Assembly: GCA_049296775.1 (NCBI GenBank)
Contig: JBAQTB010000003.1
Location: 12,766 to 76,765 of the forward strand
Direction: 5' to 3'
Origin: Patescibacteria group bacterium
GTDB lineage: Bacteria > Patescibacteriota > Patescibacteriia > UBA9934
DNA: 64,000 nucleotides
Part shown: positions 1 through 64,000 of the stretch, one piece after another
How positions within the stretch are numbered: position 1 is the stretch's first letter
How the letters are laid out: each line of letters begins with the position of its first letter
Translations under genes and position numbers: made by a program
The notes under the pieces: generated by a model
Databases searched by the model: none
Seen by the model: the letters and a program-made list of their open reading frames with translations, nothing else
What the model was told of the DNA's origin: nothing

Positions 1-48
1 TTGTTGAACATACTTCTAAAGTCTAAAATCTTTCTTAATTATTGAGTA

Positions 49-1560
49 CTACCCTGTCGCTGGTCGGGGTTGGAAACCTTTGGGCGGCATACCTGGAGGT
101 AGGCCGATGTTGTTGGGGTTGGGTCCAGTTGAGCCTGGTGCTGGCAGGCTGCCGGACATAGCTGGAGCAGCGTGACTTGGAGTCGAGCTAGGTGGTTGAT
201 AGCGCGTATCCATGTTTTTGAAGGAGGCTCTAGCCGCATCCCAGTATAGCTTGACCATGCCGGTTGGGCCATTTCTATGTTTGGCAATATGGACTTCCGC
301 GCTATTTTTCTCTTCCGGAGTCAGTTCTTCTGCTTGGTAGTTACGGTCTGAAGCTTTGCGGTACAAGAACATGACTACGTCAGCGTCTTGCTCAATGGAT
401 CCAGAGTCACGCAGGTGGGCCAGGCGGGGAATAGCTGGTTTGGTGAGTTCTACGGCACGTGAAAGCTGAGCGAGGGCCAGGACAGGCACATGGAGCTCAC
501 GCGCAATTTGCTTTAAGCCACGACTGATTTCTGCCACTTCTTGAACGCGGTTGTCTGACTGGTTTTTAGCTTCCATGAGCTGCAAGTAGTCGATAACAAT
601 CATGGACAGGCCGTGTTCGCTCTGCAGACGCCGGGCTTTGGTACGGATACTCATGATGGTGGCGGCGGGGGAGTCGTCAATGAAGATTGGGGCTTCTGAG
701 AGCCGGCCGAGGGCGTCACCAATTCTTGGAAAATCGTCATCTTGTTCAGATAGTCGGCCGGTACGGAGCTTCCAGAGATCCACATTAGCTTCTGCACAGA
801 TCATGCGGTCGACTAGCTGCTCCTTGGACATTTCCAAGCTAAAGAAACCGACAGGCTTTTTAGTTTTCAGCGCGACGCTACGGATAATATCTAGCGCGAA
901 GGAAGTTTTACCCACAGACGGACGGGCGGCGAGAATCACTAGGTCAGAAGGCTGGAGGCCAGCGAGGAGGTTATCGACACCAGTAAAGCCGGTTGGAACG
1001 CCGCGTAACTTGCCCTTGTCTTTGTGGAGCTCATCAATTCTGTCAAAGGCGTCGGTCAGAATGGTGCTAAGTGGCACGAAACTTTGTTTGATGAAGTTGG
1101 TGGAAACGTTGAAGAGTTTTTGTTCAGCGGTATCGATGACAACGTCAACGTCTTGTGATTCATCAAAGCCGAGTTCAGTAATTTCTCCTGCAGCTCTAAG
1201 TAGGCGTCTGAGGGCGGCTTTTTTGGAGATGATTTCTGCGTAGTGAGAAACATGGGCGGAAGTGGTCACGGCGTTGGTCAACTCCACAAGCGCAGTGCGG
1301 CCACCAATCTGTTTCAAAACCCCTCGTTCTTCCAGCCGGTTGCCTAGGGTTAGAATATCGATAGGTTGATGACGTCCGAAAATCTCCACCATGGTCTCAA
1401 AGACAATGCGGTAAGAGTCGCGGTAGAAATCTTCCCCACGCACCGCATCACCAACTTTGAGCATGGCTTCCTGGTCAATCAAAAGCGCCCCAAGCAGGGA
1501 TTGCTCGGCTTCAAGATTATGCGGAGGAATGCGGGCACCAAGCGACATAGCTGCAGGCAT
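49..1560 (-). CDS. dnaB: Replicative DNA helicase DnaB with a roughly 55-aa Pro/Ser/Gly-rich C-terminal tail
   Basis: 503-aa ORF. N-terminal DnaB motif HNLEAEQSLLGALL, Walker A ARPSVGKTSFAL, RecA-like C-domain motifs IVIDYLQLM and HVPVLALAQLSR. The C-terminus QPPSSTPSHAAPAMSGSLPAPGSTGPNP... is low complexity. Confidence 0.93.
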   Translation of the reverse strand: MPAAMSLGARIPPHNLEAEQSLLGALLIDQEAMLKVGDAVRGEDFYRDSYRIVFETMVEIFGRHQPIDILTLGNRLEERGVLKQIGGRTALVELTNAVTTSAHVSHYAEIISKKAALRRLLRAAGEITELGFDESQDVDVVIDTAEQKLFNVSTNFIKQSFVPLSTILTDAFDRIDELHKDKGKLRGVPTGFTGVDNLLAGLQPSDLVILAARPSVGKTSFALDIIRSVALKTKKPVGFFSLEMSKEQLVDRMICAEANVDLWKLRTGRLSEQDDDFPRIGDALGRLSEAPIFIDDSPAATIMSIRTKARRLQSEHGLSMIVIDYLQLMEAKNQSDNRVQEVAEISRGLKQIARELHVPVLALAQLSRAVELTKPAIPRLAHLRDSGSIEQDADVVMFLYRKASDRNYQAEELTPEEKNSAEVHIAKHRNGPTGMVKLYWDAARASFKNMDTRYQPPSSTPSHAAPAMSGSLPAPGSTGPNPNNIGLPPGMPPKGFQPRPATG

Positions 1561-1621
1561 CTTAGCCCATGCGGACTAAGCGGTGAAGTGGACAGATTGT
1601 GCAAGAACGGTGGAGAAAACT

Positions 1622-2782
1622 ATGAGGTATAATGCTGGGGTTATGGAGGATAAATACAGATATATTTGGGATGGCGCCCGGCCACTCGTGGGAACGGTGG
1701 TGGGCGTGGGTATTTTTGGCTTGCCGTACGTGTTTTCTCAGGCCGGCTATGTGGTGGGGTTATTGGAGCTAGTGATTGTGGCGGCCATGAGTTTGTTGGT
1801 GTATTTGCTCTTCTCTGATTTGTTGGCGATCAACAAGCAGCATGTCCGGTTTGTGGCGGTGATCACTGAGCAGTTGGGGCCGGTGGGTCGGGTAGTGGCG
1901 AGTATCGGTTTTTTTGGGGCGTTATGGGGCGCAATGTTGGCATATGTGATTATCGGCGGCCAGTTTGCTGCTACGCTGATTCGACCTGTGATTGGAGGAT
2001 CGGTCTTTTACTATCAATTAGGTTTTTGGCTAGTATCTTCATTAGCGATGGTGGGCGGAACGTTATTTGTGAGGCGGTTGCAGGCTCTCATCATCCCCTT
2101 ATTTTTTATCATGGTGGTGGCTTTGACCTTGTTTGCCCTGCCGCATTTGCACTTAGAGTATTTGACCACCGTTAACCCTAATTTGGCTTTCTTGCCGATT
2201 GGAGCTTTGATCTTTGCGTTTAGTGGATTTTCTGCGATTCCGGAGTGTCGGGAGGCGCTTGGAAGGCGAACGTCTTTGATGGGTAGGTCGCTATTATTGG
2301 GAGCGATTTTCATTTTTGCACTTTACGCCTTGTTTACTTTTGCCGTGGTGGGGATGACGGGGCCATTTACGTCAGTGCAGGCGGGGGAGGGTTTGCGCTT
2401 TGCGGTAGGGCCGTGGTTATCGGCGTTTGTGGCGGTGATTGGCTTGTGTACGGTGTTCACGGCGTTTGTGACTGTGGGAACGAGTTTGACCAATTCTCTC
2501 ATTTACGATTTTAAGGGCCGTTTCTTATCTTCTTGGTGGTTGGCCGTGGCGATCCCTCTGTGTATCTTCATCTTTGGGGCTAGAGATTTTATTGGCGTGA
2601 TTGGGGCGACAGGCGGCATTTTAGGTGGTGTTAACGGCATCATTTTGTTGGTCGCTTATGAGAGGGCTAGGTTTGCAGGTAAATTACCAAAAAGAGCCCT
2701 AGCGATCTCGCAAGGACTCATTGCCATGGGCTTTATCTTGTTCGCGTTCATGATTATTCTGACGATCATTGAACTCATTTAA
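1622..2782 (+). CDS. Polytopic membrane transporter, amino-acid permease-like (aromatic amino acid / HAAAP-like family)
   Basis: About 11 predicted TM helices with G/A-rich segments (VGTVVGVGIFGLPYVF, GAIFIFALYALFTF). Start moved to the ATG at 1622, which has GGAGA 6 nt upstream; the ORF-track start is 1583 and 1643 is another possibility. Confidence 0.55.
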   Translation: MRYNAGVMEDKYRYIWDGARPLVGTVVGVGIFGLPYVFSQAGYVVGLLELVIVAAMSLLVYLLFSDLLAINKQHVRFVAVITEQLGPVGRVVASIGFFGALWGAMLAYVIIGGQFAATLIRPVIGGSVFYYQLGFWLVSSLAMVGGTLFVRRLQALIIPLFFIMVVALTLFALPHLHLEYLTTVNPNLAFLPIGALIFAFSGFSAIPECREALGRRTSLMGRSLLLGAIFIFALYALFTFAVVGMTGPFTSVQAGEGLRFAVGPWLSAFVAVIGLCTVFTAFVTVGTSLTNSLIYDFKGRFLSSWWLAVAIPLCIFIFGARDFIGVIGATGGILGGVNGIILLVAYERARFAGKLPKRALAISQGLIAMGFILFAFMIILTIIELI

Positions 2783-3617
2783 TACCTTCTCGATGTTGTG
2801 ACTCCATGGCTTTCATGACATTTGTGAGCAGGTAGGCCACTGTAAGTGGGCCTACGCCGCCAGGAACTTTACTGAGAAAGCCGACGTGACCTTCTAGCGC
2901 TGGGTCAGCATCACCCACGGTGCGGGTGCCGACTTTGTTGGTGCCGACGTCTATTACGATAGCAGCTTCTTGAACCATGTCCGGTTTGAGGAAACCTGCT
3001 TCTCCTAGAGCGACGATGATGATGTCTGAGCCTCTGGTGACGGCGGATAGGGCTGGTGTGTTACGTGTGACCAAGGTGGCGGTGACTCCAGCTTCTCGTA
3101 ATAACTCAATAATCGGTTCGGCAAACACGGCGCTGTTTCCTAGGACGACGGCGCTGCGGTTAGTGAGTGGCCGGCGTGTGGCTTGGATTAAGCGCATGAC
3201 GGCTAGCGCTACCGGTGGGACTAGGACAGGAGCATTAGCTAATAACGAACGGCGATTTTCTGGATGAAAACCGTCCACGTCTTTTGAGGGGTGAATAGCG
3301 CCAATAACTGCTTCAACGTCTTGATCGACTAAAGGCAGCTGCACCAAGATGCCGTGAATGTCTGGCCGGGCATTTAAGTCTGAGATTTTTTGTATGAGTT
3401 CTTGGGTGGTTGCGTCTTTAGGGTAAGTGAATTTTTCCACATAAATACCCACGTCTTTGGCAGCCTCCTCTTTAAGTCTGACGTATAAAGCTGAGGCGGG
3501 ATGATCGCCAACTAAAATGACTGCCAAGCCTGGTGGGTGCTTGAGCTTAGCGATACGAGTTTTGGCCTTGCGTTTGATGTTATTAGCTAACACGGCCCCG
3601 TTTAAAATTTCCGTCAT
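2775..3617 (-). CDS. folD: Bifunctional methylenetetrahydrofolate dehydrogenase / methenyl-THF cyclohydrolase
   Basis: Full-length similarity to FolD (ILVGDHPASALYVRLK, DVDGFHP, PGGVGPLTVAYL). Start taken at MTEILNG (3617) rather than the ORF-track 3656. Confidence 0.9.
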   Translation of the reverse strand: MTEILNGAVLANNIKRKAKTRIAKLKHPPGLAVILVGDHPASALYVRLKEEAAKDVGIYVEKFTYPKDATTQELIQKISDLNARPDIHGILVQLPLVDQDVEAVIGAIHPSKDVDGFHPENRRSLLANAPVLVPPVALAVMRLIQATRRPLTNRSAVVLGNSAVFAEPIIELLREAGVTATLVTRNTPALSAVTRGSDIIIVALGEAGFLKPDMVQEAAIVIDVGTNKVGTRTVGDADPALEGHVGFLSKVPGGVGPLTVAYLLTNVMKAMESQHREGIK

Positions 3618-3718
3618 AATTGTAAGAAGTATAGCCTTAATTTGGTAATTAGACAACTTCTGAAATAGAAAAGCTCCAGTGCGCAGTGGCGCCTGGAGCT
3701 GAGGTTCTGCTGTACAAG

Positions 3719-4453
3719 CTAGAGCGAGTACCGCGTGTTGGGATTGGGGACGATGATGTTGCCCCTAAAGCCAGATGACAGGCAATTGCCCATGACTTGC
3801 GTTTGGGTGTCAGTTCCGGGCAAGTGCGTGAGCACTAGAGTTTTTACACCTGCCCGTTGCGCGATATTGCCGGCCTGTGCTGGTGAGAGTGCGCCAGAGA
3901 GCTTACCAGCTTCGCGGTCGCTGATTCGTGTTGGTACTTCGCAGATCAACGTTTGGGCATTGAGCGCGATGGGTATGAGCTTGTAGGGCTTGAAGCGTCC
4001 ACAATTGCCGATGTAGACAATTTTTTTGCCGGCTGTGGTGATTGCGTACGCGAGTACGTCGCGGATACCGAATTTGGGGTACAGTGCTTGGCTACTTAAA
4101 ATGGCATTTTCTGCCAATGGCACAGCGCTGTCCTTGGCTGACATGTTGGTGACATTGATGCCATCCAAATGGATCTTGTCCAGTGCTGCGGCCAGGTGCC
4201 TGGGGCCGAAGACTTGCAGGACGTTGCCGTTTTGACCTGAGTCGTCGGGCATCCGTTTTGGCAAGGACTGCAGTTTCTTGATGAAGCTGTCGCGCTTTGA
4301 CTGACAGTCATCGACGACGGCGATGTGTGAATACGGCGTCATCGGATCACCGAACATTAGGCACGAGCTATTTCTTTGTCCCCAGTACACTACGACGCGC
4401 GGATGTGCTTTGCGGCCGTTAGCGTGGACAGGGTATACAACCTCGACCTTCAT
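3719..4453 (-). CDS. Metallo-beta-lactamase-fold hydrolase
   Basis: MBL-fold-like His/Asp pattern and LVLTHL segment. Start taken at MKVEVVY (4453). Exact family not resolved. Confidence 0.5.
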   Translation of the reverse strand: MKVEVVYPVHANGRKAHPRVVVYWGQRNSSCLMFGDPMTPYSHIAVVDDCQSKRDSFIKKLQSLPKRMPDDSGQNGNVLQVFGPRHLAAALDKIHLDGINVTNMSAKDSAVPLAENAILSSQALYPKFGIRDVLAYAITTAGKKIVYIGNCGRFKPYKLIPIALNAQTLICEVPTRISDREAGKLSGALSPAQAGNIAQRAGVKTLVLTHLPGTDTQTQVMGNCLSSGFRGNIIVPNPNTRYSL

Positions 4454-4614
4454 GTTTACTCCCCCAAGGTAATTGTCTCGACACAGTGTCGTGACCGGGA
4501 AGTGTAGTCGTTGTTGGCTCAAAAGTCAAGCTGTTTATAGACGATTTTTCAGCCAAATTTAGCCGTGCTACAATCATAAATAACTCCCCAGCTTTAATTC
4601 GTAATAGTGCAATT

Positions 4615-4869
4615 ATGCTAAATAAGCAGGATATTGCCCTCTTGAAGGGGATGTTAGAAATTCAAAAGAAAGACATTATCTTAGATGTGAGGGACGAAAT
4701 TCATTCTTGTATTTCAGCTTCTGAGGCCAGAATGATGGCTAAGATGCATGACATGAAGATTGATATCATCCACGATGTCGCGGAGCTAATCGACGGCTCG
4801 ATCTTGCCGCAAACTTCAGACTTAGACCGCCGTGTGTCTAGGTTAGAACGATACGTGAAGATCGCTTAG
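4615..4869 (+). CDS. Small coiled-coil protein, copy 1 of a tandem paralogous family
   Basis: 84 aa; conserved N-terminus MLxKxDIxLLKGMxExQKKDIILDVRDE and SILPQ motif; C-terminus TSDLDRRVSRLERYVKIA. Confidence 0.7.
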   Translation: MLNKQDIALLKGMLEIQKKDIILDVRDEIHSCISASEARMMAKMHDMKIDIIHDVAELIDGSILPQTSDLDRRVSRLERYVKIA

Positions 4870-4886
4870 TTTTTAGTTGATTAAAT

Positions 4887-5162
4887 ATGTTAACTAAAAC
4901 AGACATCAGTCTCTTGAAGGGAATGTTCGAGACTCAGAAGAAAGATATTATCTTAGACATGCGGGACGAGACACGTTCGGTGATTAACGCCGCCATCACA
5001 GCTTCAGAGCAACGCATGACTAATAAGTTGGATAAATTGGAACAGAAGATAGACCGAGTCGCTTCAGACGCAGCTGAACTCATCGGTGACTCTATCTTGC
5101 CACAAATCGACGAGCTTCGGAGAGCAGATGCTCGAATCAAGAAATTTGTGGGAATGGTCTAG
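4887..5162 (+). CDS. Small coiled-coil protein, copy 2 of the tandem paralogous family
   Basis: 91 aa; same N-terminal consensus, SILPQ motif, alternative C-terminus ...ARIKKFVGMV. Conserved leader gattaaatATGttaactaaaa shared with copy 3. Confidence 0.7.
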   Translation: MLTKTDISLLKGMFETQKKDIILDMRDETRSVINAAITASEQRMTNKLDKLEQKIDRVASDAAELIGDSILPQIDELRRADARIKKFVGMV

Positions 5163-5242
5163 ACGTAACTCGACTCCTGTCGCAAACCTCTGACCTGGAT
5201 CATCGCTTGTCTAGACTAGAACACCACGTTAAGCTCGCCTAA
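5162..5242 (+). pseudogene. Relic of a fourth paralog (C-terminal 23 codons only)
   Basis: Codons 5174..5242 translate to LLSQTSDLDHRLSRLEHHVKLA*, homologous to the copy-1 C-terminus ILPQTSDLDRRVSRLERYVKIA*. No start codon; out of frame relative to copy 2. Confidence 0.6.
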
Positions 5243-5261
5243 GTCTTCTTAGTGATTAAAT

Positions 5262-5516
5262 ATGTTAACTAAAATAGACCTGACCCTTTTGAAGGGCATG
5301 TTCAAGACTTACACGGAAGACGTTGTCTCGATGGTTCGTGATGAAACTCGATCGTTAATTGCCGCTTCGGAACAACGTATAACTGCTAAATTAGAAAACA
5401 AAATCGACCAACTCCGTTCTGATGTTATTGACCTGACGAATAACTCAATTCTGCCTCAGATTCACGAACTTCAGGAGGACAACTTACGTATCAAAAAATT
5501 CGTGCGGATGGTTTAG
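5262..5516 (+). CDS. Small coiled-coil protein, copy 3 of the tandem paralogous family
   Basis: 84 aa; MLTKIDLTLLKGMFKT..., SILPQIHELQEDNLRIKKFVRMV. Confidence 0.7.
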   Translation: MLTKIDLTLLKGMFKTYTEDVVSMVRDETRSLIAASEQRITAKLENKIDQLRSDVIDLTNNSILPQIHELQEDNLRIKKFVRMV

Positions 5517-5574
5517 TTGACCTTGTCGAGTATCGGCTCGGGATCATGCTATCCAACATACGTTAAAGCTTGAT

Positions 5575-6396
5575 TTAAGCAGTTATGCGCCGAATAGGGG
5601 TGTGGACGGTTTTGCGGTCGAAATAGTTAGGTTCCGGTGGACTACAAAAGAATACTATCGCCCAACGTGAGGCGGTATCGTTATAGATACTGTTCCCTCG
5701 TTGAAGTACGTCGTGCCATGTTGGCATTAGTTCATTATCAGTGTGTAGTCCTAGTGAAATGCCCGGAAAGAACAGGCCTTGACCTTTTGTATGTGTAACT
5801 TCTGTGAGGTGTTGATCGTCTGGGCCTAGACGTAGTCCTGGCGCGCTTTCTGCAATGGCGATGGTGCAGCTACCACGATCGTAATGTCCTTTAGCTAGGA
5901 AATCACCAGCACGAGTTCGATCATATTTAAGTAAACGAATCACGTATGCATCATTACCGTCAGCGGGGAAGAATTTAGTGTATAAACCGGGGTAGTCGAC
6001 TTCTAATGAATGTATTATTTCTCGCATTGCGCTCAAGGTTTTATTTAGAATTGGATCCAGACTTCGTGTAAGGGCTTGAGCGGCAGGGATTTGGGCTATC
6101 AGTGGAGCAAATAGGATTTTTGCTTGATTGTTATAGTGAAAGAACTCTTTATTGTCATATCCAAAGCCAGCATCAACACTACGACGTCGCCAGCCAAGAT
6201 CTACACCGCGATCACGTTCATCTTGTTTTATATCGATTACAAACTTAGCCTTATCTGTCTCTGGGAGAGCTAAAAAAGTAAAGAAATTTTTTACCGCTAG
6301 AGCGATTTGTTCAGAATGAATTTCAAGCGGAAACTCGAAATAAGATTGTTTTTGAATAGTGGCTTTTAAGTTGGTTATATTGTATTTAGACGCCAT
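5575..6396 (-). CDS. Fe(II)/2-oxoglutarate-dependent oxygenase (isopenicillin-N-synthase-like fold)
   Basis: 2OG-FeII_Oxy-type motifs: [20 protein letters not shown] (HxD), PGLRLG, TWHDVLQ...[10 protein letters not shown] (distal His plus RxS). The start overlaps the glyA stop by 11 nt. Confidence 0.6.
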
Positions 6397-7639
6397 AGTT
6401 TAATTCCGGATATAGCGGAAAGGCTTGCATGAAGACGGCGACTTCGGCTTTGATGGATGCGAGTTTGGTGGGATCTTTTTTGTGAGTGATAGCTTCGTCG
6501 ATCCAGGCGGCGACTTTGATGATGTCGGCTTCTTTTAAGCCGCGAGTTGTGATTGCTGGAGTACCTAAACGGATGCCGGATGGGTCCATAGGCGGGCGAG
6601 GATCGTCCGGGATCATATTTTTATTACAGGTAATTCCAGCTGCGTCTAGGGCCTGTTGAGCTTCGCCGCCAGTTGCGTTTTTACTGGTGACGTCGATGAG
6701 CATTAGATGGTTTTCGGTGCCACCGAACATTAGTTTGTAGCCTTTAGCGGTAAGCTCGCTCGCCAGTACCTGAGCATTGGCCTTAATTTGTTTGGCGTAC
6801 GCTTTGAATTCAGGTTTAAGCGCTTCTCCAAAAGCTACCGCCTTAGCGGCAATGGTATGCATGTGGGGGCCGCCTTGCAACATCGGAAACACGGCTTTAT
6901 CGATCTGCTTGGCTAGGGCAGCCTTACACATAATCATGCCGCCACGTGGTCCGCGTAGAGTTTTGTGCGTGGTGGTAGTCACAACATCGAACAAGGGCAC
7001 GGGGTTATTCATTTCACCTCCAGCAATCAAACCGGCGATATGAGCAATGTCAGCCATGGAGTAGGCGCCAACGCTGTCCGCGATTTGTTTGACACGAGCG
7101 TAGTCGATTTCTCTGGAGTAAGCCGAATAACCCACGAGAATCAATTTTGGTTTGTGTTCTTTGGCGGTAGCCTCGAGTGCGTCGTAGTCAATGCGGCCAT
7201 CCGCGGTGGTCTTGTAACGCAAGAAATTGTAGCGCTTGGCTGAATCGGTGACGGGGTGGCCGTGGGTTAAATGACCACCGTGGGATAAGTCCATCCCGAG
7301 CACAGTATCGCCAGGGGCAAGTAATGCTGCATAAACAGCAATGTTCGCCGGTGCTCCGGAGTGGGGCTGCACGTTGACGTGCTCAGCACCAAACAATAAT
7401 TTTGCCCGTTCAATGGCTAAAGTTTCCAATTTATCGACCTCTTCACAGCCACCATAGTAGCGTTTGCCGGGGTAGCCTTCTGCGTATTTATTGGTGGCAA
7501 CTGAGCCAAGTGCTTCTAAGACCGCTTGGGAAACAAAGTTTTCTGAAGGAATTAACTCTAGACCACCACGTTCGCGAGCTAGTTCTAGGTCTAAGGCCTC
7601 GGCGATTTCTGGATCCTGATCTTTAAGCGTTTTAAACAT
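6386..7639 (-). CDS. glyA: Serine hydroxymethyltransferase
   Basis: Near full-length SHMT similarity ([21 protein letters not shown], the PLP-lysine region [14 protein letters not shown]). Confidence 0.95.
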
Positions 7640-7739
7640 AAACTAAGCAAACAAGAATAAGCGCCGGTCAAGAAGTTTAGGATTAAGTCATATTTAGCTT
7701 TGGACAAAGTGTAATCGAAAAAAAGACGCCCGTCACCTT

Positions 7740-8234
7740 TTACAGGTTACGGGCGATGACGGCCACTTGCTCTTGAAGGCGTGGCACGAAGTTTTTGACG
7801 GTCATGCCGTCCCTCAGGGCGGCCACGATCAGCGTCCGGCTGAGCTCGTTTTGTTGAGCTTTGGCAGCTGCCTCGGTGCTGAAGCCACATAGGACACTGA
7901 ACCAGCCGGTAGCGGCGATTCTAAACTTCTCGCCCTCAGTTACCACTTGGTTTTTGTCGATCAAGCGGTGTTTGGAGCCATTCGTATACACGATTTCCTT
8001 AACTATGTAATACGTCGAGGTTTCCGGCAGAGGATCGGCGCTAGCTGCTGGATCTTCTTTGATATATGCATGGACGTGAACCGCTAGTTCGTGTCCACTG
8101 GCTTGATTAGGTCGGTGCCCGATGATAACCACCGTATTTTCTGCGGGGTGTCGATACGCGTTACCGTGCATGACTTGCACCGTGTAGATCTTTCCCTTGT
8201 TGTGCGTCGGCACGCAACACATCACGATATACAT
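7740..8234 (-). CDS. Hypothetical His-rich protein, first gene of the glyA operon
   Basis: 164-aa ORF with VVIIGHRPNQASGHELAVHVHAYI. No family recognised. Confidence 0.4.
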   Translation of the reverse strand: MYIVMCCVPTHNKGKIYTVQVMHGNAYRHPAENTVVIIGHRPNQASGHELAVHVHAYIKEDPAASADPLPETSTYYIVKEIVYTNGSKHRLIDKNQVVTEGEKFRIAATGWFSVLCGFSTEAAAKAQQNELSRTLIVAALRDGMTVKNFVPRLQEQVAVIARNL

Positions 8235-8280
8235 TGGAGTCTCCTGAGGTGAAAGCTTCTATGCTTTACCAGATTATGCT

Positions 8281-8315
8281 AATTAACACAAAACCCCACC
8301 GTGAGGTGAGGGTTT
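8281..8315 (-). terminator. Intrinsic terminator / attenuator hairpin (minus strand)
   Basis: The minus-strand RNA reads CCCUCACC-UCAC-GGUGGGG followed by UUUUGUGUUAAUU. It lies about 50 nt upstream of the 7740..8234 start. Confidence 0.5.
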
Positions 8316-8525
8316 GTGTGAAGCAGCAAAGAAGTCTTTGCTGCGAGAGCTCCGGCCGTGTGGCCAGAGCTAGCAGGCTCGCTCGTCGTGGATGTCGTGC
8401 TCGGTCCTTCGACCGGAATGGTCGACGGGGCCGAGCAAGTGCTCGGGAACACGGTCGAACGGCCCGGGGTGGCCCGGGCGCGACGACGTTGACTGGGTCG
8501 GTTCCTGTTTTTCTGACTCTTTTGA
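8316..8525 (-). ncRNA. GC-rich structured island: candidate cis-regulatory leader (riboswitch-like) or small ncRNA ending at the 8281..8315 terminator
   Basis: About 68% GC over roughly 200 nt in a roughly 50% GC genome. Multiple perfect stems, for example gcagcaaaga/tctttgctgc and gcccggg/cccgggc. Sits in the divergent 390-nt gap between 7740..8234 (-) and murB (+). Confidence 0.3.
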
Positions 8526-8624
8526 TTGGGGCGTCACGTTGCCTCCTATGGCGTGTGAGTTGCGGCTAGAGTATAGCAGAAAAATTGAATTTGTCAAGGT
8601 TTTCATGTATACTTTGAGGTATCT

Positions 8625-9599
8625 ATGTCTACTTTTTTAGAGGCTTTAACCGAGCGTTTTGCGGCTCAATTCAAGGTCGACGAGCCATTGGCTAAGCATG
8701 TTAACTTTAGGATTGGCGGACCGGCTAAGTATTTTGTAGAAGCAAGGTCGACTGAAGATTTAGTGGCGGTGGTAAAAATCGCTAGAGAGTTTGAAGTTCC
8801 ATATTTTATTTTAGGCGGTGGCTCTAATACGCTGGTGTCTGACGAGGGTTTTTCCGGTTTGGTGATCAAGGCGGCTAATCGACAAGTAATTTTTAACGGA
8901 GAAAGAGTGACGGCCGAGGCTGGGGTGATTGCTGCAACTTTGGCGCGGAGCAGTGCAGATAAAGGTTTGCGTGGTTTTGAGTGGGCCATTTCTTTGCCCG
9001 GCACAATTGGGGGTGCAGTACGTGGAAACGCTGGGTGTTTTGGCGGTGAGGTGAAAGATAATTTGGAGTCTGTGAAGTTATTGCGCCAGGGTGAGGTGGT
9101 TGAGGTCAGCGCTGCTGAGATGCGTTACGGTTACAGACACAGCATTCTGAAAGAGCCTGGTCATGAAACTGATGTGATTTTAGAGGCGACGTTCAAGTTG
9201 GCACCTGGGGACAGGGTCGAGGCCATGGCGGCCTTGGACAAGAATTTAGCTGGTCGCAAGGCTTCACAGCCGCTCGGGTCTGCTAGTGCGGGGTGTATGT
9301 TCAAGAACGTGGAGTTCGCGGATGCAGAAGAGATTAGTAAGTTAAAGTCTAAGGTCGAAATTCCAGAGAACATGTTGGCTATGCGGCGTTTAGGGGCCGG
9401 TTGGTTGATTGATCAACTTGGTTTGAAGGGCATGAAGATGGGGGAGGCGCAGATTGCACCGCAGCATGGCAATTTCTTGTTAAACGTTGGACATGCGAGT
9501 GCTAAAGATATTGCGGCTTTGATTAGTTTGGTAAAAACGCGCGCTCGGAACGAATTTGGAGTACAGTTACATGAGGAGGTCCAGTATCTGGGCTTCTAG
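8625..9599 (+). CDS. murB: UDP-N-acetylenolpyruvoylglucosamine reductase
   Basis: FAD-binding MurB N-domain (HVNFRIGGPAKYF, ILGGGSNTL) and MurB C-domain. Confidence 0.9.
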   Translation: MSTFLEALTERFAAQFKVDEPLAKHVNFRIGGPAKYFVEARSTEDLVAVVKIAREFEVPYFILGGGSNTLVSDEGFSGLVIKAANRQVIFNGERVTAEAGVIAATLARSSADKGLRGFEWAISLPGTIGGAVRGNAGCFGGEVKDNLESVKLLRQGEVVEVSAAEMRYGYRHSILKEPGHETDVILEATFKLAPGDRVEAMAALDKNLAGRKASQPLGSASAGCMFKNVEFADAEEISKLKSKVEIPENMLAMRRLGAGWLIDQLGLKGMKMGEAQIAPQHGNFLLNVGHASAKDIAALISLVKTRARNEFGVQLHEEVQYLGF

Positions 9600-9623
9600 A
9601 CGTTTGATTCTTAGCTGTCTTGT

Positions 9624-9926
9624 ATGCGAATCACAGAAATCAAAGGGACAAACATGGAGTTAACCGAGGCGATTAAGGCGTATGTAGAGAAACGTTTAAG
9701 TTCATTAGATAAGTTGACCGAAAAATATTCCCCTTGCGATGCGGCGGTAGAGGTTGGTAAAACTAGCCAACATCATCAGAAAGGCGAGGTCTTTTTTGCG
9801 GAATTTAATTTGACGATTCCAGGGGAAACTTTGCGGGCGACTTCCACGCAGGAAGATTTGTACGCCGCGATTGATGTGGCTAAAGATGAGTTGCGTCGTC
9901 AGATTGTGGATAGAAAAGTGCGATAA
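9624..9926 (+). CDS. hpf: Ribosome hibernation promoting factor (HPF/RaiA/YfiA family)
   Basis: N-terminus MRITEIKGTNMELTEAIKAYV aligns with HPF MQLNITGNNVEITEALREFV; about 100 aa. Confidence 0.8.
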   Translation: MRITEIKGTNMELTEAIKAYVEKRLSSLDKLTEKYSPCDAAVEVGKTSQHHQKGEVFFAEFNLTIPGETLRATSTQEDLYAAIDVAKDELRRQIVDRKVR

Positions 9927-9927
9927 T

Positions 9928-11292
9928 ATGTTTATTGACGCTTTTCACAAAATTCATTGTGTCGGGATTGGCGGAATTGGCATTAGTGCAATTGCCAAGT
10001 TTTTGTTAGCCAAAGGTAAAGTTGTCACAGGTTCGGATGCGTTTGCGTCGAACATTACCCGAGAACTTGAAACGCGAGGTATCAAAGTAGCGATCGGTCA
10101 GGCAGCTGAACATTTGTCGGCTGACGTTGACCTCGTCGTTTATACCGAGGCGGCGCAGGTTGATAATGTCGAGCGAGCTGAGGCTGCGCGTCGAGGCATT
10201 AAGCAGCTCGGACATTTTGATTTTCTAGGCGAGCTATCTAAAGAGTATCGGACTATTTGCGTGACGGGTACGAACGGGAAGTCGACGACTACGGCCATGA
10301 CCGGTCTAGTGTTTGCGGCGGCTGGTTTGGATCCGACGGTTTTCGTTGGTTCGCTGGTGCCGGGTTGGGCCGATGGCAATTTACGCTTGGGTCAAAGCGA
10401 TATTTTGATTGTGGAAGGTGACGAGTATAAACGTAAGATGTTGAAGTTGCATCCAGACACAACCTTGATTACGAATATCGAGTTAGATCATTTGGATGTC
10501 TACAAAGATCTGGCAGATATTGAAGCCGCATTTAAGACATTATGTCTGCAGACCAAGCGGCAAGTGTTTTTGAATGTGTTTGAACATGAGCGTGGCATTT
10601 ATGTTGGTGAAGGAGAGGCCAAGGAAGAATATTTCGGTTTAGAGTTTATCGGTAAGCCTAAGCTGCCGTGGTTTTGGAAGCCGACTAAACGTGACCGTGT
10701 GATTGGTGATGGGAAACAGAGTTTGCAAGGGCTGGAGTTACAGGTGCCGGGTGAATTCAATATGATGAACGCACTGGGCGCTAGGTCCATTGCACGGGCT
10801 TATGGCATTGATGACGCGGTTATCGCCCAGGCGTTATTTGACTTCAAGGGTATTTGGCGACGGTTTGAAGTGGTGGGTGAATACGCTGGCGCGACGATTA
10901 TTTCTGATTACGGTCATCACCCCACGGCTATCCGGGGCACTTTGGCAGCGGCTAAAGAATTTTATCCAGGTCGGCGGTTAGTGGTTTTATTTGAGCCGCA
11001 CCAGCATAGCCGTACCAAAGAATTATTTGCCGATTTTGTGACAGCTTTTAAGTTAGCCGACAAAGTCATTTTGTCCGAAATTTATCACGTGGAGGGCCGG
11101 GTAGCGAGTGAGGGGGAGGTATCGAGTTTGGATTTGGTTAAGGCGATTAACTTGGACTCAGTTACGTACGCCCCTAATTTAGGGGAAGCTGAAGCTCAGT
11201 TACGGTCGGTTATCCAGCCTGGTGACGTCGTCGTAATTATGGGAGCGGGGGATGTCGATAAAGTAGCGAGGAATTTATGTGTTAAACCATAA
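9928..11292 (+). CDS. murC: UDP-N-acetylmuramate--L-alanine ligase
   Basis: Mur ligase motifs HCVGIGGIGISAIA and GTNGKSTTTAM. Start taken at MFIDAFHKIH (9928). Confidence 0.9.
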   Translation: MFIDAFHKIHCVGIGGIGISAIAKFLLAKGKVVTGSDAFASNITRELETRGIKVAIGQAAEHLSADVDLVVYTEAAQVDNVERAEAARRGIKQLGHFDFLGELSKEYRTICVTGTNGKSTTTAMTGLVFAAAGLDPTVFVGSLVPGWADGNLRLGQSDILIVEGDEYKRKMLKLHPDTTLITNIELDHLDVYKDLADIEAAFKTLCLQTKRQVFLNVFEHERGIYVGEGEAKEEYFGLEFIGKPKLPWFWKPTKRDRVIGDGKQSLQGLELQVPGEFNMMNALGARSIARAYGIDDAVIAQALFDFKGIWRRFEVVGEYAGATIISDYGHHPTAIRGTLAAAKEFYPGRRLVVLFEPHQHSRTKELFADFVTAFKLADKVILSEIYHVEGRVASEGEVSSLDLVKAINLDSVTYAPNLGEAEAQLRSVIQPGDVVVIMGAGDVDKVARNLCVKP

Positions 11293-11295
11293 GTT

Positions 11296-12621
11296 ATGGA
11301 AGGTTTAGGACGTGGACCAGAAATGCCGGTGCCTCAAGACGAGGTTCGTGAGTTTAACTCGGCTGCGAATCGTGGCGAAGTGACAGAGGAGATCGCTATA
11401 GAGGCGGCGCGTAAGGCTGAGTCTGATCAGGCAGCAGCAGCGCTTGAAGTTCAGTCTAATCAAGGAACCGAGGATCTCTTTGATTTTAAAAATGATGCGA
11501 ACAATCGAGAGTCGACTGAGGAGATTTTTAAGCTGCCAAAAGAGACGGTGCCCTTTGAGAAATTGCCTGAGGCCGAGCAAGTTAAGTTGTTGGACAAAAT
11601 GTTAGCTGGGATGCGTGAGGCGATTGGTCCAGTGAGAGATTATGCCGTGTTTGCGAGTACGGCCATGTATTTAAATGGTGAGAAAGCGGTACAGCGGGGT
11701 GATGCCGAGGGTAAGACGCTGATGAAGCCGCCAGGAGATTTTGATGCTGCAGTTTGGAGAGAAGAGGATTTGGATAAGATCAGGGAACGGATGCGCCGGA
11801 TGCCGGATGTGGTTTTTTCTAATGCTCAAGTGGATGCTGACGGTAATATTTTGCGAGATCAAGATGGCGAGGTTTTATATGACGGTCAGCCGGGTAGGTA
11901 CAGCAATCTGTCTGGTCAGGTGAAAGTTTTGGCGGGTAAACGGATTTCAGAGGAGATGGTTAACGGCGAGATGCAAAAGGTAGCTTATGATTTTGAGTTT
12001 TTCTTAAACTCTAGAATGGTGCGTCAGGATATGGCCAGAGCGCACACTACGGAGGCACAGGGATTGAGGATTTTAGATTTGGCGGGTTTACAAATTCAGT
12101 ATGAGGCTAATTTTGCTTACGAGAGTAACGTCAATGAGGTAGTACAGCAGTTTGTAGAGGAATTACACACGAAAGATCCAGAAAAACAGGCAGGTTTACA
12201 AGCCTTTAAACGAGAGATCATGAGCTTGCCAGAAGTCCGTGATGACAATGGCGAAGTGATAGAGGATCAAGAGGAAGACGTTGCTTTGACAGACGAAACT
12301 CGGGCTGCACTCCAGCGCGTTGATTTGAGCCCGCACGACATGCAGAAGGTGTTTAAAATTCAGGACGAGTTGGATAAGATTGATAGTAGTTCTAATATTC
12401 CGTTTGCGCGTTTAACCGGAGAGGGGCTGATGGAACTGTACGCGCAAGCTTATATCGACGCCGGTGATGACGCTAAGGCGCTTGATCTGAAGGACAAGCA
12501 CGCCAAAGTGCAAAAGCTAATTGCTGAGCGCGCAACGATTTTGTCCGGTGGCTCTAAAACTAAGTTAGCTAAGCGGGCCTTGAACTTGATTCAGTTAGCT
12601 AGAATGCGTGGTCAGGCTTAG
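11296..12621 (+). CDS. Acidic hypothetical protein (possible minimal nucleotidyltransferase-like segment)
   Basis: 441 aa, very acidic, no TM helix. FASTAMYLNG...KPPGDFDAAVW loosely resembles the hG[GS]...DxD nucleotidyltransferase motif. Confidence 0.35.
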   Translation: MEGLGRGPEMPVPQDEVREFNSAANRGEVTEEIAIEAARKAESDQAAAALEVQSNQGTEDLFDFKNDANNRESTEEIFKLPKETVPFEKLPEAEQVKLLDKMLAGMREAIGPVRDYAVFASTAMYLNGEKAVQRGDAEGKTLMKPPGDFDAAVWREEDLDKIRERMRRMPDVVFSNAQVDADGNILRDQDGEVLYDGQPGRYSNLSGQVKVLAGKRISEEMVNGEMQKVAYDFEFFLNSRMVRQDMARAHTTEAQGLRILDLAGLQIQYEANFAYESNVNEVVQQFVEELHTKDPEKQAGLQAFKREIMSLPEVRDDNGEVIEDQEEDVALTDETRAALQRVDLSPHDMQKVFKIQDELDKIDSSSNIPFARLTGEGLMELYAQAYIDAGDDAKALDLKDKHAKVQKLIAERATILSGGSKTKLAKRALNLIQLARMRGQA

Positions 12622-12690
12622 CGACTTAGCCCCAGACTTCCGCTTGAGTTTTTGTGCGAATTAGCGCACACTGGGGCTAATTATTTGCCT

Positions 12691-15408
12691 ATGTCTTGGA
12701 TTACAAAATTCTTTGGAGACCCTAACGCTAAAGTTGTCGCTAATCTTCGGCAAGAAGTTGCGGAAATTAACGCCCTAGAGGCTGGAATTGCAGCTTTGTC
12801 AGATGAGCAATTGCAGGCCAAGACTGTAGAGTTTAAGCAGCGTTTAACGGCTGGAGCGTCTATTGATAGTTTGACGTATGAGGCTTTCGCGGTGATTAGG
12901 GAAGCGTCTAAACGCGTGCTTGGTCAGCGTCATTATGACGTGCAGCTCATGGGCGGATTGGTGTTGCATAAAACAGGGATCGCAGAAATGCGGACTGGTG
13001 AGGGTAAGACTTTGACGGGTACAGCTCCGATTTTTTTGAATGCTTTAGCCGGTAAAGGTGTACACGTGATTACGGTTAACGATTACTTGGCTAAGCGTGA
13101 CGCCGTCTGGATGGGACGAGTATTTCATTTCATGGGTTTGAGCGTGGGTTGTATTCAGCATGAGAGTGGTTACCGTTACGACGAAGCGTATAAAGCTCCG
13201 GTCATTGAAGTGGCGGCAGATAAGGTCGATGAAGTTAAGGCGACTGTGCAGTCTTTTAGGGTGGAGATGGATAGTTTGAGGCCAGCTTCACGCAAGGAGG
13301 CGTATGACGCGGACGTAACTTACGGCACGAATAATGAGTTTGGTTTTGATTACTTGCGTGACAACATGGCGCAGGCACCGGAGAATTTGGTGCAACGGGG
13401 ATTACATTATGCGTTGATTGATGAAGTTGATTCGATTTTGATTGACGAGGCCAGAACGCCGTTGATTATTTCTACGGCCGCTCAAGAGTCAGCTGAGGAA
13501 TATTATCAATTTGCCGAGATCGCTAAGACGTTTGTTGAACATGAGGATTATAATTTAGATGAGAAGATGCGCGTGTCTACGTTTACAGAAGTTGGTTTAC
13601 AGAAGGTAGAAAAGGCTTTGGGTGTGACGAATTTGTATGAGCAAGGTTTGAACATGGTGCATCATGCTGAGCAATCTTTGCGGGCCCAGGCGTTGTTTAA
13701 GAAAGATAAAGATTATGTAGTCCGTGACGGTGAGGTGGTGATTGTGGATGAGTTCACTGGCCGCATGATGGAAGGTAGACGGTATTCAGAGGGCCTGCAC
13801 CAGGCGATTGAGGCCAAGGAAGGCGTGAAGATTCAGCGTGAGAGTAAAACCATGGCGACGATTACGTTTCAGAACTATTTCCGTTTGTACACCAAGTTAG
13901 CAGGTATGACGGGAACGGCTGCGACTGAAGCTGAAGAATTTGAGAAGATTTATAAATTAGAGGTGACACAAATTCCGACGCATCGTGAGAATAAGCGTAA
14001 AGATTTGCCGGATAGAATTTATCGTACAGAAAAGGGCAAGTGGTTGGCGGTTGTTCAGGAAGTAAAGGAACGACATGCTTTGGGTCAGCCAGTTTTGATT
14101 GGTACGGTTTCGATTGAGAAGAATGAATTGTTGGGGGAGTTGTTAAGGGCTGCTGGAGTGCCGTACAAGATGTTGAATGCTAAAAACCATGAGCAGGAAG
14201 CTGAGATTATTGCGCAAGCGGGTAAGCGCGGGGGAGTGACCTTGGCGACTAACATGGCTGGACGTGGTGTGGACATTATTATGGGTGGTAACCCGCCGAG
14301 CGTGGATGAGGCTGAGATTACTAAGAGTGCGGGTGGTTTGCACGTGATTGGTACTGAGCGGCATGAGAGTCGTAGAATTGATAACCAGTTGCGGGGTAGA
14401 GCTGGGCGTCAGGGTGATCCTGGTAGCACGCAATTCTTTGTGTCATTAGATGATGACATCATGAGAATTTTTGCGACCACCAGAGTTAAGCAGATGATGG
14501 CGAGTTTGGGGATCGAAGAAACAGTGCCGATTGAAAGCCGGATGGTAACTAACGCTTTAGAGAAGGCGCAGCAGAGGGTGGAAGGTCATAACTTTGATAC
14601 ACGTAAACACGTTTTGGAGTACGATGACGTGTTGAATAAGCACAGATTATCTATTTATGATGAGCGCAAGAGTTTGATGATCGATAAAGGGGCTAAGGCA
14701 CATGCGGAGATTTTGCGGATGCTGGAAAGCGAGGTAGAGAGAATTGTGTATTTCCATACGTCTAGAGAAGCTCATGACGTGCCGGTGCAGTTTACCGTTA
14801 ACCCTAATCAGTCTACGGCTGCTAATCCTGAATATGGTGATTGGAATCCCAAGGAGATTCTAGAGTCTTTAAATACGATTTTAAAGCTTAAACTAGAAGA
14901 CGAGCAGGCCATTCAAGATAATCTAAAGGAGCTCTCTAGGGATAAGGAAGTGTTAGCAGCCCAGCGGACGGCGGTGATTGAGACTGTCTTGGCAGCGGCC
15001 AAAGAGCGTTATCAAGAACGTTCGGAAAAGATCGCCACGCCTGAGGCCCTGGCACGTCTTGAACGTACGGTGCTGTTGCGCTCTATTGATACCATGTGGA
15101 TGCGTCATTTGGACGACATGTCTTATTTGCGTCGCACCATTGGTTTGCAGGGTTACGCTCAGCGTGATCCGTTAGTTGAATATAAGAAAGAATCCTTTAG
15201 ACTTTACACTTCCATGCGTCAAGAAATGTCTAGGGAAGTGGTTTACAATATCTTTAAAATTTTAGATCAAGCCGCGGATGCTCAAGTAGTCATGAACGCC
15301 GCGCCTGACATGATGAACGCTCTCAGCAAGATGCTCGGTCTAGGCGCCAACGGCACTAACGGTACCAATACCGGTGACAGCAAACCCCAATCAAAAATCG
15401 GCGGTTAG
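12691..15408 (+). CDS. secA: Preprotein translocase ATPase SecA
   Basis: MSWITKFFG..., DEAD motor motifs MRTGEGKTLT and LIDEVDSILIDEARTPLIIS, C-terminal region. Start taken at 12691. Confidence 0.95.
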   Translation: MSWITKFFGDPNAKVVANLRQEVAEINALEAGIAALSDEQLQAKTVEFKQRLTAGASIDSLTYEAFAVIREASKRVLGQRHYDVQLMGGLVLHKTGIAEMRTGEGKTLTGTAPIFLNALAGKGVHVITVNDYLAKRDAVWMGRVFHFMGLSVGCIQHESGYRYDEAYKAPVIEVAADKVDEVKATVQSFRVEMDSLRPASRKEAYDADVTYGTNNEFGFDYLRDNMAQAPENLVQRGLHYALIDEVDSILIDEARTPLIISTAAQESAEEYYQFAEIAKTFVEHEDYNLDEKMRVSTFTEVGLQKVEKALGVTNLYEQGLNMVHHAEQSLRAQALFKKDKDYVVRDGEVVIVDEFTGRMMEGRRYSEGLHQAIEAKEGVKIQRESKTMATITFQNYFRLYTKLAGMTGTAATEAEEFEKIYKLEVTQIPTHRENKRKDLPDRIYRTEKGKWLAVVQEVKERHALGQPVLIGTVSIEKNELLGELLRAAGVPYKMLNAKNHEQEAEIIAQAGKRGGVTLATNMAGRGVDIIMGGNPPSVDEAEITKSAGGLHVIGTERHESRRIDNQLRGRAGRQGDPGSTQFFVSLDDDIMRIFATTRVKQMMASLGIEETVPIESRMVTNALEKAQQRVEGHNFDTRKHVLEYDDVLNKHRLSIYDERKSLMIDKGAKAHAEILRMLESEVERIVYFHTSREAHDVPVQFTVNPNQSTAANPEYGDWNPKEILESLNTILKLKLEDEQAIQDNLKELSRDKEVLAAQRTAVIETVLAAAKERYQERSEKIATPEALARLERTVLLRSIDTMWMRHLDDMSYLRRTIGLQGYAQRDPLVEYKKESFRLYTSMRQEMSREVVYNIFKILDQAADAQVVMNAAPDMMNALSKMLGLGANGTNGTNTGDSKPQSKIGG

Positions 15409-15441
15409 GACCTTTTATTGGCGAATATTAGTTGTTTTTTT

Positions 15442-15474
15442 AAGGCTTTTTACTTGACAAAAGCCTGTTTTTAT
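15442..15474 (+). terminator. Intrinsic terminator after secA
   Basis: Stem aggctttt/aaaagcct, loop tacttgaca, then GUUUUUAUG. Confidence 0.6.
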
Positions 15475-15482
15475 GCTATAAA
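15454..15482 (+). promoter_or_regulatory. Sigma-70-like promoter (TTGACA-N17-TATAAA) overlapping the secA terminator
   Basis: ttgaca at 15454-15459, 17-nt spacer, tataaa at 15477-15482. AGGAG-like SD then ATG at 15523. Confidence 0.5.
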
Positions 15483-15522
15483 TCTCGTATCGAGCTAACT
15501 TTGGCCCGATACAGGAGACGTC

Positions 15523-15789
15523 ATGCGCGCAATGTTTTTGGTCGTTTTGGCGATTTTGTCCGGTTGTAAAAACGAGGCAAGCGTGTGCGAGGATTACTTC
15601 GTAGCCGGTGATGATCCGACGTTCTGCATCGAGAACGTTACGGGGAACGCGGGGAGTTTCGTGGCGGTCATCGAACATGACCCACGAGATTTTGACGCCT
15701 TCATCCAACAGGGTGAAGAGAGTTGGGACATCAAGATGTTCAAACTCGAGGGCTCTAAGCCTGGTGCCGACGTTCGGACTGCCCTATGA
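15523..15789 (+). CDS. Small putative lipoprotein
   Basis: Signal peptide MRAMFLVVLAILSGC with lipobox L-S-G-C. lgt is present in the window (43837). Confidence 0.6.
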   Translation: MRAMFLVVLAILSGCKNEASVCEDYFVAGDDPTFCIENVTGNAGSFVAVIEHDPRDFDAFIQQGEESWDIKMFKLEGSKPGADVRTAL

Positions 15790-16319
15790 TTAACCCGCAA
15801 AAGTTAGTCGTCGCGCTCCATTTCTCAAGCATCAAAAAGAGAGGATACATAGTCAAGGTTCGCACAACTGTGGACGGACCTCTAGAAGAGCGGTCACGCT
15901 ACGATCTACCTCTGGTTTGGGATCGCATTTTTAGCACCATGGATGAACTAGCCAACAGCGTTGGCGCCTGTGAAGCCACCATTCGCGTGGGGGATACCTG
16001 CTTCAAGAGCACGGTTGCGTTATCGACTGACGAATTTGAGCGACGTACTCACATAATCAATATTGTAGCCACAGAAGCTCTCTCCGTCGCACCAAGTGGG
16101 CCAGAGTTGCTCGTTCTGAAGCCGCAACCTAGCGGCGAAGACAAGCAGCAGTTTATTCCGCCTGTCGCCGACGTAACGTCGCCCAACCGGACGAATCTGG
16201 TGACCACGCTTGCTGCCGCCATGATTCTAGTTGGGCTGATAGCGTTTGGAGCTGGATGGCGCCTGAGCCGCCACTTTCAGGAGCACTCCTCCAGTCAACT
16301 GTCCGATTTAGCTGACTGA
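15786..16319 (+). CDS. Hypothetical protein with C-terminal membrane anchor
   Basis: 177 aa; one TM helix LVTTLAAAMILVGLIAFGAGW near the C-terminus. Start overlaps the previous stop (ATGA). Confidence 0.5.
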   Translation: MINPQKLVVALHFSSIKKRGYIVKVRTTVDGPLEERSRYDLPLVWDRIFSTMDELANSVGACEATIRVGDTCFKSTVALSTDEFERRTHIINIVATEALSVAPSGPELLVLKPQPSGEDKQQFIPPVADVTSPNRTNLVTTLAAAMILVGLIAFGAGWRLSRHFQEHSSSQLSDLAD

Positions 16320-16342
16320 GGTCGCGCCTGATCGAGAATCTT

Positions 16343-16378
16343 GCCCGATAGACCACTGGTCTGTCGGGCATTTGTTTT
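16343..16378 (+). terminator. Intrinsic terminator
   Basis: gcccgatag / ctgtcgggc stem with 9-nt loop, followed by ATTTGTTTT. Confidence 0.65.
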
Positions 16379-16487
16379 ACGAGCCCTCAGGTTTGCGCCG
16401 CCGGTGATTTTGTTTTGTCCGAATGAATGTCTGATTCAACTCGACAGAATCAGGAGGGGGTGATCCTAAAGAAAGTAATAGAGATCG

Positions 16488-16521
16488 ATAAGTCCTTCGG
16501 CATCCGCCTCAGGATGGTGAT
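16488..16521. repeat. 34-nt motif taagtccttcggcatccgcctcaggatggtgatg, shared with 46069..46126
   Basis: The same ggcatccgcctcaggatggt(g/a)atg core and taagtcctt prefix occur at 46069..46126; the second copy carries a 25-nt insertion. Confidence 0.5.
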
Positions 16522-16602
16522 GTGCGGTACAGACTGGTCGGCGACCCGTCTGTACGCCAAATGTGAGTGTGATGAGATGAAGTAAGAAAGATTAAAGTCG
16601 TG

Positions 16603-17661
16603 CTAAGATAAAATTTTGAACTTGGCTTTTTGATTTTTGCGGATGCGGATACGTTCTTCTAGAGGCAAGGCAACGATAGCCTGACAGGCTTCAGAGCAGG
16701 TGCCGAGGGTTTTTTGTTTACAGTCTGCACACTGGATAAATAGAGCGTGACAGAGATCGCTCTTGCAGTTGTCGTAGCTGTCGGCGGGCTGCTGGCAGGT
16801 GTGGCATTTTCCTAGAATGTCTGGAGTGACCGCTTCCGCCATGCGGCCGTCGAACACGAAATTTTTGCCTTTGAATTTTGACTCAAGACCAGCTTGTTCA
16901 ACTTCATGTTTGTAGTTTATGATGCCGCCGTATAGCTGACTGACATCTTTAAATCCGTTGTGTTTTAAGAAGGCACTAGCTTTTTCACAGCGAATTCCAC
17001 CTGTGCAGTAAAGTAAAACTTTCTCGTCTTTTTTGTCGTTGAGAAGTTGGATAACTTCTTGAAGCTCTTCACCAAAAGTTTGTGAGCTAGGTGTCACAGC
17101 ATTTTCAAAATGACCAATGTCACTCTCATATTTATTCCGCATGTCTACCACGAGTGCGCCCTCTTCCATGGCAGCATTAAAAGCTTGGGCGTCTAAATGA
17201 TTACCAACGTTGTTGAGGTCGTAACTACCTGCCGGAAGATTATCAGCTACGATCTGTTTTTTGACCTTGATGATCAGTTTCCAGAACGAGACAGTGGGTT
17301 CTTCTAGGGCGTATTTAAATTCAACGCCCGAAAAATACGGTGAAGCATCAATCAGCTGACGAAAATTCTCAAGCTCTGGTTTGGGCACACTAATCTGCGC
17401 ATTAATGCCTTCTGTTGATAAATAAATTCGGCCGAGCACGTTGAGCTTTTCAAATGCAATAAACAGCTCGTCTCTTAGAGCGTCGGGTTCGGTAATGGTC
17501 ACGTAGCGGTAAAACGAAATCGTCTGCCGGGCAAAGGTCTCGGCAGCCAGCTTGGCTAGGGCTTGGGTTTGATTAAGTTTATTGGCTAATTGACGCATAA
17601 AATCTTCCAAATTAAACACTAAATTGGGCAGGCTTGCAAGTCTTGTGTTAATGTTAGGCAT
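16603..17661 (-). CDS. trhO: Rhodanese-domain tRNA uridine(34) hydroxylase (YceA/TrhO, UPF0176 family)
   Basis: UPF0176 N-domain plus rhodanese active-site loop CTGGIRCEKA, then a Cys-rich C-terminal zinc-binding tail. Confidence 0.75.
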   Translation of the reverse strand: MPNINTRLASLPNLVFNLEDFMRQLANKLNQTQALAKLAAETFARQTISFYRYVTITEPDALRDELFIAFEKLNVLGRIYLSTEGINAQISVPKPELENFRQLIDASPYFSGVEFKYALEEPTVSFWKLIIKVKKQIVADNLPAGSYDLNNVGNHLDAQAFNAAMEEGALVVDMRNKYESDIGHFENAVTPSSQTFGEELQEVIQLLNDKKDEKVLLYCTGGIRCEKASAFLKHNGFKDVSQLYGGIINYKHEVEQAGLESKFKGKNFVFDGRMAEAVTPDILGKCHTCQQPADSYDNCKSDLCHALFIQCADCKQKTLGTCSEACQAIVALPLEERIRIRKNQKAKFKILS

Positions 17662-17784
17662 TGAATAATGACCACCCTGATTCTTAGCCTACGCTCAGGA
17701 TCGGATTGGAAAGGGTTGGGTTGGTCCACAGGATTGGGAGGTGTTACTAATTCTTTAGAACGCGCCTCAGGGTAATTTAGTTCT

Positions 17785-18612
17785 ATGATCGGTGTTTTTG
17801 ATTCAGGTTTTGGCGGACTCGTGATTCTCCGCGAGCTCGTCAAACAGCTACCAGAATATTCTTACGTTTACCTGGGTGACAATGCCCGAGCCCCGTACGG
17901 ACCCCGCACGCCAGATGAGATTTACGAGTTTACCCTTCAAGCAGTCGAGAAGTTATTCGCAGAAGGTTGTGAGCTTGTCTTGCTCGCGTGTAACACGGCC
18001 TCGGCCAATGCTTTACGCCGGATCCAACAGAATGATTTAGTGAGATTTCCGGGTAAGAAGGTGCTGGGAATTCTGGTGCCGACTATTGAGCAGATTACCG
18101 GTTTGCCCTGGAGCGCCTTGCACCCGTATCCGCAAGCCATGCGGATTGGCGTGTTTGCCACGGCAGCGACGGTGAATTCGCATGCGTATCGGACAGAGAT
18201 TTTGCGACGCAACCCTCAAGCGGAAGTGGTTGAGATCGCCTGTCCGGACTTGGCGACCATGATTGAGTCTGCCGTTGATGAGGCTGAGCTCCGTGCTTAC
18301 GTCGCAACTTGCGTCGACAAGCTTCGGTCCGAGCTCCCAGAACCCGACGCCGTTTTGCTCGGTTGCACGCATTACCCCTTGGTGCTCGAGTACTTTGTGG
18401 AGACCTTGCCCGACGTGCCGGTTTTCGATCAAGGACAAATTACCGCTGATGCCTTGAAAGAATATTTACGTACTCATCCAGAACTCGATGCGCGTTTAGC
18501 TAAAACGGGCGACTGGAGATTTTTGACTACGGGTGAAGGTGCTAAGATAGCGCCGTTAGCGTCGGCGTTCTTTGGCCTGCCTATAGACTGCGAGGAGGTC
18601 GTGCTATCATAA
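17785..18612 (+). CDS. murI: Glutamate racemase
   Basis: IGVFDSGFGGL and LACNTAS motifs; full length. Confidence 0.9.
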   Translation: MIGVFDSGFGGLVILRELVKQLPEYSYVYLGDNARAPYGPRTPDEIYEFTLQAVEKLFAEGCELVLLACNTASANALRRIQQNDLVRFPGKKVLGILVPTIEQITGLPWSALHPYPQAMRIGVFATAATVNSHAYRTEILRRNPQAEVVEIACPDLATMIESAVDEAELRAYVATCVDKLRSELPEPDAVLLGCTHYPLVLEYFVETLPDVPVFDQGQITADALKEYLRTHPELDARLAKTGDWRFLTTGEGAKIAPLASAFFGLPIDCEEVVLS

Positions 18613-18692
18613 CGCCCGTCGAGACTTGCCTGAGGATTGTGGCAAACAACCCCTCACAACTTTAATCTTTAATCTTGTTTCTTAATCACGCT

Positions 18693-19040
18693 ATGAAAGA
18701 CCTGACAGAAGTTTATAATCGTTTAAAGATGAAAAAGGCTGAGCGTAAGGATTTACGAACATCTATTCAGGATGAGCTCAAGAATGATAAGCGTTATCAG
18801 GATCTGATCGAGAAAATTAATGAGCTCAAAATTGAGAAGAAGTCGATTGAAAATGAGATCATGTCCCGTGAATTGGACCGGGCTAAGCTTGAGGAATTGA
18901 ACTTGGATATTAAAACCGACGTAGAAATGTTAACCGATATCACACTCAACATGTTTTTAGCGCAAGAGCCGGTAGAAATTGTGGATGAGGTCAATAATAA
19001 ATGGACGCCAGTCTTTGCCGTGCGTTTCCGTAAGGGCTAA
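18693..19040 (+). CDS. Hypothetical coiled-coil protein
   Basis: K/E-rich heptad-like sequence. The ORF-track start 18675 is TTG; the first ATG is 18693. Confidence 0.45.
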   Translation: MKDLTEVYNRLKMKKAERKDLRTSIQDELKNDKRYQDLIEKINELKIEKKSIENEIMSRELDRAKLEELNLDIKTDVEMLTDITLNMFLAQEPVEIVDEVNNKWTPVFAVRFRKG

Positions 19041-19076
19041 GGCTAGCCAAGCGGAGTCCAAAATCGCGATTTTATC

Positions 19077-19111
19077 AAGTGACAACTGGGGGCTATACCC
19101 AGTTGTCACTT
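19077..19111. promoter_or_regulatory. Perfect 14-bp inverted repeat, candidate operator upstream of secD
   Basis: aagtgacaactggg-ggctata-cccagttgtcactt. No U-tract follows, so it is probably not a terminator. Confidence 0.35.
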
Positions 19112-19148
19112 GCGTAAATGGCGGCATTTTCTTAGAATGCTCCCGACT

Positions 19149-21188
19149 ATGAACAAATACGCCGCTCGAGAAGGTTTTTCTTATAAGCAGGCTAGATTGG
19201 TAGCTCTGGGGCTGTTATTGGCCTTAGCGATAGGCGTGGGCATCGCTTATCCCAAACCTTGGAATCAGGCCATGGGTGCCATGGAAGATAAGTTAGGCTT
19301 CCATTTGCCGTATTTGCCGGAATCAGAGTTTAGATTGGGTCTCGACCTACGGGGCGGGGCGCATTTGGTATATGAGGCTGACATGTCGGCCATTCCAGAC
19401 GTAGATAAGACTGAGGCCTTGTCTGGTGTGCGTGACGTGGTGGAGCGCCGGGTGAATGCGTTTGGTGTGTCTGAGCCGGTGGTGCAGACCACGGTGAGCG
19501 GTGGAAGCTATCGCGTGATCGTGGATTTGCCAGGCGTGACTGACGTTGCTGACGCTGTGCGTGAGATTGGCGAGACGCCAGTTTTGACTTTCCGTTTACC
19601 GGACGAAGAGATTGAAGTTGAACCGACTGCTGAACAGGAGCAGCAGATCGTGGAGGCACAGGTCATTGAGCGTGAGGCGGCCGTAGCGGTGTTAGACCGC
19701 GCTTTGGACGGTGAGGATTTTGGTGCCTTGGCAGCGGAGCTATCTATTGACGCAAGTACTAGAGACGCTGAGGGTTATGTGGGTTTCATTAGTTCTGAGG
19801 ATGAAGAGTACGGTGGTTTGGCTGAGCAGATTGCGGATGACCGCTTGCGCGTGGGCGTGATTAACGGCTTGTATGAAGGCACGTCACGTATTCACATTGT
19901 TAAGTACTTATCTAGAAAGGTAGAAACTGAGCCGAGAATTTCACATATTTTGGTGTGTTATGACGGCGCTTTGAGCTGTACGCAATCACGCACTAAGGAA
20001 GAAGCCTTGACGATGATTGAGGGACTTAAGGATCAGGCCACACGCTCCAACTTTGCTGAGTTAGCTACAGAATCTTCAGATGACACAGGGAGCGGTCAGG
20101 CTGGTGGAGATTTGGGCTTCTTGAAGCCAGGTGACACCGTAGCTCCTTTTGATGAAGCCGCTTTTGCTTTATCGAATAACCGAATCTCTGAGGTGATCGA
20201 AACAGATTTTGGTTACCATATCCTATTCCGCCCAGAGTCACGGTCTGTGACTTATTACGAAATTGCCCAGGTAGAAATGCCATGGACAACCTTGTCTGAT
20301 ATTTTCGTGATTGATCCTTGGATTAACACTGAACTGTCAGGTAAGCATGTACAGCACGCGAGTGTCGGTTTTGATCAGAACAGTGGTGCGCCGTACGTGA
20401 TTTTGGACTTCAACACTGAGGGTGCTGATTTATTTACCAAAATGACGGAAGAAAACGTGGGTAAAGTGATCGGGATTTTCTTGGATGGTGAAGCCATTAC
20501 TACGCCAGTCGTGCAGCAGGTCATTTACGGCGGGCAAGCGACGATTACCGGAAACTTCTCTCTGACTGAGGCTAAGCTCTTGGCGCAGCGTTTGAATGCT
20601 GGCGCCTTGCCAGTGCCAATTGAAGTTGTTAGCCAACAGACGATCGGTCCAGCTTTAGGTAAAGTGTCACTAGATAAGAGTATTCAGGCTGGTTTGGTAG
20701 GTTTTGCTCTGATCGCGTTGTACATTTTAGTGTATTACCGCTTGGCAGGAGCTTTGGCAGTGGTGGCGTTAGCTTTTTACGCCGTGACTAACCTGGCTTT
20801 ATACAAGTTGCTGGGTGTGACGATTACATTATCCGGAATTGCCGGTTTTGTGTTGTCGCTCGGTATTGCGGTTGATGCCAACGTGCTGATTTTCGAGCGC
20901 TTAAAAGAAGAATTGAGAAGTGGCAGGGATTTGCCAACAGCGTGTGACGAAGCCTTCAGACGCGCTTGGCCATCTATTCGTGACGGTAACTTGACGACCT
21001 TGATTGCGACCATGGTGTTGTACTGGATCGGTGAAGGTTTTATTCGTGGATTTGCTTTGACCTTGACGATCGGTGTGTTGATGTCGATGGTGAGCGCAAT
21101 GGTGGTCACTAAGGTGCTCTTGAAATTGGTCGTACGTTATAAGGCGGTACGCAAACCGGCATTTTTCTTAGGTCTTGAACGTAAGTAG
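19149..21188 (+). CDS. secD: SecD with two parvulin-type (PpiC) PPIase modules inserted in the periplasmic domain
   Basis: TM1 then SecD base LGLDLRGGAHLVYEA. Insert module 1 GEDFGALAAELSIDASTRDAEGYVGFI...TSRIHIVK (degenerate parvulin). Module 2 ISHILVCYDG...GGDLGFLKPGDTVAPFDEAAFAL...DFGYHILF (canonical PpiC). Then SecD P1/C-terminal TMs VVALAFYAVTN..., GIAVDANVLIFER. Confidence 0.8.
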   Translation: MNKYAAREGFSYKQARLVALGLLLALAIGVGIAYPKPWNQAMGAMEDKLGFHLPYLPESEFRLGLDLRGGAHLVYEADMSAIPDVDKTEALSGVRDVVERRVNAFGVSEPVVQTTVSGGSYRVIVDLPGVTDVADAVREIGETPVLTFRLPDEEIEVEPTAEQEQQIVEAQVIEREAAVAVLDRALDGEDFGALAAELSIDASTRDAEGYVGFISSEDEEYGGLAEQIADDRLRVGVINGLYEGTSRIHIVKYLSRKVETEPRISHILVCYDGALSCTQSRTKEEALTMIEGLKDQATRSNFAELATESSDDTGSGQAGGDLGFLKPGDTVAPFDEAAFALSNNRISEVIETDFGYHILFRPESRSVTYYEIAQVEMPWTTLSDIFVIDPWINTELSGKHVQHASVGFDQNSGAPYVILDFNTEGADLFTKMTEENVGKVIGIFLDGEAITTPVVQQVIYGGQATITGNFSLTEAKLLAQRLNAGALPVPIEVVSQQTIGPALGKVSLDKSIQAGLVGFALIALYILVYYRLAGALAVVALAFYAVTNLALYKLLGVTITLSGIAGFVLSLGIAVDANVLIFERLKEELRSGRDLPTACDEAFRRAWPSIRDGNLTTLIATMVLYWIGEGFIRGFALTLTIGVLMSMVSAMVVTKVLLKLVVRYKAVRKPAFFLGLERK

Positions 21189-21189
21189 T

Positions 21190-22089
21190 ATGAAGTCTTT
21201 GAATGTCATCGGTTACACCCGGTTCTGGCTAGGTCTATCGGCCTTTTTGGTCACGACGTCGTTGTTGCTCTTGATCGTGCTCAAACCTAACTTTGGTATC
21301 GATTTTACGGGGGGAAGTTTGCTGGAGATTCAAGTTGAGGGCACTGACAGCCAAAGTTTGCGCTCTGAACTAGTGGCCGCTGGTAAGGAGGCGGTAGTGC
21401 AGTCAGCTGAAGGTAATAGCTACTTTGTCAGACTTGGTCCGATTAGTGAGGAAGAGCATCAGGCGATCTTGGAGATTTTGCGCGTTCAACATCCGGACTT
21501 GGTCGAGAGTAAGTTTGATTCCGTGGGACCGGTCATTGGTGATGAGTTGAAAAAGGATACGGCTATTGCGGTGATCGTCTTGTTGGTTTTGATTGCGGTG
21601 TATATTGCCTGGGCTTTCCGCAAGGTGTCTCTGCCAGTGCCGTCTTGGAAGTATGGTCTGGTAACTTTGTTGGCAGCTTTTCATGACGTGGTGATTCCGC
21701 TTGGTGTCTTCGCAGTGCTTGGACGCACGAGCGGTTATCAGATCGATATCGCTTTTGTCGCCGCCATGCTCACCATTCTTGGTTACTCAATTAACGACAC
21801 CATCGTGGTGCTTGACCGTACGCGTGAAAATTTGGCGCGTTATCGTCACTCAAATAAGACTTTTGGCGAGATCGTTAATCAAAGTGTAGTCGAAACCCTT
21901 GGTCGTTCCTTGAATACTACCTTGACCACGTTATTACCGTTATTGGCGATTTTGTTTGTTGGTGGTGCGAGTACCCGGTCATTTGTGCTAGCGTTGATCA
22001 TAGGTATTGTGTCCGGAGCTTATTCGTCAATCTTCTTTGCGAGTCCGGTTTTGGTAGCTTGGGATACTTGGTCACGTCGGAGCAGATAA
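21190..22089 (+). CDS. secF: Protein-export membrane protein SecF
   Basis: GIDFTGGSLLEIQ, SecD/F TM core GYSINDTIVVLDR. Immediately after secD. Confidence 0.9.
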   Translation: MKSLNVIGYTRFWLGLSAFLVTTSLLLLIVLKPNFGIDFTGGSLLEIQVEGTDSQSLRSELVAAGKEAVVQSAEGNSYFVRLGPISEEEHQAILEILRVQHPDLVESKFDSVGPVIGDELKKDTAIAVIVLLVLIAVYIAWAFRKVSLPVPSWKYGLVTLLAAFHDVVIPLGVFAVLGRTSGYQIDIAFVAAMLTILGYSINDTIVVLDRTRENLARYRHSNKTFGEIVNQSVVETLGRSLNTTLTTLLPLLAILFVGGASTRSFVLALIIGIVSGAYSSIFFASPVLVAWDTWSRRSR

Positions 22090-22133
22090 GTCGTTTAGGT
22101 GGGGTAGGAGTCATGCTATAATGCGCCTATCCT

Positions 22134-23687
22134 ATGCTAGGAATCGTTCTCAACCTTCCACCTTACGTAGAAAACTACCTTGCGACTACCCCAATTGAGT
22201 CCATGGCGGCTCAGGCGATTTTGTTGTTTGGTTGGTTTCCCATCTTTGGAGTGCTCGTGTGGGGTATGGCCCACGTGTGGTTGGATTTTAAACAAGATAA
22301 ATATAGCGCTGCCCAGAAATACGTCATGCTAGACGTGCGTGTTCCGCAAACGGCGATTCAAACGCCTAAGGGCATGGATATCTTTTTCGCTAATTTGTCT
22401 GGGTCAAGGAGCAGTATTACATGGCGTGAGAAGTGGTTACTCGGCAAGGAACAGCCAGTATTTTCTTTTGAAATTGCAAGTAATGAGGGGAGGATTCAAT
22501 TTATTATTCGCTGCACGGATAAGTATCGTGATTTAGTTGAGGCAGATATTTACGCGCAGTATCCAGAGGCGCAAATTACGGAAATTGCGGATTACACAGG
22601 GGTCATTCCTAAGGCTTATCCTGATGAAGAATGGGAGGCTTTTGGAGCTGAGTTTGTCTTGAAGAACGCCAATCATTTCCCGATCCGGACGTTCATGGAT
22701 TTTGAACACCAGGGGGAGAAAGAGGGGAGATTTAAGGATCCCTTGCTACCAATTTTGGAATTGATGGGCAAGATGCGCCCAGGCGAGCACTTCTGGATCC
22801 AAATGTTAATTCAGGCTCCGGACAGTCAAGATTGGACTAAAGATGGAGCTAAGTTTGCTTCCACGATCATGGGTAAAGAGGAGAAGAAAGTTAAGAGCAT
22901 GACACAAGAGCTAGGCGAGATGGTTGGATCTTTACCGATGGATGTGTTAGGACAAATGACGGGTGCCTCTTCCCCTAATGCTAAGCCAGAAAAGAAGAGC
23001 GATGATTTTAAGATGTTTAAGTTGACGCCGGCTGAGAAGTTGCAGATTGATTCGGTGACGGAGAAGATCTCTAAGTTGGGCTGGAAAACTAAGATCAGAA
23101 TCGTGTACGCGGCTAAGAAATCAACCTTCCGTAAGGGTATGATGGCTTCTGGTATGAAGGGCATCATGGCTTCATACACTAATAGCATCGTGAATTCCTT
23201 TAGCATGCACGGGCCGTCAATTCCAAAAGACGATTATTTTTGGATGGCTTGGCAGTATCCAGGTAAACAGACTAAACTCGCTAAACGCTTTGCTGGCCGC
23301 TCATTTGGACCTGGGTCTACGGCCTTCATTCTCAATACTGAAGAATTGGCGACTTTTTGGCACTTCCCGGCTGCAGATGCACGGACTCCGGTGCTAGCAG
23401 CCATGGGTGCACGTCGAGCAGAGGCTCCAGCTGATTTGTACTTTGCGGATGATTTAGACGGTGATGGTATTCCGGATTGGAAGCAGAAGCATGGCAAGAG
23501 TTTGCCGGGAGTTGGTTTGGCAGCTGAGGCTGAGTCTCCAGTGCGTTTGCCGACTCCGTTATCACCTACAGGTGCGGCGGGTGCTATGCCGCAACCGGGC
23601 AAACCGGCACCTTTGCCACCTGGACTTGATCTGAGTGATGAGCCGCTTGACCCTAGGAATATCGCCCCAGGAAATTTACCTGTTTAA
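22134..23687 (+). CDS. Hypothetical membrane-anchored protein, upstream partner of the T4CP-like ATPase
   Basis: 517 aa; N-terminal TM helices (AILLFGWFPIFGVLVWGMAHVWL), large soluble domain, Pro/Gly/Ala-rich C-terminus. The stop is 21 nt before the next start. Confidence 0.5.
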   Translation: MLGIVLNLPPYVENYLATTPIESMAAQAILLFGWFPIFGVLVWGMAHVWLDFKQDKYSAAQKYVMLDVRVPQTAIQTPKGMDIFFANLSGSRSSITWREKWLLGKEQPVFSFEIASNEGRIQFIIRCTDKYRDLVEADIYAQYPEAQITEIADYTGVIPKAYPDEEWEAFGAEFVLKNANHFPIRTFMDFEHQGEKEGRFKDPLLPILELMGKMRPGEHFWIQMLIQAPDSQDWTKDGAKFASTIMGKEEKKVKSMTQELGEMVGSLPMDVLGQMTGASSPNAKPEKKSDDFKMFKLTPAEKLQIDSVTEKISKLGWKTKIRIVYAAKKSTFRKGMMASGMKGIMASYTNSIVNSFSMHGPSIPKDDYFWMAWQYPGKQTKLAKRFAGRSFGPGSTAFILNTEELATFWHFPAADARTPVLAAMGARRAEAPADLYFADDLDGDGIPDWKQKHGKSLPGVGLAAEAESPVRLPTPLSPTGAAGAMPQPGKPAPLPPGLDLSDEPLDPRNIAPGNLPV

Positions 23688-23708
23688 CGTTGTTTGCACT
23701 CTGCTTGT

Positions 23709-25724
23709 ATGGCGAACCGTTATCCTCACGATCACGAGCAAGATGTTGTCTATTTTGCTAAGACTAACTTCCGCAATCAATTGCGCAAGTTTGGCATTAA
23801 GACAGATGACCGACGCCGTCATGTGTACGTGGTGGGTAAGACCGGTATGGGTAAGACCACTTTGCTTGAGAACATGATCTTGTCAGATATTTACGCCGGG
23901 CACGGTTGTTGCTATGTAGATCCGCACGGGGATACGGTACAGAAAATTATCGATTACATTCCGTCATGGCGCATTAATGACGTGGTGTATTTCGATCCTG
24001 CTGACGTGGCGCATCCAATCGGATTTAACATTTTGGAGTCTGTGGATCCGACCATGAAACACTTGGTGGCGTCGGCTCTCATGTCCGTGTTTAAGAAGAT
24101 TTGGGAGAATGTATGGTCAGCGCGCATGGAGTACATTCTCAACAACACGATTTTGGCGCTTCTGGATACCCCGGGCACCACGCTCTTGGGTGTGAATCGC
24201 ATGTTGTCAGATAAGGAATATCGTTTAGAGATCGTCAAGAATATTCAAGATCCGATTGTTAAGCAGTTTTGGGTGACAGAGTTTGCGGCGTATGACGCTA
24301 AGTTTGCCTCTGAAGCCGTGGCTCCGATCCAGAACAAGATCGGTCAGTTTTTGTCTTCCTCGATTATTCGCAATATTGTGGCTCAGGCTAAGTCGTCCAT
24401 CAATATTCGTGAGATGATGGATGATCAGAAGATTTTTATCATCAACTTATCTAAAGGTAAGATTGGGGAAGATGCCATGCGCTTGCTCGGCGGCATGTTG
24501 ATCACCAAGATGCAGGTAGCTGCCATGGAGCGCGTGAATGTTCCGGAAGAGACTCGTGAAGATTTTTATTTGTACGTTGATGAATTCCAGAACTTTGCGG
24601 TGGAATCATTCGCTGGCATTTTGTCTGAGGCGCGTAAGTACCGGCTGAATTTGATCATGGCGCACCAGTACATTACTCAATTATCTGAAGAGGTGAGAGA
24701 CGCGGTGTTTGGTAACGTGGGTACCATGATTACGTTTAGAGTTGGCTCGCCGGATGCGGTTTTCATGGAGAATGAGTTCATGCCCAGGTTTACGCCAGAG
24801 GATATTATCAATTTGCCTAAGGCGGGTATTTATTTGAAGTTGATGATTGATGGCGTAGCGAGTCAGCCGTTTTCTGCGGTGACTTTGCCGCCAATTGCGC
24901 AACGCACTGAGAGTATGACGCGCGTAGTTGAGCAGTCGCGTGAACGTTACGGTGGTAACCGCAGCATCATTGAAGAACGTGTGGCAGTTTGGAGCGGTTT
25001 TGGCGCTGATGCCGATGTCGAGAAGATGATTGCGGGTGTAACTCAGGCTAAGAAAGATGCCAAGAAGGCTAGATTTAGTCACGATTATACGTGTACGCGT
25101 TGCGGCAAGGTTTTCTCATTGCCAGTTGAATTAGACCGGAGCCGGCCGATTTATTGTGAAGATTGTAAGCCGATTATTGACGCTGAACGACAAAAGTCCA
25201 AAGACAAAGCTGGTCAACGGACTAAAATCTCAGATGGGCAAGTGATCACTAAACCGATCATTGGATCAGTGTCGCTCGATACTTTAGTGCCGCCTAAGCG
25301 TCTGGAGCCAGCGGTGGTTGCGCCAGAGAAGCACGAGCATATCTTAACGCCGACGGTGCCTGTGCCGCCAGCTGTTGCGGTTAAACCAGTCGCGGTTGCG
25401 GCGGTCGCAGAAACGCCTCGAGCCGCTCCGGCTCCCGTGACGCCTTCGGTAAGTAGCCGACCGTCCATGCCAGCACCACGTGCGGTAACAGTCGCGCCAG
25501 CTCGGCCTGTGAGCACGCAGACAGGAACAGCTGACCCGGATAAGAAGCGCAAGCGGAATCGCAAACGCAAGCCTAGAGTTATAGCAGATGTAGCTGTCAC
25601 GCCACCATTAGCGCCGTTGTCTGTGCCTAGGCTAGTGCCACCAACGGCGATTAAAACCACGGCGGCCATTGAGCCAGCGCTGAAGCCTGTCATGCCCGGC
25701 GAAAGAATTAGCTTTGATGATTAG
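23709..25724 (+). CDS. TraD/TraG/VirD4-family (type IV coupling protein-like) P-loop ATPase, soluble, with C-terminal zinc ribbon and Pro/Ala-rich basic tail
   Basis: Walker A VVGKTGMGKTTL, Walker B YLYVDEFQNFA, T4CP-like core (LIMAHQYITQL). CTRCGKVF-x16-YCEDCKP zinc ribbon. A 190-aa P/A/V-rich tail carries KKRKRNRKRKPR. No N-terminal TM helices. The ORF-track start 23694 is TTG; the ATG is at 23709. Confidence 0.7.
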   Translation: MANRYPHDHEQDVVYFAKTNFRNQLRKFGIKTDDRRRHVYVVGKTGMGKTTLLENMILSDIYAGHGCCYVDPHGDTVQKIIDYIPSWRINDVVYFDPADVAHPIGFNILESVDPTMKHLVASALMSVFKKIWENVWSARMEYILNNTILALLDTPGTTLLGVNRMLSDKEYRLEIVKNIQDPIVKQFWVTEFAAYDAKFASEAVAPIQNKIGQFLSSSIIRNIVAQAKSSINIREMMDDQKIFIINLSKGKIGEDAMRLLGGMLITKMQVAAMERVNVPEETREDFYLYVDEFQNFAVESFAGILSEARKYRLNLIMAHQYITQLSEEVRDAVFGNVGTMITFRVGSPDAVFMENEFMPRFTPEDIINLPKAGIYLKLMIDGVASQPFSAVTLPPIAQRTESMTRVVEQSRERYGGNRSIIEERVAVWSGFGADADVEKMIAGVTQAKKDAKKARFSHDYTCTRCGKVFSLPVELDRSRPIYCEDCKPIIDAERQKSKDKAGQRTKISDGQVITKPIIGSVSLDTLVPPKRLEPAVVAPEKHEHILTPTVPVPPAVAVKPVAVAAVAETPRAAPAPVTPSVSSRPSMPAPRAVTVAPARPVSTQTGTADPDKKRKRNRKRKPRVIADVAVTPPLAPLSVPRLVPPTAIKTTAAIEPALKPVMPGERISFDD

Positions 25725-25727
25725 CTT

Positions 25728-26516
25728 ATGACCGTTTTGCAGGCGGTTGTTTTGGGTGCGGTTCAAGGTTTGACCGAATTTTTACCGATCTCTAGTTCCG
25801 GACATTTAATTATAGTTCCGACGTTACTTGGTTGGGAGCCGCAGGGTATTGCCTTTGATCTGATTATTCACCTAGCGACTTTATTGGCGGTGATACTCGC
25901 CATGCGTACGGACATTGTCTGGTTGTGGGATGGCGTGTTGAGACGCGATAAGCTCAGATTGCAGCTACTGTATAAATTAGGTGCGGCCACGATTCCGGCA
26001 TTATTGGTAGGTTTCTTTTTTGGTGACTTAATTTCTGGTTGGCGTGGGCCGCAGGTGGTCGCGATCTCTTTAATTATTTGGGGTTTGCTCCTTGGTTTAG
26101 CGGATAAGTTTTCATCTTTGATGCGTGGGCAGATTAAGGATTTGGGTAAAATACGTTGGTGGCAGGCGCTGCTGGTGGGTGTGATTCAAGTGTTTGCGTT
26201 CATTCCTGGCACGTCACGGTCTGGTTCCACAATGACCGCCGCCTTATTTTCTGGGTTGGATCGAGTGGCGGCGGCTAGGTTTTCTTTTTTGTTAGCAATT
26301 CCAATTACTGCTGCAGCCGGAGCCTCGGCGTTGCTGGATGTGGCTAAACACGGTTTAGATATCCCACTTTTGCCCATGTTGAGTGGGTTTATGGCCGCCT
26401 TTGTGTGTGGCATTTTAGCAATTAGATTGCTGTTATTGGTGGTCAAAAAGGCGAGTTTTGTATGGTTTGCGGTTTACCGCGTAGCGCTTGGTATCTTCCT
26501 TCTTTTCTATCTCTAG
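25728..26516 (+). CDS. uppP: Undecaprenyl-diphosphatase
   Basis: BacA/UppP family (VQGLTEFLPISSSGHL, PGTSRSGSTM). Confidence 0.9.
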   Translation: MTVLQAVVLGAVQGLTEFLPISSSGHLIIVPTLLGWEPQGIAFDLIIHLATLLAVILAMRTDIVWLWDGVLRRDKLRLQLLYKLGAATIPALLVGFFFGDLISGWRGPQVVAISLIIWGLLLGLADKFSSLMRGQIKDLGKIRWWQALLVGVIQVFAFIPGTSRSGSTMTAALFSGLDRVAAARFSFLLAIPITAAAGASALLDVAKHGLDIPLLPMLSGFMAAFVCGILAIRLLLLVVKKASFVWFAVYRVALGIFLLFYL

Positions 26517-26533
26517 GGTAAGGTGCGTGAACT

Positions 26534-27388
26534 ATGGAATTACAGCGTGAACATGCCGTCTGGACCGATTACGAGCTTTTGGATTCTGGTGATTTTGAAA
26601 AGCTAGAACGGTTTGGTGAGATTTTAATGGTGCGTCCAGAACCACAAGCATTGTGGAAGAAGGCGGATGCCAGTCTTTGGGCTGAGGCACATTTAGTTTA
26701 TGCTAGGCAGGGTCGGGAGGGGGAATGGCAGAGTTTGAAGAATGCCCCTGAGGCCTGGGAAGTGGCTTGGGAAAATTTGAAATTTCACATTCGACCAACG
26801 TCGTTTAAACATACCGGGCTTTTTCCTGAGCAAGCGTCTAACTGGAAGTATTTGCGTGAACATCTAAAACCTGGGCAGAAAGTTTTGAATTTATTTGGCT
26901 ATACCGGTGGAGCATCGGTAGCGGCGGCGTCAGTAGATGCGGACGTAACGCATTGTGATGCCAGTAAGCCGGTGGTGACTTGGGGTCGAGAAAATCTGGA
27001 ATTGTCTGGTTTGGGGGACAAGAAGTGTCGTTGGATTGTGGATGATGCTCAGCGGTTTGTGGCGCGTGAAATTCGTCGTAACAATACGTATGACGTTATC
27101 ATCATGGATCCACCAGCGTTTGGCCGTGGACCGGAGGGTGAAGTTTGGCAATTTGAAAAGCATTTGCCAACCTTGCTGGATGAATGTGTACAAATTTTGA
27201 ATCCAGACCATGGCATGTTGCTTGTGAATGCGTATTCATTGGGATTCCCTGGTTTGGCGGTGGAGAATTTGGTACGTACCGCCATTCCATTTGCTAAACA
27301 TTTTGAGACAGTAGAGCTGACCCTGAAAGAAAGTACACAGCGAGGTTTCGAATTACCAACTGGCGTAGTAGTGCGGGCTACTTGGTAG
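26534..27388 (+). CDS. Class I SAM-dependent methyltransferase (RlmI/RlmK-like rRNA methyltransferase)
   Basis: LNLFGYTGGASVAAA SAM-binding motif; DVIIMDPPAF (DPPxF, typical of nucleic-acid base methyltransferases). Confidence 0.6.
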   Translation: MELQREHAVWTDYELLDSGDFEKLERFGEILMVRPEPQALWKKADASLWAEAHLVYARQGREGEWQSLKNAPEAWEVAWENLKFHIRPTSFKHTGLFPEQASNWKYLREHLKPGQKVLNLFGYTGGASVAAASVDADVTHCDASKPVVTWGRENLELSGLGDKKCRWIVDDAQRFVAREIRRNNTYDVIIMDPPAFGRGPEGEVWQFEKHLPTLLDECVQILNPDHGMLLVNAYSLGFPGLAVENLVRTAIPFAKHFETVELTLKESTQRGFELPTGVVVRATW

Positions 27389-27420
27389 CGTGATGAGTTT
27401 GTCTGGTGCGTAAATTAGGT

Positions 27421-28083
27421 ATGCAAATCTTGTTTGAAGACAATCACCTTATCGCTATAAATAAGCCGCACGGTCAGTTGGTGCAGGCTGATCATGGGGG
27501 AGATTTATCTTTGCTGGATGAAGTGAAGGCGTTTATTAAGGCGCGTGATCAGAAGCTGGGTAATGTTTTTATCGGCTTGTTGCATCGATTAGACCGGCCA
27601 GTCGGTGGGGTGGTTTTGTTTGCCAAAACTAGTAAGGCGGCGAGTAGAATCTCTGATCAATTCCGCCGGCACAGTGTGCAGAAGATTTATTGGGCGGTGG
27701 TTGAGGTTGGTGATGGTGCAAGAGCGTTGACGCATGGCGAGGTGGTGCAGTGGCTGGTGAAAGATGAAAGTACGAATGTAGTTACAGCTTTTGATCACGA
27801 AGTCGCTAAGAGCCAAAAAGCTGAGCTCAGTTATCAAATATTGGAAGCTCGTGGTGACCATGCCTTGATGGAGATAAGCCCTAAGACTGGCAGGTCGCAC
27901 CAGATTCGTGTGGCTATGAGTTCACTTGGTTGCCCGATTGTTGGTGACTTGAAGTATGGTTCCAAACAGCCGCTACAACATGACATTGCTTTATTCGCGA
28001 GGTCATTAAGTTTTGATCATCCAATTACGGGGGAGCGAATGGCGGTGGCAGCTGAGCCGAGCTTAAAGATTTTTTCTAAATAG
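27421..28083 (+). CDS. RluA-family pseudouridine synthase
   Basis: HRLDRPVGGVVLFAKT catalytic motif, LIAINKPHG. The ORF-track start 27406 is GTG; the ATG is at 27421. Confidence 0.8.
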   Translation: MQILFEDNHLIAINKPHGQLVQADHGGDLSLLDEVKAFIKARDQKLGNVFIGLLHRLDRPVGGVVLFAKTSKAASRISDQFRRHSVQKIYWAVVEVGDGARALTHGEVVQWLVKDESTNVVTAFDHEVAKSQKAELSYQILEARGDHALMEISPKTGRSHQIRVAMSSLGCPIVGDLKYGSKQPLQHDIALFARSLSFDHPITGERMAVAAEPSLKIFSK

Positions 28084-28112
28084 AAAAACCGCCAGCGTGT
28101 CTGGCGGTTGAT
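28084..28112. terminator. Bidirectional intrinsic terminator
   Basis: ccgccag/ctggcgg stem. A-tract upstream and T-rich downstream serve both the converging RluA-family gene (+) and 28128..28493 (-). Confidence 0.6.
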
Positions 28113-28127
28113 GGTGACGCATGTTGG

Positions 28128-28493
28128 TCACAGGAGTGTGAGGGTGATGTTTATGGTGGTACATTCTTCTTCCGGTCTGGAGACTTCCTGCTCGGTGTAG
28201 AATCTCATGCGCCAGCCATGCTCGCTGGTCCAGCTGAGATCTTTGACATCGCGCTCCATGAACGTCACGAGGTCGATGCCCAGCGTGAAGATGTTTGTTT
28301 TTCTGACGGTATTATGTTCTAGGCCGATGCACTTGATACTCGCAATCATGAATCGTTGGTGCTGGTTGCGTACGTGGTTGATGACGCACTGTCTACCTAC
28401 CAGTCTTGCTAATCCAGCCGGGCTAGATTCTAGGTTCACGAGTTCTGGTGGAAGGGTAAAATTCTCAATGAGATGATTGTGATGTGGTAGCAT
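28128..28493 (-). CDS. Hypothetical protein
   Basis: 121-aa ORF, no recognised family. Confidence 0.35.
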   Translation of the reverse strand: MLPHHNHLIENFTLPPELVNLESSPAGLARLVGRQCVINHVRNQHQRFMIASIKCIGLEHNTVRKTNIFTLGIDLVTFMERDVKDLSWTSEHGWRMRFYTEQEVSRPEEECTTINITLTLL

Positions 28494-28556
28494 GGTGCCT
28501 CCTTGTCTGGACAGGTAAGCATATTTGTGGCAGATTGGCTAGTTCCAGCGTTCAAT

Positions 28557-29690
28557 ATGGCATCTAAGCCCCGTGTTTTATTGGGAATGTCAGGTGGTGT
28601 CGATAGTTCTGTATCGGCGATTTTGTTGTTAGAACAGGGGTATGAGGTGATTGGGGGGTTTATGAAGAATTGGTCAGATATTGCTGTAGAGACGGATCGA
28701 GGCCAGCAGGAATCACAAGTACTCGGCCGTGACCCGTCTTTAGCTGAGTGTTCGTGGAGGACGGAGCGCCGAGACGCCATGCGAGTGGCAGCGCAACTGG
28801 GGATTGAATTTCATACTTTCGATTTTGAGGCCGATTATCGGAGGTTAGTTTACGAGTACATGATTGCTGAGTACAAGGCCGGTAGAACGCCCAATCCGGA
28901 CGTGCTGTGCAACAAGTACATGAAGTTCGACCTATTCTTGCAGGAAGCAGATAAGCTCGGTTGTGATTTTGTGGCTACCGGCCATTACGCGCGCATAGCA
29001 CATCCCCCCTTGGACAAGGGGGGAGAAAGGGGGGTCGGTAACAGCCGCATGTTCGCCGGAGTCGATGCCAATAAAGATCAGAGTTACTTCTTGTGTCAGC
29101 TCACGCAGCCGCAATTGAAGCGAGTCTTGTTTCCGATTGGCGAGCTTGAAAAAACCCAAGTACGTGACATCGCACACAAGCATGGACTCGTCGTCGCCGA
29201 TAAGAAAGACAGTCAAGGTATTTGTTTTGTCGGCAAGGTCGACATGCAAGATTTTCTTGAGGCTAGGATCCAGCCGCATGCCGGTAACATTGTGACGACG
29301 AGTGGCGAGATTATTGGAGAGCACCGTGGCTTTGAGTTTTACACTATCGGACAACGTGGCGGCCTGGGAGTTGGTGGCGGTACGCCATATTATGTCGTCG
29401 AGCGTCGACCAGAGACTAACGAAGTTATCGTAGCTGTCGGCGATGAGGATCCGGCTTTGTTTAAGTCCGAGCTCGTGGCCACGAATCTCACCGAGACTGT
29501 GGAGGGCAATTTTACCAAGTACGCTGATCAGAAAATCGTGGCCCGTATTCGTTATCGCCAGCCGTTGGCTGCTTGCACTTTTGACGGCTCCAAGGTCGTC
29601 TTCGACCAACCTCAACGCGCCGTGGCTCCAGGGCAATTTATTGCCTTCTATGTTAAGGATGAGTTGATTGGATCTGGTGTGATCGCATAA
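28557..29690 (+). CDS. mnmA: tRNA-specific 2-thiouridylase
   Basis: PP-loop SGGVDSS, catalytic Cys region, C-terminal barrel. Start taken at MASKPRV (28557). Contains G/C homopolymer tracts at 28994..29042. Confidence 0.9.
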   Translation: MASKPRVLLGMSGGVDSSVSAILLLEQGYEVIGGFMKNWSDIAVETDRGQQESQVLGRDPSLAECSWRTERRDAMRVAAQLGIEFHTFDFEADYRRLVYEYMIAEYKAGRTPNPDVLCNKYMKFDLFLQEADKLGCDFVATGHYARIAHPPLDKGGERGVGNSRMFAGVDANKDQSYFLCQLTQPQLKRVLFPIGELEKTQVRDIAHKHGLVVADKKDSQGICFVGKVDMQDFLEARIQPHAGNIVTTSGEIIGEHRGFEFYTIGQRGGLGVGGGTPYYVVERRPETNEVIVAVGDEDPALFKSELVATNLTETVEGNFTKYADQKIVARIRYRQPLAACTFDGSKVVFDQPQRAVAPGQFIAFYVKDELIGSGVIA

Positions 29691-29744
29691 GTCAGGAGCC
29701 GTATTTTCTAGATTTATCTTATCTAGCGTTTAACCCTTCGGGAA

Positions 29745-29990
29745 GATACTTTCTTTACCAGAAAAGAAAGTATCCAAAGAAACTGCCCCGTCTTTAAGTC
29801 TGTCGAGGTTGAAGTTCGTCGTCGCTTCGGGCAAACCCGGCGCTAGTCGATTCCATATTTCTAAGAAAATATCTTATTCGTTGGTATCGGCTAGCACGGG
29901 CTTTGCTATTCCTCAGCTCCCGCCGAACTTCCTAACGTAGCGCTCCTCGACAGACTCCGACGGGGATAGGCGACCCGCCGCTTACCGCCG
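29745..29990 (+). ncRNA. Candidate structured RNA element, copy A, upstream of lepA
   Basis: Perfect 12-bp 5' hairpin gatactttcttt/aaagaaagtatc, then four nested long-range helices P1-P4. About 85% identical to 37782..38024 with compensatory changes in the helices. Confidence 0.6.
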
Positions 29991-30052
29991 TTCCGATGAG
30001 TATTTCACTCGGTGGACACATGTTGGGTTTTCCGCTAAGCTAGGTCCGATTT

Positions 30053-31858
30053 ATGGTCCCACAGTCCCGCATCCGTAACTTTTGTATTATTGCCCACATC
30101 GATCATGGAAAGTCGACACTTTCTGATCGGTTGCTTGAGGTTACTGGCACCGTGCAGAGCAGACAGATGAAGGAACAGTTGTTGGATTCCATGGATATTG
30201 AACGTGAGCGTGGCATTACGATTAAGTTGGCGCCGGCCAGGATGCAATGGAAAAAGGCCGATACAGAATTTACCCTGAACTTAATTGATACACCTGGACA
30301 CATTGATTTTAACTACGAAGTATCGCGATCACTTGCCGCTGTTGATGGCGCCGTCTTGCTTGTCGATGCCACGCAAGGGGTGCAGGCTCAAACCATTGCT
30401 AACTTGTATCTCGCACTTGAGGAAGAGCTGGAGATTATTCCGGTCCTGAATAAAATCGACCTTCCAGCTGCTGACGTTCCACGTCGTAAGGCTGAGCTTG
30501 TTAAGTTACTTGGTTGTTCCGAGGACGAGATTTTAGCTGTTTCGGGCAAGACCGGCGAGGGCGTTAGGGAATTGCTTGATAAGATTGTAGACAAGATTCC
30601 GGCACCCAATGGTCGACCAGACGCGCCGGCTAGAGCAGTCATTTTCGATTCTGCCTATGACGACTACAAGGGCGTCGTGGCGTATATTCGAGTTGTTGAT
30701 GGTAGTTTCAAGAAGCGAGACAAGCTTAAATTAATCGCCACGCAAGCTGATGGCGAAATTCTTGAGATTGGTGCTTTGAAGCCCAAGTTTTTTCCGTTAG
30801 ATGAACTTGAGACCGGACAGATCGGTTACGTAGTGACGGGGCTTAAAGATATTCGGGCGTGTCGCGTGGGTGATACGTTCACGGTAGGTAATAGTTCAGC
30901 GGGAGTAGAGCCATTGCCGGGCTACAGAGAGGTCAAGCCGATGGTTTTTGCGGGAGTGTTCCCGGCACAAGGTGATGAGTACGGTGCCTTGCGTGATGCC
31001 ATGGACAGATTGAAATTAAATGACGCCGCGCTCGTTTACGATCCGGAGCATTCACCGGCGCTGGGGTACGGTTTCCGCTGTGGTTTTTTGGGCATGCTGC
31101 ATCTTGAGATTCTGAAAGAGCGACTGTCGCGCGAATACAATTTGGATTTGGTGGTGACTTTGCCGTCCGTAGCTTATCGAGTTTACGAGCAGGGTAAGCC
31201 GGAGTATCGAGTTATCAAAGGCGCCTTGGATTTGCCGGATCCAGCGCATATGGACAAGATTGAAGAGCCTTGGGCTAGGGTCGACGTGATTGTGCCAACA
31301 GACTTTATTGGTAACGTCATGACGTTAGCGCAGGACCGGCACGGTATTTACTTAACGACTGAGTATTTGTCTGAAGGCCGGGCTTTGATTAAATACGAGT
31401 TACCACTGGCGGCGATTATTGTTGACTTTAACGATAAGCTGAAGAGCGTCACGAGCGGATATGCTTCCATGAGTTACGAGATTTTTGATTACAGAGAGGC
31501 AGATATTGTGAAGCTGGATATCATGGTAGCAGAGGATACGGTGGATGCGTTTTCAACCTTGGTTTACAGGAGTGAAGCAGAAAGTTCTGGCCGGAGATTG
31601 CTTGAGATTTTGAAGGACTCAATTCCGCGCGCGCAATTTGTGATCAAATTACAAGCCGCCATTAGCGGTAAGATTGTAGCCGCAGAAAGAATTTCCGCCG
31701 TGAGCAAAGATGTCACGAGCGGTTTATACGGCGGTGACTATACGCGTAAATTAAAGTTGTTACAGAAACAGAAGAAGGGCAAGAAGAAGATGATGGCCAT
31801 GGGTGTGGGCAGTGTTGAGATTCCGGGTGAGGCGTATTTGAAAGTTTTGAAGCGCTAA
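30053..31858 (+). CDS. lepA: Elongation factor 4 (LepA)
   Basis: IIAHIDHGKST, DTPGH, NKID GTPase motifs and LepA C-terminal domain; 601 aa. Confidence 0.95.
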   Translation: MVPQSRIRNFCIIAHIDHGKSTLSDRLLEVTGTVQSRQMKEQLLDSMDIERERGITIKLAPARMQWKKADTEFTLNLIDTPGHIDFNYEVSRSLAAVDGAVLLVDATQGVQAQTIANLYLALEEELEIIPVLNKIDLPAADVPRRKAELVKLLGCSEDEILAVSGKTGEGVRELLDKIVDKIPAPNGRPDAPARAVIFDSAYDDYKGVVAYIRVVDGSFKKRDKLKLIATQADGEILEIGALKPKFFPLDELETGQIGYVVTGLKDIRACRVGDTFTVGNSSAGVEPLPGYREVKPMVFAGVFPAQGDEYGALRDAMDRLKLNDAALVYDPEHSPALGYGFRCGFLGMLHLEILKERLSREYNLDLVVTLPSVAYRVYEQGKPEYRVIKGALDLPDPAHMDKIEEPWARVDVIVPTDFIGNVMTLAQDRHGIYLTTEYLSEGRALIKYELPLAAIIVDFNDKLKSVTSGYASMSYEIFDYREADIVKLDIMVAEDTVDAFSTLVYRSEAESSGRRLLEILKDSIPRAQFVIKLQAAISGKIVAAERISAVSKDVTSGLYGGDYTRKLKLLQKQKKGKKKMMAMGVGSVEIPGEAYLKVLKR

Positions 31859-31889
31859 AAGAAAGCGGCCCCGCGTATTGCTGGGGCCG
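31855..31889 (-). terminator. Intrinsic terminator for the minus-strand gene ending at 31903 (possibly bidirectional)
   Basis: cggcccc/ggggccg stem. On the minus strand it is followed by CUUUCUUUUAGC. Confidence 0.5.
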
Positions 31890-31902
31890 TAAGACGAATG
31901 AG

Positions 31903-32544
31903 TCACGCTTCTGCTCCTGAGGTACGACTGCGTTTGCAAATCTCGAATTGGACCAGGACAAAGATCCAATTGTTTGCTTCGTTGCCTCGGCGGAGTAGCT
32001 CGAGACTTGAGTTTCTTGTTTTCTTACCCACTCGTAGGGGTAAGTGAGCCTCGTGTGGTGTCAGTGCCACGTAGGTTTCGCCCAGCTCTTTGTTGATCGT
32101 ATGCGGGATCCGTTCGTTGTAGTGACGTCGGCCGTACTCAGGATCCGTGATCACTACATGTGGTTCATCTTGATCATATCGCTGTCGTGGCTTGTCACTG
32201 GCCATGTGACCTCCCGAGTGAGGGGGCGGATGTGAATTCTCGGGTTGTATTACGGCAGAAACACGGGTTTCTGTCAAGGTATTAGCCAGATGTTCTAGCC
32301 TCCTTTGGTAACGGTATTCCCTGACCAATCTTTGGCTGACATTGATTGGCAAAGGAAAGTAGTAACGTTGATCGTTACACAGAGCTTCATAGCCGCAGGC
32401 TATGTAAGCCTCGGGATCAGTCCCAGGATCTTCCGGAGACAAGATGGCGTAGGTGACGCCGTTTTCCTCCAGATTGCTGGCGATCAGAATGAAATGGTGG
32501 TACTGGTCTGGTTGCTCGGGGTCTAAGGCGAGTTGAATCGACAT
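31903..32544 (-). CDS. Hypothetical protein
   Basis: 213-aa ORF, no recognised family. Confidence 0.35.
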   Translation of the reverse strand: MSIQLALDPEQPDQYHHFILIASNLEENGVTYAILSPEDPGTDPEAYIACGYEALCNDQRYYFPLPINVSQRLVREYRYQRRLEHLANTLTETRVSAVIQPENSHPPPHSGGHMASDKPRQRYDQDEPHVVITDPEYGRRHYNERIPHTINKELGETYVALTPHEAHLPLRVGKKTRNSSLELLRRGNEANNWIFVLVQFEICKRSRTSGAEA

Positions 32545-32593
32545 GTTGACCTCCTGTTTGAGGATACACCTAGTTGCTAATCCCCAGAAGGGG

Positions 32594-32622
32594 CTGACAA
32601 AAAGGCTGGCTAAGTTTATACT
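32594..32622 (+). promoter_or_regulatory. Near-consensus sigma-70 promoter (cTGACA-N17-TATAcT)
   Basis: ctgaca at 32594-32599, 17-nt spacer, tatact at 32617-32622. The predicted TSS coincides with the ATG at 32629. Confidence 0.5.
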
Positions 32623-32628
32623 TTATCT

Positions 32629-32727
32629 ATGCAAAAGCAAACGCAAGCTATCCGCAGAATTTGGGCCATAATGGCGATTTTAATGATCTTCTCCATGCTG
32701 GTATCCATGTTTGCGTACGCGCTTTAG
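32629..32727 (+). CDS. 32-aa hydrophobic small ORF, probably leaderless, upstream of recJ
   Basis: MQKQTQAIRRIWAIMAILMIFSMLVSMFAYAL*. Below the 60-aa cutoff of the ORF track; single TM helix. Confidence 0.35.
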   Translation: MQKQTQAIRRIWAIMAILMIFSMLVSMFAYAL

Positions 32728-32784
32728 TGCCTAACCTGGCCCCATAAACTTTGTGCGGCTAAGTTAAGCTCTAAAGGTGTTATC

Positions 32785-34485
32785 GTGTCTAAAGTTTGGA
32801 ATATTCAGCCACGGACTGAAGAGTCTGTTTTACGACAGATTTTGGTAAATCGAAAGGTCTTAGAGACTGATTTCGAGCATTTTTTGCTTCCAGATTGGGA
32901 ACGGGACACCTATTCTCCCGCGGATTTTGCGCACATGACCGCCGCCGTGGCTAAAGTTTTACAGTCTTTGGTAGCCGGGGACAAAGTAGTTATTCATGGC
33001 GATTATGACGCTGACGGTGTGTGCGGTTCCACGGTTTTGTTTACGACTTTGCGAGAAATTTGTGAACGTTTAAAGTTACCTTTTAACGTGGAAGTCTTTT
33101 TACCTGATCGTGAGAAGGATGGTTATGGCGTGGTCATGCACACCATTGAGCGGTTAGCGGCGGAGGGGGTGAAATTACTCATCACTGTGGATTGCGGCAT
33201 TGCGAATGGTTTAGAGCTGGGGCGGGCGCATGCTTTAGGTTTAGCGGTGGTTATTTGCGATCACCACCAAATGGGCGAACATTATCCGGAGCACGCGATT
33301 GTTCTGCATCCATTAGCGCCTGGGGAAACGTATACAAATAAGGTGTTGTGTGGCACGGGCGTGGCGTTTAAATTAGCTTCAGGATTATTGGCAGGAGCTC
33401 GGGAGCGGGGGGCAGATTTTCCGGTCGGTCATGAAAAATGGCTTTTGGATTTAGTCGCCATTGCGACGGTGACGGACGTGGTGCCGTTACTCGGTGAGAA
33501 TCGGGCTTTGGAGTTTTACGGTTTACAAGTTTTGCGGAAGACGCGACGGCCAGGCTTGAAGGCGATTTTGCAAGTAGCCGGGACGGAGCCGGGCGCTGTC
33601 GACACGCAGGCAATTGGCTTCAGGATTGGTCCGCGCTTGAATGCGGCGGGTAGATTAGCTTCCGCTAGATTAGCCTTTAATACTTTGGCGGCCGTGACGG
33701 AAGATACAGCTAGTCAGGCGGCACTGGAATTAGAACGTTTAAACAAAGAACGTCAACAAGTGTTTGCCGCAGCTTACGAGGAAGCTAAAGTTAAGGCGAA
33801 TGAACTTAAGGATGAGGCTACGGTTTTGGTGGTTTACGGCGAGACTTGGTTGCCGGGTATTGTGGGGTTGATCGCTGGTAGATTGGTGTCAGATTACGGT
33901 TTACCAGCTTTTGCGTTTGCTAAAGTGGGGGAGCATTTTGTGGGTTCGGGACGGAGTTTGGGTGGTTTGCATTTAGTGAAGGCCATGGAGGCGTGTGGTG
34001 ATATGTTCGTGAAACGCGGTGGACATCCGCAGGCGTGTGGATTGACTTTAGAGTCATTGAGCAGAGTGGACGAATTTAGAGAGAAGATGAATGTGTTCGC
34101 TGGCCAACATTTTGGTGAAGCGGGTGTCAAAGATACGCTCTTGATTGATGCTGAGTTGCCGTTTGATCAGGTCACGGATGCGCTGTATGTCGAGCTTCAG
34201 AAATGCGCTCCTTTTGGTGAGGGTAATCGACCACCAGTCTTTGCTTATCAGAACGTGAGTGTGATTGGGGCGGACACTATGGGGGTTAATGGCGCCCATT
34301 TGCGTTTGAGCGTGGTACCGTCTGAAGGCGGTTTACATAAATTGGTGGGCTTTGGGTTTGGTCATTTGGCTAAGCAGATTAAAATTGGGAGTCCGGTCAA
34401 CGTAGCTTACGAAATCGAGATGAATGAATGGAATGGTAAAAAATCCTTGCAGTTTAGGTTGGTGGATGTGCAGTTGCTCACTTAA
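32785..34485 (+). CDS. recJ: Single-stranded-DNA-specific exonuclease RecJ
   Basis: DHH motifs (VIHGDYDADGV, DHH...) and DHHA1 domain. GTG start. Confidence 0.9.
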   Translation: MSKVWNIQPRTEESVLRQILVNRKVLETDFEHFLLPDWERDTYSPADFAHMTAAVAKVLQSLVAGDKVVIHGDYDADGVCGSTVLFTTLREICERLKLPFNVEVFLPDREKDGYGVVMHTIERLAAEGVKLLITVDCGIANGLELGRAHALGLAVVICDHHQMGEHYPEHAIVLHPLAPGETYTNKVLCGTGVAFKLASGLLAGARERGADFPVGHEKWLLDLVAIATVTDVVPLLGENRALEFYGLQVLRKTRRPGLKAILQVAGTEPGAVDTQAIGFRIGPRLNAAGRLASARLAFNTLAAVTEDTASQAALELERLNKERQQVFAAAYEEAKVKANELKDEATVLVVYGETWLPGIVGLIAGRLVSDYGLPAFAFAKVGEHFVGSGRSLGGLHLVKAMEACGDMFVKRGGHPQACGLTLESLSRVDEFREKMNVFAGQHFGEAGVKDTLLIDAELPFDQVTDALYVELQKCAPFGEGNRPPVFAYQNVSVIGADTMGVNGAHLRLSVVPSEGGLHKLVGFGFGHLAKQIKIGSPVNVAYEIEMNEWNGKKSLQFRLVDVQLLT

Positions 34486-34493
34486 TTAGGTGT

Positions 34494-34925
34494 ATGTTGA
34501 AAAAAGTACGCATGTACGCAGATGGCGGCTCACGCGGGAATCCTGGTCCGTCAGCCGGGGCGGCGGTGTTATTTGCGATTAAAGATAACGATGATACTGG
34601 TGAGCGGGTGGGGGAGTCGGCAAAGTTCTTAGGCATTGCAACGAATAATCAGGCGGAATACACGGGCATTATCGAGGGTCTTAGAAAAGCCCATGAACTT
34701 GGGTACAATGAAGTCGAGGCCAGGTTGGACTCAGAGCTGGCCGTGCGCCAATTGAATGGCCAGTACAAGGTCAAAAATCCAGAATTAGCTAAATTGTTTT
34801 TACAAATTTACAATCTCAAACAACATTTTAGAAAAGTTACTTTCACTCATGTTAGACGTGAGTATAACGTGGAGGCCGATGCGCTCGTGAATAAGACCTT
34901 AGATGAGATGGTTAACATGCTATAA
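34494..34925 (+). CDS. rnhA: Ribonuclease HI
   Basis: DGGSRGNPG, catalytic DEDD pattern, NQAEY. Confidence 0.85.
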   Translation: MLKKVRMYADGGSRGNPGPSAGAAVLFAIKDNDDTGERVGESAKFLGIATNNQAEYTGIIEGLRKAHELGYNEVEARLDSELAVRQLNGQYKVKNPELAKLFLQIYNLKQHFRKVTFTHVRREYNVEADALVNKTLDEMVNML

Positions 34926-34936
34926 TCCCATTAACT

Positions 34937-36061
34937 ATGGGCTTGTTTGGTAAGAAAAAAATCGAGCGCTTTGAAGGTACGTTGGGTGTTGATGTGGGTA
35001 CCTCTGGCATTAAAGTGGTAGAAATCGTTGCGGAGAACGGTAGACTTAGGTTATCTAGATACGGTTATTCGCAATTAGTGACGGCGGTTAAGCCGGATAC
35101 GGCCTTGATTGATGACGCGCCTAGGGCCGCGGAGACTTTGCAACGCATCATGAAGGAGTCAAACATGCGGGGCCAGAAGGCGGTGGCGTCATTGCCGAGC
35201 TCCAAGGTGTTTCACGCCATGATCACCTTGCCGGTACCAAAAGATCCCAAAGAAGACTTGAAACCGATCATTGAAGCTCAGGCCCGTAAACTTTTGCCGT
35301 TGCCGCTAGAGGAGATGATTTTAGATTCGAATATTTTAGATAAGGATTTGTTACCTAAGGCGCAGGGAGCGCAGCCGGCTGAGGCTAGTGCGCAACCGCT
35401 TGATAAAAGCAAGAAATATATTCGAGTGTTATTGACGGGTGCGCCTAAAACTTTGGTCGCTAAGTACGTTGAGATGTTTAAGCTGGCTAAATTAGAGCTA
35501 GTCTCTTTGGAGACGGAAATTTTTGCGGTCATTAGATCTTTAGTCGGAAAAGATAAATCGCGGATCATGATTGTGGACATGGGAGCAAATCGTACGAATA
35601 TTGCGGTGGTCGATAAAGGCGTGCCGTATTTAACGCGGGGCATTAAGACGGGTGGTAACGCGATTACTCAGGCTTTGGCGGCGAGTATGGGGGTGTCATT
35701 TGAGGAGGCTGAGGCCATGAAATTGGATCTATCTTTTTCTGCTAATCAAACCTTACCGGCACCATTAGAGCAGGCTATCAAGCCGATGTTGCATGAATTG
35801 CAATACGCGTTACAGCTCTACGCTGAGCAGGAATTTCATGACAACAGCACGGTTGAGAAGATTATTATTACCGGCGGATCTTCTCATGTCCCTGGGTTGG
35901 TTCCGTATTTGACGGCGGCCCTGAACGTGAACGTGTATCACGGTGATCCATGGGCTAGGGTAGCTACAGTTCCAGAAGCTAGGCCGGTGTTGGATGAAGT
36001 TGGACCCCGTTTAGCGGTGGCGATTGGTTTGGCTATGCATGACCATGACCCCAAGGTATGA
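34937..36061 (+). CDS. pilM: Type IV pilus assembly protein PilM
   Basis: Actin-like ATPase fold (LGVDVGTSGIKVVE, IVDMGANRTN). Confidence 0.8.
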   Translation: MGLFGKKKIERFEGTLGVDVGTSGIKVVEIVAENGRLRLSRYGYSQLVTAVKPDTALIDDAPRAAETLQRIMKESNMRGQKAVASLPSSKVFHAMITLPVPKDPKEDLKPIIEAQARKLLPLPLEEMILDSNILDKDLLPKAQGAQPAEASAQPLDKSKKYIRVLLTGAPKTLVAKYVEMFKLAKLELVSLETEIFAVIRSLVGKDKSRIMIVDMGANRTNIAVVDKGVPYLTRGIKTGGNAITQALAASMGVSFEEAEAMKLDLSFSANQTLPAPLEQAIKPMLHELQYALQLYAEQEFHDNSTVEKIIITGGSSHVPGLVPYLTAALNVNVYHGDPWARVATVPEARPVLDEVGPRLAVAIGLAMHDHDPKV

Positions 36062-36441
36062 CGCAGGCTAAGCCGGGGATATTGCTATTGATGCCGGATG
36101 CTCGTTTACGAGATATTTACGTATCTAGGTTTGAACGTGATGGTTGGGAGGTGGAAGAAGCTGCTAGTTTGCTAGACGCTGAAAGACGTGCGGTACAATT
36201 AAGGCCAGCCGTCCTGTTTATTCATCATGTCTTGTTAGAAGACATTAAGGGCGCGTTCAAGCGCTTGCGTTCATTGCCGACTTTGCAGCAGACCAAGATC
36301 GTCGTGGCCGATAGGCATATGTCTCGTGCCGCGGTGGATGAGGTTTTGCAAGCCGGTGCGCATGAGGTGGTCATGACCGCCCATATGACCCCACGCTCAT
36401 TAGTGAAACGCATGAATCAAATCACTGATACAGACTTATGA
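36058..36441 (+). CDS. Pseudo-receiver (REC-like) domain protein in the pilus operon
   Basis: REC-like alternation (ILLLMPD, VLFIHHVLLED, TKIVVA). The phospho-acceptor Asp and the Thr/Lys positions are not conserved. 4-nt overlaps with both neighbours. Confidence 0.45.
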   Translation: MTQAKPGILLLMPDARLRDIYVSRFERDGWEVEEAASLLDAERRAVQLRPAVLFIHHVLLEDIKGAFKRLRSLPTLQQTKIVVADRHMSRAAVDEVLQAGAHEVVMTAHMTPRSLVKRMNQITDTDL

Positions 36442-36944
36442 CAAAGATTGAATTATTGAGTGTCGGCTTGGTTATTGGAGTGGTGGGTTTAGTGTCTAGT
36501 TTAGCGATTGGTTCTGCTAGGCAGCATACGCGTGATGTCACGCGTTTGGCGCATGTCAGAGAATTGCAAATTGGACTGGAGTTATTTTTTAACGATCACG
36601 CCGCGTATCCGGTGGTTGCGGAAGCGACGCCACTTGGCAGAACCACCACGGCGTGTTTGTCCGGCGATGGTTTTGGGGCACCGTGTGCTGTCAGTGACAC
36701 GCAGACGGCGTACGTGGAGTTTGTGCCAGCTCCGCCAACCAAGGGTCTCAAAGGCAAATCCAGTTGCGGGGGCGTTAAGGATGCTTATTGTTACAGTAGT
36801 GATGCTGAAAATTTTGCGGTGCAATTTGAACTGGAAGCAGGGAATAGCTTGTTGAAACTCCAGAAGGGCGAGAATTGTGTGACTGAAGCTGGTCTTAAGG
36901 CTGGTGCCTGTCCGCTGCTTACGCCAGTAGCCACTGAAGAGTAA
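36438..36944 (+). CDS. Type IV pilin-like protein (atypical N-terminus)
   Basis: N-terminal hydrophobic helix MTKIELLSVGLVIGVVGLVSS (IELL as in the pilin TLIE core, but no G before it). Several Cys pairs in the C-terminal domain. Confidence 0.45.
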   Translation: MTKIELLSVGLVIGVVGLVSSLAIGSARQHTRDVTRLAHVRELQIGLELFFNDHAAYPVVAEATPLGRTTTACLSGDGFGAPCAVSDTQTAYVEFVPAPPTKGLKGKSSCGGVKDAYCYSSDAENFAVQFELEAGNSLLKLQKGENCVTEAGLKAGACPLLTPVATEE

Positions 36945-36948
36945 GCTT

Positions 36949-37749
36949 ATGTCTGATTTTATCTTTATTTTAGGGGCGTTGGTAGCTGGTTTGCTGGCTG
37001 GTGGTATAGCTAACGCCAGAGTCATGCGGACTCAGAAGGGTTTGATTTTTACTACAAGCAAGGCTTGTTCAATTTGTGCTAAGCCCGCTCACGCTAAAGA
37101 ATATTTGCCGGTCTTTGGTTATTTTGCGGTGAAGGGTCGGTGTCATAAGTGCAAGGCGGTGATTCCGTGGCAGTATCCAGCGACGGAGGTAGTCTTTGCG
37201 GCGTTGTTTGTAGTCTTTGCGGCGCGTGCCATAAGTTTGTGGGGTTTGGAATTACCGCTCTACGCTTCAGCTGCAGAAGCAGTGCTGTTGTTCGTGCGTG
37301 ATGCCGTGGTGGTTTCAGCTTTGATTTTGATCTTTGTGTTTGATTATCGCGCCTCGATCATTCCGGACAGGTTGACGATTCCGGCCATGGTGGTTGCGAT
37401 TCTGTGTAATGTAGCGTTGGGCGTGCCGGTGACGGAGATTTTGCTCGGTGGCTTTTTGCTCGGTGGCTTCTTTGCTTTTCAGTTCCTGTTTTCTAAAGGC
37501 AAATGGGTGGGCGGGGGAGATATTCGCATGGGCATGTTGATGGGTTTCTTGTTGGGGCCGTGGTTGGGAGTTTTAGCTTTGTTGCTAGCGTATGCCGCCG
37601 GAGCGGTGGTCGGGGTTGGTTTGTTGATAGGCAAACAGCGCACTTTGGCTAGTCATGTGCCTTTTGGAACTTTCATGGCTTTAGCGACTGTGGTGACCAT
37701 GCTCTGGGGTCAGCAACTACTTGATTGGTATTTGGGATTTTTTAGCTAG
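36949..37749 (+). CDS. pilD: Prepilin peptidase (A24 family)
   Basis: N-terminal CxxC...CxxC zinc module (CSICAKP...CHKCKAV), IPWQYP, two catalytic Asp regions. Confidence 0.8.
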   Translation: MSDFIFILGALVAGLLAGGIANARVMRTQKGLIFTTSKACSICAKPAHAKEYLPVFGYFAVKGRCHKCKAVIPWQYPATEVVFAALFVVFAARAISLWGLELPLYASAAEAVLLFVRDAVVVSALILIFVFDYRASIIPDRLTIPAMVVAILCNVALGVPVTEILLGGFLLGGFFAFQFLFSKGKWVGGGDIRMGMLMGFLLGPWLGVLALLLAYAAGAVVGVGLLIGKQRTLASHVPFGTFMALATVVTMLWGQQLLDWYLGFFS

Positions 37750-37781
37750 TTGAGGGATTTTAATTAAGGTTTACTTAATTC

Positions 37782-38024
37782 GATACTTTCTTTACCAGAA
37801 AAGAAAGTATCCAAAGAAACTGCCCCGGCTTTAAGTCTGTCAGGGTTGAAGTTCGGCGTCACTCCGGGCAAACCTGAATTCGACTGATTGATATTCCTGA
37901 GCATCATCACTTGTCTATTTGAATCAGTCGACCAGGTTTGCTATTCCTGCGTTTCCGCCGAACTTCCAAATACGTCACCCCTGACAGACTCCGCCGGGGA
38001 TCTGCGAACCACCGCTTACCGCCG
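37782..38024 (+). ncRNA. Candidate structured RNA element, copy B, upstream of ligA
   Basis: Same 5' hairpin and nested helices P1-P4 as 29745..29990, with compensatory differences. Confidence 0.6.
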
Positions 38025-38075
38025 TGAAAAGTGGCTCGAGGGACGTGATTTTGAGTTGTCGTTTGGCCAGTTTAC

Positions 38076-40148
38076 ATGGTAATATTGGCCGGTATGGCTA
38101 GGTCTAAATCAGAGGCGGCGGAGAGGATTTTGAAGCTTAGGCAGCTGATTGATAAATACCGTTACGAGTACCATGTTTTGGATACTCAAGAGGTGTCTGA
38201 TGCGGTGAATGACTCATTGAAGCATGAGTTGTATCAGCTGGAGCAGGCCTATCCTGATTTGATTGTGGCCGATTCACCCACGCAAAGAATTGGCGGCAAG
38301 CCGCTGGATAAATTTAACAAGATTGAACATGTTTACCCCATGTTGTCCATGGAAGACGTGTTTAGTTTTGCGGAATTGGGTGATTGGGAGGCGCGGTTGT
38401 TGAAAATTCGTGAAGGTCAGTCAACTGATTATTACGCCATGTTGAAGATTGATGGTTTGGCGGTGTCGATTGTTTATCAGGATGGCTTGTTGGTTACAGC
38501 TGCGACCAGGGGTGACGGCAAGATAGGTGAAGAAGTGACTAACAATATTAAGACTATCGAGGCGGTGCCGCTGGCGTTGCGTGCACCTGATGAGGCTGAA
38601 TTGCAGTCATTGCAAGCGACTTTTGGTGTGTCGGCTGAAATGATTGAAAAAATCAGGTCACGTGTGGGGCGAATTGAGATTCGTGGCGAGGTGTATATGC
38701 CTAAGGCTGCCTTTGAGGCCATGAACCAGGAACGGGCCAAAAAGGGTGAAGAAACTTTTGCTAATCCGCGTAATGTGTCCGCCGGGAGTATCCGTCAGCT
38801 TGATCCGGCGATTGCGGCGAGTAGACCGCTTGATTACATGGCTTGGCGTTTAGAAACTGAGCTGGGTGAGATGACGCAAACTCTGGGGGTCGAGATTCTT
38901 AAATTGTTTGGTTTCAAGACTAGCATCGGCCAACAGTGTGAGAATTTAAAGGCGGTGAAAGCTTTTTTTGAGGCAATGGGGAAGAAACGTGACAAGTTGG
39001 ATTTTTGGATTGATGGCGTGGTCGTCAGGGTGAATGATAACGTGGCGTATAAACAATTGGGCGTAGTCGGTAAGACGCCGCGCGGTTTGGTGGCTTGGAA
39101 GTTTCCGGCTGAAGAAGCGACAACGGTGGTAGAGTCTGTGGATTGGTTTGTGGGTCGGACGGGTGCTTTGACGCCAGTAGCGACAGTTGCACCGACCTTT
39201 GTAGCGGGCACGACCGTGACACACGCCTCTCTGCATAATGCAGATGAGATTGAACGTTTAGGTTTACGTGTTGGCGATACCGTGATTTTGACAAAGGCGG
39301 GGGACATTATTCCCAAGATCATGAAGGTGTTAACGGAACTTAGAACCGGTCATGAGCAGCCGGTGATGATTCCGGAGCAGTGTCCGGTGTGTGATGCACC
39401 AACCAAACGAGTTGAAGGGGAAGTGGCGCTCATGTGTTCAAACACATCTTGTTACGCTAAAGAGCGCGAGAAAGTGCTTTACGCCGCTAGAGCTTTTGGG
39501 ATTGATGGCCTGGGCGACAGAATTGTAGAAAAATTACTGGATGCCGGGTTAGTAAAAACTCCGCCAGATATTTTCCGCCTGCAAGCTGCAGATTTTTTGG
39601 GCATTGAAGGTTTTGCTGAGCTGTCAGCTAAGAAACTTTATGATCAAATTCAGACTCGTAAAGACATCGAACTGGCGCCATTCATAGTGTCTCTGGGTGT
39701 GCGGCACGTGGGCGCAGAAACGGCGTTTGCTCTTAGCTTGGCGTTTGGCACCATCGATAATATTGCGTCAGCTAGTTTGGATGAGCTTGAACGCGTACCG
39801 GATGTGGGAGTAACTGTCGCGCAGTCTATTCACGAGTTTTTTCAGAGTGAACATGGCAAGCATATGATCAAGGATTTCGCCGAAGTCGGGGTTATGATTA
39901 AGCAGGCTAAGGCCATCAAACGGGTGCTGGATGGTCAGCGTTTTGTGGTGACTGGGACTTTAGAGTCGATTGGTCGGGAGGAGGCTAAAGACAAGATCCG
40001 CCTTTTGGGCGGCAATGTCTCGGAATCCGTCAGTAAAAAGACTGATTTTGTGGTGGTTGGTGAGAATCCGGGCTCAAAAGCTGACAAAGCGCAGGAATTA
40101 GGGGTCAAGATCTTGTCGGAAGCAGAATTTTTGCGTATGCTCGCTTGA
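38076..40148 (+). CDS. ligA: NAD-dependent DNA ligase
   Basis: Adenylation domain KxDG (MLKIDGLAV), OB, Zn finger (CPVCDAPTKRVEGEVALMCSN), HhH, BRCT. Alternative start at 38094. Confidence 0.95.
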   Translation: MVILAGMARSKSEAAERILKLRQLIDKYRYEYHVLDTQEVSDAVNDSLKHELYQLEQAYPDLIVADSPTQRIGGKPLDKFNKIEHVYPMLSMEDVFSFAELGDWEARLLKIREGQSTDYYAMLKIDGLAVSIVYQDGLLVTAATRGDGKIGEEVTNNIKTIEAVPLALRAPDEAELQSLQATFGVSAEMIEKIRSRVGRIEIRGEVYMPKAAFEAMNQERAKKGEETFANPRNVSAGSIRQLDPAIAASRPLDYMAWRLETELGEMTQTLGVEILKLFGFKTSIGQQCENLKAVKAFFEAMGKKRDKLDFWIDGVVVRVNDNVAYKQLGVVGKTPRGLVAWKFPAEEATTVVESVDWFVGRTGALTPVATVAPTFVAGTTVTHASLHNADEIERLGLRVGDTVILTKAGDIIPKIMKVLTELRTGHEQPVMIPEQCPVCDAPTKRVEGEVALMCSNTSCYAKEREKVLYAARAFGIDGLGDRIVEKLLDAGLVKTPPDIFRLQAADFLGIEGFAELSAKKLYDQIQTRKDIELAPFIVSLGVRHVGAETAFALSLAFGTIDNIASASLDELERVPDVGVTVAQSIHEFFQSEHGKHMIKDFAEVGVMIKQAKAIKRVLDGQRFVVTGTLESIGREEAKDKIRLLGGNVSESVSKKTDFVVVGENPGSKADKAQELGVKILSEAEFLRMLA

Positions 40149-40183
40149 TTATTTTGATTTATTAGCACCCGAGCTCGTTACAT

Positions 40184-40786
40184 ATGGGAAATATTATTTT
40201 GACGTCAAGTTTCAGTACTGTCGCTAAGGAATTGTATGAGAAGGGATTATTGCCGCATGAACCTGTTAAGGTGGGTTTCGTGACGACGGCGGCTGATCCT
40301 TATAAAAATAAGCCCTGGATGGAGGCAGATCGAAAAGCTCTGATCGATCTCGGTTATGCGGTTATCGATATTGATTTGAAAGATAAAACCTCCACTGAGC
40401 TTCAGATAGTATTTAACGACACTCGGATTCTTTTTATTGCAGGTGGGAATGCCCCCTTTCTTGTTGAGCACGCTCATCGATCAGGGCTTCGGGAGGTCAT
40501 AAAAAAGGCCTTGGACGACGGTGAGCTTTTCATTGGCTCGAGTGCTGGATCAATTTTGGCGGGACCAAGTGTCGAACCATTCGTCGAAGAGGACGCCGCC
40601 GAGCTCCCAAAGACGTTTTCACTTCAGAACTCGAGCTGCCTGGGGCTCGTTGATTACATTGTTCTGCCACACTACCCGCATTACGCTCAGCGAAACGATA
40701 AACTAGCCGAACAATATGGAAAGCAATACAAATTTCAGAAGTTGAACGATCGTGAATATCGTGTTGAAACATCTAACGATATTTAA
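40184..40786 (+). CDS. Peptidase S51 family (dipeptidase E / cyanophycinase-like)
   Basis: ILFIAGGNAPFL and FIGSSAGSILAG (catalytic Ser region). Confidence 0.6.
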   Translation: MGNIILTSSFSTVAKELYEKGLLPHEPVKVGFVTTAADPYKNKPWMEADRKALIDLGYAVIDIDLKDKTSTELQIVFNDTRILFIAGGNAPFLVEHAHRSGLREVIKKALDDGELFIGSSAGSILAGPSVEPFVEEDAAELPKTFSLQNSSCLGLVDYIVLPHYPHYAQRNDKLAEQYGKQYKFQKLNDREYRVETSNDI

Positions 40787-40800
40787 GTGATGAATGAGAA

Positions 40801-41346
40801 CTATTTTCTCACGTTACGATCCACCCAGCCAGAGGTGCATAGGTATCCCACCGCAGCGATGCTGGGGCTGTCATGTATGCTTCCATCGTTGATCATTTGG
40901 CAGAGTTCCGCATAAGTCACGTGACGAGATTCGATGCCCTCTTCGCCTTCATCTGGTTCCGCTTCCCCGGCGACAAGGTCGGTTGCGAGATAAATGTCCA
41001 TTGATTGCGTGCTGCTTCCATTGGCGAGAAAGACTTTGCCGATATGCTCATAGGCGCCAGCCGAGAACCCAGTTTCTTGTTTAAGTTCGAGTTTTGCAGC
41101 TTCATCCATCGAGACATCGGCAACACTTCCGGCAGGGAATTCCCAGGATGCTCTGTTGATCACGTAGCGATAGAGCTTGACCAGTACGAAGCGTTCCCCG
41201 TCCCAAGGCAGGACCATGGCACAGGGTTTCTGGTGAATGACACTCCAGGTTAATGATTTTCCGGCTTCTGTGATGACCTTATCTTCTGTAATTCTCAACC
41301 ACGGGCTCTGGTATCTTTCTTGGTAGGATAGTTGTTTCCAGGCCAT
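40801..41346 (-). CDS. NUDIX hydrolase (ADP-ribose pyrophosphatase-like)
   Basis: Nudix box WEFPAGSVADVSMDEAAKLELKQETG. Start taken at MAWKQ. Confidence 0.75.
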   Translation of the reverse strand: MAWKQLSYQERYQSPWLRITEDKVITEAGKSLTWSVIHQKPCAMVLPWDGERFVLVKLYRYVINRASWEFPAGSVADVSMDEAAKLELKQETGFSAGAYEHIGKVFLANGSSTQSMDIYLATDLVAGEAEPDEGEEGIESRHVTYAELCQMINDGSIHDSPSIAAVGYLCTSGWVDRNVRK

Positions 41347-41550
41347 AGAAGTTTGATGGGGAAGGTATGATAGCACTCAGTATTCATGCTGAATACTTGA
41401 CTGTCAACGGGCTAAATTTAGATGAACGAGCTAGATTTGATTTTTTTGTTTAAAATCAGTACATTATGGTCGAGTAGTAGGCGGGTTAAGGTGAGGGGCG
41501 GGTTATCGGCGGCATGTGTATGAGGACGTAAATATCGATAGTAAATTGTT

Positions 41551-41832
41551 ATGGACATTAATCTTGATCACGTGGCTAAATTGGCCAAGCTTAAATTGAC
41601 TGAGGTTGAAAAAGAGGCGCTGGGTCGGCAGTTGCCAGCCATTGTGGAGTATGTGGCCAAGTTGCAGGAGGTCGATACTACAAATATCGATCCTAAGGCT
41701 TATCTGACGGAGGCTACGAATGTCTTTAGGGCAGATGAACAGACCACCACCCAGTCGGAGAGAGATGCGGCGGTGGCGGCGTTTCCTAAGAGTACCGGCG
41801 ACGCCTTGGAGGTTCCAGGCATTTTTCACTAG
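41551..41832 (+). CDS. gatC: Asp/Glu-tRNA(Asn/Gln) amidotransferase subunit C
   Basis: 93 aa; LAKLKLTEVEKE...VEYV. Confidence 0.85.
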   Translation: MDINLDHVAKLAKLKLTEVEKEALGRQLPAIVEYVAKLQEVDTTNIDPKAYLTEATNVFRADEQTTTQSERDAAVAAFPKSTGDALEVPGIFH

Positions 41833-41856
41833 TCAAAGTCGCAAGTTGCAAATTGT

Positions 41857-43305
41857 ATGCGTGAATTTATAACCGTTAAAGCTATTCGTGAGGCCGTGGC
41901 AGAGGGAACTGTGACCGCGGAAGAGGTAGTCAAGAATGCTTTGGCTAAAATTGAGGCTGAGGATCCAAAAATTGGAGCTTTTGTGGAAGTGTACGCCGAG
42001 GCGGCTTTAGCCAAGGCTAGGGAGATTGATGCCATGAAGGCGCGTGGGGATGTTTTGCCGCGTTTAGCCGGTGTGCCGGTAGCCATTAAGGACAATATGT
42101 TGCAGGCGGGCCGTAAGGCCAGTGCTGGGGCGATGATTTTGCGTGATTACACGTCTTCTTACACCGCCACGGCCGTGGAGCGCTTGGAGCAGGCCGGTGC
42201 GATTATTTTGGGCCGTACCAACATGGACGAATTTGCCATGGGTTCTTCAACTGAGACTTCAGCTTTTCAGAAGACGCATAATCCTTGGGATGAATCCAGG
42301 ATTCCAGGTGGATCATCTGGCGGCTCGGCGGCAGCGGTCGCGGCTGGCTTTGTGGCGGCTGCTTTGGGTACGGATACGGGTGGATCAATCCGTCAACCAG
42401 CGGCCATGTGTGGCGTAGTTGGTCTAAAGCCGACGTATGGACGAGTGTCACGCTACGGCATAATTGCTTTGGCCTCGAGCTTAGATCAGGTTGGACCTTT
42501 TACGCATACCGTAGAGGACGCGATGTTGATCATGGAAGTGATTGAGGGTCGGGATGTTCATGATGGTACGTCGGTGGATTTGGCGGATAAGCCGGTAGCA
42601 GAATTATTGGCCCCGAGTTTGGCGGGTATGAAAGTTGGCGTACCCAAAGAATACTTTATTGATGGCATGGATCCTGAGGTGCGCGCTAGAGTAGAGGAGG
42701 CCATTCAGGTGTTCAAGGATCAGGGTGCGGAGATTGTGGAGTTATCTTTGCCGCTCACGCCATACGCACTTGCAACTTATTACATTATTCAGCCGGCTGA
42801 AGCGAGCAGTAACTTGGCGCGGTATGACGGCATGCGATATGGCACTAGAGCGCCGGGAGCTTTGGAAGAGTCTTACCTAGCGGCTAGAAGTGAAGGCTTT
42901 GGCTTGGAGGTCAAGCGCCGTATCATGTTAGGTTCATTTATTTTGTCAGCCGGTTATTACGATGCTTTTTACAAGAAGGCTTTGGCGGTAAGAAATGCTT
43001 TGCGCAAAGAGTTCGATGAGGCGTTTAAGCAAGTAGACATTATCGTAGGTCCAACTGCGCCGGGCACGGCTTGGAAGTTGGGGGAGAAGTTTAATGATCC
43101 TTTGGCGATGTATTTGGCGGACGTGTTCACGACTCCGGCTAACATTACAGGTTTACCCGGTATGTCTGTGCCGTGCGGTTTTGCAAACGGTATGCCGGTC
43201 GGCTTACAGATACAGGCCAAACCGTTTAACGAGTTAGCGTTGTATACTGCAGCTGGTGCTTATCAGGCTGTGACCGATTGGCATACACAAGTTCCTCAAG
43301 CTTAG
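41857..43305 (+). CDS. gatA: Glu-tRNA(Gln) amidotransferase subunit A
   Basis: Amidase signature (GGSSGGSAAAVAAG), catalytic Ser-cisSer-Lys region; 482 aa. Confidence 0.93.
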   Translation: MREFITVKAIREAVAEGTVTAEEVVKNALAKIEAEDPKIGAFVEVYAEAALAKAREIDAMKARGDVLPRLAGVPVAIKDNMLQAGRKASAGAMILRDYTSSYTATAVERLEQAGAIILGRTNMDEFAMGSSTETSAFQKTHNPWDESRIPGGSSGGSAAAVAAGFVAAALGTDTGGSIRQPAAMCGVVGLKPTYGRVSRYGIIALASSLDQVGPFTHTVEDAMLIMEVIEGRDVHDGTSVDLADKPVAELLAPSLAGMKVGVPKEYFIDGMDPEVRARVEEAIQVFKDQGAEIVELSLPLTPYALATYYIIQPAEASSNLARYDGMRYGTRAPGALEESYLAARSEGFGLEVKRRIMLGSFILSAGYYDAFYKKALAVRNALRKEFDEAFKQVDIIVGPTAPGTAWKLGEKFNDPLAMYLADVFTTPANITGLPGMSVPCGFANGMPVGLQIQAKPFNELALYTAAGAYQAVTDWHTQVPQA

Positions 43306-43307
43306 CC

Positions 43308-43772
43308 ATGGATTTTTCCGCCCAGCTCACCGCGATGTTCATGAGTGCGCTGCCATCAATTGTGCTGGGCCTGGTTTTTGTGGCCTTGGCCTTTTTGGCG
43401 GTGATTTATGGCCGTCGATTGATGCGCCGATTACAGTTTAAGGATGCCGCCAAGGAGCGTATCTGGCAGGCGTGGACAGAGGTGGAAGAACACGTGGCGG
43501 ACGGGGACGATACGCATCTACGTATGGCTATCATTCAAGCGGATGCGGTGTTGGACATGGCATTGCAAGCTAAGCAGTTTCCGGGTCGATCACTCAATGA
43601 CAGACTGAATTTTGCGATTAACAAATACAGGCGTTTGAAGTTAGTCCGGCCGGCGCATGGCTTGAGAAATCGTTTAGCACATGAGCCGTTGTTGCAACTC
43701 AAACGCAAGGAAGGCGTAGCGGCTATCGCCAGTTTTAAACACGCCTTACGCGAACTCGGCGCCTTGCCTTAG
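43308..43772 (+). CDS. Hypothetical membrane protein
   Basis: One N-terminal TM helix (ALPSIVLGLVFVALAFLAVIYG). The ORF-track start 43278 is TTG; the ATG is at 43308. Confidence 0.4.
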   Translation: MDFSAQLTAMFMSALPSIVLGLVFVALAFLAVIYGRRLMRRLQFKDAAKERIWQAWTEVEEHVADGDDTHLRMAIIQADAVLDMALQAKQFPGRSLNDRLNFAINKYRRLKLVRPAHGLRNRLAHEPLLQLKRKEGVAAIASFKHALRELGALP

Positions 43773-43836
43773 GCCGTTTGTACCTCTTCACTCTAAATTC
43801 TAATCTCTAAAATCTAAAGTCTTTCCTATATTCACT

Positions 43837-44589
43837 ATGTTGCCGTACCTCGAATGGCGCGTCATTCAACTCGGACCGATCAACTTGCAAGTTTGGGGCA
43901 TGTTTGTGGGTTTAGGTTTTTTGTTGGGGGCCGTGGCAGCAGCTTGGTTAGCTAAAAGACGTGGTCAAGACAGTAAATTAGTTTTCGATATTTTACCTTG
44001 GTTGATTTTTGCGGGGATTGTTGGGGGGAGGCTGGGGCATGTGTTTTTTTATGACTGGAGTTATTTTGCTCAACACCCTTTGGAGATTTTTGCGGTCTGG
44101 CAGGGGGGAGCCTCGATTTTTGGCGGTTTGATTGCTTGTTTGGCGGTGGGGATTTGGTATTTGCGCCGTCGTCAGTTGGACGTGATGGCGTATGCTGACA
44201 CTTTAATTTTCGGTTTACCATTTGGGCTGTGGATTGGCAGGATCGGCTGTTTTTTGATTCACGATCATCCGGGTACGGCCACTGATTTTGTCTTGGGCGT
44301 TAAGTATCCAGATGGAATTGTCAGACATGATCACGGTTTATATTTATCGATCAACGGTTTTTTGATGGCGATGACTTTTTTATGGTTAGCCAGAAAACCA
44401 AGACCGGTTGGTCTGTATTTGGCGATTTTTGCTATTTGGTACGGCGTAGTCAGATTTGGTCTGGATTTCTACCGCGTGGCGGATACGAAGTACGCGGGTT
44501 TAACTCCGGCGCAGTATTTTTGCGTGGCGTTAGTGGCGGCTGGTGTAGGGGTGTTGGTGTGGATAAACAAGAGGTTAAAAAGGGGCTAA
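43837..44589 (+). CDS. lgt: Prolipoprotein diacylglyceryl transferase
   Basis: Lgt signature GGRLGHVFFY, GGLIA, GRIGCF. Confidence 0.9.
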   Translation: MLPYLEWRVIQLGPINLQVWGMFVGLGFLLGAVAAAWLAKRRGQDSKLVFDILPWLIFAGIVGGRLGHVFFYDWSYFAQHPLEIFAVWQGGASIFGGLIACLAVGIWYLRRRQLDVMAYADTLIFGLPFGLWIGRIGCFLIHDHPGTATDFVLGVKYPDGIVRHDHGLYLSINGFLMAMTFLWLARKPRPVGLYLAIFAIWYGVVRFGLDFYRVADTKYAGLTPAQYFCVALVAAGVGVLVWINKRLKRG

Positions 44590-44694
44590 ACCAGTACAAT
44601 GCGGGTATTCAATGCTTGAATTTTGGGGGATCTGATGGTGTACGCCATCCGGGCTAGTCAGCTTTCAGCATTTGATTATTTCACCTAATGTTTT

Positions 44695-45417
44695 ATGAAT
44701 GAACAACAGACGCCTAAAGGTTTCTTTGACGGCAATCCTAAGATGCTTTTTGCCTTCGGTTTGGTGACCGGTATCGCTTTGTCATTGATCTTGAATAATT
44801 TCGCTGGTGTAGCTATTGCGTCACCAGGAGGCAATGATCGTGGCACGGTGGCAGTTAACACGCAGCCAACCACAGTGCCAGACACGCAGCCAGCTGGTCA
44901 GTTGGCCGCAGCTACCAAGGAAGATCACGTGCGTGGCGACCTTAATAAAGCCAAAGTAGTTGTGATTGAGTATTCAGATTTTGAATGTCCATTCTGTGGT
45001 CAGCATCATCCGACTATGCAGCAGATGGATGATGAGTATGGCGATGAAGTGGCCTGGGTTTACAGACATTTCCCTCTCTCTTTCCATCCAGAAGCTAATC
45101 CATCCGCCTTGGCGAGTGAATGTGCGGCTGAGCAGGGTAAGTTCTGGGAGTATGCCGATGAACTCTTTGCTAACCAGACTACTTTGAGCACGAGCTATTA
45201 CGGTCAGTTAGCCGGTGAGCTCGGCTTGAACCAGAAGAAGTTTGATGAGTGTTTGAGCACAGCTAAGTATCAGGCTGTAGTTGACTCACACGCTGCTGGT
45301 GGTGCTGCCGCTGGTGTCAACGGAACTCCAGCAACTTTCATCAACGGTCAGATGATCTCAGGCGCCGTGCCTTACGCCTCACTTAAGACAGTCATCGATG
45401 CCGAGCTAGCTAAGTAA
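44695..45417 (+). CDS. DsbA-family thiol:disulfide oxidoreductase (membrane-anchored)
   Basis: N-terminal TM helix, thioredoxin CPFC active site, DsbA-like helical insertion. Confidence 0.75.
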   Translation: MNEQQTPKGFFDGNPKMLFAFGLVTGIALSLILNNFAGVAIASPGGNDRGTVAVNTQPTTVPDTQPAGQLAAATKEDHVRGDLNKAKVVVIEYSDFECPFCGQHHPTMQQMDDEYGDEVAWVYRHFPLSFHPEANPSALASECAAEQGKFWEYADELFANQTTLSTSYYGQLAGELGLNQKKFDECLSTAKYQAVVDSHAAGGAAAGVNGTPATFINGQMISGAVPYASLKTVIDAELAK

Positions 45418-45430
45418 TCACTTAGATTGA

Positions 45431-45465
45431 AAAAACACTCCGTCAATTGGCGGAGTGTTTTGTAT
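45431..45465 (+). terminator. Intrinsic terminator after the DsbA-like gene
   Basis: acactccg/cggagtgt stem, loop tcaattgg, then UUUGUAU. Confidence 0.6.
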
Positions 45466-45517
45466 AAAAAAGCGCACCCGTCAGACGAGCGGCGCTTCTG
45501 AGACTGCAATGCCTCAG

Positions 45518-45970
45518 TTACGCCGTCGGGCCTGTACGAGTGCGTGAGTCGCGCTGACGTGTCGTTGCGCGGTCGATAGCTATGCTGTTGACCGTGCGCG
45601 GCGTTTTGCCGTCTAGTCCAAGTTCATGCGGAAGCGTAGCATCGCCGAATTGAATCAGCGGACAGATCTCACGCTGAAAATTGAGATAGGTGGGCGGATT
45701 CTTGGTGGCGCCAGCGATTCGCAAGATTCGGTGGCCCGTGCCGATGTAGCAGAGGCCGAGGTGGATTTTCGACCCACTGTCGTGGATGGCGATGCCGAAC
45801 GGTGGCACTTTTCCATCAAACAAGGCGCCGGCAACTTGCGCGGCCGGTACGTAGACTTGTGGTGCCACCAGGTAGTGTAGGAGTCCAGGGATTTGATCTC
45901 CCCAGGCGTCGCGCATGCTTTTGTGTAAGTTCGTGGCGGTTTCGATAACGGCTACCTCGATTGGTCCCAT
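45518..45970 (-). CDS. Hypothetical protein
   Basis: About 150 aa. The ORF-track start 45988 is TTG; the first ATG (MGPIEV) is at 45970. The C-terminal coding runs through a GC-rich hairpin region. Confidence 0.35.
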   Translation of the reverse strand: MGPIEVAVIETATNLHKSMRDAWGDQIPGLLHYLVAPQVYVPAAQVAGALFDGKVPPFGIAIHDSGSKIHLGLCYIGTGHRILRIAGATKNPPTYLNFQREICPLIQFGDATLPHELGLDGKTPRTVNSIAIDRATTRQRDSRTRTGPTA

Positions 45971-46068
45971 TTTACCCCCAAGATTCAAATGCCGCAGTAT
46001 GCAGATTTGAACGCTCGATATTACTAACTTTTCAGGCAGAAGTCAAGGCAAGAGAGATTGATTAAAGT

Positions 46069-46126
46069 AAGTCCTTTCCTTCAGCTTCGTTCAGGACAGG
46101 CGGCATCCGCCTCAGGATGGTAATGA
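46069..46126. repeat. Second copy of the taagtcctt...ggcatccgcctcaggatggt(a)atg motif
   Basis: Shares a 9+24-nt core with 16488..16521. Lies at the distal end of the tRNA-Pro-linked repeat array. Confidence 0.5.
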
Positions 46127-46217
46127 CGATTGAGATTAAAGAGAAATAGAAATTTAAAGTTATGAAATGTTGGAGTTTGATATTGGCGATCATGAACGAT
46201 TTGAAAACCTGTGTGTC

Positions 46218-46337
46218 GCCGGTCAGAGACCATGAGCGAGCGAAGCCTGATGGTAAGCCCTTCGATGAACTCAGGGCATTCGACTCACTTCGTCTTCCCA
46301 AGCGGTCGAAGACCATGAGCGAACGAAGTGAGTCGAA
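46218..46337 (-). repeat. tRNA-Pro-linked tandem hairpin repeat (one full roughly 85-nt unit plus one half unit)
   Basis: Unit cccttcgatgaactcagggcattcgactcacttcg-[30-nt loop]-cgaagtgagtcgaatgg; the terminal tgg is the encoded CCA of tRNA-Pro. The half unit ggtcagagaccatgagcgagcgaag lies upstream. Confidence 0.7.
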
Positions 46338-46412
46338 TGGTCGGGCTAGTGGGATTTGAACCCACGGCCTCTTGCACCCCATGCAAGCGCGCTACCACTG
46401 CGCCATAGCCCG
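46338..46412 (-). tRNA. tRNA-Pro (anticodon GGG), CCA encoded
   Basis: Cloverleaf: acceptor CGGGCUA/UAGCCCG, D arm GCGC/GCGC, anticodon stem CUUGC/GCAAG, loop AUGGGGU (G37), T arm GUGGG-UUCAAAU-CCCAC, discriminator A, CCA. Confidence 0.85.
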
Positions 46413-46444
46413 ATGTTTGAGGTTGTCGTTGGGGTTATTGTAGG

Positions 46445-46993
46445 CTACTTAAACTGTGCGTAGCTGAAAAGGACACCAAAGGCGCGGCACCAGATCATGA
46501 CGTTGGTGTATTTGGTTAGATCAGTCCCGGCTGGGATGGCGTAGTTGACGCTGCCCTCCGTGGCCCGAATGGCACCAAGGTCTACAATGTCATCCGCATT
46601 TAGGTCGGACGATAGGTAGATGCGTAGATCGGGGCCGTTGATAGTTTTTAGATTTTCAAAACGTAGAAAAGTTTCGTCACCAGCTGTAACTAGTAAAGCT
46701 TCGCCTTCCACGCCGTGTGCCATGGCGATCATATTTGCTCGGCTGGTGATGGTTGGTTGACTTGCAGGCATGGTTTCATCTTTCACCATCACCTCGTCTT
46801 TCATGTCTGCAGTCTGCTTGTCAAAATCGGCTTGTGTCTCGGCATCCATTGTCTGCCGGTTATCTTGGATTGAAGCGTCTGGAGTGCCTGGCAAGGCCTC
46901 ATCTAGTGTTACATCTCGCCAAAAAGGTGATATCAACCAGTATGCTAAGGCTAATATAACGATCAATCCGATCCCAATAAATAGTTTTTTCAT
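46445..46993 (-). CDS. DM13-domain secreted/membrane-anchored protein
   Basis: N-terminal signal/TM, C-terminal DM13-like domain (GEALLVTAGDETFLRFENL...GPDLRIYLS...NVMIWCRAFGVLFSYAQF). Confidence 0.5.
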   Translation of the reverse strand: MKKLFIGIGLIVILALAYWLISPFWRDVTLDEALPGTPDASIQDNRQTMDAETQADFDKQTADMKDEVMVKDETMPASQPTITSRANMIAMAHGVEGEALLVTAGDETFLRFENLKTINGPDLRIYLSSDLNADDIVDLGAIRATEGSVNYAIPAGTDLTKYTNVMIWCRAFGVLFSYAQFK

Positions 46994-47048
46994 AAGTACT
47001 TAAAGATTTACGGATTTTCTATGACGATTTTGAAGTCCGAAGCATTAA

Positions 47049-47510
47049 TCATAGCTCGTAGTAGGTCTTGATGCACTCATCCAAATCATGAATCAAATCC
47101 AATTTGAGTGCTTCGATTGGTGATACCCACACATACGCCTGATGTTCTTTAAGATTAACAATTATTTCAGGCTGGGTCGAGAGGCGAGCAATGAACATGT
47201 GATAACCAATGTCATGTCCCTCGTTTCGAACGAATACAGTACCAATATGTTCAAGATCTTCTTCAGAAATGTCTAGGCCAGTTTCTTCTTTAATCTCTCG
47301 GCTCATTGCCCGATGAATAGTTTCTCCTGGGTCGACCTTGCCAGCGGGTAGGCCTAATTTATTGCCATTGGTTTTGTGCGGTTGGCGGTGGAGCAGCACA
47401 AACTTTCCGTCATGCTGAACATAACAACCAACCACGTCTATTTCCTTATTAAAATCTTTCGGCGCTTCTTGGAAAATCATAGAGTTCGAATCCCTTTTGA
47501 ATTCACTCAT
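47049..47510 (-). CDS. NUDIX hydrolase
   Basis: Nudix box GLPAGKVDPGETIHRAMSREIKEETGL. Confidence 0.8.
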   Translation of the reverse strand: MSEFKRDSNSMIFQEAPKDFNKEIDVVGCYVQHDGKFVLLHRQPHKTNGNKLGLPAGKVDPGETIHRAMSREIKEETGLDISEEDLEHIGTVFVRNEGHDIGYHMFIARLSTQPEIIVNLKEHQAYVWVSPIEALKLDLIHDLDECIKTYYEL

Positions 47511-47612
47511 GTTATCACCTTTTAGTTTTAGAAAGTAGCTTAAAATACATTGACGACATCCCCAACGTAGCCCGATTTGTCCGACATAGCCCGTAGGGCG
47601 ACGGCGGAGGGG

Positions 47613-47784
47613 TGAAATGTCAGCCCTTCGATAAACTCAGGACATTCGACTCACTTCGTCTTCCCAGCGGTCTGAGACCATGAGCGAACGAGGTTTGATG
47701 GTGCGTCCTTCGATTGACTCAGGACATTCGACTCGCTTTGTCCCCTCACTGGTCGAAGACCATGAGCGAGCGAAGCGAGTCGAA
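47613..47784 (-). repeat. tRNA-Ser-linked tandem hairpin repeat (two roughly 80-85-nt units)
   Basis: Units are homologous to the tRNA-Pro-linked unit. The proximal unit ends gagtcgaatgg, with tgg equal to the CCA of tRNA-Ser. Stem cgactcgctttg/cgaagcgagtcg shows compensatory changes relative to cgactcacttcg/cgaagtgagtcg. Confidence 0.7.
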
Positions 47785-47872
47785 TGGCGGAAGAGGAGAG
47801 ATTCGAACTCTCGATACCTTGCGGTATACACGCTTTCCAAGCGTGCGCACTAGGCCACTATGCGACTCTTCC
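47785..47872 (-). tRNA. tRNA-Ser (anticodon GGA), class II with long variable arm, CCA encoded
   Basis: Acceptor GGAAGAG/CUCUUCC, anticodon stem CACGC/GCGUG, loop UUGGAAA, variable arm UAUACCGCAAGGUAU, T arm GAGAG-UUCGAAU-CUCUC, discriminator G, CCA. Confidence 0.85.
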
Positions 47873-47951
47873 TTAAGGATATTAGGATAGAATTCCCACC
47901 TTAAGATATAGCAATTACTTACTTTAGGCAAGCGTGGTAATATGCGTAAAT

Positions 47952-48344
47952 ATGAAGATCAGTTATCCAATTGCTGAGGTTCCGAATCCGGGCGAAGCGC
48001 TGCGTAAAGCCGGATATGCTTACTTTAGGGACCCTAAGTCTGGGGAGGATAGTTTTGTAATCAGGCTGACCACAGAGTTCTATCCACGCTTTCATTTATA
48101 TGTGGACCAAGATGACAAACAAGTGAGTTTTAATTTGCACCTGGATCAGAAAAAGCCTTCTTACGGCGATCATAACAAGCATGCCGGCGAATATGATGGC
48201 GAGGTCGTAAGTAAAGAAATGCGTAGAGTAGACAGTTGGGTGAGGTCTTATGCACGTATGGTTAAGGCCGATAATATTACGCCGGCTTCTGATCGACATA
48301 AAACCAAGGACGCAAGCAAGCCTTGGTGGAGACGCTTTTTCTAA
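47952..48344 (+). CDS. Hypothetical protein
   Basis: The ORF-track start 47934 is GTG; the ATG is at 47952. No family recognised. Confidence 0.4.
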   Translation: MKISYPIAEVPNPGEALRKAGYAYFRDPKSGEDSFVIRLTTEFYPRFHLYVDQDDKQVSFNLHLDQKKPSYGDHNKHAGEYDGEVVSKEMRRVDSWVRSYARMVKADNITPASDRHKTKDASKPWWRRFF

Positions 48345-48382
48345 ATTCTTCCAGTCTGAACAATGTTATACTCTATAGGAGT

Positions 48383-49711
48383 ATGCGTTATTGGGGGTTG
48401 CGAATTTGGATCGCTATTTTGCTAGTGGCAGGGAGCGTCATGCAGCTACCAATTAGTCAGGTAGCGGCTGAAACCGCGGTGGATGCACCGGCGGTAAATT
48501 TGTTTTTTTCACCGGCTAGCCAGAGCGTGATTGAGGGGTCGACGTTTCAGGTGTCTTTGTATATCGATACTAAAGGTCAGAGCATGAGCACCATGGAGTT
48601 GCTGGTTAAATTCAATCCGCAGTTAATGGAGGTAGTCACTCCGGCCGCAGGTCAGTCCTTGATTCAGTTGTGGCTGCAGCCGCCGTCATATTCAAATTCT
48701 GAAGGTACAGCTAGATTCGTGGGTTTGATTCCTAACGGAATCGTGACGGAAAGTGGCTTGGTAACGACGATTACTTTTAGAGCCTTGGCCGTGGGGAAGG
48801 CGGACGTGAGTTTATTGACTTCGTCCCAGGTGTTAGCGAATGACGGCCTTGGGACCGCGGCCAAGACATCTTTTGGCCGAGCTTCTTATACTATTACACC
48901 TAAGCCACCATCTGGAGTGAGGGTTTTCTCAGCCACGCATCCGTTTGAAACGGATTGGTATAAGGAAAAGAACGTCGTGATTGGTTGGGATCAGGATCCA
49001 GAGGTCGACGGTTTTAGTTTTAGTTTAGACACTGAGCCGTCAACGGTGCCAGATGACGTGGCGGAGGGCTTAATGACGTCTAAGGGTTATGAAAACTTAA
49101 GCGACGGTTTGCATTACTTCCATATCCGTGCCAGTAAGCAGGGCGTGTGGGGTCAGACTAGCCACTTCTTGGTTAGAATTGATTCCATTCCACCGGCTGC
49201 ATTCAAGCCCAAGGTTGAGGAAGTAGTTGATGACTCTAAACAGCGGCGCTTGGTGAGTTTTTTTACCACGGACTCTCTCTCCAGAATGGATCACTACGAG
49301 ATTGGTGTGATTGATAAGACGGAGTCACCGGATCTGTCACCGGTGTTTGTGCAGGCCGTGAGCCCGTATCAATTCACTACTGACCCAAGCCATAATTATC
49401 GAGTAGTAGTTAGAGCCGTGGACGCGGCGGGGAATACGCGGGACCAGTCACTCGAGATTAGAGCGAGTGTGTATTCAGGCGTGTTTGCGGGAGTTATGCA
49501 GTTAGTCAAGGGCCGATTGATGTTCTTGCTCAGTTTGGTCTTGGCGATTTTAGTGGGTTTGATTGCGCTGCACTATATCGTCGGTCATCACGTCTATTCC
49601 AGATTCAGAGCTCTCCTCCGATTATTGACTCACGATGATGAGTTTAAGCAGATCGAAAATCAATTAGCAGCTCGGCGACACGTTAAGCCGAAAATGATTA
49701 GACGTAAGTAA
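48383..49711 (+). CDS. Cell-surface protein with signal peptide, cohesin-like beta-sandwich domain and C-terminal membrane anchor
   Basis: Signal peptide MRYWGLRIWIAILLVAGSVM. Cohesin-like segment (TFQVSLYIDTKGQSMSTMELLVKFNPQLMEV...ANDGLGT). C-terminal TM helix MFLLSLVLAILVGLIALHYIV. AGGAG SD before the ATG at 48383 (the ORF-track start is TTG). Confidence 0.5.
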   Translation: MRYWGLRIWIAILLVAGSVMQLPISQVAAETAVDAPAVNLFFSPASQSVIEGSTFQVSLYIDTKGQSMSTMELLVKFNPQLMEVVTPAAGQSLIQLWLQPPSYSNSEGTARFVGLIPNGIVTESGLVTTITFRALAVGKADVSLLTSSQVLANDGLGTAAKTSFGRASYTITPKPPSGVRVFSATHPFETDWYKEKNVVIGWDQDPEVDGFSFSLDTEPSTVPDDVAEGLMTSKGYENLSDGLHYFHIRASKQGVWGQTSHFLVRIDSIPPAAFKPKVEEVVDDSKQRRLVSFFTTDSLSRMDHYEIGVIDKTESPDLSPVFVQAVSPYQFTTDPSHNYRVVVRAVDAAGNTRDQSLEIRASVYSGVFAGVMQLVKGRLMFLLSLVLAILVGLIALHYIVGHHVYSRFRALLRLLTHDDEFKQIENQLAARRHVKPKMIRRK

Positions 49712-49718
49712 ATCCGTT

Positions 49719-49997
49719 ATGGTTCAAGTCCTTTCACGGTTAAAGCAGCACGGTCAGAAAGTGCAGGGTGCAGTGGCGGATCAGACCATGAGTTACGTGA
49801 CAGCTGCGCTTGGTGTGGTAGCGGGTTTGGCTTGGAATGATGCCGTCAAATCCGCAATTGATTATTTTTTCCCAGCCGAGTCCGCCACGATTGTGGCGCA
49901 GTTTTTGTATGCCATTATTGTCACGTTGATTGTGGTCGTGTTGACTTTGCTGTTACGTAGACTATTTGGACTCGTGAAACCTAAAGTCACGGAGTAG
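49719..49997 (+). CDS. Small membrane protein
   Basis: 92 aa, two TM helices. Confidence 0.45.
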   Translation: MVQVLSRLKQHGQKVQGAVADQTMSYVTAALGVVAGLAWNDAVKSAIDYFFPAESATIVAQFLYAIIVTLIVVVLTLLLRRLFGLVKPKVTE

Positions 49998-50000
49998 GTT

Positions 50001-50447
50001 ATGCAGTTGGCTATGTTGTCGAGTTATCTGTGGTTGGCAGGTTTTGTGATTGGCCTTGGGGCGGTGAGTGTGATTGAAACTTTGGGTTGGTTGGGTCAGA
50101 GGTCGACCTACTGGACCGAGACGACTATCCGCACACATAAAGTGACTAAGCCCCTCATTTGGTTTGGGTTAACTTTAGCGACCGTGGGGGCGGTGTGGCA
50201 CTTTGTCCAGTTTGGACTGAGTCCGGTGGCGTATGTGTTGCTGGGGTTGGGGGCGGTGATGATTGTAAATGGTTCTTGGTTAACTTTTTGGTTGAGTCCA
50301 CGGTTGTTGGAACTAGAGCGTCAAGGACAGGCTAAACGATTGTTGCCCAAGACTTGGAAGCGTTGGATCACCTTGAGTTTCTGTGTGTCGATAGTCACCT
50401 GGTGGTCGGCCTTTGCGATCTCGATCTCAATTCTGGTTAATGGTTAG
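50001..50447 (+). CDS. Membrane protein (4 TM)
   Basis: 148 aa, four hydrophobic helices. Confidence 0.45.
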   Translation: MQLAMLSSYLWLAGFVIGLGAVSVIETLGWLGQRSTYWTETTIRTHKVTKPLIWFGLTLATVGAVWHFVQFGLSPVAYVLLGLGAVMIVNGSWLTFWLSPRLLELERQGQAKRLLPKTWKRWITLSFCVSIVTWWSAFAISISILVNG

Positions 50448-50451
50448 GTGT

Positions 50452-51030
50452 ATGACGACTAAGGATTGGAAGAAATTGGGGAGTGTAGTGTTAGCGTTGC
50501 TGATAATAGTTTTAGGATCGGTGATAGGTGAGACGGTGGGGTCGGTTGAGGATACTGATGCTGATATAGCGTTAGACACGAACGTGGCGATCGATGTCAC
50601 TCAGCCTGTCGATGGTAGCGTGGACAGGGTGATCGACGGGGATACGGTGGATGTGGTGTTAGCTGGTGAAGTGACACGCATTCGGTTGATCGGGGTCGAC
50701 ACTCCAGAGACGGTGGATCCTAGGAAAGAGGTGCAATGTTTTGGTCTGGAAGCGAGTGCGTTTGTGCAGAATTTACTCGCTGATCAGGTGGTGACGGTGG
50801 AGTTTGATGAGTCGCAAGGCATGACGGATAAGTACGGCAGAGCTTTAGCGTATTTGCGTTTAGCAGACGGTACGAATGTGGGGGAGAAGTTGCTCCGGGA
50901 TGGTTATGGTTATGAGTACACTTACAGCAAGGCGTACAAGTATCAGCAAGACTTTAAAAATGCTGAACAACTGGCGCGTGATACTGAAAGTGGTTTGTGG
51001 TCAAGTGAAACGTGTGGAGGAAATCGCTGA
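50452..51030 (+). CDS. Secreted thermonuclease (staphylococcal nuclease / SNase-like)
   Basis: Signal/TM MTTKDWKKLGSVVLALLIIVLG; SNase motifs VIDGDTVDV, RIRLIGVDTPE, YGRALAYL, ESGLWS. Confidence 0.8.
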   Translation: MTTKDWKKLGSVVLALLIIVLGSVIGETVGSVEDTDADIALDTNVAIDVTQPVDGSVDRVIDGDTVDVVLAGEVTRIRLIGVDTPETVDPRKEVQCFGLEASAFVQNLLADQVVTVEFDESQGMTDKYGRALAYLRLADGTNVGEKLLRDGYGYEYTYSKAYKYQQDFKNAEQLARDTESGLWSSETCGGNR

Positions 51031-51108
51031 TGCTGTGTGTAAACATGCTTGTCGCTCATGCCGAGCGACAGTATCATGATTGCATTCTCCTATCTCGATT
51101 TTGTGCTT

Positions 51109-51807
51109 ATGCGTATCATGAGCCCGGCATTTGCTAACGGTCACAGAATCCCATCCTTGTACACTTGTGATGGTGATGATATTAATCCAGAATTACGTTT
51201 TGACGGTGTACCTAAGGGGACGCAGAGTCTAGCTTTAGTGGTGGACGATCCTGATTCTCCAAGTGGTAATTGGTTGCACTGGTCAGTCTGGAATATTTCT
51301 CCAGAGGTCAGATCAATTGCAGAAGATAGTGTTCCAGAAGGTGGTCTTGAAGGTGAGACTGACTTTAGTGAGGTGGGTTACGGCGGTCCGTGCCCGGGTT
51401 ACGGTGAACATGAGTATCGTTTTACGATTATTGCTTTGGATTGTTGGTTAGATGTGGCGGAGGGTGCACCCAGACACGTGCTTGAGGCCGCCATGAAGCG
51501 TCATATTTTAGCCACAGCATCTTTGGCTGGTAGATATCAACGGATTAAAAAAGATCCTAGAGCAGCTAAGTTGAAACTTAAGCAGTTAGCTGAGGCCAAG
51601 GCGAAATTAAAAGCTAAACCTAAGTCCACACCCAAAGCCAAAGGCAAGGTCGTGAAAAAAGTGACAGCAGCAAAAGCTAAGTCCAAGCCTAAAACTAAGG
51701 CTAAGCCGGTTGCAAAACCAAAAGCTAAAGTTAAACCAGGAGTTAAAACTAAAACTCGAGCTAAGCAGAAGACTAAGGTCAAGGTGGGGGCTAAACGTAA
51801 ACGTTGA
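51109..51807 (+). CDS. PEBP/YbhB-YbcL family protein fused to a roughly 85-aa Lys/Ala-rich histone-H1-like tail
   Basis: The PEBP core MSPAFANGHRIPSLYTCDGDDINPELRF...DDPDSPSG.WLHW...HEYRFT aligns with YbhB. The tail AKLKLKQLAEAKAKLKAKPKSTPKAKGKVVKK...KRKR is an AKP-repeat low-complexity region. Confidence 0.7.
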   Translation: MRIMSPAFANGHRIPSLYTCDGDDINPELRFDGVPKGTQSLALVVDDPDSPSGNWLHWSVWNISPEVRSIAEDSVPEGGLEGETDFSEVGYGGPCPGYGEHEYRFTIIALDCWLDVAEGAPRHVLEAAMKRHILATASLAGRYQRIKKDPRAAKLKLKQLAEAKAKLKAKPKSTPKAKGKVVKKVTAAKAKSKPKTKAKPVAKPKAKVKPGVKTKTRAKQKTKVKVGAKRKR

Positions 51808-52067
51808 TGACGGACTTCAAGCAGAAAGTCTTAGCGGTAGTGGCGAGTATTCCCGCCGGCTCCACGCTCAGTTATCAGGAAGTTGGTAAACGCGCGGGTA
51901 GCCCCCGGGCGTTTAGAGCTGTGGGCAGTGTCATGAAGCAGAATTTCGACCCCCAGATTCCGTGTCACCGCGTGATTTGTTCTGACGGAAGTTTAGGTCA
52001 ATATAATCGAGGTGTCGCCCAAAAACGTGCGCGCCTAGTGGCTGAAGGCGTAATTTTAGCCAAATAA
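51807..52067 (+). CDS. Short MGMT-family protein (methylated-DNA--protein-cysteine methyltransferase DNA-binding domain, active-site PCHRV present)
   Basis: 87 aa; HTH SYQEVGKRAGSPRAFRAVGSV and PCHRVI motif. The ATG at 51807 overlaps the preceding stop by 1 nt. Confidence 0.7.
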   Translation: MTDFKQKVLAVVASIPAGSTLSYQEVGKRAGSPRAFRAVGSVMKQNFDPQIPCHRVICSDGSLGQYNRGVAQKRARLVAEGVILAK

Positions 52068-52108
52068 TCTGGCTGTTAAAAAATGCTAGTTTACGGTAAT
52101 GTCTCGTC

Positions 52109-54004
52109 ATGGATGCTAAAGATGAGATCAAATTAAAGCTAGATGTAGCTGAAGTTATCGGCGAATATTTGCCGCTTAAGTCAGCTGGGAGTGGTTCCAT
52201 GAAGGGTGTTTGCCCGTTTCATGCGGAACGCACGCCGTCTTTTCATGTTTCCAGAGAACGTCAGATCTGGAAATGTTTTGGTTGTGATAAAGGTGGTGAC
52301 ATGTTTACTTTTATTATGGAGATGGAAGGCATGACCTTCCCAGAGGCCTTGCGTCATTTGGCGGATAAGGCGGGAGTGGAGGTGCCGGAATATCGATCAA
52401 CGCCGGATACAGACAAGCGTGATGTGCTGAAAACGATTCACAAGTTCGCGGCTGAGTATTACGCCACCTGTTTACGTGAGTATCCTAACGGTCAGTCGGT
52501 GCGTAGTTATGTCGCTGGTCGGCAGATTGATGCTGCCTTGCAAGCTAAGTTTCAGTTAGGCGCTTCTCCGGATGATTGGGATGTGTTGTGTAATTTGTTA
52601 CTCAAGCAGGGTTATTCTGAGCAGACGATTTTAGACAGTGGTTTGGGTTTGCGGAGAAAATCGGGGAGTGGTTTGGTGGACAGGTTTAGAGGCAGGTTGA
52701 TGATCCCACTGTGTGATGCGGCCGGAACAGTGATTGGTTTTACGGCTAGAGTCTTGCCAGGCGCGCCGGAAGATCAGGGTAAATATGTCAATTCACCCGA
52801 GACTCCAATTTATCACAAGGGTGCTGTGTTGCACGGTTTGCATTTAGCTAAGTCCGGCATACGCCAGGCCGGTGAGGTGATTATCGTGGAAGGTAATTTG
52901 GATGTGATCGCCTCACATAAGGCGGGGGTTGAGAATGTGGTGGGGAGTTCTGGTACAGCTTTAACTGAGACACAGTTACGCACATTGGCGCGTTACACTA
53001 AACGTTTGGTCTTTTGTTTAGATGATGACGCGGCTGGGTTTGCGGCGGCTAAGCGCGTGGTTGAGTTGGCGATTAAATTACAAGCGTCCGATCCAGCTTT
53101 GCAGTTTGATGTGCGGTGTTTGGTGGTGCCAGTTGGCGCCGGTAAAGATCCGGATGAAATTGTGCAGCGTGACCCGGCGGAGTGGGTGCGGATTGCGAGT
53201 GATTCGCAAGCGGTGATCGAATATTATTTTCAGAAAGTTATTCGTTTGTTTGAGGAGCATGGGGGAGCGGCGAGTGTGGAGGCCAGACGGCATTTGATTG
53301 ATGACTTGTTACCGCATATTGCTAGAGTCAACCGGCCGGACGAGCGACATTTGTACCTCATGCGGATTGCGGATGCCACGCACGTGGGTACAGACGTGTT
53401 GCAAGCTATGGTAGAGGAGACGCGGTCCAAGACCAGTCAAGCCGAGACGCCAGCGACCCCGGCCAAGACCGCGCCCTTGGCTTTAAAGCCAGCAGTGAAG
53501 GTCAACCAGCCAAATACCGCCCAGGCACCAGAGACTCAAGCTGCGGCCTTATTGTTTGGGGCAGCTTTGCGCTACGAGCTGTATGCGCCAGCGATTTTGG
53601 CCAATGTTCCTAAAGAACTGTTGATGGATCCGTGGCAGCAGCTTTACACCGCCCTGGAACTCGTTTATAATGCTGGTCAAATACAACCTCCCGCACCACC
53701 TCAAACACTTTTTTCGCGACTACGGGCATATCTCGAGGATCAGCAGCAGGTCCAGGCTATTCATACGCTTGATGCCGTTGCTCTCCGTATTGATGAGATC
53801 TTTGCCGGTCTGACGCCAACACGTGTGCGTTCGGAAGTTGAAAATCACTTAGCGCTGTTTGCCTCGGCGCAACTCATGAAGAGGCGTAAAGAGCTGGAAG
53901 CGGCTATTCGGCACGCTGAACTAGCAGGTGATGCTGCACGTTTGACGGAGTTGTTAGCTGACTACTCCAAGCTCATTCCACGTTCCAATACCAAGTCGTC
54001 CTAG
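52109..54004 (+). CDS. dnaG: DNA primase
   Basis: Zinc-ribbon CPFHAERTPSFHV...CFGC, TOPRIM EGNLDVIA / DDDAAG, C-terminal DnaB-interaction region. Confidence 0.93.
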   Translation: MDAKDEIKLKLDVAEVIGEYLPLKSAGSGSMKGVCPFHAERTPSFHVSRERQIWKCFGCDKGGDMFTFIMEMEGMTFPEALRHLADKAGVEVPEYRSTPDTDKRDVLKTIHKFAAEYYATCLREYPNGQSVRSYVAGRQIDAALQAKFQLGASPDDWDVLCNLLLKQGYSEQTILDSGLGLRRKSGSGLVDRFRGRLMIPLCDAAGTVIGFTARVLPGAPEDQGKYVNSPETPIYHKGAVLHGLHLAKSGIRQAGEVIIVEGNLDVIASHKAGVENVVGSSGTALTETQLRTLARYTKRLVFCLDDDAAGFAAAKRVVELAIKLQASDPALQFDVRCLVVPVGAGKDPDEIVQRDPAEWVRIASDSQAVIEYYFQKVIRLFEEHGGAASVEARRHLIDDLLPHIARVNRPDERHLYLMRIADATHVGTDVLQAMVEETRSKTSQAETPATPAKTAPLALKPAVKVNQPNTAQAPETQAAALLFGAALRYELYAPAILANVPKELLMDPWQQLYTALELVYNAGQIQPPAPPQTLFSRLRAYLEDQQQVQAIHTLDAVALRIDEIFAGLTPTRVRSEVENHLALFASAQLMKRRKELEAAIRHAELAGDAARLTELLADYSKLIPRSNTKSS

Positions 54005-54037
54005 AGTTAAGGGCTGTTTGGGTTGGAAGGTCTATCT

Positions 54038-55306
54038 ATGGCACAGAAAAAAGTGACCCCAAAAAAGTTTGTCAAAAAAGTGGTTCCGGCGAAAGTTAAA
54101 CAACCTTTAAAAAAATCGCCAGTGCCTAAGAAAAAAGCGGCCGCTAAAGTTGTTTTTAAGAAAGCGCCAGTTATCAAGCCAGCGGTTAAGCTGGTGGTAG
54201 ATAAAAAGAGTCCGCCACCCACGGATGAGTCTTTGACGCGCATGATTGAGCGCGGTATGTCACGTGGTTTTGTGACGGAAAATGAAGTCATCTTTGTTTT
54301 TGGTTACGTAGAAGATCATTTGGAGTTATTTGAAGAATTTTTAGATAGATTAGATAGAAAAGGTTTGCATTTTGTTGAGATGAAAGAAGGTTTTTTGGGT
54401 GGTAGTAAATCTAGAGATGATGTTTACGGCAAATTACGTTTAACGGTAGATAAGAAGTCTGATACATCCGTGAGTACTGAATTGACTCAGGATAGTATTC
54501 AGATGTACTTGCGTGAAATTGGTAAGATTCCGTTGTTGAATGCTGAGGAAGAGGTGGCTTTGGCGCGCCGCAAGGAGCGGAATGACAAAGAAGCCGAGCG
54601 CCGTTTGATTGAAGCTAACTTGCGTTTGGTAGTTTCGATTGCCAAGAAGTTTGTGGGTAAACAATTATCTTTACTCGACCTCATTCAGGAGGGTAACGTG
54701 GGCTTGTTCCGCGCCGTAAAAAAGTTTGAATATCGTAAAGGTTTTAAGTTTTCTACTTACGCTACCTGGTGGATCAGACAGGCGATTACCCGTGCTTTGG
54801 CTGACCAATCCAGAACAATTCGTATTCCGGTGCACATGGTAGAGACTATCAACCGCTTTAAGCAGGTGGAACGTCGGTTGATTCAGGACTTGGGTCGTGA
54901 GCCGCTGTTGGAAGAGTTGGCGGCAGAAATGGATATGCCACTTGAGAAGGTCCAGCACATTCAGAAGATTTCTCAGGAGACTGTTTCGCTCGACACATCT
55001 GTGGGTGATGACGATGATGATTCCAAGCTGGAAGACTTTATTGAAGACGTTAAGAATTTGCCACCAGATAAAGCCGCAGCTAGACAGTTGCTGAAAGATT
55101 ACGTGCATGAAGCCATGCGTGATCTCACTCCGCGTGAACAGAAGATTTTAGAGATGCGTTTTGGTCTGGAAGACGGTGTATCGCATACTCTGGAAGAAGT
55201 CGGTAGAGAGTTTGATGTGACGCGTGAACGTATTCGTCAGATTGAGGCTAAGGCGCTAGAGAAGATTCAGCAGAAAGATATTATTCAAAAGCTGAGAGAC
55301 TATTAG
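54038..55306 (+). CDS. rpoD: RNA polymerase sigma-70 factor RpoD with Lys/Pro-rich N-terminal extension
   Basis: Regions 1.2-4 ([48 protein letters not shown], region 4 HTH). N-terminal roughly 60 aa is KKxxPxK low complexity. Confidence 0.93.
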
Positions 55307-55310
55307 TCTT

Positions 55311-55508
55311 ATGGACACACGGGCCTTAAAAGGAAGGATTTTGGCAGCGTTGACCTGTACTACTGCTCTAATTGTGATCGTGATTTTCTTGTTATCGGCC
55401 GGCAAAACTCCGGTGTTACTGATTATCTTAACGGTACTCTCGGCCCTCTACTCCACCTCTAAGCTCAAGCAATTACGGGCGAGTATTAAGAAAGATATTA
55501 GATCTTAG
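55311..55508 (+). CDS. Small membrane protein
   Basis: 65 aa, two TM helices. Confidence 0.4.
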   Translation: MDTRALKGRILAALTCTTALIVIVIFLLSAGKTPVLLIILTVLSALYSTSKLKQLRASIKKDIRS

Positions 55509-55510
55509 TA

Positions 55511-55557
55511 AGAAAAGAAACGGCCGCCAGTTTTTGACTGGCGGCCAGTGTTTTTTT
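55511..55557. terminator. Bidirectional intrinsic terminator
   Basis: ggccgccag/ctggcggcc stem flanked by an A-tract and a T-tract between convergent genes. Confidence 0.65.
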
Positions 55558-56932
55558 ACCCGCGTAAGATGCTTTCGAAATCTTCGTAGGGAATGCCCAG
55601 GCGCTCTAGCGCTTTTTTCACCGCTGACTTCACATGCCGGGGGTCTTGATGGGCATGGGGGTTGAGAAAGCTGGACGTTTTGCCGTCACGGGAGAGCTTG
55701 ACATGTTTGCCTCGTTCGACGCGGACGGGCGTGACGCCCAGCTGCGCAAAGACTTGCATGACTCTGGTGTAGCTGAAGCTATTCCTGCCGATGCCAGGTT
55801 GCTTTTTAGGGGCAACTATTGGCATGTTCGAGCTGTCGACGTCGAACGGTAGACAGGGTGCCGGCGGTATCTCTGAGCTTGGTGCCTCGTCGAGAATGGG
55901 AGCGTCGTCAGCGGCCAGTGCTGATTGATCCTCATCTTCATCCTCGTCAAGTTCGAGGTAGACTTTTTCTTGTAAAACGCCCGTTTCGATCATGCGATAA
56001 ATGCCACAGGTCACAAAGTCACGCAGGTGTTGGTACGGTCCGGTAGCTCGGTGACATTTGAAGGTGGACTGCAGGTCTGAAACGAGGCAATCGTCAAAGA
56101 GAATGTGCCCATCTCTTCTGGCGATTTCGCCCTGTGCTATGAGTGCCCCGGGCTGATTCAATTGATCGAAGACAAGGATTCTGCCTAGGCTGAGAGGATT
56201 TTTGCTTGCGGCTAGGCCTAAGGAGAAACTCATCGGACTGCCATTGAGATCCGTGTACGTAGGCAGAGATATGAATTGACCTTTCGGATAGTCGATTTCC
56301 ACTGATTTCAGGATGTTCCTGATCTGTTTGGCGTCAGATGAGGCTTCGAATATTTGAGTAGGTAGTCCCGAGACTCTGAAGGCGATTTCATGCCAGCCTC
56401 TGTCTAGGTTGGTTTGTTCCTCTTCAGACTGACTGAGTCTTTGTTCCTCACTTATCCTGTTATGCGCTCGCATGGCGCCGGGATAGGTCAGCCTCTTGAC
56501 GGAGTTTGCAAAGTTCAGGGCCCCTATAAGGGCCGTGTTTTCGTCAATCACCTTGGAACAAAGATTGTAGTTGTTCTCGTCAAGGCATAACTGTATGCCG
56601 TTCAGAGCTCGATAGAATCTTTTTGTGAATTGGTGTCGCTTCCCAGGTTTTGGCGTGAGATTGTACTGCTCGAGTTGGTATACCAACATGCCAACTGCGG
56701 AAGTGTAGAGCAATGTTCTGAACTCATCGGAGAGGCAATTTTGATACTCCATGAGGTCGAAGATGGTGAGTTGGTCGTCTTCATTGCAGCCTTCAAGAAG
56801 CTCATCGTACGGAGCCAGGATCCGGGCCATGGCTCGGATGGGGTCAAGTAGGGTGTTGGGGAACTCCCCCTTGAAGCGAATAATGGACTCGACCTTGCTG
56901 GACATGTGATCTCCGGTGGTGGTTTGTCTCAA
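55556..56932 (-). CDS. Large hypothetical protein with C-terminal HicA/YcfA-like domain
   Basis: 458 aa. The C-terminal roughly 65 aa (YTRVMQVFAQLGVTPVRVERGKHVKLSRDGKTSSFLNPHAHQDPRHVKSAVKKALERLGI) matches the HicA-family pattern (GxH...H...L..IL...GI). The N-terminal roughly 380 aa is unrecognised and has an acidic linker DEDEDEDQ. Confidence 0.45.
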   Translation of the reverse strand: MRQTTTGDHMSSKVESIIRFKGEFPNTLLDPIRAMARILAPYDELLEGCNEDDQLTIFDLMEYQNCLSDEFRTLLYTSAVGMLVYQLEQYNLTPKPGKRHQFTKRFYRALNGIQLCLDENNYNLCSKVIDENTALIGALNFANSVKRLTYPGAMRAHNRISEEQRLSQSEEEQTNLDRGWHEIAFRVSGLPTQIFEASSDAKQIRNILKSVEIDYPKGQFISLPTYTDLNGSPMSFSLGLAASKNPLSLGRILVFDQLNQPGALIAQGEIARRDGHILFDDCLVSDLQSTFKCHRATGPYQHLRDFVTCGIYRMIETGVLQEKVYLELDEDEDEDQSALAADDAPILDEAPSSEIPPAPCLPFDVDSSNMPIVAPKKQPGIGRNSFSYTRVMQVFAQLGVTPVRVERGKHVKLSRDGKTSSFLNPHAHQDPRHVKSAVKKALERLGIPYEDFESILRG

Positions 56933-57004
56933 TACGAGACTAACTAGACTAGCAAATTTTCCGTAAATAGTAAAGAACGGGCCGGAGCCCGTTCTTTTAA
57001 CTGT

Positions 57005-58798
57005 TTAGCGATCAGCGCGTTTGCGTTCATTTTCTGTCAGGTACTTTTTGCGAATACGTACGTTTTCTGGGGTAACTTCTACGTATTCGTCGTTGTCGAT
57101 GTATTCCAGGGCGCGTTCTAGGTTCATGTCAATTGGTGGGGTGATGACCACGATATGGTCAGCACTTGAGGCACGCATGTTGGTCAATTTCTTTTCTCGT
57201 ACGGCATTCACCGTCATGGTCTCCTTCATGCTAGCACCAATGACCATACCTTCGTAAATTTCAGTACCTGGCGCTACAAAGAGCGGACCACGTTCCTGGA
57301 TCATGGCCAAAGCGTAAGGCGTGGTCTTGCCTTGATCGCCAGAAATGATAGAGCCGGCACTGCGGCGGTTGATTTCTCCCTTGTGTGGCGCGTAAGCTGA
57401 GAAGATGTGGGCAAAAGTACCCTCGCCTTTAGTGTCGGTCATGAATTCTGTGCGGAAGCCCAGAATACCGCGGGTAGGCATGGTGTACTCCAAACGGGTT
57501 GAACCGTTCTCCGTAATCATGTTGGTCATTTCACCTTTACGGCGTCCGAGTTTCTCAATTACCGTTCCGGCGAATTCGTCCGGTACGTCAATGACGACTG
57601 ATTCCATCGGCTCAAGCATTTGGCCGTTGTCTTCCTTCATGATGACTTGTGGCTGACTAACCTGGAGCTCAAAGCCTTCACGACGCATCTGCTCAATCAA
57701 GACGGCGAGGTGCATTTCACCACGACCAGAAACTTTGAATTCACCGTCCGCGGTTGGGAAGTCGACATGTAAACCAACGTTAACCTCAAGCTCACGTTCT
57801 AGACGCTCACGAATCTGTCTTGAAGTGACTAATGAACCTTCACGTCCCGCAAATGGGGAAGAGTTCGGCATGAAGTTCATGGTCAAAGTTGGCTCGTCGA
57901 TAGCTAGAGTTGGGAGAGCCTCAGCCTCTGGAGCCTCAGCTACGGTTTCACCTACGTAAATATCGGGGAAACCAGCAATCTGTACAATGTCTCCAGCTAC
58001 GGCTTCATTGACCTCTGTCTTGCTCAAGCCCTGGTGAGTGTAGAGCTTGGTGATTTTACCATTGTAGCGTGAGCCATCAATTTTGATAATGGTCGCAGTC
58101 ATGCCAGCTTTGACAATACCTTCTACGACGCGACCAACACCAATACGACCAACGTAGTTATCGTATTTCAAGTTAGCAATCTGCAAACGCATCGGCTTAG
58201 TGGTGTCACTCGCTGCTGGAGGGACAGACTTCAGGATGAGGTCGAAGAGAGGACGGAGGTCTTTGCTCTCATCAGTTAAGCTGGTTTTAGCCACACCGTC
58301 ACGACCAATAGCGTAAATGTATTTGAAATCCAACTGATCATCCTTAGCGCCAAGTTCAACGAACAGATCGAAAATCATGTTCAGAACGGCGTCAGGGCGG
58401 GCAGTAGGTTTATCGATCTTGTTGATTACCACGATTGGCTTCAAGCCAAGGGCCAAAGACTTGCGGAGTACGAATTTGGTCTGAGGCATTGGGCCTTCAT
58501 AAGCGTCCACCAACAAAAGCACTGAGTCCACCATCCGCAACACGCGCTCAACTTCTGAACCAAAGTCAGCGTGACCAGGGGTGTCCACGATGTTGATCTT
58601 CACGCCGTCCACAGTAATGGCTGTGTTCTTGGCGTAAATAGTAATACCGCGCTCGCGTTCTAGTTCATTGCTATCCATGACACAGTCCTGGATGACATCG
58701 CGGTCATTAAAAGTGCCAGACTGTTTAAGCATGGCGTCCACGAGCGTAGTTTTGCCGTGGTCAACGTGAGCGATGATCGCAATATTTCTAAATTCCAT
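57005..58798 (-). CDS. typA: Translational GTPase TypA/BipA
   Basis: AIIAHVDHGKTTL, DTPGHADF, NKID, BipA-specific C-terminal domain; 597 aa. Confidence 0.93.
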   Translation of the reverse strand: MEFRNIAIIAHVDHGKTTLVDAMLKQSGTFNDRDVIQDCVMDSNELERERGITIYAKNTAITVDGVKINIVDTPGHADFGSEVERVLRMVDSVLLLVDAYEGPMPQTKFVLRKSLALGLKPIVVINKIDKPTARPDAVLNMIFDLFVELGAKDDQLDFKYIYAIGRDGVAKTSLTDESKDLRPLFDLILKSVPPAASDTTKPMRLQIANLKYDNYVGRIGVGRVVEGIVKAGMTATIIKIDGSRYNGKITKLYTHQGLSKTEVNEAVAGDIVQIAGFPDIYVGETVAEAPEAEALPTLAIDEPTLTMNFMPNSSPFAGREGSLVTSRQIRERLERELEVNVGLHVDFPTADGEFKVSGRGEMHLAVLIEQMRREGFELQVSQPQVIMKEDNGQMLEPMESVVIDVPDEFAGTVIEKLGRRKGEMTNMITENGSTRLEYTMPTRGILGFRTEFMTDTKGEGTFAHIFSAYAPHKGEINRRSAGSIISGDQGKTTPYALAMIQERGPLFVAPGTEIYEGMVIGASMKETMTVNAVREKKLTNMRASSADHIVVITPPIDMNLERALEYIDNDEYVEVTPENVRIRKKYLTENERKRADR

Positions 58799-58895
58799 AA
58801 CTTTAGCTGACGAGTGGTTAAGGGTTGCTGGTTACAAGAGGACGACGATTAACCGTCAAATCGGGCCAAGGATACCTGTTTTTTTGCCACAAGTC

Positions 58896-58912
58896 AAGCT
58901 TTATCCGGGATT
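58896..58912 (+). repeat. 17-bp direct repeat, left copy (aagctttatccgggatt)
   Basis: 16/17 identical to 59569..59585. The pair brackets the GC-rich cupin gene. Confidence 0.5.
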
Positions 58913-58993
58913 TTAGATCTGTTTGGCTTAGTGACCATAAAGTTGTCAAAATTATCTCAGTATGTTAGCTTAATGTGGCCTAAAGGAGGCTAC

Positions 58994-59476
58994 ATGACCC
59001 CATTCGTTACTTCGGTACACGGTCATTCTAACGAGCAGCGACGGCTGTTGTCGGCGCGTTTTCCGTCACACCCTGGGTTGCGGGATGCCTTCCCGAACAA
59101 CGTTCCGGAGTCGTACACGCTCGACAATTCGTGTCTGGGGTGGGCCGCAGGCGGCCATTACCATCACCAAAAGAACGAGCTCTTCCGCTGCGTTCACGGC
59201 GCCCTCGACGTGATCTTGCGGAAAGTGGATGCAGAGGGCAGAAGCCTTCACGCTACGGTTCGACTCACGAGAGCGGAGCCTACGTTCCTGTTCGTGCCGG
59301 CGGGTTATTACCATGAGGTGATCATGGTCGACCCCGACAGCATCTTGTTGGTGCACTCCTCGACCTTGTTTCAGGAAGCGCCGCATACGGACGAAGTCCG
59401 GGCGTTGCCGGACGGTTACGACAAGGATGCAAGTGTTGAATTGCTCGTGGTGGAGCGCGTCTCTCATCACTACTGA
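58994..59476 (+). CDS. Cupin-fold protein, WxcM/FdtA-like sugar 3,4-ketoisomerase family (GC-atypical)
   Basis: GWAAGGHYHHQKNELFRCVHGALDV...FLFVPAGYYHEV cupin motifs. AGGAGG SD 4 nt before the ATG. About 59% GC against roughly 48% in neighbours. Confidence 0.5.
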   Translation: MTPFVTSVHGHSNEQRRLLSARFPSHPGLRDAFPNNVPESYTLDNSCLGWAAGGHYHHQKNELFRCVHGALDVILRKVDAEGRSLHATVRLTRAEPTFLFVPAGYYHEVIMVDPDSILLVHSSTLFQEAPHTDEVRALPDGYDKDASVELLVVERVSHHY

Positions 59477-59568
59477 TCCAAAGATACTACCTGTTCGCGG
59501 GCGATAGATCGCTCGGCGAACTACCAGCCGCTCCTAATTCCAAAGGGCGGCTATTTTTTTACTGAATA

Positions 59569-59585
59569 AAGTTTTATCCGGGATT
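59569..59585 (+). repeat. 17-bp direct repeat, right copy (aagttttatccgggatt)
   Basis: See 58896..58912. Confidence 0.5.
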
Positions 59586-59600
59586 GTGGTATAACCATTT

Positions 59601-60419
59601 TTGTCTATGTTGGATTTAAAAACGCGATTTAAAGAGGATTTTCATGAGTTCTTGGTTTTTGGCTGGAAACAGGCCAGAGCCTGTGTGTTTGTGGGAAGTT
59701 TTTTAGCGGCCTTGATTTTATCCAATTACATCCCGTTATTTGGCTTGGCTAGATATGATTTTCTCTTTTTAGCCGCGATTTTAATTCAAGTGGTGTTGGT
59801 CTTAACTAAACTAGAGACTAAAGATGAGGTGAAAGTGATTATGCTGTTCCATGTAATTGGTTTTGCTTTAGAGGTCTTTAAAACCTCACCCGGGATTGGA
59901 TCCTGGAGTTACCCTGAGCCGGGTGTGTTCAAACTGTTCAACGTCCCTTTATATAGCGGCTTTATGTACTCAGCGGTGGGGAGTTATATTTCTCAAGCGT
60001 GGAAGTTACAGAAACTCCGGGTTGAGAACTATCCGCCGTACATTTATAGCGTTCCGCTAGCCGCCGCGATTTACCTCAACTTTTTTACGCATCATTACTT
60101 GCCGGATTTCCGTTGGGTACTGACAGCTTTGGTGGTTTTGGTGTTTTGGAAGACGGATGTGTATTTTGTGATTATTGAAAAAGTCAGGCGCATGAAGTTG
60201 CTAGCGTCATTTGCGTTGATAGGTTTCTTCATTTGGATCGCTGAAAATATTTCCACCTGGTTTGGGGCCTGGCAGTATCCAGATCAAACAGAAGTGTGGC
60301 ATTTGGTGTCATTTGGCAAGATCTCTTCTTGGGCGTTGCTTGTGATTATCTCCGTGATTATTATTGCCGATTTGAAACAGTTCAAAGCCGAACGCGACCG
60401 CGCTAAAATTGCTATTTAA
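59601..60419 (+). CDS. Polytopic membrane protein (DUF817-like)
   Basis: About 7 TM helices; resembles the DUF817/YoaT-type architecture (not checked against a database). Confidence 0.4.
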   Translation: MSMLDLKTRFKEDFHEFLVFGWKQARACVFVGSFLAALILSNYIPLFGLARYDFLFLAAILIQVVLVLTKLETKDEVKVIMLFHVIGFALEVFKTSPGIGSWSYPEPGVFKLFNVPLYSGFMYSAVGSYISQAWKLQKLRVENYPPYIYSVPLAAAIYLNFFTHHYLPDFRWVLTALVVLVFWKTDVYFVIIEKVRRMKLLASFALIGFFIWIAENISTWFGAWQYPDQTEVWHLVSFGKISSWALLVIISVIIIADLKQFKAERDRAKIAI

Positions 60420-60465
60420 TCTAAGTTTAAGTACCCTAATCCAGCCTTTTGGCTTGGGGGTCAAC

Positions 60466-60951
60466 ATGTGCAAAGCACCATTTTGGAAGCGGGCAACTGG
60501 GCAGACGGTGGTGGGGTCAGGACAGGCGTCTTGGCGACCTGAGCACTTTAAGGATTTCGATGCGATCTTTCCGAACGGGTTTCGGCAGGTCGAGGTCATG
60601 ACATTGCCGCAGATCGGGGATGAATTTGGCGATAGATTCGTCGCCGACGTCTACCTGTGCGTGGTGTGTTCATGGGGGGAGTTGGCGGTGACTTTGCGTT
60701 GGGTGGATGAGGAGCATGTCAGTTGGTTTTCCAATGACGGCATGACCAACAGCGGGGCGGTGCTACTTATTCCTCCGGGTGTGTGGTTTTCATTCCGGTC
60801 ACTGAAGGAGCATACCGGCATTGTCTGGTTTTCTTCGGCACCAATAGGGGCAGATGACTGGACGATGGGTACGCCCAAGGATTACGACGAGTATGGCTCT
60901 CATGCGTCATACATCATCTTCCCTGATCAACCCTCCACTCCCGCCTACTAA
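60466..60951 (+). CDS. Cupin-fold protein, RmlC-like (dTDP-sugar epimerase/isomerase-like), GC-atypical
   Basis: GAVLLIPPGVWFSF cupin motif. GGGGGT SD before the ATG at 60466. About 58% GC. Confidence 0.4.
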   Translation: MCKAPFWKRATGQTVVGSGQASWRPEHFKDFDAIFPNGFRQVEVMTLPQIGDEFGDRFVADVYLCVVCSWGELAVTLRWVDEEHVSWFSNDGMTNSGAVLLIPPGVWFSFRSLKEHTGIVWFSSAPIGADDWTMGTPKDYDEYGSHASYIIFPDQPSTPAY

Positions 60952-61108
60952 CAAGCAGCCATCGTGGCCCTTGTCTTACGCCGGTTTCTGAAGATGAAAC
61001 CGGCGTTGTTATTTGGGCCAAAATGTCAGGATGATTCTTTACAGAGGGGCTATTGTCTTGTTTCTTATCTTTTGCTAAGCTACTGTCGTTCCTAATAGCC
61101 GAATAGAA

Positions 61109-61123
61109 TATTCCGGGGTAGCT
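61109..61123 (+). repeat. 15-nt duplicate of the tRNA-Asn 5' end (tattccggggtagct)
   Basis: Identical to 61214..61228, which includes the first 12 nt of the tRNA. Confidence 0.5.
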
Positions 61124-61216
61124 TCCCGCATCAGACGTCGGTAATCATTACCTCCGTCGACGCGGGACAGGCAGTGGCCGTGAGCCACTTCGCCACCCGG
61201 ACAGAGACACAATTAT

Positions 61217-61291
61217 TCCGGGGTAGCTCAGTGGCAGAGCGCGGGACTGTTAATCCCTAGGTCGTGGGTTCGAGCCCCACCCCCGGAGCCA
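61217..61291 (+). tRNA. tRNA-Asn (anticodon GTT), CCA encoded
   Basis: Acceptor UCCGGGG/CCCCGGA, D arm GCUC-AGUGGCA-GAGC, anticodon loop CUGUUAA (U33, GUU, A37), T arm GUGGG-UUCGAGC-CCCAC, discriminator G, CCA. Confidence 0.85.
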
Positions 61292-61293
61292 AC

Positions 61294-61326
61294 AAAAAAT
61301 CAGCCTTAGGGCTGGTTTTTTGTTTT
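61294..61326 (+). terminator. Intrinsic terminator after tRNA-Asn
   Basis: aaaaaatcagcc-ttag-ggctggtttttt: hairpin plus U-tract. Confidence 0.65.
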
Positions 61327-61457
61327 ACCGACGGGGGAGCAGACAAAAAGTTTTGTCTGCGTTGGGGCGAGAACGCCGGAGGCATATTCCGTCAGCAGAC
61401 GGAATGCCGAGGCGGTGGCCAGCCCGAACCGAGTGACGACGAGGTGAGAGGCGAGGC

Positions 61458-61478
61458 CGAGCCCCACCCCCGGAGCCA
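61458..61478 (+). repeat. 21-nt duplicate of the tRNA-Asn 3' end (cgagccccacccccggagcca), att-site-like
   Basis: Identical to 61271..61291 (T-loop through CCA), 167 nt downstream of the intact tRNA. Confidence 0.6.
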
Positions 61479-61524
61479 TAAAGTAGAAACCAATTTGGTT
61501 TCTATTTTTTGTATCCAATTGGTT

Positions 61525-61755
61525 TCACTTTTGTATCGGTTTACTTTTTTGGTGCTTGTATTCAACCCGCCAGCTTAGGCCTGGTTTTACTTCGGCTATG
61601 GCTGGTAGGAGATGATTAAGCAGCTGCTCTGCGGTCATTTGAAACTTTCTGCCTTTGGCAGAAATTTTAACCCAGCCATTTTTCTCTCTAAAGTATGTTT
61701 CGGTGAAGTTCTTTGTTCCGATCGAAATAATATAGCTGTCGTTTGTTAACTTCAT
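61525..61755 (-). CDS. Orphan 76-aa ORF, possibly a truncated gene remnant at the tRNA-Asn locus
   Basis: MKLTNDSYIISIG...; the C-terminus runs into the tRNA-fragment region. No family recognised. Confidence 0.25.
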   Translation of the reverse strand: MKLTNDSYIISIGTKNFTETYFREKNGWVKISAKGRKFQMTAEQLLNHLLPAIAEVKPGLSWRVEYKHQKSKPIQK

Positions 61756-61877
61756 ATTTGAATATTCTACCAGTAAATCGGGAATAATGAAGCAGGGCTT
61801 GTCTGATCTAGAACCATGGCCGTCAGGCCTGTGAGAAGGTCGTTGCGTGATATGATGAGTGAGATAAATTAAAGTAT

Positions 61878-62081
61878 ATGCCCAAGAAACGCTGGACCAT
61901 TTGGTCTCTCACAAAATCGATCTCCATGGCGCTTGGATTGGTACTGGTGTGGCGCGGTGCCTGGTATCTCCTCGATGCTATCGACATCTGGATCTTTGGC
62001 GGCACTCACATCTGGTCCGCTGTCATTGGGGTGGTGATCGGCTTGAGTGTGTTTTATGTGTTTGATAAGGATTTGAGATAG
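61878..62081 (+). CDS. Small membrane protein
   Basis: 67 aa, two TM helices. Confidence 0.4.
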   Translation: MPKKRWTIWSLTKSISMALGLVLVWRGAWYLLDAIDIWIFGGTHIWSAVIGVVIGLSVFYVFDKDLR

Positions 62082-62148
62082 ATTATTATGATTTGAGCCG
62101 CTCTTGACATTTTGCTAATTTTGGCTAATATTAAATGGGATTTAACCT

Positions 62149-62892
62149 TTGGAGGCGTCGATGAGCTCAGATATTCTGGCATTTACCACTATTCGACAAG
62201 GTAGCCCAACGAACTTAATTGAAATGACTCGGGCGATGGTAGCGCTCGATACCATGAAGCAATTGCAAGCGGAGAATATCGCGTGTCTTGTGGTTTACAA
62301 GGACTGCGACGATGTTTATCTGCGACAGCTACAAGCTTTTGGAGCAACTTTAGTTCCAGAAATTGATTCAGGCATGGGAGCTGCACGTAGGCAGGCATTA
62401 CGAGAGGTGATTTCGTATGGAGGCCCTGAAACGCATTTACTGTGGCTCGAGCCCGAGAAGCCTGGTATGGCGCGTTACGCAACGAGCTTGCATCAATGTA
62501 TGGTGAGGGGGCGTGCAAAATTGGGACTTTTCAATCGTACTGCGTTCAGTATGTTGAGTTATCCAGCTGAACAATCGCACTATTATCAATTTTGTAGGGC
62601 GGTAGCGAGCGCACTCACCGGGTTTGACGTTGATTATGCGTTTGGACCAATGATGTTGCATCTTGATGCGACGGAAAGCTTTTTGGCGTATACGGGTCAG
62701 TATGGGGACCTTTGGGATTCAATTCTCGTACCGCGTATTCCATTCCTGAAGCGCCATGAGGCTGTCACGCTTGATGTAGATTTTGAGAATGATCCTCGTA
62801 TGACTCAAATCGAGTCTGGCAATACAACATTGATCATGAAGCGGCTCCGTCAATTCAATAACGTCATACCGTCGCTAATAGAAGCATGGTGA
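62149..62892 (+). CDS. Hypothetical protein
   Basis: 247-aa ORF, no recognised family. Confidence 0.4.
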   Translation: MEASMSSDILAFTTIRQGSPTNLIEMTRAMVALDTMKQLQAENIACLVVYKDCDDVYLRQLQAFGATLVPEIDSGMGAARRQALREVISYGGPETHLLWLEPEKPGMARYATSLHQCMVRGRAKLGLFNRTAFSMLSYPAEQSHYYQFCRAVASALTGFDVDYAFGPMMLHLDATESFLAYTGQYGDLWDSILVPRIPFLKRHEAVTLDVDFENDPRMTQIESGNTTLIMKRLRQFNNVIPSLIEAW

Positions 62893-62923
62893 TGATTCGG
62901 GTTTCAAGCTAGTCTTGCCGAGC

Positions 62924-63550
62924 ATGAAGGTTTATACTACCTTTGTGACTCGGCGATTTTTTATGAAGATACCTGAAAGCATTTCTTTGACTCGAGATGG
63001 TCAATATTGTCTTACATGTTTCAATGAAACAATTGAACGTTATTTTGATGGCGGAAGAACATTTTATACTTGCTCTTCTTGCGATGCTGTGGATGCACGA
63101 AGTTTAGTCATAGATAAAAAGATCACAGCTTGGGTTGATGAAGATGGGACTTATTGGCATGAAAGTGTTGGAGTGATTATTGAAAATGGGGCAGGACAGA
63201 TATTTTGTATCTTACGAACTCTGTATCCGTTTGCTTATGCGGTGCCAGCGGGACACCTGGATACGGGTGAAAATGCTGACGGAGCTGCACAAAGAGAAGT
63301 GCAAGAAGAGATCGGTATTTTATTGCCGGATCTTAAGTTTTTAGGTCGTTTTCCGATTCGAGGAGATCAATGTCGACGAGGCTGTGATGATCACATGTGG
63401 AATTTATTTACAGCAAAGCAACCAAGTGATTTTAAGCCTAAACTTTCTGATGAAGCGTCACGTTGGGTATGGATGTCAAAAGAAGAGATTATGAGCAGAC
63501 ATGACATGGCTTTTCCGATGCAATATCTAATGAATAATTATTTGAATTAA
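62924..63550 (+). CDS. NUDIX hydrolase with N-terminal zinc ribbon (NudC-like)
   Basis: CLTCFN...CSSCD zinc ribbon; Nudix box AVPAGHLDTGENADGAAQREVQEEIGI. The ORF-track start 62915 is TTG; the ATG is at 62924. Confidence 0.7.
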   Translation: MKVYTTFVTRRFFMKIPESISLTRDGQYCLTCFNETIERYFDGGRTFYTCSSCDAVDARSLVIDKKITAWVDEDGTYWHESVGVIIENGAGQIFCILRTLYPFAYAVPAGHLDTGENADGAAQREVQEEIGILLPDLKFLGRFPIRGDQCRRGCDDHMWNLFTAKQPSDFKPKLSDEASRWVWMSKEEIMSRHDMAFPMQYLMNNYLN

Positions 63551-63560
63551 TAGATTATCT

Positions 63561-64000
63561 ATGACCTCACTTAAACGGCCGTTGGTGATTATTACGGCGA
63601 TTGCGGTCGCGATTGTGTTGGTGACGGTGGTGATTATCTCTTTTTATGGTGCTTGGTATGACGAATGGAGTGGTTATAACGACAGTGCTTTGCTAGGGGA
63701 TGGGGCCTGTAATATCGCGGTGATTCCGTTGGTGGGCGAAATTACGGCTTATGATGGTGGCACGTATGAGGAAGTAGATTTTGAGGATTTAAGTTTAGTG
63801 TCAGCTGATCAGGTGATCGCCAAACTGCGTGAGGCTGAGGCCAATGATCAGATTGATGGGGTGGTGGTGCAGATTGATTCTGGGGGCGGCGGACCGGTGG
63901 CGTCTGAGATGTTGGCGAATACTCTCAAGCGCTTAGACGTTCCGTCTGTGGCTTTGATCCGAGAACTTGGAGCTTCTGGTGGTTACTTAACGGCCACCGG
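63561..64000 (+). CDS. sppA: Signal peptide peptidase SppA (S49 family), 5' partial: continues past the window end
   Basis: N-terminal TM helix, then the ClpP/crotonase-like S49 region (AVIPLVGEI..., DGVVVQIDSGGGGPVASE, LGASGGY). Confidence 0.7.
   Translation, partial: MTSLKRPLVIITAIAVAIVLVTVVIISFYGAWYDEWSGYNDSALLGDGACNIAVIPLVGEITAYDGGTYEEVDFEDLSLVSADQVIAKLREAEANDQIDGVVVQIDSGGGGPVASEMLANTLKRLDVPSVALIRELGASGGYLTAT

Follow-up and report, generated by a model that had tools for sequence, protein, structure and literature searches.

The window, the 64-kb stretch of Patescibacteria DNA analysed here (64,000 nt, numbered from its first base), carries a compact array of three small genes that share one strand and are flanked by genes on the other. 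The features of the locus are as follows:

3719-4453, minus strand: degenerate MBL-fold gene, divergent; true start MKVEVV; Pfam Lactamase_B_2 matched over the C-terminal part only, below cut-off
4546-4551, plus strand: -35-like TTTTCA, 17 nt upstream of TGcTACAAT
4566-4574, plus strand: extended -10, TGcTACAAT, found in a promoter scan and assigned to the putative three-gene operon
4584-4589, plus strand: CTCCCC leader motif, 5' arm of a predicted long-range helix (arm about 4581-4589)
4615-4869, plus strand: copy 1, 84 aa, promoter-proximal, type-A C-terminus (..ILPQTSDLDRRVSRLERYVKIA); ORF and alignment
4647-4655, plus strand: 3' arm of the predicted helix, GGGGAUGUU, from the last base of codon 11 (Lys) through codon 14
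4878-4899, plus strand: shared initiation region of copies 2 and 3, the 22 nt TGATTAAATATGTTAACTAAAA, repeated exactly at 5253-5274
4887-5162, plus strand: copy 2, 91 aa, type-B C-terminus (..ILPQIDELRRADARIKKFVGMV); ORF and alignment
5165-5242, plus strand: fourth-copy remnant comprising the 3'-terminal ~20 codons of a type-A gene, VTRLLSQTSDLDHRLSRLEHHVKLA and a stop; frame-3 translation
5262-5516, plus strand: copy 3, 84 aa, type-B C-terminus; ORF and alignment
5575-6396, minus strand: isopenicillin N synthase (IPNS)-like 2OG-Fe(II) dioxygenase, convergent, overlapping glyA by 11 nt; ORF, Pfam and homolog names
6386-7639, minus strand: glyA (Pfam SHMT, E 1e-160)

The three genes are tandem same-strand paralogs of 84-91 aa, as an earlier note on this DNA had described them. 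In a three-way alignment copy 2 is 56% and copy 3 44% identical to copy 1, and 33 columns are invariant, including the N-terminal MLxKxD..LLKGM block and the SILPQ motif that the same note had picked out. Its further observations of two alternative C-termini, of helical and Cys-poor products (0-1 Cys in each of the three proteins) and of leader DNA common to copies 2 and 3 are likewise borne out; the 22-nt identity of that leader is exact although synonymous sites elsewhere in the paralogs are saturated. The truncated fourth copy between copies 2 and 3 had been overlooked. It encodes a copy-1-type C-terminus (QTSDLDHRLSRLEHHVKLA, then a stop), its DNA aligns with the tail of copy 1 and the leader of copy 2, and behind it lies the same intergenic leader as after copy 1. 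The array would form one operon of three paralogous genes and a decayed fourth, in which the identical 22-nt region ahead of copies 2 and 3 may serve for re-initiation.

Patescibacteria (CPR) genomes are small and rich in lineage-specific genes without an assigned function, and the present genes conform to this pattern. A family profile run against 1.84 billion proteins returned 141 cluster representatives at E<=1e-3, a lower bound for the number of sequence clusters in the family, with E-values of 8e-33 for copy 1, 5e-26 for copy 3 and a weak 0.0096 for the remnant; copy 2 is identical to P0001 (WAZ14_02740) and copy 3 to P0004. In a second search with 116 hits every source name present was 'hypothetical', and nearly all named source organisms of family members are Patescibacteria. 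Narrower alignments retrieved two loci from genomes and seven from metagenomes. The nearest relatives of the locus are L001 and L002. Values of dN/dS between 0.11 and 0.19 for the three genes indicate purifying selection and, together with the 141 profile-matched representatives, identify them as real genes rather than chance ORFs. Searches of Pfam, NCBIfam, PHROGs and PADLOC with the three window proteins and 86 family members, as well as PDB sequence and Foldseek searches, yielded nothing significant or consistent, in keeping with the earlier remark that the family was not recognisable. What did appear was weak and inconsistent coiled-coil noise (DASH_Ask1, MtrG, VASP_tetra, TraM PRK13895 and LeoB), together with DUF6441, which scored about 26-27 bits but only in two members with expanded repeats. 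The PDB profile search gave no match below E 0.1; a match to the nitrile-hydratase alpha subunit (E 0.2) was considered as a link to NHLP peptides and set aside, there being no NHLP or Nif11 support from NCBIfam. No description of the family was found in the literature. The three genes belong to an undescribed, Patescibacteria-restricted family.

The genomic surroundings of the trio had loosely suggested a functional connection with the flanking enzymes. The glyA/2OG oxygenase pair reported earlier is present, and the oxygenase gene, despite a Pfam 2OG-FeII_Oxy score of 18.9 bits that falls under the cut-off of 23, has homologs named 'isopenicillin N synthase-like dioxygenase' by JGI, several of them with PF03171; an H-Y-D and a distal W-H-D (facial triad HxD...H) are readable in the translation, and homologs and triad together place the protein among the 2OG-Fe(II) oxygenases. 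Members of this enzyme family occur widely in Patescibacteria independently of the small paralogs. On the other side, the supposed MBL-fold hydrolase (22.8 bits in Pfam against a cut-off of 27) is an ortholog of the MBL-fold genes in L001 and L002; its HxHxDH metal motif has been lost, the alignment reading IAVV----DD in the window and ISHAHPDH in L001 and L002. It is a syntenic neighbour rather than a functional partner. Between folD and glyA the tandem paralogs sit in a slot whose content varies; L001 and L002 retain the MBL neighbour by synteny, and the place of the oxygenase is taken by a SAM methyltransferase in L001 and a DHH-like gene in L002. More distant members reside in at least nine unrelated, lineage-stable contexts without either enzyme, examples being (with x for the family gene) LeuRS-x-ComEC, CysRS-x, aminotransferase-x-ferredoxin, PHP/MJ0043_C-x, x-class II aaRS and peptidase-x-RNase HII, and no neighbour of the family is conserved across the contexts examined. 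Gene order shows an absence of enzyme linkage in the family, an outcome that the earlier note had itself named as fatal to its suggestion of a precursor-peptide/modifying-enzyme layout.

The two C-termini can be followed well beyond the window. Type A has the consensus ..D[DL][HD]xR[IV]xRLE.. and type B ..ELQxDxxx[IV]KxHxxLA; 16 of the 86 members carry the former and 47 the latter, usually in separate genes of a genome. By alignment they are two ancient, conserved subfamilies, and they may specify different partners or permit mixed oligomers. Within the array the tail of copy 1 is nearest to distant A-types (P0040 and P0088) and its N-terminus to copy 2, while its promoter and leader have their orthologs in L001 and L002. 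Copy 2 is by sequence the ortholog of the relatives' single-copy gene, with the lowest dN to L001 and L002 (0.23-0.26). These relationships show a history in which the ancestor had a single type-B gene behind the promoter, the state kept in L001 and L002; a two-gene unit of type A and type B then arose and was duplicated in tandem, and the second type-A copy was afterwards deleted down to its final ~20 codons. A recent conversion event between the first two copies was also considered. Third-position identity over the N-terminal stretch of 29 codons is only mildly raised (0.55 vs 0.35), and since comparison with L001 gives the same increase, conversion is not demonstrated.

Structure prediction portrays the proteins as rods. 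AlphaFold2, proposed as a check by the earlier note, models copy 2 as one continuous helix over residues 4-88 with a pLDDT of 97.3 (86 sequences), or over residues 4-90 with a pLDDT of 93.5 when only five sequences are supplied; in both of these monomer predictions residues 1-3 are non-helical, which agrees with a beta-layer at this end without being diagnostic of one. A conserved proline (Pro72, in ILPQI) lies inside the predicted helix, which in the 86-sequence model stays straight at this point with a pLDDT of 98. The proline might break this helix. Family proteins of 75-140 residues, probably cytoplasmic, would each form an uninterrupted alpha-helix about 13 nm long in the prediction, and a lone helix of this kind would have to oligomerise. 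Both ends of the protein are conserved, and the middle is presumably a spacer because its length shifts in roughly 11-residue steps; P0012, P0034 and P0053 show internal repeats of 11 residues. Hydrophobic periodicity is 3.7-3.8 in single proteins and 3.65-3.75 in the family profile, near the 3.67-3.75 of non-heptad coiled coils and not the 3.5 of heptads, so that the pattern is not purely heptad. Together with 3/4/4 hydrophobic spacings, frequent adjacent doublets and a core rich in Ile and Val (core columns are mostly I/V/L/M in the profile), this periodicity points to a non-heptad bundle of hendecad or pentadecad type. Partners would most likely bind at a polar patch that is conserved in the family, R-D-E ... 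H-S ... A-S-E-x-R.

The first residues of the family invite comparison with the beta-layer, in which three-residue beta-strands cross the axis of a homotrimer (Hartmann et al. 2016, eLife 5:e11861; PMC4786415). N-capping beta-layers, known from Tcar0761/DUF3782, the DUF1640 (MCUR1/CCDC90B) stalk and SadB, require hydrophobic residues at beta1 and beta2, D/N/T/S at beta3, K/R at e and D/E/Q at g; beta2 is usually small (A/V), and every known N-capping example is a homotrimer (PMC4786415). The family shares with them a helix-start motif of the form [hydrophobic]-[hydrophobic]-[D/N/T/S]-[K/R]-polar-[D/E/Q]-[hydrophobic] followed by a long coiled coil, ML(T/S/D)KxDI here corresponding to MATKDDL there. 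Its columns 1-7 read M81 (out of the 84 sequences having a residue there), L61/F15, D37/S18/T11, K54, Q/K/N, D71/E5 and I62/V8/L6, so that columns 3, 4, 6 and 7 follow the rules for beta3, e, g and the next core position; beta2 is hydrophobic but bulky (L 61, F 15), alanine occurring in only two members where the canonical layer prefers A/V. The strict pattern is matched by 47 of the 86 members and missed by 39. Because M-[L/F]-[D/S/T]-K-polar-D-I fits the beta-layer rules and beta-layers have so far been found in parallel trimers alone, we infer that the rod is parallel and probably trimeric. The motif on its own does not prove a beta-layer or a trimer, since it equally describes a generic helix capping box with a hydrophobic staple. 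The resemblance stops short of significant homology: DUF1640, DUF3782 and DUF16 are absent from the Pfam matches of the 86 members at E<=0.01, and the best of the PDB sequence matches, 6h9l with its repeated MATKEDI units, has a non-significant E of 0.41. Unlike the known examples, the family has no head domain, membrane anchor or nuclease, its beta2 is L/F, its motif begins at residue 1 and its trimer is only predicted. Another protein to compare is Mycoplasma pneumoniae MPN010/DUF16 (PDB 2BA2), which belongs to a multi-paralog family and is likewise a small cytoplasmic protein without an assigned function in a bacterium with a reduced genome. In MPN010 a hendecad-register coiled coil follows an N-terminal beta-layer (PMC4786415); the protein differs in phylum, in its termini and in an extra internal beta-layer, and shares no detectable sequence similarity with the family. 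A cytoplasmic, oligomeric and probably trimeric rod is our best guess.

Transcription of the array would start from the extended -10 upstream of copy 1, which the earlier note had rightly seen and placed one base off (4567-4575 for 4566-4574). Promoter-like sites in the region show no excess over shuffled sequence. The pattern TGnTAnnnT is, however, conserved upstream of L001, L002 and ten other family loci, 8-14 nt before CUCCCC, and extended -10 and CTCCCC motif are found in combination at a single place in the 64-kb window. The motif lies in an 11-nt block, TAACTCCCCAG, that is invariant between the window, L001 and L002, and YYCCCC stands 27-37 nt before the ATG in 11/14 loci, with further loci in a later set. 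A subgroup (L008, L012, L020 and L010) has a different, longer leader, and copies 2 and 3 lack the CUCCCC leader. A minus-strand ORF of 52 aa at 4419-4577 with a GGGGAG-N6-ATG start was dismissed as a by-product of the CTCCCC motif; it is not conserved in L001 or L002.

The leader motif appears to have a partner within the coding sequence. The minimum free energy structure from RNAfold pairs 4581-4588 with 4647-4655, and in most of the 11 loci folded the motif is paired with the K/R-G-M codons. RNAalifold predicted no pairs for 16 leaders and yields no consensus because the register of the helix slides by 1-2 nt between loci; a permutation test of duplex energies and tests of codon bias were used in its place. 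Across 12 lineages leaders pair better with their own coding sequence than with that of other loci (-11.3 vs about -9.8 kcal/mol; permutation P=0.004), and the Gly12 codon is GGG in 7/11 lineages against a background of 14% (P=2e-4) and GGR in 10/11 against 34%. Sequence comparison establishes both the leader motif and the way it covaries with the coding sequence. From the position of the promoter we infer that transcription begins just past the extended -10, which would place CUCCCC at or near the mRNA 5' end; the terminal (A)CUCCCC would then pair with codons 10-13, at the G-run of codons 11-13, some 30 nt into the coding sequence, and close a loop of ~55 nt holding a start codon without a Shine-Dalgarno sequence. 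This helix would have a regulatory role, most likely by shielding the 5' end and/or adjusting initiation. Alternatively or in addition, CTCCCC could act as a DNA operator. The idea that CUCCCC mimics an anti-Shine-Dalgarno sequence was dropped because most genes of the genome lack a Shine-Dalgarno sequence anyway. The ompA 5' hairpin and the cspA leader are familiar cases of 5'-terminal stems that stabilise mRNAs and of long-range pairings between 5'UTR and coding sequence. As in such leaders, the extreme 5' end would be sequestered in a helix with its partner inside the coding region; the partner here is, by contrast, a conserved K/R-G-M codon triplet, the arrangement recurs in one protein family across many genomes, and Rfam offers no match: its only hit at 4300-5800 was a chance miRNA (E 0.75), and the whole 64-kb window returned three tRNAs alone.

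We tentatively favour the view that the locus is a three-paralog operon of Patescibacteria-restricted single-helix rod proteins, probably parallel trimers, with an RNA helix between 5' end and codons, a view that could well be right. Its full elaboration, a beta-layer-capped trimeric rod in which types A and B co-assemble, the three isoforms possibly as heterotrimers, under cis-RNA control of a paralog regulon through the CUCCCC/K/R-G-M pairing, is a good deal more speculative and on balance unlikely. Doubtful to a similar degree is that the rod is some other coiled coil, be it a parallel or antiparallel dimer, a tetramer or a hairpin broken at the proline, with the N-terminal motif an ordinary cap; the equivalence of the motif to a capping box with staple, the L/F at beta2, the weak matches of four members to the VASP tetramerisation domain and Pro72 within the helix would all agree with this, and are countered by a motif that follows the five N-capping sequence rules, with a bulky residue at beta2, including e = K and g = D, by non-helical residues 1-3 in both models and by the straight course of the helix across the proline. 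Somewhat less probable again is a surface-active amphipathic 11-mer helix, monomeric or loosely oligomeric, that binds membranes or lipids or protects against stress in the manner of Apolipoprotein, LEA, YtxH or phasin helices. With these the family has in common a periodicity of ~3.67 and length modules of 11 residues, ApoE chains appear in the PDB search at E>1, and a stress protein under regulation might well have a dedicated promoter and a structured leader. The Pfam matches, found in few members, are nevertheless far below cut-off (Apolipoprotein 24.5 vs 90, YtxH 17.7 vs 37.5 and Phasin 13.6 vs 28.8 bits), the hydrophobic positions are narrow and mostly beta-branched like those of coiled-coil cores, the termini and polar patch are conserved with a precision unusual for generic repeats, and there is no membrane anchor.

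The two remaining explanations concern the locus rather than the fold, and both are very improbable. That the proteins are RiPP-like precursors, substrates of the neighbouring 2OG oxygenase and MBL hydrolase with a conserved leader ahead of a variable core, draws on adjacency, on the conserved N-terminus with two C-terminal types in the window and on one more relative that probably has an oxygenase nearby (P0157 with the oxygenase homolog P0227 on an 8575-nt contig). Against it stand the exchanged oxygenase slot of L001 and L002, the nine or more lineage-stable contexts with neither enzyme, the missing HxHxDH of the MBL gene and the independent abundance of the oxygenase family; the C-termini, moreover, are two conserved ancient types and not hypervariable Cys/Ser/Thr-rich cores, the protein is one confident helix throughout, and the locus has neither a protease nor an ABC exporter/transporter, nor any NHLP/Nif11 signal. 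A part of a mobile element, phage or defence or toxin-antitoxin system, such as a small antitoxin or something akin to a phage fibre, might be suspected from small tandem paralogs in the variable folD-glyA slot, from scattered weak PADLOC and PrlF-antitoxin matches and from the predominance of viral proteins among the known beta-layer structures (PMC4786415). Yet two pattern scans of IMG/VR viral contigs found no relatives, no PHROG matched at E<0.004, the PADLOC matches are single-member and inconsistent, no gene resembles a toxin partner, and the paralog lineages keep a stable chromosomal synteny amid housekeeping genes across genomes.

The family now has boundaries, a structural model, two subtypes, synteny-stable paralog lineages and a local expansion, and a tempting natural-product interpretation of the locus has been removed as wrong. 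Should the predicted trimeric beta-layer be real, a rare element would be extended to a class of headless, anchorless cytoplasmic proteins. Post-transcriptional regulation in Patescibacteria is almost unknown, and the arrangement of promoter, leader and codons provides a concrete candidate for a cis-regulatory RNA element, one in which RNA structure biases codon choice at a conserved protein motif; the CUCCCC/K/R-G-M pairing would, if true, be a previously undescribed cis-RNA element. If the beta-layer-capped rod and the cis-RNA control both hold, protein sequence and mRNA structure would be mutually constrained, and the leader would be the signature of a small regulon made up of dispersed paralogs, governed for example by stress- or growth-dependent mRNA stability.

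The array consists of three intact open reading frames (ORFs) and the remains of a fourth, and includes an initiation region that occurs twice:

4615-4869, plus strand: copy 1, ORF of 84 aa
4887-5162, plus strand: copy 2, ORF of 91 aa
5262-5516, plus strand: copy 3, ORF of 84 aa
4878-4899 and 5253-5274, plus strand: initiation region TGATTAAATATGTTAACTAAAA, exact over 22 nt and common to copies 2 and 3
5165-5242, plus strand: remnant of a fourth copy, its frame 3 reading VTRLLSQTSDLDHRLSRLEHHVKLA and a stop, the C-terminus of a copy-1-type gene

Aligned three ways, the proteins have 33 invariant columns, including the N-terminal MLxKxD..LLKGM block, RDE, ASE and SILPQ; identity to copy 1 is 56% for copy 2 and 44% for copy 3. 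Pairwise dN/dS values of 0.11-0.19 with saturated synonymous sites indicate that all three copies are old, selected protein-coding genes. The ORFs, alignment and dN/dS thus bear out the tandem trio with a conserved N-terminus and SILPQ motif described in an earlier note, and the 22-nt match its claim of leader DNA common to copies 2 and 3; its count of three holds for the intact ORFs but overlooked the remnant. The remnant carries a copy-1-type tail, and the leader found 3' of copy 1 recurs 3' of the remnant; the array can therefore be written, by C-terminal type (A or B), as [A1 B2][A' B3]. It is a two-gene unit that was duplicated and then lost most of its second A copy. In the closest orthologous loci, L001 and L002, the family gene is single-copy and is the sequence ortholog of copy 2 (dN 0.23-0.26 vs 0.40-0.46 for copies 1 and 3); the promoter-proximal position in the window is held by copy 1. 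A different Patescibacteria genome (locus L010) contains two family paralogs 900 nt apart (3734-4108 and 5010-5453), with upstream DNA identical over at least 100 nt and the first 17 residues identical. This pair is an independent local duplication, and the window is not unique in this respect.

Copy 2 is identical to WAZ14_02740, encoded on a 383-kb contig of a Patescibacteria MAG. A word-indexed search returned just two further homologs; when 1.84 billion representatives were searched exhaustively with a profile, 141 were recovered at E<=1e-3 (29 at E<=1e-10), nearly all of 70-150 aa, and a further profile, built from 86 sequences, matched 116. Where source names are given for the 116, almost all are 'hypothetical protein' and the organisms named are Patescibacteria; one genome-collection locus, L004, carries the label Gammaproteobacteria. 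The window proteins and 86 members matched no curated family in Pfam, NCBIfam, PHROGs, PADLOC or PDB sequences, IMG/VR yielded no relatives, and membership of DUF1640, DUF3782 or DUF16 was unsupported (Pfam, 86 members). The family, which the earlier note did not recognise, is real and new, although its proteins are of a familiar sort.

In AlphaFold2 predictions the protein forms a single uninterrupted helix, spanning residues 4-90 with 5 sequences (pLDDT 93.5) and 4-88 with 86 sequences (pLDDT 97.3), residues 1-3 being non-helical in both models; with 0-1 Cys per protein, this agrees with the original description of helical, Cys-poor products. Foldseek found nothing with the lone-helix model. 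The hydrophobic periodicity (3.7-3.8 per protein, 3.65-3.75 for the family profile) and 3/4/4 hydrophobic spacing constitute a non-heptad coiled-coil signature; adjacent hydrophobic doublets are frequent, and I/V residues abound in the core columns. Members differ in length by roughly 11-residue units (for example the homologs P0012, P0034 and P0053), a polar patch is near-invariant (R26, D27, E28 and E41, plus H/S34-35 and A39-S40), and P72, within ILPQI, is conserved in 78/86. The best account of the proteins is an oligomeric rod, probably a trimer, built on a non-heptad coiled coil, with conserved ends and a variable spacer; each protein would be one subunit.

The top PDB sequence match, 6h9l, contains repeated MATKEDI units, at a non-significant E of 0.41. 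N-capping beta-layers have hydrophobic residues at beta1 and beta2 (beta2 usually A/V), D/N/T/S at beta3, K/R at position e and D/E/Q at position g, with a core residue next in line; every protein found to carry them is a homotrimer, and a beta-layer can form the extreme N-terminus, examples being SadB, MPN010/DUF16 and HA2 (Hartmann et al. 2016, PMC4786415). Columns 1-7 of the family profile read M; L/F; D/S/T; K; polar; D; I, and the strict beta-layer pattern occurs in 47/86 members, starting at residue 1 in 38 of those 47. However, the beta2 position holds a bulky L/F in place of the usual A/V, and the motif equally describes a generic capping box with a hydrophobic staple. A parallel trimer with an N-terminal beta-layer is accordingly our leading structural inference rather than a result.

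Simple pattern classification of the tails of the 86 members distinguishes:

type A: ..D[DL][HD]xR[IV]xRLE.., 16/86
type B: ..ELQxDxxx[IV]KxHxxLA, 47/86
intermediate or unclassified: 23/86

The tail of copy 1 is nearest to distant type-A members (P0040 60%, P0088 57%), and its first 29 residues to copy 2 (76%). Unlinked genes of both types occur in GCA_040960375.1, on separate contigs (P0039, type B; P0046, type A). P0147 and P0213 likewise agree in the length of their longest source contig, 617,920 nt.

The gene order in L001 and L002 is dnaB-permease-folD-[MBL, minus strand]-family gene-[slot]-glyA-157 aa-murB. The slot varies among these close relatives, its gene in each case either overlapping the stop codon of glyA or abutting it:

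window, 5575-6396, minus strand: IPNS-like 2OG dioxygenase
L001, 8239-9033, minus strand: SAM methyltransferase
L002, 8249-9163, minus strand: DHH-like protein

More distant paralog lineages each hold their own stable synteny (x, family gene):

L005, L015: LeuRS-x-ComEC-NDK
L011, L019: giant CBM protein-262 aa-x-class II aaRS-M23 peptidase (in L023 with two genes intervening)
L010, L012, L020: TrmB...PHP/MJ0043_C-x
L007: CysRS-x
L008: aminotransferase V-x-ferredoxin
L021: Cys/Met PLP enzyme-x
L022: LPG synthase-x
L017/L018: peptidase-x-RNase HII

The neighbouring oxygenase and hydrolase had loosely suggested a precursor-peptide and modifying-enzyme layout, put forward in the earlier note as a weak hypothesis. 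An oxygenase probably does lie near the family gene in one more relative, since P0157 and the oxygenase homolog P0227 each derive from an 8575-nt contig. In L001 and L002 the place of the oxygenase is taken by the methyltransferase and the DHH-like protein, respectively. The contexts compared have no enzyme in common, the C-termini are conserved, the helix runs from one end of the protein to the other, each protein has 0-1 Cys, and neither a protease nor an exporter is present; together these points refute the precursor reading. Separately, of about 9 independent synteny lineages, 3 (L005, L007, L011, L014, L015, L019) have an aaRS gene (LeuRS, CysRS or class II aaRS) directly adjoining the family gene, above chance expectation (rough post-hoc P about 0.01); in L021-L023 one lies within 2-3 genes. 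In L020 the stretch 4378-5791, ~1.1 kb downstream of the family member, encodes bAvd (PF22296) together with a reverse transcriptase (RVT_1), a pair resembling those of diversity-generating retroelements.

The window MBL-fold gene (3719-4453, minus strand) has lost HxHxDH, reading IAVV----DD where orthologs read ISHAHPDH, as well as a downstream His, and is only 30-33% identical to the L001/L002 orthologs; it is probably catalytically dead or decaying. Its start is likely ATG 4453 (MKVEVV, after GGGGGAG), not TTG 4522. The invariant intergenic block AAAAGTCAA reads TTGACTTTT on the minus strand (4501-4529, minus strand, and 4521-4529) and supplies the -35 of what resembles a promoter for this divergent gene, TTGACT-17-TACACT. 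Public gene calls at L001 7078-7887 (plus strand, 264 aa) and L002 7079-7921 (plus strand, 275 aa), neither with a Pfam match, have the strand wrong: the true gene at both loci is a minus-strand MBL-fold ORF with HAHPDH.

The extended -10 reported upstream of copy 1 is present:

4566-4574, plus strand: extended -10, TGcTACAAT

An 11-nt block upstream of the lead gene, TAACTCCCCAG, is invariant in the window, L001 and L002. The arrangement TGnTAnnnT, 8-14 nt, (C/T)(T/C)CCCC, 27-37 A/T-rich nt, ATG recurs in distant members in unrelated contexts (11/14 loci first examined, with further cases among L014 and L019-L023), and the combination of TGnTAnnnT with (C/T)(T/C)CCCC occurs once in the 64-kb window, at 4566-4589. 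Rfam has no family matching the leader; a subgroup (L008, L012, L020, L010) has a longer, different one. Most genes of this genome, in the window for example dnaB, glyA, murB and hpf, lack a Shine-Dalgarno sequence, and we therefore rejected the leader as an anti-Shine-Dalgarno device. Ahead of the window starts the DNA is A/T-rich and often resembles TTATTCTT, an exception being the MBL gene, with GGGGGAG. Opposite the CTCCCC leader motif, a 52-aa ORF (4419-4577, minus strand) begins with a perfect GGGGAG-N6-ATG; L001 and L002 do not conserve it, and it is probably spurious.

In RNAfold minimum free energy structures the 5' motif pairs with the K/R-G-M codons, ~30 nt past the AUG, in most of 11 loci folded (4581-4588 with 4647-4655 in the window), leaving the start codon in a ~55-nt loop. 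The helix flanks covary: CCCCACG(A) with (U)CGUGGG in L011, L017 and L021; CCCCGC with GCGGGG in L004; GAGAA with UUCU(U/C) in L005, L014 and L015; and CAUGAAG with CUUCGUG in L023. Leaders pair more stably with the coding sequence of their own locus (mean -11.3 kcal/mol) than with coding sequences from elsewhere among the 12 lineages (about -9.8 kcal/mol; P=0.004 by permutation); shuffled leaders average -8.1 kcal/mol. The Gly12 codon is GGG in 7/11 lineages, against 14% of neighbouring-gene Gly codons (P=2e-4), and GGR in 10/11 against 34% (P=1.6e-4); these excesses and the own-sequence preference support leader-codon pairing. The leaderless copies 2 and 3 use GGA and GGC. The pairing register shifts by 1-2 nt between loci, and RNAalifold accordingly gave no consensus. 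On the best reading, the genes have a promoter of their own, and their expression involves a 5' RNA helix specific to the family. With its arms ~30 nt either side of the AUG, we infer that the helix may serve in 5'-end protection or initiation tuning rather than start-codon occlusion. The main points of note are this leader-codon pairing, which is new, and the predicted headless beta-layer trimer.

Follow-up and report, generated by a model that had tools for sequence, protein, structure and literature searches.

What is encoded in the GC-rich, hairpin-dense stretch that lies between murB and a minus-strand gene upstream of glyA in this Patescibacteria genome: a regulatory RNA acting on glyA, or a gene in its own right? 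The first-pass annotation of the window (the whole 64,000-nt stretch of DNA analysed here) had read positions 8281-8530 as a structured island with the layout of a transcription-attenuating riboswitch or leader, placed before a hypothetical-glyA-oxygenase operon. Our analysis suggests that the island is probably a monocistronic minus-strand gene for a fast-evolving small protein of 55 residues, with a structured 3' tail, and not a glyA riboswitch.

A GC-rich and structured island beside murB

The GC peak is real, but the figure given for it at first (about 68% over roughly 200 nt) was slightly high. Positions 8281-8530 have 60.4% GC, and the best 200-nt stretch (from 8294) has 66%. The best 150-nt stretch (from 8339) reaches 70.7% and is the top GC peak of the 64 kb, about 4 sd over the mean; the window overall has 48.7% GC (150-nt windows: mean 0.487, sd 0.053). 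All the stems that had been named in the island were found in the sequence, and GCAGCAAAGA/TCTTTGCTGC form a perfect 10-nt inverted repeat (I6) inside it.

The description of the island as structured holds as well, since folding exceeds chance on both strands. Positions 8281-8563 (283 nt) were compared with 200 dinucleotide-preserving shuffles and gave -120.7 kcal/mol on the minus strand (z -6.5) and -148 kcal/mol on the plus strand (z -6.7). A plus-strand product was considered, as its fold is equally stable, and rejected: the promoter, the Shine-Dalgarno (SD) site, the terminator tail and the wobble pair of the terminator hairpin all belong to the minus strand. A plus-strand ORF was likewise rejected, its GC periodicity being non-coding (0.57/0.64/0.50 at codon positions 1/2/3). 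No other copy of the island or of the ORF sequence was found in the window or in the related loci.

A promoter, a ribosome-binding site and a short ORF on the minus strand

The elements identified in the island and at its murB side are as follows.

8585-8613, plus strand: promoter-like site of murB, TTGAAT, 17 nt, TATACT; the -10 box ends 11 nt before the ATG at 8625
8570-8597, minus strand: sigma-70-type promoter with an extended -10, TTGACA (8597-8592), 16-nt spacer, TG (8578-8577), TATACT (8575-8570)
8538-8563, minus strand: predicted 5' UTR of 26 nt with AGGAGG (8547-8542), 4 nt before the start codon
8370-8537, minus strand: small ORF of 55 codons, GTG start at 8537 and TAG stop at 8372-8370, the GC-rich core of the island
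8348-8371, minus strand: hairpin A, AGCUCUGGCC (loop ACAC) GGCCGGAGCU, 10 bp, overlapping the last two bases of the stop codon
8323-8344, minus strand: hairpin B, GCAGCAAAG (loop ACUU) CUUUGCUGC, 9 bp
8285-8319, minus strand: terminator hairpin T, ACACAAACCCUCACC (loop UCAC) GGUGGGGUUUUGUGU, with a U-rich tail

The minus-strand promoter, the SD site, the start codon and the ORF had been overlooked in the first description of the island. In a consensus scan the minus-strand promoter (8597-8570) had 11 of 12 consensus matches plus the TG, and transcription is predicted to start near 8563. The promoter-like site of murB (9 of 12 matches) stands back-to-back with this stronger promoter, and the -10 boxes of the two divergent promoters make up an inverted repeat (I4).

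Translation of the 55-codon ORF gives MTPQSKESEKQEPTQSTSSRPGHPGPFDRVPEHLLGPVDHSGRRTEHDIHDERAC, a hydrophilic product without a hydrophobic segment. The spacing from the SD site to the start codon (4 nt) is short. GC at codon positions 1/2/3 is 0.69/0.51/0.75, which at 55 codons is weak evidence by itself; the GC3 of the genes in the window is 0.51 +/- 0.065, with a maximum of 0.65. By our own estimate, about a third of sequences this GC-rich would hold an open frame of 55 codons by chance. Neither the public annotation nor the Logan assembly of this strain calls the ORF as a gene.

Related loci share the gene order and the expression signals

Relatives were recovered using MurB, the terminator pattern and the small protein, which gave five related Patescibacteria loci (L001, L002, L015, L016 and L017) with the common order murB, island, gene 2 and glyA. 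Four of them (L001, L002, L015 and L016) are one clade, with MurB sequences 98-99% identical to one another and 78% identical to that of the window; the MurB of L017 is 86% identical to those of this clade and 78% to the window's. A further locus, L018, comes from a Logan assembly of the window strain, is 100% identical over 5,975 nt and is the only other copy of the window version. In Uhrbacteria and similar distant lineages the island is missing and murB is preceded by a long ORF in the same direction, which makes the feature lineage-specific.

Across the three lineages only the promoter, the SD site with the start codon, and T can be aligned, and the supposed aptamer region is unalignable. 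The promoter matches the consensus at 12 of 12 positions in L016 and 11 of 12 in L017, and is aligned in L001 and L002. The SD site and start codon read AGGAGG-4-GTG in the window, AGGAGG-4-TTG in L001 and L002, GGAGG-4-GTG in L016 and GAGG-5-GTG in L017; L015 has TAG in place of the TTG start of the near-identical L001. The ORF that follows encodes 55 aa in the window, 57-64 aa in the clade of four and 141 aa in L017. On the murB side, the relatives have a TACACT box 10 nt before the murB ATG.

Downstream of T, two further features of the window bear on the reading of the locus.

7740-8234, minus strand: gene 2, encoding an orphan protein of 164 aa, with its own SD site (GGAG) and an ATG at 8234
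7729-7746, minus strand: second intrinsic terminator, at the end of gene 2 and upstream of glyA

The gene 2 protein had a single database match, its own entry in a Patescibacteria group MAG. Its identity to the positional counterparts in the relatives is only 17-23%; among L002, L016 and L017, gene 2 is recognisably homologous. The second terminator, whose stem is conserved with positions 5819-5846 of L016, parts gene 2 from glyA, so the single operon containing glyA that had been proposed is doubtful. In the relatives a TTGACA -35 box lies directly 3' of T, and L017 has TGcTACACT 9 nt ahead of its glyA ATG, which suggests that the downstream genes are served by promoters of their own. Between T and gene 2 the window shows no convincing promoter, and its equivalent of the -35 box is degenerate (TTAGCA); window gene 2 may thus depend to some extent on read-through.

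The exceptional structure lies in the tail behind the stop codon

Hairpins A, B and T fold as independent and very stable stems. The T stem has 14-15 bp, in which the A-tract pairs with the U-tract and a single U.G wobble occurs; on the plus strand this wobble would be a C.A mismatch, and this holds in all six copies of T compared. In the island, the consensus scan for terminators scored the minus strand alone, at 8311-8294 (CCTCACC-TCAC-GGTGGGG, then TTTTGTGTT), which bears out the earlier observation that a canonical terminator is read from that strand alone. With its G+C-rich stem-loop and U-run, T is predicted to be an intrinsic (Rho-independent) terminator. About 50 nt separate the end of its tail from the downstream ATG at 8234, again in agreement with the first description.

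When the folding was scored by part, the statistically exceptional structure was located in the 3' tail. From the stop codon to T, the z-score was about -10 in the window, L001 and L002, about -9 to -10 in L016 and -5 in L017, compared with -3.1 (window), -2.4 (L001) and about -0.3 (L002, L016 and L017) for the CDS. The window CDS, with this modest excess, contains three perfect small hairpins. The GC-richness of the island is mainly due to G/C at the silent codon positions of the ORF, and not to the fold of an aptamer.

Six copies of the tail were aligned with a covariance model; such an alignment is fitted to the structure, so the resulting counts lean towards it. In hairpins A and B together, 13 pairs were changed on both sides, compared with 6.3 +/- 1.7 in shuffles (13 pairs were reached in 0 of 500) and 3-6 in slid controls. 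Hairpin A occupies the same position in the relatives with a different sequence, and both partners are altered in 6 of the 9 pairs modelled for it; in hairpin B, this is so for 7 of 10 modelled pairs across the six copies.

The evolution of T is of another kind, 13 of its 15 pairs being without any variation in the six copies. T is identical in all relatives. When about 10 kb of four sequences were aligned, T gave the sole run of at least 14 nt (27 nt) common to all four and also the top-scoring 36-nt window (0.94), the interiors of glyA and murB reaching at most 0.81. L017 has two copies of T, the second with a second hairpin B after gene 2 and 30 nt before glyA. In the 64-kb window T occurs once, with no further copy at up to 3 mismatches, and the covariance model for the A-B-T module found no second occurrence there. 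A metagenome scan for T returned one contig, with both copies at the murB/glyA locus, and a viral scan returned none. Two other identities for T were rejected: a comparison by eye with integron attC core sites gave no match, and a dispersed palindromic repeat of the REP or MITE kind would have had further copies, none of which were found in the 64 kb or elsewhere beyond this locus.

Coding-type evolution at this position in the clade of L001, L002 and L016

Coding-type evolution was seen within L001, L002 and L016; the window version has only the identical copy in L018, and its peptide is unalignable with the others. All length differences among the ORFs of the clade (57-64 aa) are multiples of 3. 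The C-terminus of the clade, RPPRELLEPPSDGRLGREELDRD, is invariant, and the four nucleotide changes within it, in a conserved core of 23 codons in L001, L002 and L016, all fall at third codon positions. The ORF frame has 5 silent codon changes vs 1-3 in each of the other five frames. One of the silent changes in L016, GAG to GAA, disrupts a predicted helix inside the CDS. In every lineage the frame linked to the SD site shows GC3 > GC1 > GC2; the values at positions 1/2/3 are 0.78/0.52/0.98 in L002, 0.71-0.78/0.44-0.52/0.93-0.98 among the relatives and 0.70/0.40/0.84 in L017. Two public sources annotate the ORF of the relatives as a gene for a hypothetical protein.

The family is small and isolated. 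An hmmsearch of the small-protein family against 1.84 billion representative proteins found only itself; searches of Pfam, NCBIfam, PHROGs, PADLOC and PDB sequences returned none for the small proteins, the 141-aa protein of L017 or gene 2, and tblastn against phages and plasmids gave nothing meaningful. AlphaFold modelled the small protein of the relatives with low confidence (pLDDT 66.7, pTM 0.21), mostly as coil. The literature search returned nothing relevant on this feature.

For the window peptide, a word-indexed search found no homologue, and a profile search led to the proteins of the relatives only. BLASTP found no similarity between the 55-aa product and the small protein of the relatives, and their alignment has only a loose common motif, R-x-P-x-x-L-L-x-P...G-R. 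The support for the window ORF is positional, namely the shared promoter, the SD spacing, a stop codon placed where hairpin A begins and the raised GC3, and on these grounds the ORF is likely translated.

The differences between lineages also raise the question of whether the ORF is the decaying remnant of a longer ancestral gene (for example of the 141-aa type of L017) that is still transcribed and no longer functional. ORF length and content are wholly different between lineages, and the adjoining gene 2 is also extremely diverged in the window lineage. A weak tblastn match between the L017 protein and the C-terminal part of the window ORF, in the ORF frame (29% over 31 aa), points the same way; its E-value of 0.08 was obtained in a tiny database, and a profile comparison of the two was insignificant. 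Decay would, however, erode the features that have all been kept here, the promoter, the SD site, the start spacing, the stop at hairpin A and the raised GC3, and we regard a remnant as improbable.

The preferred reading of a small-protein gene joins the motifs, their conservation, the coding-type evolution of the relatives and the covariation of A and B into one course of events. The extended -10 promoter (8597-8570) would drive an RNA of about 280 nt from near 8563, and ribosomes would be recruited by AGGAGG in the 26-nt leader, 4 nt before the GTG at 8537, to make the 55-residue protein up to the TAG at 8370. The RNA would end in the three independent stem-loops A, B and T. Hairpins A and B may keep exonucleases off the 3' end and serve as a backup for termination, and T may halt the strongly driven transcript before gene 2 and so insulate that gene.

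A glyA riboswitch or attenuator is not supported

A cis-acting riboswitch or leader-peptide attenuator, in which T would gate read-through into gene 2 and glyA, would fit several features of the locus. In every lineage T precedes the next start codon by 30-60 nt, the second copy in L017 stands just before glyA, and in the window no convincing promoter separates T from gene 2. Hairpin A shares bases with the stop codon of the small ORF and would be melted by translation, and the invariance of the T sequence could mean that a trans-acting factor binds there. A terminator between a promoter and a downstream coding region is indeed present, and is common to all models considered here.

The defining parts of such a regulator were not found. 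Rfam cmscan had been proposed in the first-pass annotation for the minus strand of 8281-8530. At gathering scores, a cmscan of the whole window against Rfam 15 returned 3 tRNAs only; at E<=10, positions 8150-8700 gave only a chance miRNA match on the terminator hairpin (E 2.2), and at E<=0.1 nothing was found in L002, L016 and L017. A class of the ZTP type had been suggested from the presence of glyA and folD, and no covariance-model match to it appeared at any threshold tried. That annotation had also tied its reading to conservation in relatives with the same gene order, where the 'aptamer' sequence is not kept. Its folding excess is absent in most relatives as well (z about -0.3 in L002, L016 and L017).

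An antiterminator competing with T was not predicted in any lineage. When the nascent RNA was folded up to the T loop, the predicted upstream pairing of the T 5' arm amounted to 0.0 kcal/mol in L001 and L016, -1.3 kcal/mol in the window and -5.0 kcal/mol in L017, with no conserved partner; A, B and T behave as independent stable stems. Such RNA folding bears on alternative pairings, and a mechanism mediated by a protein would escape it. An alternative pairing of the 5' arm of hairpin B (GGUGAG) with that of T is possible in the L-clade; it is absent from the window and from L017a, was not predicted in the nascent folds and was rejected. With no Rfam match, no conserved aptamer and no predicted antiterminator, the proposed attenuator layout is not supported. 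Separate promoters appear to serve the downstream genes, gene 2 is unconserved, and in the window it is separated from glyA by a terminator. We consider this explanation highly improbable.

A comparison with known regulators leads to the same view. The ZTP riboswitches (pfl motif, RF01750) that act by termination resemble the locus in having a GC-rich structured RNA followed by a terminator, with glyA or folD nearby, and these two are typical ZTP-regulated genes. The island differs from them in having no covariance-model match, conserved aptamer or antiterminator, and the SD site, start codon and ORF fill the place of the aptamer. Attenuators of the trpL, hisL and pheL type likewise have a short ORF before a terminator that precedes genes, with a stop codon abutting a hairpin. 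Their leader peptides are about 14-30 codons long, which the ORFs here (55-141 codons) far exceed; moreover, the island has no runs of regulatory codons and no mutually exclusive 2:3 and 3:4 pairings, and what follows is not a conserved biosynthetic operon.

Silent sites and the terminator sequence suggest further constraint

The alternative offered by the first-pass annotation, an sRNA of about 230 nt ending at the terminator, was partly upheld: a discrete short transcript is predicted, with a conserved promoter about 280 nt upstream of the terminator, but it carries a conserved SD site and start codon and an ORF that codes for protein in relatives, and a small mRNA is its likelier identity. 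We also weighed a non-coding or dual-function sRNA of about 280 nt, in which the ORF would either have no role in the window lineage or be translated as well. The strong conserved promoter and terminator delimit a discrete unit, the sequence of T does not vary, folding of the window CDS somewhat exceeds that of shuffles, and the window peptide is without a detectable homologue, all of which would suit an sRNA.

The codon composition also bears on this alternative. The window ORF has a GC3 of 0.75, that of L017 0.84 and those of the clade of L001, L002, L015 and L016 0.93-0.98, all well above the 0.51 of the window genes, and in the conserved stretches of the ORF silent sites have 2-4 times fewer changes than the third positions of murB. 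These values imply selection for G/C at the silent sites of the ORF and suggest that the nucleotide sequence or the RNA is itself under constraint. Between lineages, however, the body of the RNA varies in sequence and length (ORF of 168 to 426 nt), and it has lost its folding excess in L002, L016 and L017. The conservation at its upstream end comprises exactly the ribosome-binding site and the start codon, the substitutions in the relatives follow protein-type patterns, and no Rfam family was matched. A non-coding or dual-function sRNA appears unlikely.

A plain mRNA nevertheless accounts for neither the extreme GC3 nor the unvarying sequence of T. The overlap of T with the region upstream of the next promoter may contribute to its invariance, and the stem of the second terminator at this locus is conserved too, between the window and L016; neither is a full account. 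The silent sites held at G/C and the invariant 34-nt T, duplicated before glyA in L017, could reflect a function at the RNA level, either as a dual-function RNA or with T bound in a sequence-specific way by a protein or RNase, which would thereby control read-through or processing at the border with gene 2 and glyA. Such a role is at present a decidedly speculative addition to the small-protein gene.

The middle of the ORF evolves in the opposite manner to T. Over about 20 codons, 13 differ between L001 and L002 and all the differences are non-synonymous, in genomes with 98.8% identical MurB. A variable region of a diversity-generating retroelement (DGR) was considered for this segment and rejected, as there is no template repeat near the hypervariable middle and no second copy of the island or ORF in the window and the related loci. 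The locus is fast-evolving and may be one of host interaction in an episymbiotic Patescibacteria lineage.

Comparison with known small genes and structured 3' ends

A transcription unit made of a small ORF and a structured 3' end is of a known kind, and this orphan member of it is new. As in monocistronic bacterial small-protein genes (fewer than about 70 codons), the island has its own sigma-70-type promoter, an SD site, a start codon, a short ORF and an intrinsic terminator, and its lineage-restricted product was missed by automatic annotation in the window genome. It departs from such genes in its silent-site GC, which is far above that of the genome (GC3 0.75-0.98 vs 0.51), in a middle that is hypervariable between genomes with 98-99% identical MurB, and in an ORF that is swapped for unrelated-looking sequence between lineages. 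Many characterised small membrane proteins and type I toxins have a hydrophobic segment, unlike the window protein.

Stem-loops that stabilise 3' ends include the 'positive retroregulator' of the Bacillus thuringiensis cry gene and the REP stem-loops in E. coli operons. The likeness lies in stable stem-loops after the stop codon and before or within the terminator, with A and B kept by compensatory changes. Unlike REP elements, the module is not dispersed (it occurs once in the window and, in the relatives, at this locus only), and its stabilising role is a proposal. SgrS/SgrT, RNAIII/hld and SR1/SR1P are dual-function sRNAs, and the island resembles them as a short, strongly promoted, terminator-bounded unit with a small ORF and signs of nucleotide-level constraint; it differs in having no visible conserved single-stranded seed, its conserved part, T, being a closed hairpin.

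The result removes a false riboswitch candidate, as a GC-rich, hairpin-dense island beside glyA can be an unannotated small gene with a structured 3' tail. It also adds an unannotated small ORF to this Patescibacteria genome, from a tiny orphan family without a homologue among the 1.84 billion representative proteins searched. Should the odd features stem from genuine selection, this locus would offer a compact setting in which to study how selection acts on silent codon positions and on the sequence of a terminator in reduced genomes.

Spacing of putative promoters at murB and glyA

The -10 box of murB lies only 10-11 nt upstream of the ATG, both in the window (8585-8625) and in the related loci L001 (~420-446), L002 (~2660-2688) and L017 (~6530-6556), and it reads TATACT in the window vs TACACT in the relatives. 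With a spacing this short, the sequence predicts that the murB mRNA would be nearly leaderless, despite the GAGG between the -10 box and the ATG. The glyA gene of L017 is arranged likewise: TGcTACACT stands 9 nt upstream of its ATG. A 19-nt direct repeat also spans the murB start (window 8597-8635), with AGGTTTTCATGTATACTTT at 8597-8615 and AGGTATCTATGTCTACTTT at 8617-8635 (79% identity).

Variation among related loci

The small ORF (gene 1) encoded in the GC-rich island has a TTG start codon in L001 (minus strand), but the corresponding position in L015 (3960-3962) is TAG, the two loci being otherwise 99.8% identical. The JGI gene call instead begins with a GTG that lies 12 nt further downstream.

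In L017, the module formed by hairpin B and terminator T, the stem-loops in the 3' tail of the small-ORF transcript, is found in two copies, one 3' of gene 1 and one 3' of gene 2:

L017 5321-5404, minus strand, hairpin B + T module
L017 5944-6032, minus strand, hairpin B + T module

The 34-nt T is identical in both, and the second copy ends 30 nt before glyA.

Gene 2 (window 7740-8234, 164 aa), which lies between the island and glyA, is an orphan that shares only 17-23% identity with its positional counterparts in the relatives. Despite this protein divergence, the stem of its terminator (window 7729-7746), CGCCCGTnACC...GGTGACGGGCG, is kept in L016 (5819-5846). The gene following glyA is not the same across lineages: in the window (5575-6396) it encodes a 273-aa protein with a weak, sub-threshold match to 2OG-Fe(II) oxygenases (E 0.002), whereas in L016 (7176-7970) it encodes a clear SAM-dependent methyltransferase.

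Other GC-rich segments of the window

The second-highest GC peak in the window (25273-25580, GC 0.68) is ordinary, as it corresponds to the low-complexity Pro/Ala-rich C-terminal tail of a 676-aa ORF (23694-25724).

Copies of both ends of a tRNA gene were found close to it:

Window 61217-61288, tRNA (neighbourhood 61110-61478)

The tRNA 3' end plus 3 bases beyond it, gagccccacccccggagcca (61272-61291), recurs at 61459-61478, and the 14-nt attccggggtagct (61215-61228), which extends into the tRNA 5' end, has a second copy at 61110-61123. These duplicated ends resemble scars left by an integration event or a partial duplication at the tRNA gene. Between the copies of the 3' end is a GC-rich segment (61319-61489) with GC up to 0.667.

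What the first reader, a model, noticed from the sequence alone, without database searches (positions are those of the whole stretch)
19149..21188. SecD carries two inserted parvulin-type peptidyl-prolyl isomerase modules in its periplasmic domain
Seen in sequence: the TM1 and P1-base motif LGLDLRGGAHLVYEA are followed by roughly 200 aa not found in canonical SecD. The first part is a degenerate parvulin-like module (GEDFGALAAELSIDASTRD...GYVGFI...RIHIVK). The second is a canonical PpiC/parvulin domain (ISHILVCYDG...GGDLGFLKPGDTVAPFDEAAFAL...DFGYHILF). The SecD head and C-terminal TM bundle then resume and secF follows. By established knowledge, PrsA in Firmicutes and PpiD/SurA in Proteobacteria are separate parvulin-type foldases that act on Sec substrates at the trans side. 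A covalent SecD-foldase fusion would place folding catalysis directly on the translocon-associated motor. I cannot tell from sequence alone whether this architecture is already catalogued for this lineage.
Basis: partly seen in the sequence, partly recalled or inferred. Interest (0 to 1): 0.6.

Follow-up and report, generated by a model that had tools for sequence, protein, structure and literature searches.

The report
SecD with built-in parvulin foldase
In this uncultured Patescibacteria (CPR) genome, the membrane motor protein SecD, which helps pull secreted proteins out of the export channel, carries a pair of prolyl-isomerase (parvulin) domains on its outer face, one apparently active and one degenerate; thousands of related proteins share this, so a folding helper that other bacteria keep as a separate protein is here built into the export machine.

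Summary
The ORF at 19149-21188 encodes a 679-aa SecD. About 240 aa lie between the first part of its external P1 base and the P1 head; Thermus SecDF has about 39 aa there. Module 2 (residues 262-362) is a canonical parvulin: Pfam Rotamase_3 E 5e-29, His-Asp-Thr-His tetrad essentially invariant, about 2 Å fit to Pin1 and PrsA domains. Module 1 (160-258) is a degenerate parvulin relative that lacks its own His strand. The insert alone models as one compact unit (pLDDT 90). The motor looks intact and secF follows.

The architecture is not a one-off. All 120 closest homologues have it, as do 91 of the 150 best 50%-identity cluster representatives and 34 GTDB species loci, all Patescibacteria-type MAGs. 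Variants include SecDF fusions and a large sister class whose single parvulin is circularly permuted.

Sources name these proteins only "SecD", and I found no paper describing the fusion. The closest precedents are non-covalent: SurA docking on the SecDF P1 head, and the Mycoplasma PrsA-like dome on SecDF.

Best reading: a translocon-tethered foldase that acts on chains as they emerge. The anatomy is firm; the activity and any coupling to head motion are inferred. I rate it a new variant of known kinds, of moderately high interest.

The parts
19149..21188 (+). secD gene (679 aa from the ATG; an upstream in-frame TTG at 19110 is probably not used)
   Evidence: ORF list. TIGR01129 secD scores 365 bits against a cut-off of 244. 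A 100% identical 679-aa database protein is named SecD.
19197..19250 (+). TM1 (residues 17-34), preceded by a basic N-terminus (K3, R7, K13, R16); this places the following P1 domain outside the cell
   Evidence: Sequence; AF2 helix 2-33; standard SecD topology is established knowledge.
19329..19604 (+). N-terminal part of the P1 base (residues 61-152), with the GG motif and the SecD_1st domain
   Evidence: Pfam Sec_GG at 61-81 and SecD_1st at 94-152; aligns to Thermus SecDF 25-120.
19626..19922 (+). Module 1 (residues 160-258): degenerate parvulin-like module with helices, beta2, alpha4, beta3 and beta4 ('RIHIVK') but no His strand of its own; predicted non-catalytic
   Evidence: hhalign against module 2: 95.8%, E 7.9e-9. 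Pfam Rotamase 22.7 bits against 21.7. Aligns with the SurA P1 region. pLDDT 86-95. By the hhalign register only D201 and H249 match tetrad positions.
19932..20234 (+). Module 2 (residues 262-362): canonical PpiC/parvulin domain with tetrad H266, D312, T352 and H357
   Evidence: Rotamase_3 E 4.9e-29 and Rotamase E 2.4e-24. PDB parvulins at E about 1e-13. Tetrad conserved in 45/45, 41/45 (D or E), 45/45 (T or S) and 45/45. Foldseek to Pin1, PrsA and SurA-P2 PPIase domains: rmsd 2-3 Å, TM 0.78-0.84.
19956..19979 (+). Cys270...Cys277 pair (C-x6-C) in the beta1-alpha1 loop of module 2; probably a disulfide
   Evidence: The two Cys are both present in 143 domain matches and singly present in 1. The extracytoplasmic location fits a disulfide. 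The bond itself is inferred.
20235..20327 (+). Return strand and linker (residues 363-393: 'ESRSVTYYEIAQVEMPWTT...DPW'); proposed to supply the missing edge strand of module 1 before the chain enters the P1 head
   Evidence: AF2 DSSP shows two long continuous strands, 247-269 and 355-378, in both models. Y370, E371, M377, T380 and T381 are (nearly) invariant. P0127 has module 1 plus this strand without module 2. The strand pairing is inferred; I could not read coordinates.
20328..20618 (+). P1 head subdomain (residues 394-490), the mobile substrate-binding part of SecD
   Evidence: Pfam SecDF_P1_head E 3.2e-30; aligns from Thermus SecDF residue 160.
20631..21158 (+). TM2-TM6 bundle (residues 495-670), with D576 equivalent to Thermus D340 of the proton pathway
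   Evidence: Pfam SecD_SecF_C; residue-level alignment; D576 invariant.
21175..22089 (+). secF (starts at TTG 21175, overlapping secD by 14 nt, or more likely at ATG 21190, 1 nt after the secD stop); keeps the D637 and R671 equivalents
   Evidence: TIGR00966 SecF 263.7 bits against 160; alignment to Thermus SecDF 443-725; sequence.

Best explanation
This is a functional SecD, paired with SecF, whose extracytoplasmic P1 domain carries a compact two-module parvulin unit at the connection from the P1 base to the mobile P1 head.

Module 2 is a complete, conventional parvulin and is probably an active, non-phospho-specific prolyl isomerase of the PrsA/Par10 type. Module 1 is a degenerate, probably non-catalytic parvulin relative. 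It lacks its own His strand and appears to be completed by the strand that returns from module 2, so module 2 is topologically nested in module 1.

Proposed mechanism:
1. Unfolded chains leave SecYEG and are captured by the SecD P1 head.
2. They meet a foldase/chaperone unit held permanently beside the head.
3. That unit catalyses prolyl isomerisation and shields the chain.

This is the job done by separate proteins elsewhere: PrsA in Firmicutes, PpiD and SurA in Proteobacteria, and the Mdp444 'dome' in Mycoplasma.

Shown: domain identities, insertion site, conservation of active-site residues, spread across lineages, intact proton-pathway residues.
Inferred: PPIase activity, action on nascent Sec substrates, the strand pairing between the modules, and any coupling to proton-driven head movement.
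For: Domain calls and E-values. Homology between the two modules. Confident AF2 models: the insert has pLDDT 86-95 in the full model, and pLDDT 90.4 with pTM 0.74 when modelled alone. Fold matches to SecDF, SurA, Pin1 and PrsA. Tetrad H266/D312/T352/H357 and pocket residues L322 and F334 are (near) invariant.

The insertion point is mapped on Thermus SecDF, and D576 aligns with D340. SecF keeps D637 and R671. The insert is constrained: mean pairwise identity 0.54-0.56 against about 0.70 for the SecD core.

The architecture is present in all 120 closest homologues, in 91 of 150 cluster representatives, in 120 of 120 proteins of a sister class, and in 34 GTDB species loci, all Patescibacteria-type. 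A co-varying Cys pair fits an extracytoplasmic location.

Independent precedents for physical association of PPIases with SecDF: SurA binds the holo-translocon, and AlphaFold docks its two parvulin domains on the P1 head (PMC9987972); PrsA-like Mdp444 crosslinks to SecD and forms a dome over SecDF-SecYEG, with its one active PPIC domain touching the emerging substrate.
Against: There are no biochemical data on any member. In SurA, PpiD and PrsA, chaperone function is largely separable from PPIase activity, and some parvulin domains are inactive, so an intact tetrad does not prove that catalysis matters.

Some distant members have a degenerate GGDLG loop (P0155, P0169, P0182, P0205). About 10 of the representatives have Gly at the Asp position.

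The full-length model has pTM 0.43, so the position of the insert relative to the head and membrane is not established.

I could not test whether these genomes lack a separate PrsA-type gene. I only found no other parvulin in this 64-kb window.
Confidence: 0.7

Rival explanations
1. The insert works only as a holdase or docking platform. The parvulin folds bind unfolded chains, or position the P1 head, and prolyl isomerase catalysis is irrelevant or absent, as for the PpiD parvulin domain and SurA P1.
For: Module 1 is clearly degenerate and evolves fast (mean identity 0.21 in the broad set). One related protein, P0127, keeps only the degenerate module. Some distant members have lost the GGDLG loop or the Asp. 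It is established that chaperone activity in SurA, PpiD and PrsA does not require PPIase activity.
Against: Both His residues are invariant, and Asp and Thr nearly so, over 45 close and most distant members. That degree of conservation is hard to explain without catalysis. Module 2 is far better conserved than module 1 (0.39 against 0.21).
Confidence: 0.2
2. The insert has a structural or regulatory role unrelated to substrate folding. Examples would be a spacer or brake that tunes the swing of the P1 head, or a contact to the cell wall, S-layer or host cell surface of an episymbiotic bacterium.
For: The insert sits at the base-to-head connection, where it could affect hinge motion. The P1 region between base and head varies widely in length among SecD proteins (gaps from 3 to 400 aa).
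Against: This would not explain why the inserted fold is always a parvulin with preserved active-site residues, across classes that differ in copy number, permutation and SecD/SecF fusion state.
Confidence: 0.08
3. The fusion is an artefact: a chimeric assembly, or two genes joined by a sequencing or gene-calling error.
For: None beyond the fact that the source is a metagenome-assembled genome.
Against: The parvulins are inserted in frame between two halves of one domain, not appended. The same architecture recurs in hundreds of independent assemblies from NCBI, JGI, ENA and Logan at 33-100% identity. Synteny with secF is conserved.
Confidence: 0.01

Closest known systems
SecDF of Thermus thermophilus / Deinococcus (PDB 3AQP, 5XAP, 5YHF) and bacterial SecD in general
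   Same: TM1, then P1 (base and head), then a five-helix bundle. It has a partner SecF, the proton-pathway Asp and Arg residues are conserved, and these structures are the best fold and sequence matches.
   Different: About 200 extra residues forming two parvulin modules replace the short segment (Thermus 121-159) between the last N-terminal base strand and the head. No solved or described SecD has this.
SurA (E. coli; PDB 1M5Y)
   Same: Tandem parvulin domains, one inactive and one active, acting on Sec substrates on the trans side. It is the only solved protein that aligns across both modules. Its parvulin domains are predicted to dock on the SecDF P1 head (PMC9987972).
   Different: SurA is soluble, and its chaperone core is an N-terminal domain plus a C-terminal tail, which are absent here (NF008038 scores 48 bits against a cut-off of 394). 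The relative orientation of the two modules differs (rmsd about 14 Å). Here module 2 appears nested in module 1.
PrsA (Firmicutes) and the PrsA-like Mdp444/436/489 'dome' of Mycoplasma pneumoniae
   Same: A parvulin foldase at the outer face of the membrane of a single-membrane cell, acting on emerging Sec substrates. The active site is of the PrsA type, with matching loop spacing. In Mycoplasma the foldase is physically assembled with SecDF-SecYEG, with one active PPIC domain among inactive ones.
   Different: Those are separate lipoproteins with SurA-like N and C chaperone domains, associated non-covalently. Here there is no lipobox and no SurA-type helical domain, and the link to SecD is covalent (PrsA NCBIfam models score 46-56 bits against cut-offs of 343-361).
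PpiD/YfgM (E. coli)
   Same: A membrane-anchored parvulin-containing chaperone stationed at the SecYEG exit (PMC9643414, listed).
   Different: PpiD has its own N-terminal anchor, and its parvulin domain is inactive (my own knowledge). It binds SecYEG rather than being part of SecD (NF008054 scores 45 bits against 493).
Single-parvulin SecD of other Patescibacteria (P0135 class: Veblenbacteria, Kerfeldbacteria, Nomurabacteria)
   Same: Same insertion site in SecD and the same active-site motifs.
   Different: There is only one module, and it is circularly permuted. The His strand follows beta4 in 111 of 120 proteins (median gap 16 aa), whereas it precedes the domain in 118 of 120 proteins of the window's class. 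Moving the strand back in silico restores a full-length Pfam match.

Membership tests
SecD (TIGR01129 / Pfam SecD_1st + SecDF_P1_head + SecD_SecF_C) | Profile score above the curated cut-off | tested here: met
   TIGR01129 scores 365.2 bits against 244.4. All three Pfam SecD domains are above their gathering scores.
SecD (TIGR01129 / Pfam SecD_1st + SecDF_P1_head + SecD_SecF_C) | Topology of TM1, large external P1 domain and C-terminal helix bundle, with fold similarity to solved SecDF | tested here: met
   AF2 secondary structure. Foldseek top hits are 5XAP, 5XAN, 5YHF and 3AQP, with E down to 5e-23.
SecD (TIGR01129 / Pfam SecD_1st + SecDF_P1_head + SecD_SecF_C) | Conserved proton-pathway residues (Thermus D340 in SecD; D637 and R671 in SecF) and an adjacent secF | tested here: met
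   D576 aligns with D340. SecF D208 and R243 align with D637 and R671. secF lies directly downstream. That these residues are essential is from my own knowledge of Tsukazaki et al. 2011.
SecD (TIGR01129 / Pfam SecD_1st + SecDF_P1_head + SecD_SecF_C) | PMF-dependent stimulation of protein export | not testable with these tools
   Needs genetics or biochemistry.
Parvulin / PpiC-type PPIase (PF00639, PF13616): module 2 | Profile score above the gathering cut-off | tested here: met
   Rotamase_3 scores 101.7 bits against 22.5; Rotamase scores 86.6 against 21.7.
Parvulin / PpiC-type PPIase (PF00639, PF13616): module 2 | Active-site tetrad His-(Cys/Asp)-Thr-His (Pin1 H59, C113, T152, H157) and the hydrophobic proline pocket | tested here: met
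   H266, D312, T352, H357, L322 and F334 are present and (near) invariant. The Pin1 numbering is from my own knowledge.
Parvulin / PpiC-type PPIase (PF00639, PF13616): module 2 | Parvulin fold (four-stranded sheet with four helices) | tested here: met
   Predicted model against Pin1, PrsA, SurA-P2 and TbPar42 PPIase domains: rmsd 1.7-3.3 Å, TM 0.74-0.84. This is a predicted structure, not a solved one.
Parvulin / PpiC-type PPIase (PF00639, PF13616): module 2 | Measured cis-trans isomerase activity | not testable with these tools
   Needs an enzyme assay.
Parvulin / PpiC-type PPIase: module 1 | Profile score above the gathering cut-off | tested here: inconclusive
   Taken alone, Rotamase scores 22.7 bits against 21.7, and Rotamase_3 scores 21.7 against 22.5. 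Profile positions 1-18 are not matched. hhalign against module 2 gives 95.8%. It is homologous, but marginal as a family member.
Parvulin / PpiC-type PPIase: module 1 | Active-site tetrad | tested here: not met
   There is no His strand. The Thr position is Gly244. Only D201 and H249 are retained, and H249 is lost in distant members. It is predicted to be inactive.
SurA | N-terminal chaperone domain and C-terminal tail flanking two parvulin domains; a soluble periplasmic protein | tested here: not met
   NF008038 scores 48 bits against 394, and only the parvulin region aligns. It works in part like SurA but is not a member.
PrsA | A lipoprotein with a SurA-like N/C domain into which one parvulin is inserted | tested here: not met
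   NF002846 scores 56 bits against 361 and NF002827 scores 46 against 343. Only the parvulin region aligns.

The most novel reading that the evidence does not exclude
The parvulin unit rides on, or next to, the proton-driven P1 head. The F-form/I-form swing of SecDF would then physically present each newly pulled segment to an active prolyl isomerase. If so, this is an energy-coupled, processive 'pull-and-fold' machine on the energy-poor outer side of the membrane. It would have replaced free PrsA-type foldases in a large part of the Candidate Phyla Radiation, having arisen through a circularly permuted parvulin inserted into SecD and later duplicated or nested.
Probability: 0.2. Interest if true: 0.8.

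Novelty: new variant of a known kind. Interest (0 to 1): 0.6.

Why it matters
How chaperones and folding catalysts are recruited to the exit of the Sec channel, where there is no ATP, is an open question. The current evidence is low-resolution or in-cell: SurA with the holo-translocon, PpiD/YfgM with SecYEG, and the Mycoplasma dome.

A natural covalent fusion, conserved across a large bacterial radiation, is 'Rosetta-stone' evidence that a parvulin foldase works directly beside the SecD P1 head. It also offers a stable, stoichiometric object for structural and biochemical study of substrate hand-off.

Two further points follow. Genome-reduced Patescibacteria keep extracytoplasmic folding catalysis, but in a compact form. 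And the related circularly permuted parvulin is, as far as I could find, an undescribed topology for this enzyme family.

On annotation: these proteins are currently named only 'protein translocase subunit SecD', which hides the foldase.

Tried and rejected
- **Assembly or gene-fusion artefact:** rejected, because the same in-frame architecture recurs in hundreds of independent assemblies.
- **Insert is just an expanded P1 head:** rejected by the Pfam, PDB and fold results.
- **Membership of SurA, PrsA or PpiD:** rejected, because only the parvulin region matches and scores are far below the cut-offs.
- **Tandem permuted reading (the His strand at 263-271 belongs structurally to module 1):** considered, because the sister class is permuted and the linker lengths are similar. 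I disfavour it for three reasons. The strand's His co-conserves with H357 rather than with H249. AF2 shows continuous strands rather than a hairpin. Complete PPIase domains superpose over 112-119 ordered columns. It is not formally excluded, because I could not read coordinates.
- **Prefixing the return strand (B2) to module 1:** this did not raise its Pfam score (22.2 against 22.7). B2 therefore has no sequence resemblance to a normal beta1, and its role rests on the model only.
- **Organism names through cluster look-up:** nearly empty.
- **AFDB fold search:** the library was unavailable.
- **Literature:** seven searches found no description of a SecD-parvulin fusion or of a permuted parvulin. 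The library does not cover most subscription journals, so absence is not proof.
- **Promoter/terminator scan around secDF:** nothing above chance.
Full report
**What is in the sequence**

A single ORF runs on the + strand from 19110 (TTG) or 19149 (ATG) to 21188. The ATG form gives 679 aa and is identical to a database protein of that length named 'protein translocase subunit SecD' from a Patescibacteria-group MAG with a 383-kb contig. All residue numbers below use the ATG form.

Pfam places the domains as follows:
- Sec_GG at 61-81
- SecD_1st at 94-152
- Rotamase_3 at 249-358 (E 4.9e-29)
- Rotamase at 266-359 (E 2.4e-24)
- SecDF_P1_head at 394-489 (E 3.2e-30)
- SecD_SecF_C at 491-660

NCBIfam TIGR01129 (secD) scores 365 bits against a cut-off of 244. 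No NCBIfam model describes the combined architecture, and SurA, PrsA and PpiD models match only over the parvulin region, far below their cut-offs. secF follows immediately, at TTG 21175 or more likely ATG 21190, 1 nt after the secD stop.

**Where the insert sits**

Against Thermus thermophilus SecDF (3AQP), residues 54-153 align to 25-120 and residues 396-673 align to 160-437. About 242 residues therefore stand where Thermus has about 39. The site is the connection between the last N-terminal strand of the P1 base and the P1 head.

TM1 (residues 17-34) follows a basic N-terminus, so the P1 domain and the insert lie outside the cytoplasmic membrane, as in all SecD proteins (the topology is established knowledge).

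The host protein looks like a working motor. D576 aligns with Thermus D340. SecF keeps the equivalents of D637 and R671. That these residues are essential is from my own knowledge of the Thermus work.

**Module 2 (residues 262-362)**

This is a canonical parvulin. It matches Cbf2, PrsA, Pin1, Par10-type and SurA-P2 sequences in the PDB at E about 1e-13.

The positions equivalent to the Pin1 tetrad H59, C113, T152 and H157 are H266, D312, T352 and H357. Across 45 family members they are conserved as follows:
- H266: 45 of 45
- D312: 41 of 45 (Asp or Glu)
- T352: 45 of 45 (Thr or Ser)
- H357: 45 of 45

The pocket residues L322 and F334 are also conserved. The Pin1 phosphate-binding basic loop is absent, so I expect a PrsA/Par10-type enzyme that is not phospho-specific (inference).

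In its place is a C-x6-C pair, C270 and C277. Both Cys are present in 143 domain matches and only one is present in a single match. That pattern suggests a disulfide and fits an external location.

In the AF2 model of the insert alone (pLDDT 90.4, pTM 0.74), complete PPIase domains of Pin1, PrsA, SurA-P2 and TbPar42 superpose at 1.7-3.3 Å with TM 0.74-0.84.

**Module 1 (residues 160-258)**

This is a degenerate relative. The evidence for homology:
- hhalign against module 2 gives 95.8% probability and E 7.9e-9 over 77 columns.
- SurA aligns across both of its parvulin domains.
- On its own, the module just passes the Pfam Rotamase threshold, at 22.7 bits against 21.7.

It has no N-terminal His strand. 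The Thr position is Gly. Only D201 and H249 remain of the tetrad, and H249 is lost in distant members. I predict it is non-catalytic.

**Nested, partly permuted topology**

Both AF2 models show two long continuous strands, 247-269 and 355-378. My reading is as follows. Module 1's beta4 runs straight on into module 2's His strand. Module 2's beta4 runs on into a return strand (about 366-378, 'TYYEIAQVEM'). That return strand lies beside module 1's beta4 and takes the place of module 1's missing beta1.

Relatives support this reading:
- A large sister class of SecD proteins (about 575 aa) carries one parvulin at the same site, and it is circularly permuted. The His strand ('SxHILF') follows the 'FGYHII' strand after a median of 16 aa in 111 of 120 proteins. 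In the window's class it precedes the domain in 118 of 120.
- Moving the trailing strand to the front in silico extends the Pfam match to profile position 1 and adds 6-12 bits.
- One protein, P0127, has module 1 plus the return strand and no module 2.

So the window protein can be described as a permuted, degenerate module with a conventional active module nested in its beta4-to-beta1 connection. Equivalently, it is a duplicated permuted unit in which the first His strand now serves the second body.

The alternative pairing, in which that His strand serves module 1, is disfavoured but not excluded. The His co-conserves with H357 rather than with H249, and complete PPIase domains superpose in order on the model. 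I could not read model coordinates.

**How widespread it is**

- All 120 closest homologues (57-100% identity) carry Rotamase plus SecD domains. Named ones are Candidatus Uhrbacteria or 'Patescibacteria group'.
- A search of 1.84 billion cluster representatives with the base-insert-head region found 199 clusters at E<1e-30. Of the best 150, 91 are SecD proteins with a parvulin between base and head, 54 are SecD proteins with no parvulin hit (mostly plain), and 5 are free multi-parvulin proteins.
- Pfam confirmed Rotamase domains at the same site in five classes:
  - about 680 aa, two modules
  - about 575 aa, one module
  - about 780-830 aa, extra sequence with a Rotamase_2-like region
  - 903 aa (P0236), with a larger insert
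  - about 1015-1119 aa, SecD-SecF fusions
- In GTDB species genomes, 34 of the 80 best loci encode such SecD or SecDF proteins. The MAGs are labelled Uhrbacteria, Magasanikbacteria, Falkowbacteria, Parcubacteria, Gracilibacteria, Peribacteria, 'Patescibacteria group', 'bacterium' or 'uncultured Gammaproteobacteria'. The other loci, from Proteobacteria, Bacteroidota and others, have ordinary free parvulin proteins.
- The 'Gammaproteobacteria' labels are probably wrong. Those loci share the secD-secF-orf517-T4CP gene order with loci labelled Uhrbacteria and Patescibacteria.
- The sister class includes Veblenbacteria, Kerfeldbacteria and Nomurabacteria.

**Constraint on the insert**

Within the close family, mean pairwise identity is 0.56 for module 1 and 0.54 for module 2, against 0.68-0.72 for the SecD core. 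Across the broad set, module 2 (0.39) stays much better conserved than module 1 (0.21).

**What it most likely does**

SecDF is thought to use the proton gradient to swing its P1 head and pull substrates out of SecYEG (established knowledge; summarised). Parvulin foldases act on the same substrates on the trans side.

Two recent lines of work show physical association:
- SurA binds the E. coli holo-translocon, and AlphaFold docks its two parvulin domains on the SecDF P1 head (PMC9987972).
- In Mycoplasma pneumoniae, PrsA-like lipoproteins form a dome over SecDF-SecYEG, and the single catalytically intact PPIC domain contacts the emerging chain (bioRxiv 10.1101/2025.04.25.650208 and 10.1101/2024.09.05.611430).

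The Patescibacteria protein looks like the covalent version of this arrangement: one active and one degenerate parvulin, fixed at the base-head junction. I therefore favour a translocon-tethered foldase/chaperone (confidence about 0.7).

The main rival is that the unit is only a holdase or docking platform and catalysis does not matter (about 0.2). A purely structural or regulatory role is less likely (about 0.08), and an artefact is effectively excluded.

Not shown: enzyme activity, substrate contact, the position of the unit relative to the head (full-length pTM is only 0.43), and whether these genomes lack separate PrsA-type genes. No other parvulin is present in this 64-kb window.

**Novelty**

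The parts are known families. The combination can be seen in precomputed Pfam annotations, but every source name I saw is just 'SecD'. No NCBIfam model captures it.

Seven full-text searches found no description of a SecD-parvulin fusion or of a circularly permuted parvulin. The library does not cover most subscription journals.

I rate it a new variant of known kinds. It is not a new kind of system. It is a conserved, informative fusion that bears directly on how folding factors are recruited to the Sec exit.

Noticed in passing
related proteins P0135, P0147, P0148, P0149, P0189 and the 120 hits; locus L049 4001-4423: A large class of Patescibacteria SecD proteins (about 575 aa; Veblenbacteria, Kerfeldbacteria, Nomurabacteria) carries a single, apparently active parvulin that is circularly permuted. 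The His-bearing beta1 strand follows beta4 by about 16 aa in 111 of 120 proteins. I found no description of a permuted parvulin.
   Followed up: partly
window 19956-19979 (Cys270 and Cys277 of SecD): A C-x6-C pair in the beta1-alpha1 loop of the active parvulin is either fully present or fully absent across the family (143 domain matches with both Cys, 1 with one). This suggests a lineage-specific disulfide where Pin1 has its phosphate-binding loop.
   Followed up: partly
window 21175-25724; loci L001-L003, L011, L012, L019, L023, L028: The gene order secD-secF-orf517-T4CP is conserved across many of these genomes. The VirD4-like coupling-protein ATPase (23694-25724; TrwB_AAD_bind, T4SS-DNA_transf, a treble-clef zinc finger and a long Pro/Ala-rich tail) is 66-77% identical between loci, which is more conserved than SecD. 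A 2025 paper reports that most Patescibacteria VirD4 homologues are encoded far from virB4 (PMC12102498). Here one sits next to secDF.
   Followed up: partly
window 22134-23687 (+): A 517-aa ORF with no Pfam hit, a hydrophobic N-terminal region and a Pro-rich C-terminus. It is conserved (32-64% identity) between secF and the T4CP gene in related loci. Function unknown.
   Followed up: partly
window 18675-19040 (+) and 19080-19108: A 121-aa charged ORF with no Pfam hit lies upstream of secD. It is conserved in L001 (61%) and L002 (38%), has no hydrophobic segment and so is not YajC-like. It is followed by a perfect 11-bp inverted repeat (TGACAACTGGG...CCCAGTTGTCA) about 40 nt before the secD start, with no T-run after it.
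   Followed up: no
whole window 1-64000: GC skew is positive in all 32 consecutive 2-kb windows (0.03 to 0.29), and the cumulative skew rises monotonically. The whole 64 kb lies on one replichore with a strong strand-composition bias, as reported for another CPR genome (PMC7143001, title only).
   Followed up: no
loci L002, L004, L010-L012, L022, L024, L025, L049: GTDB species-representative MAGs titled 'uncultured Gammaproteobacteria bacterium' (TPA assemblies) encode the Patescibacteria-type SecD-parvulin protein. Where the contig reaches far enough (L002, L011, L012) they also show the same secDF-orf517-T4CP synteny. The organism labels look unreliable.
   Followed up: partly
related proteins P0151, P0160, P0161, P0166, P0171, P0183, P0236, P0204; loci L029, L054 (Peribacteria): Longer SecD or SecDF variants (about 780-1119 aa) have a further 100-180 aa between the base and the active parvulin (partly Rotamase_2-like) and about 60 extra aa before the head. 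These larger inserts were not analysed.
   Followed up: no
window 16603-18612: The upstream neighbours are a UPF0176/rhodanese-family protein on the minus strand (16603-17661) and a glutamate/aspartate racemase (17785-18612). They are ordinary housekeeping genes, and the same two genes flank secD in L001.
   Followed up: partly
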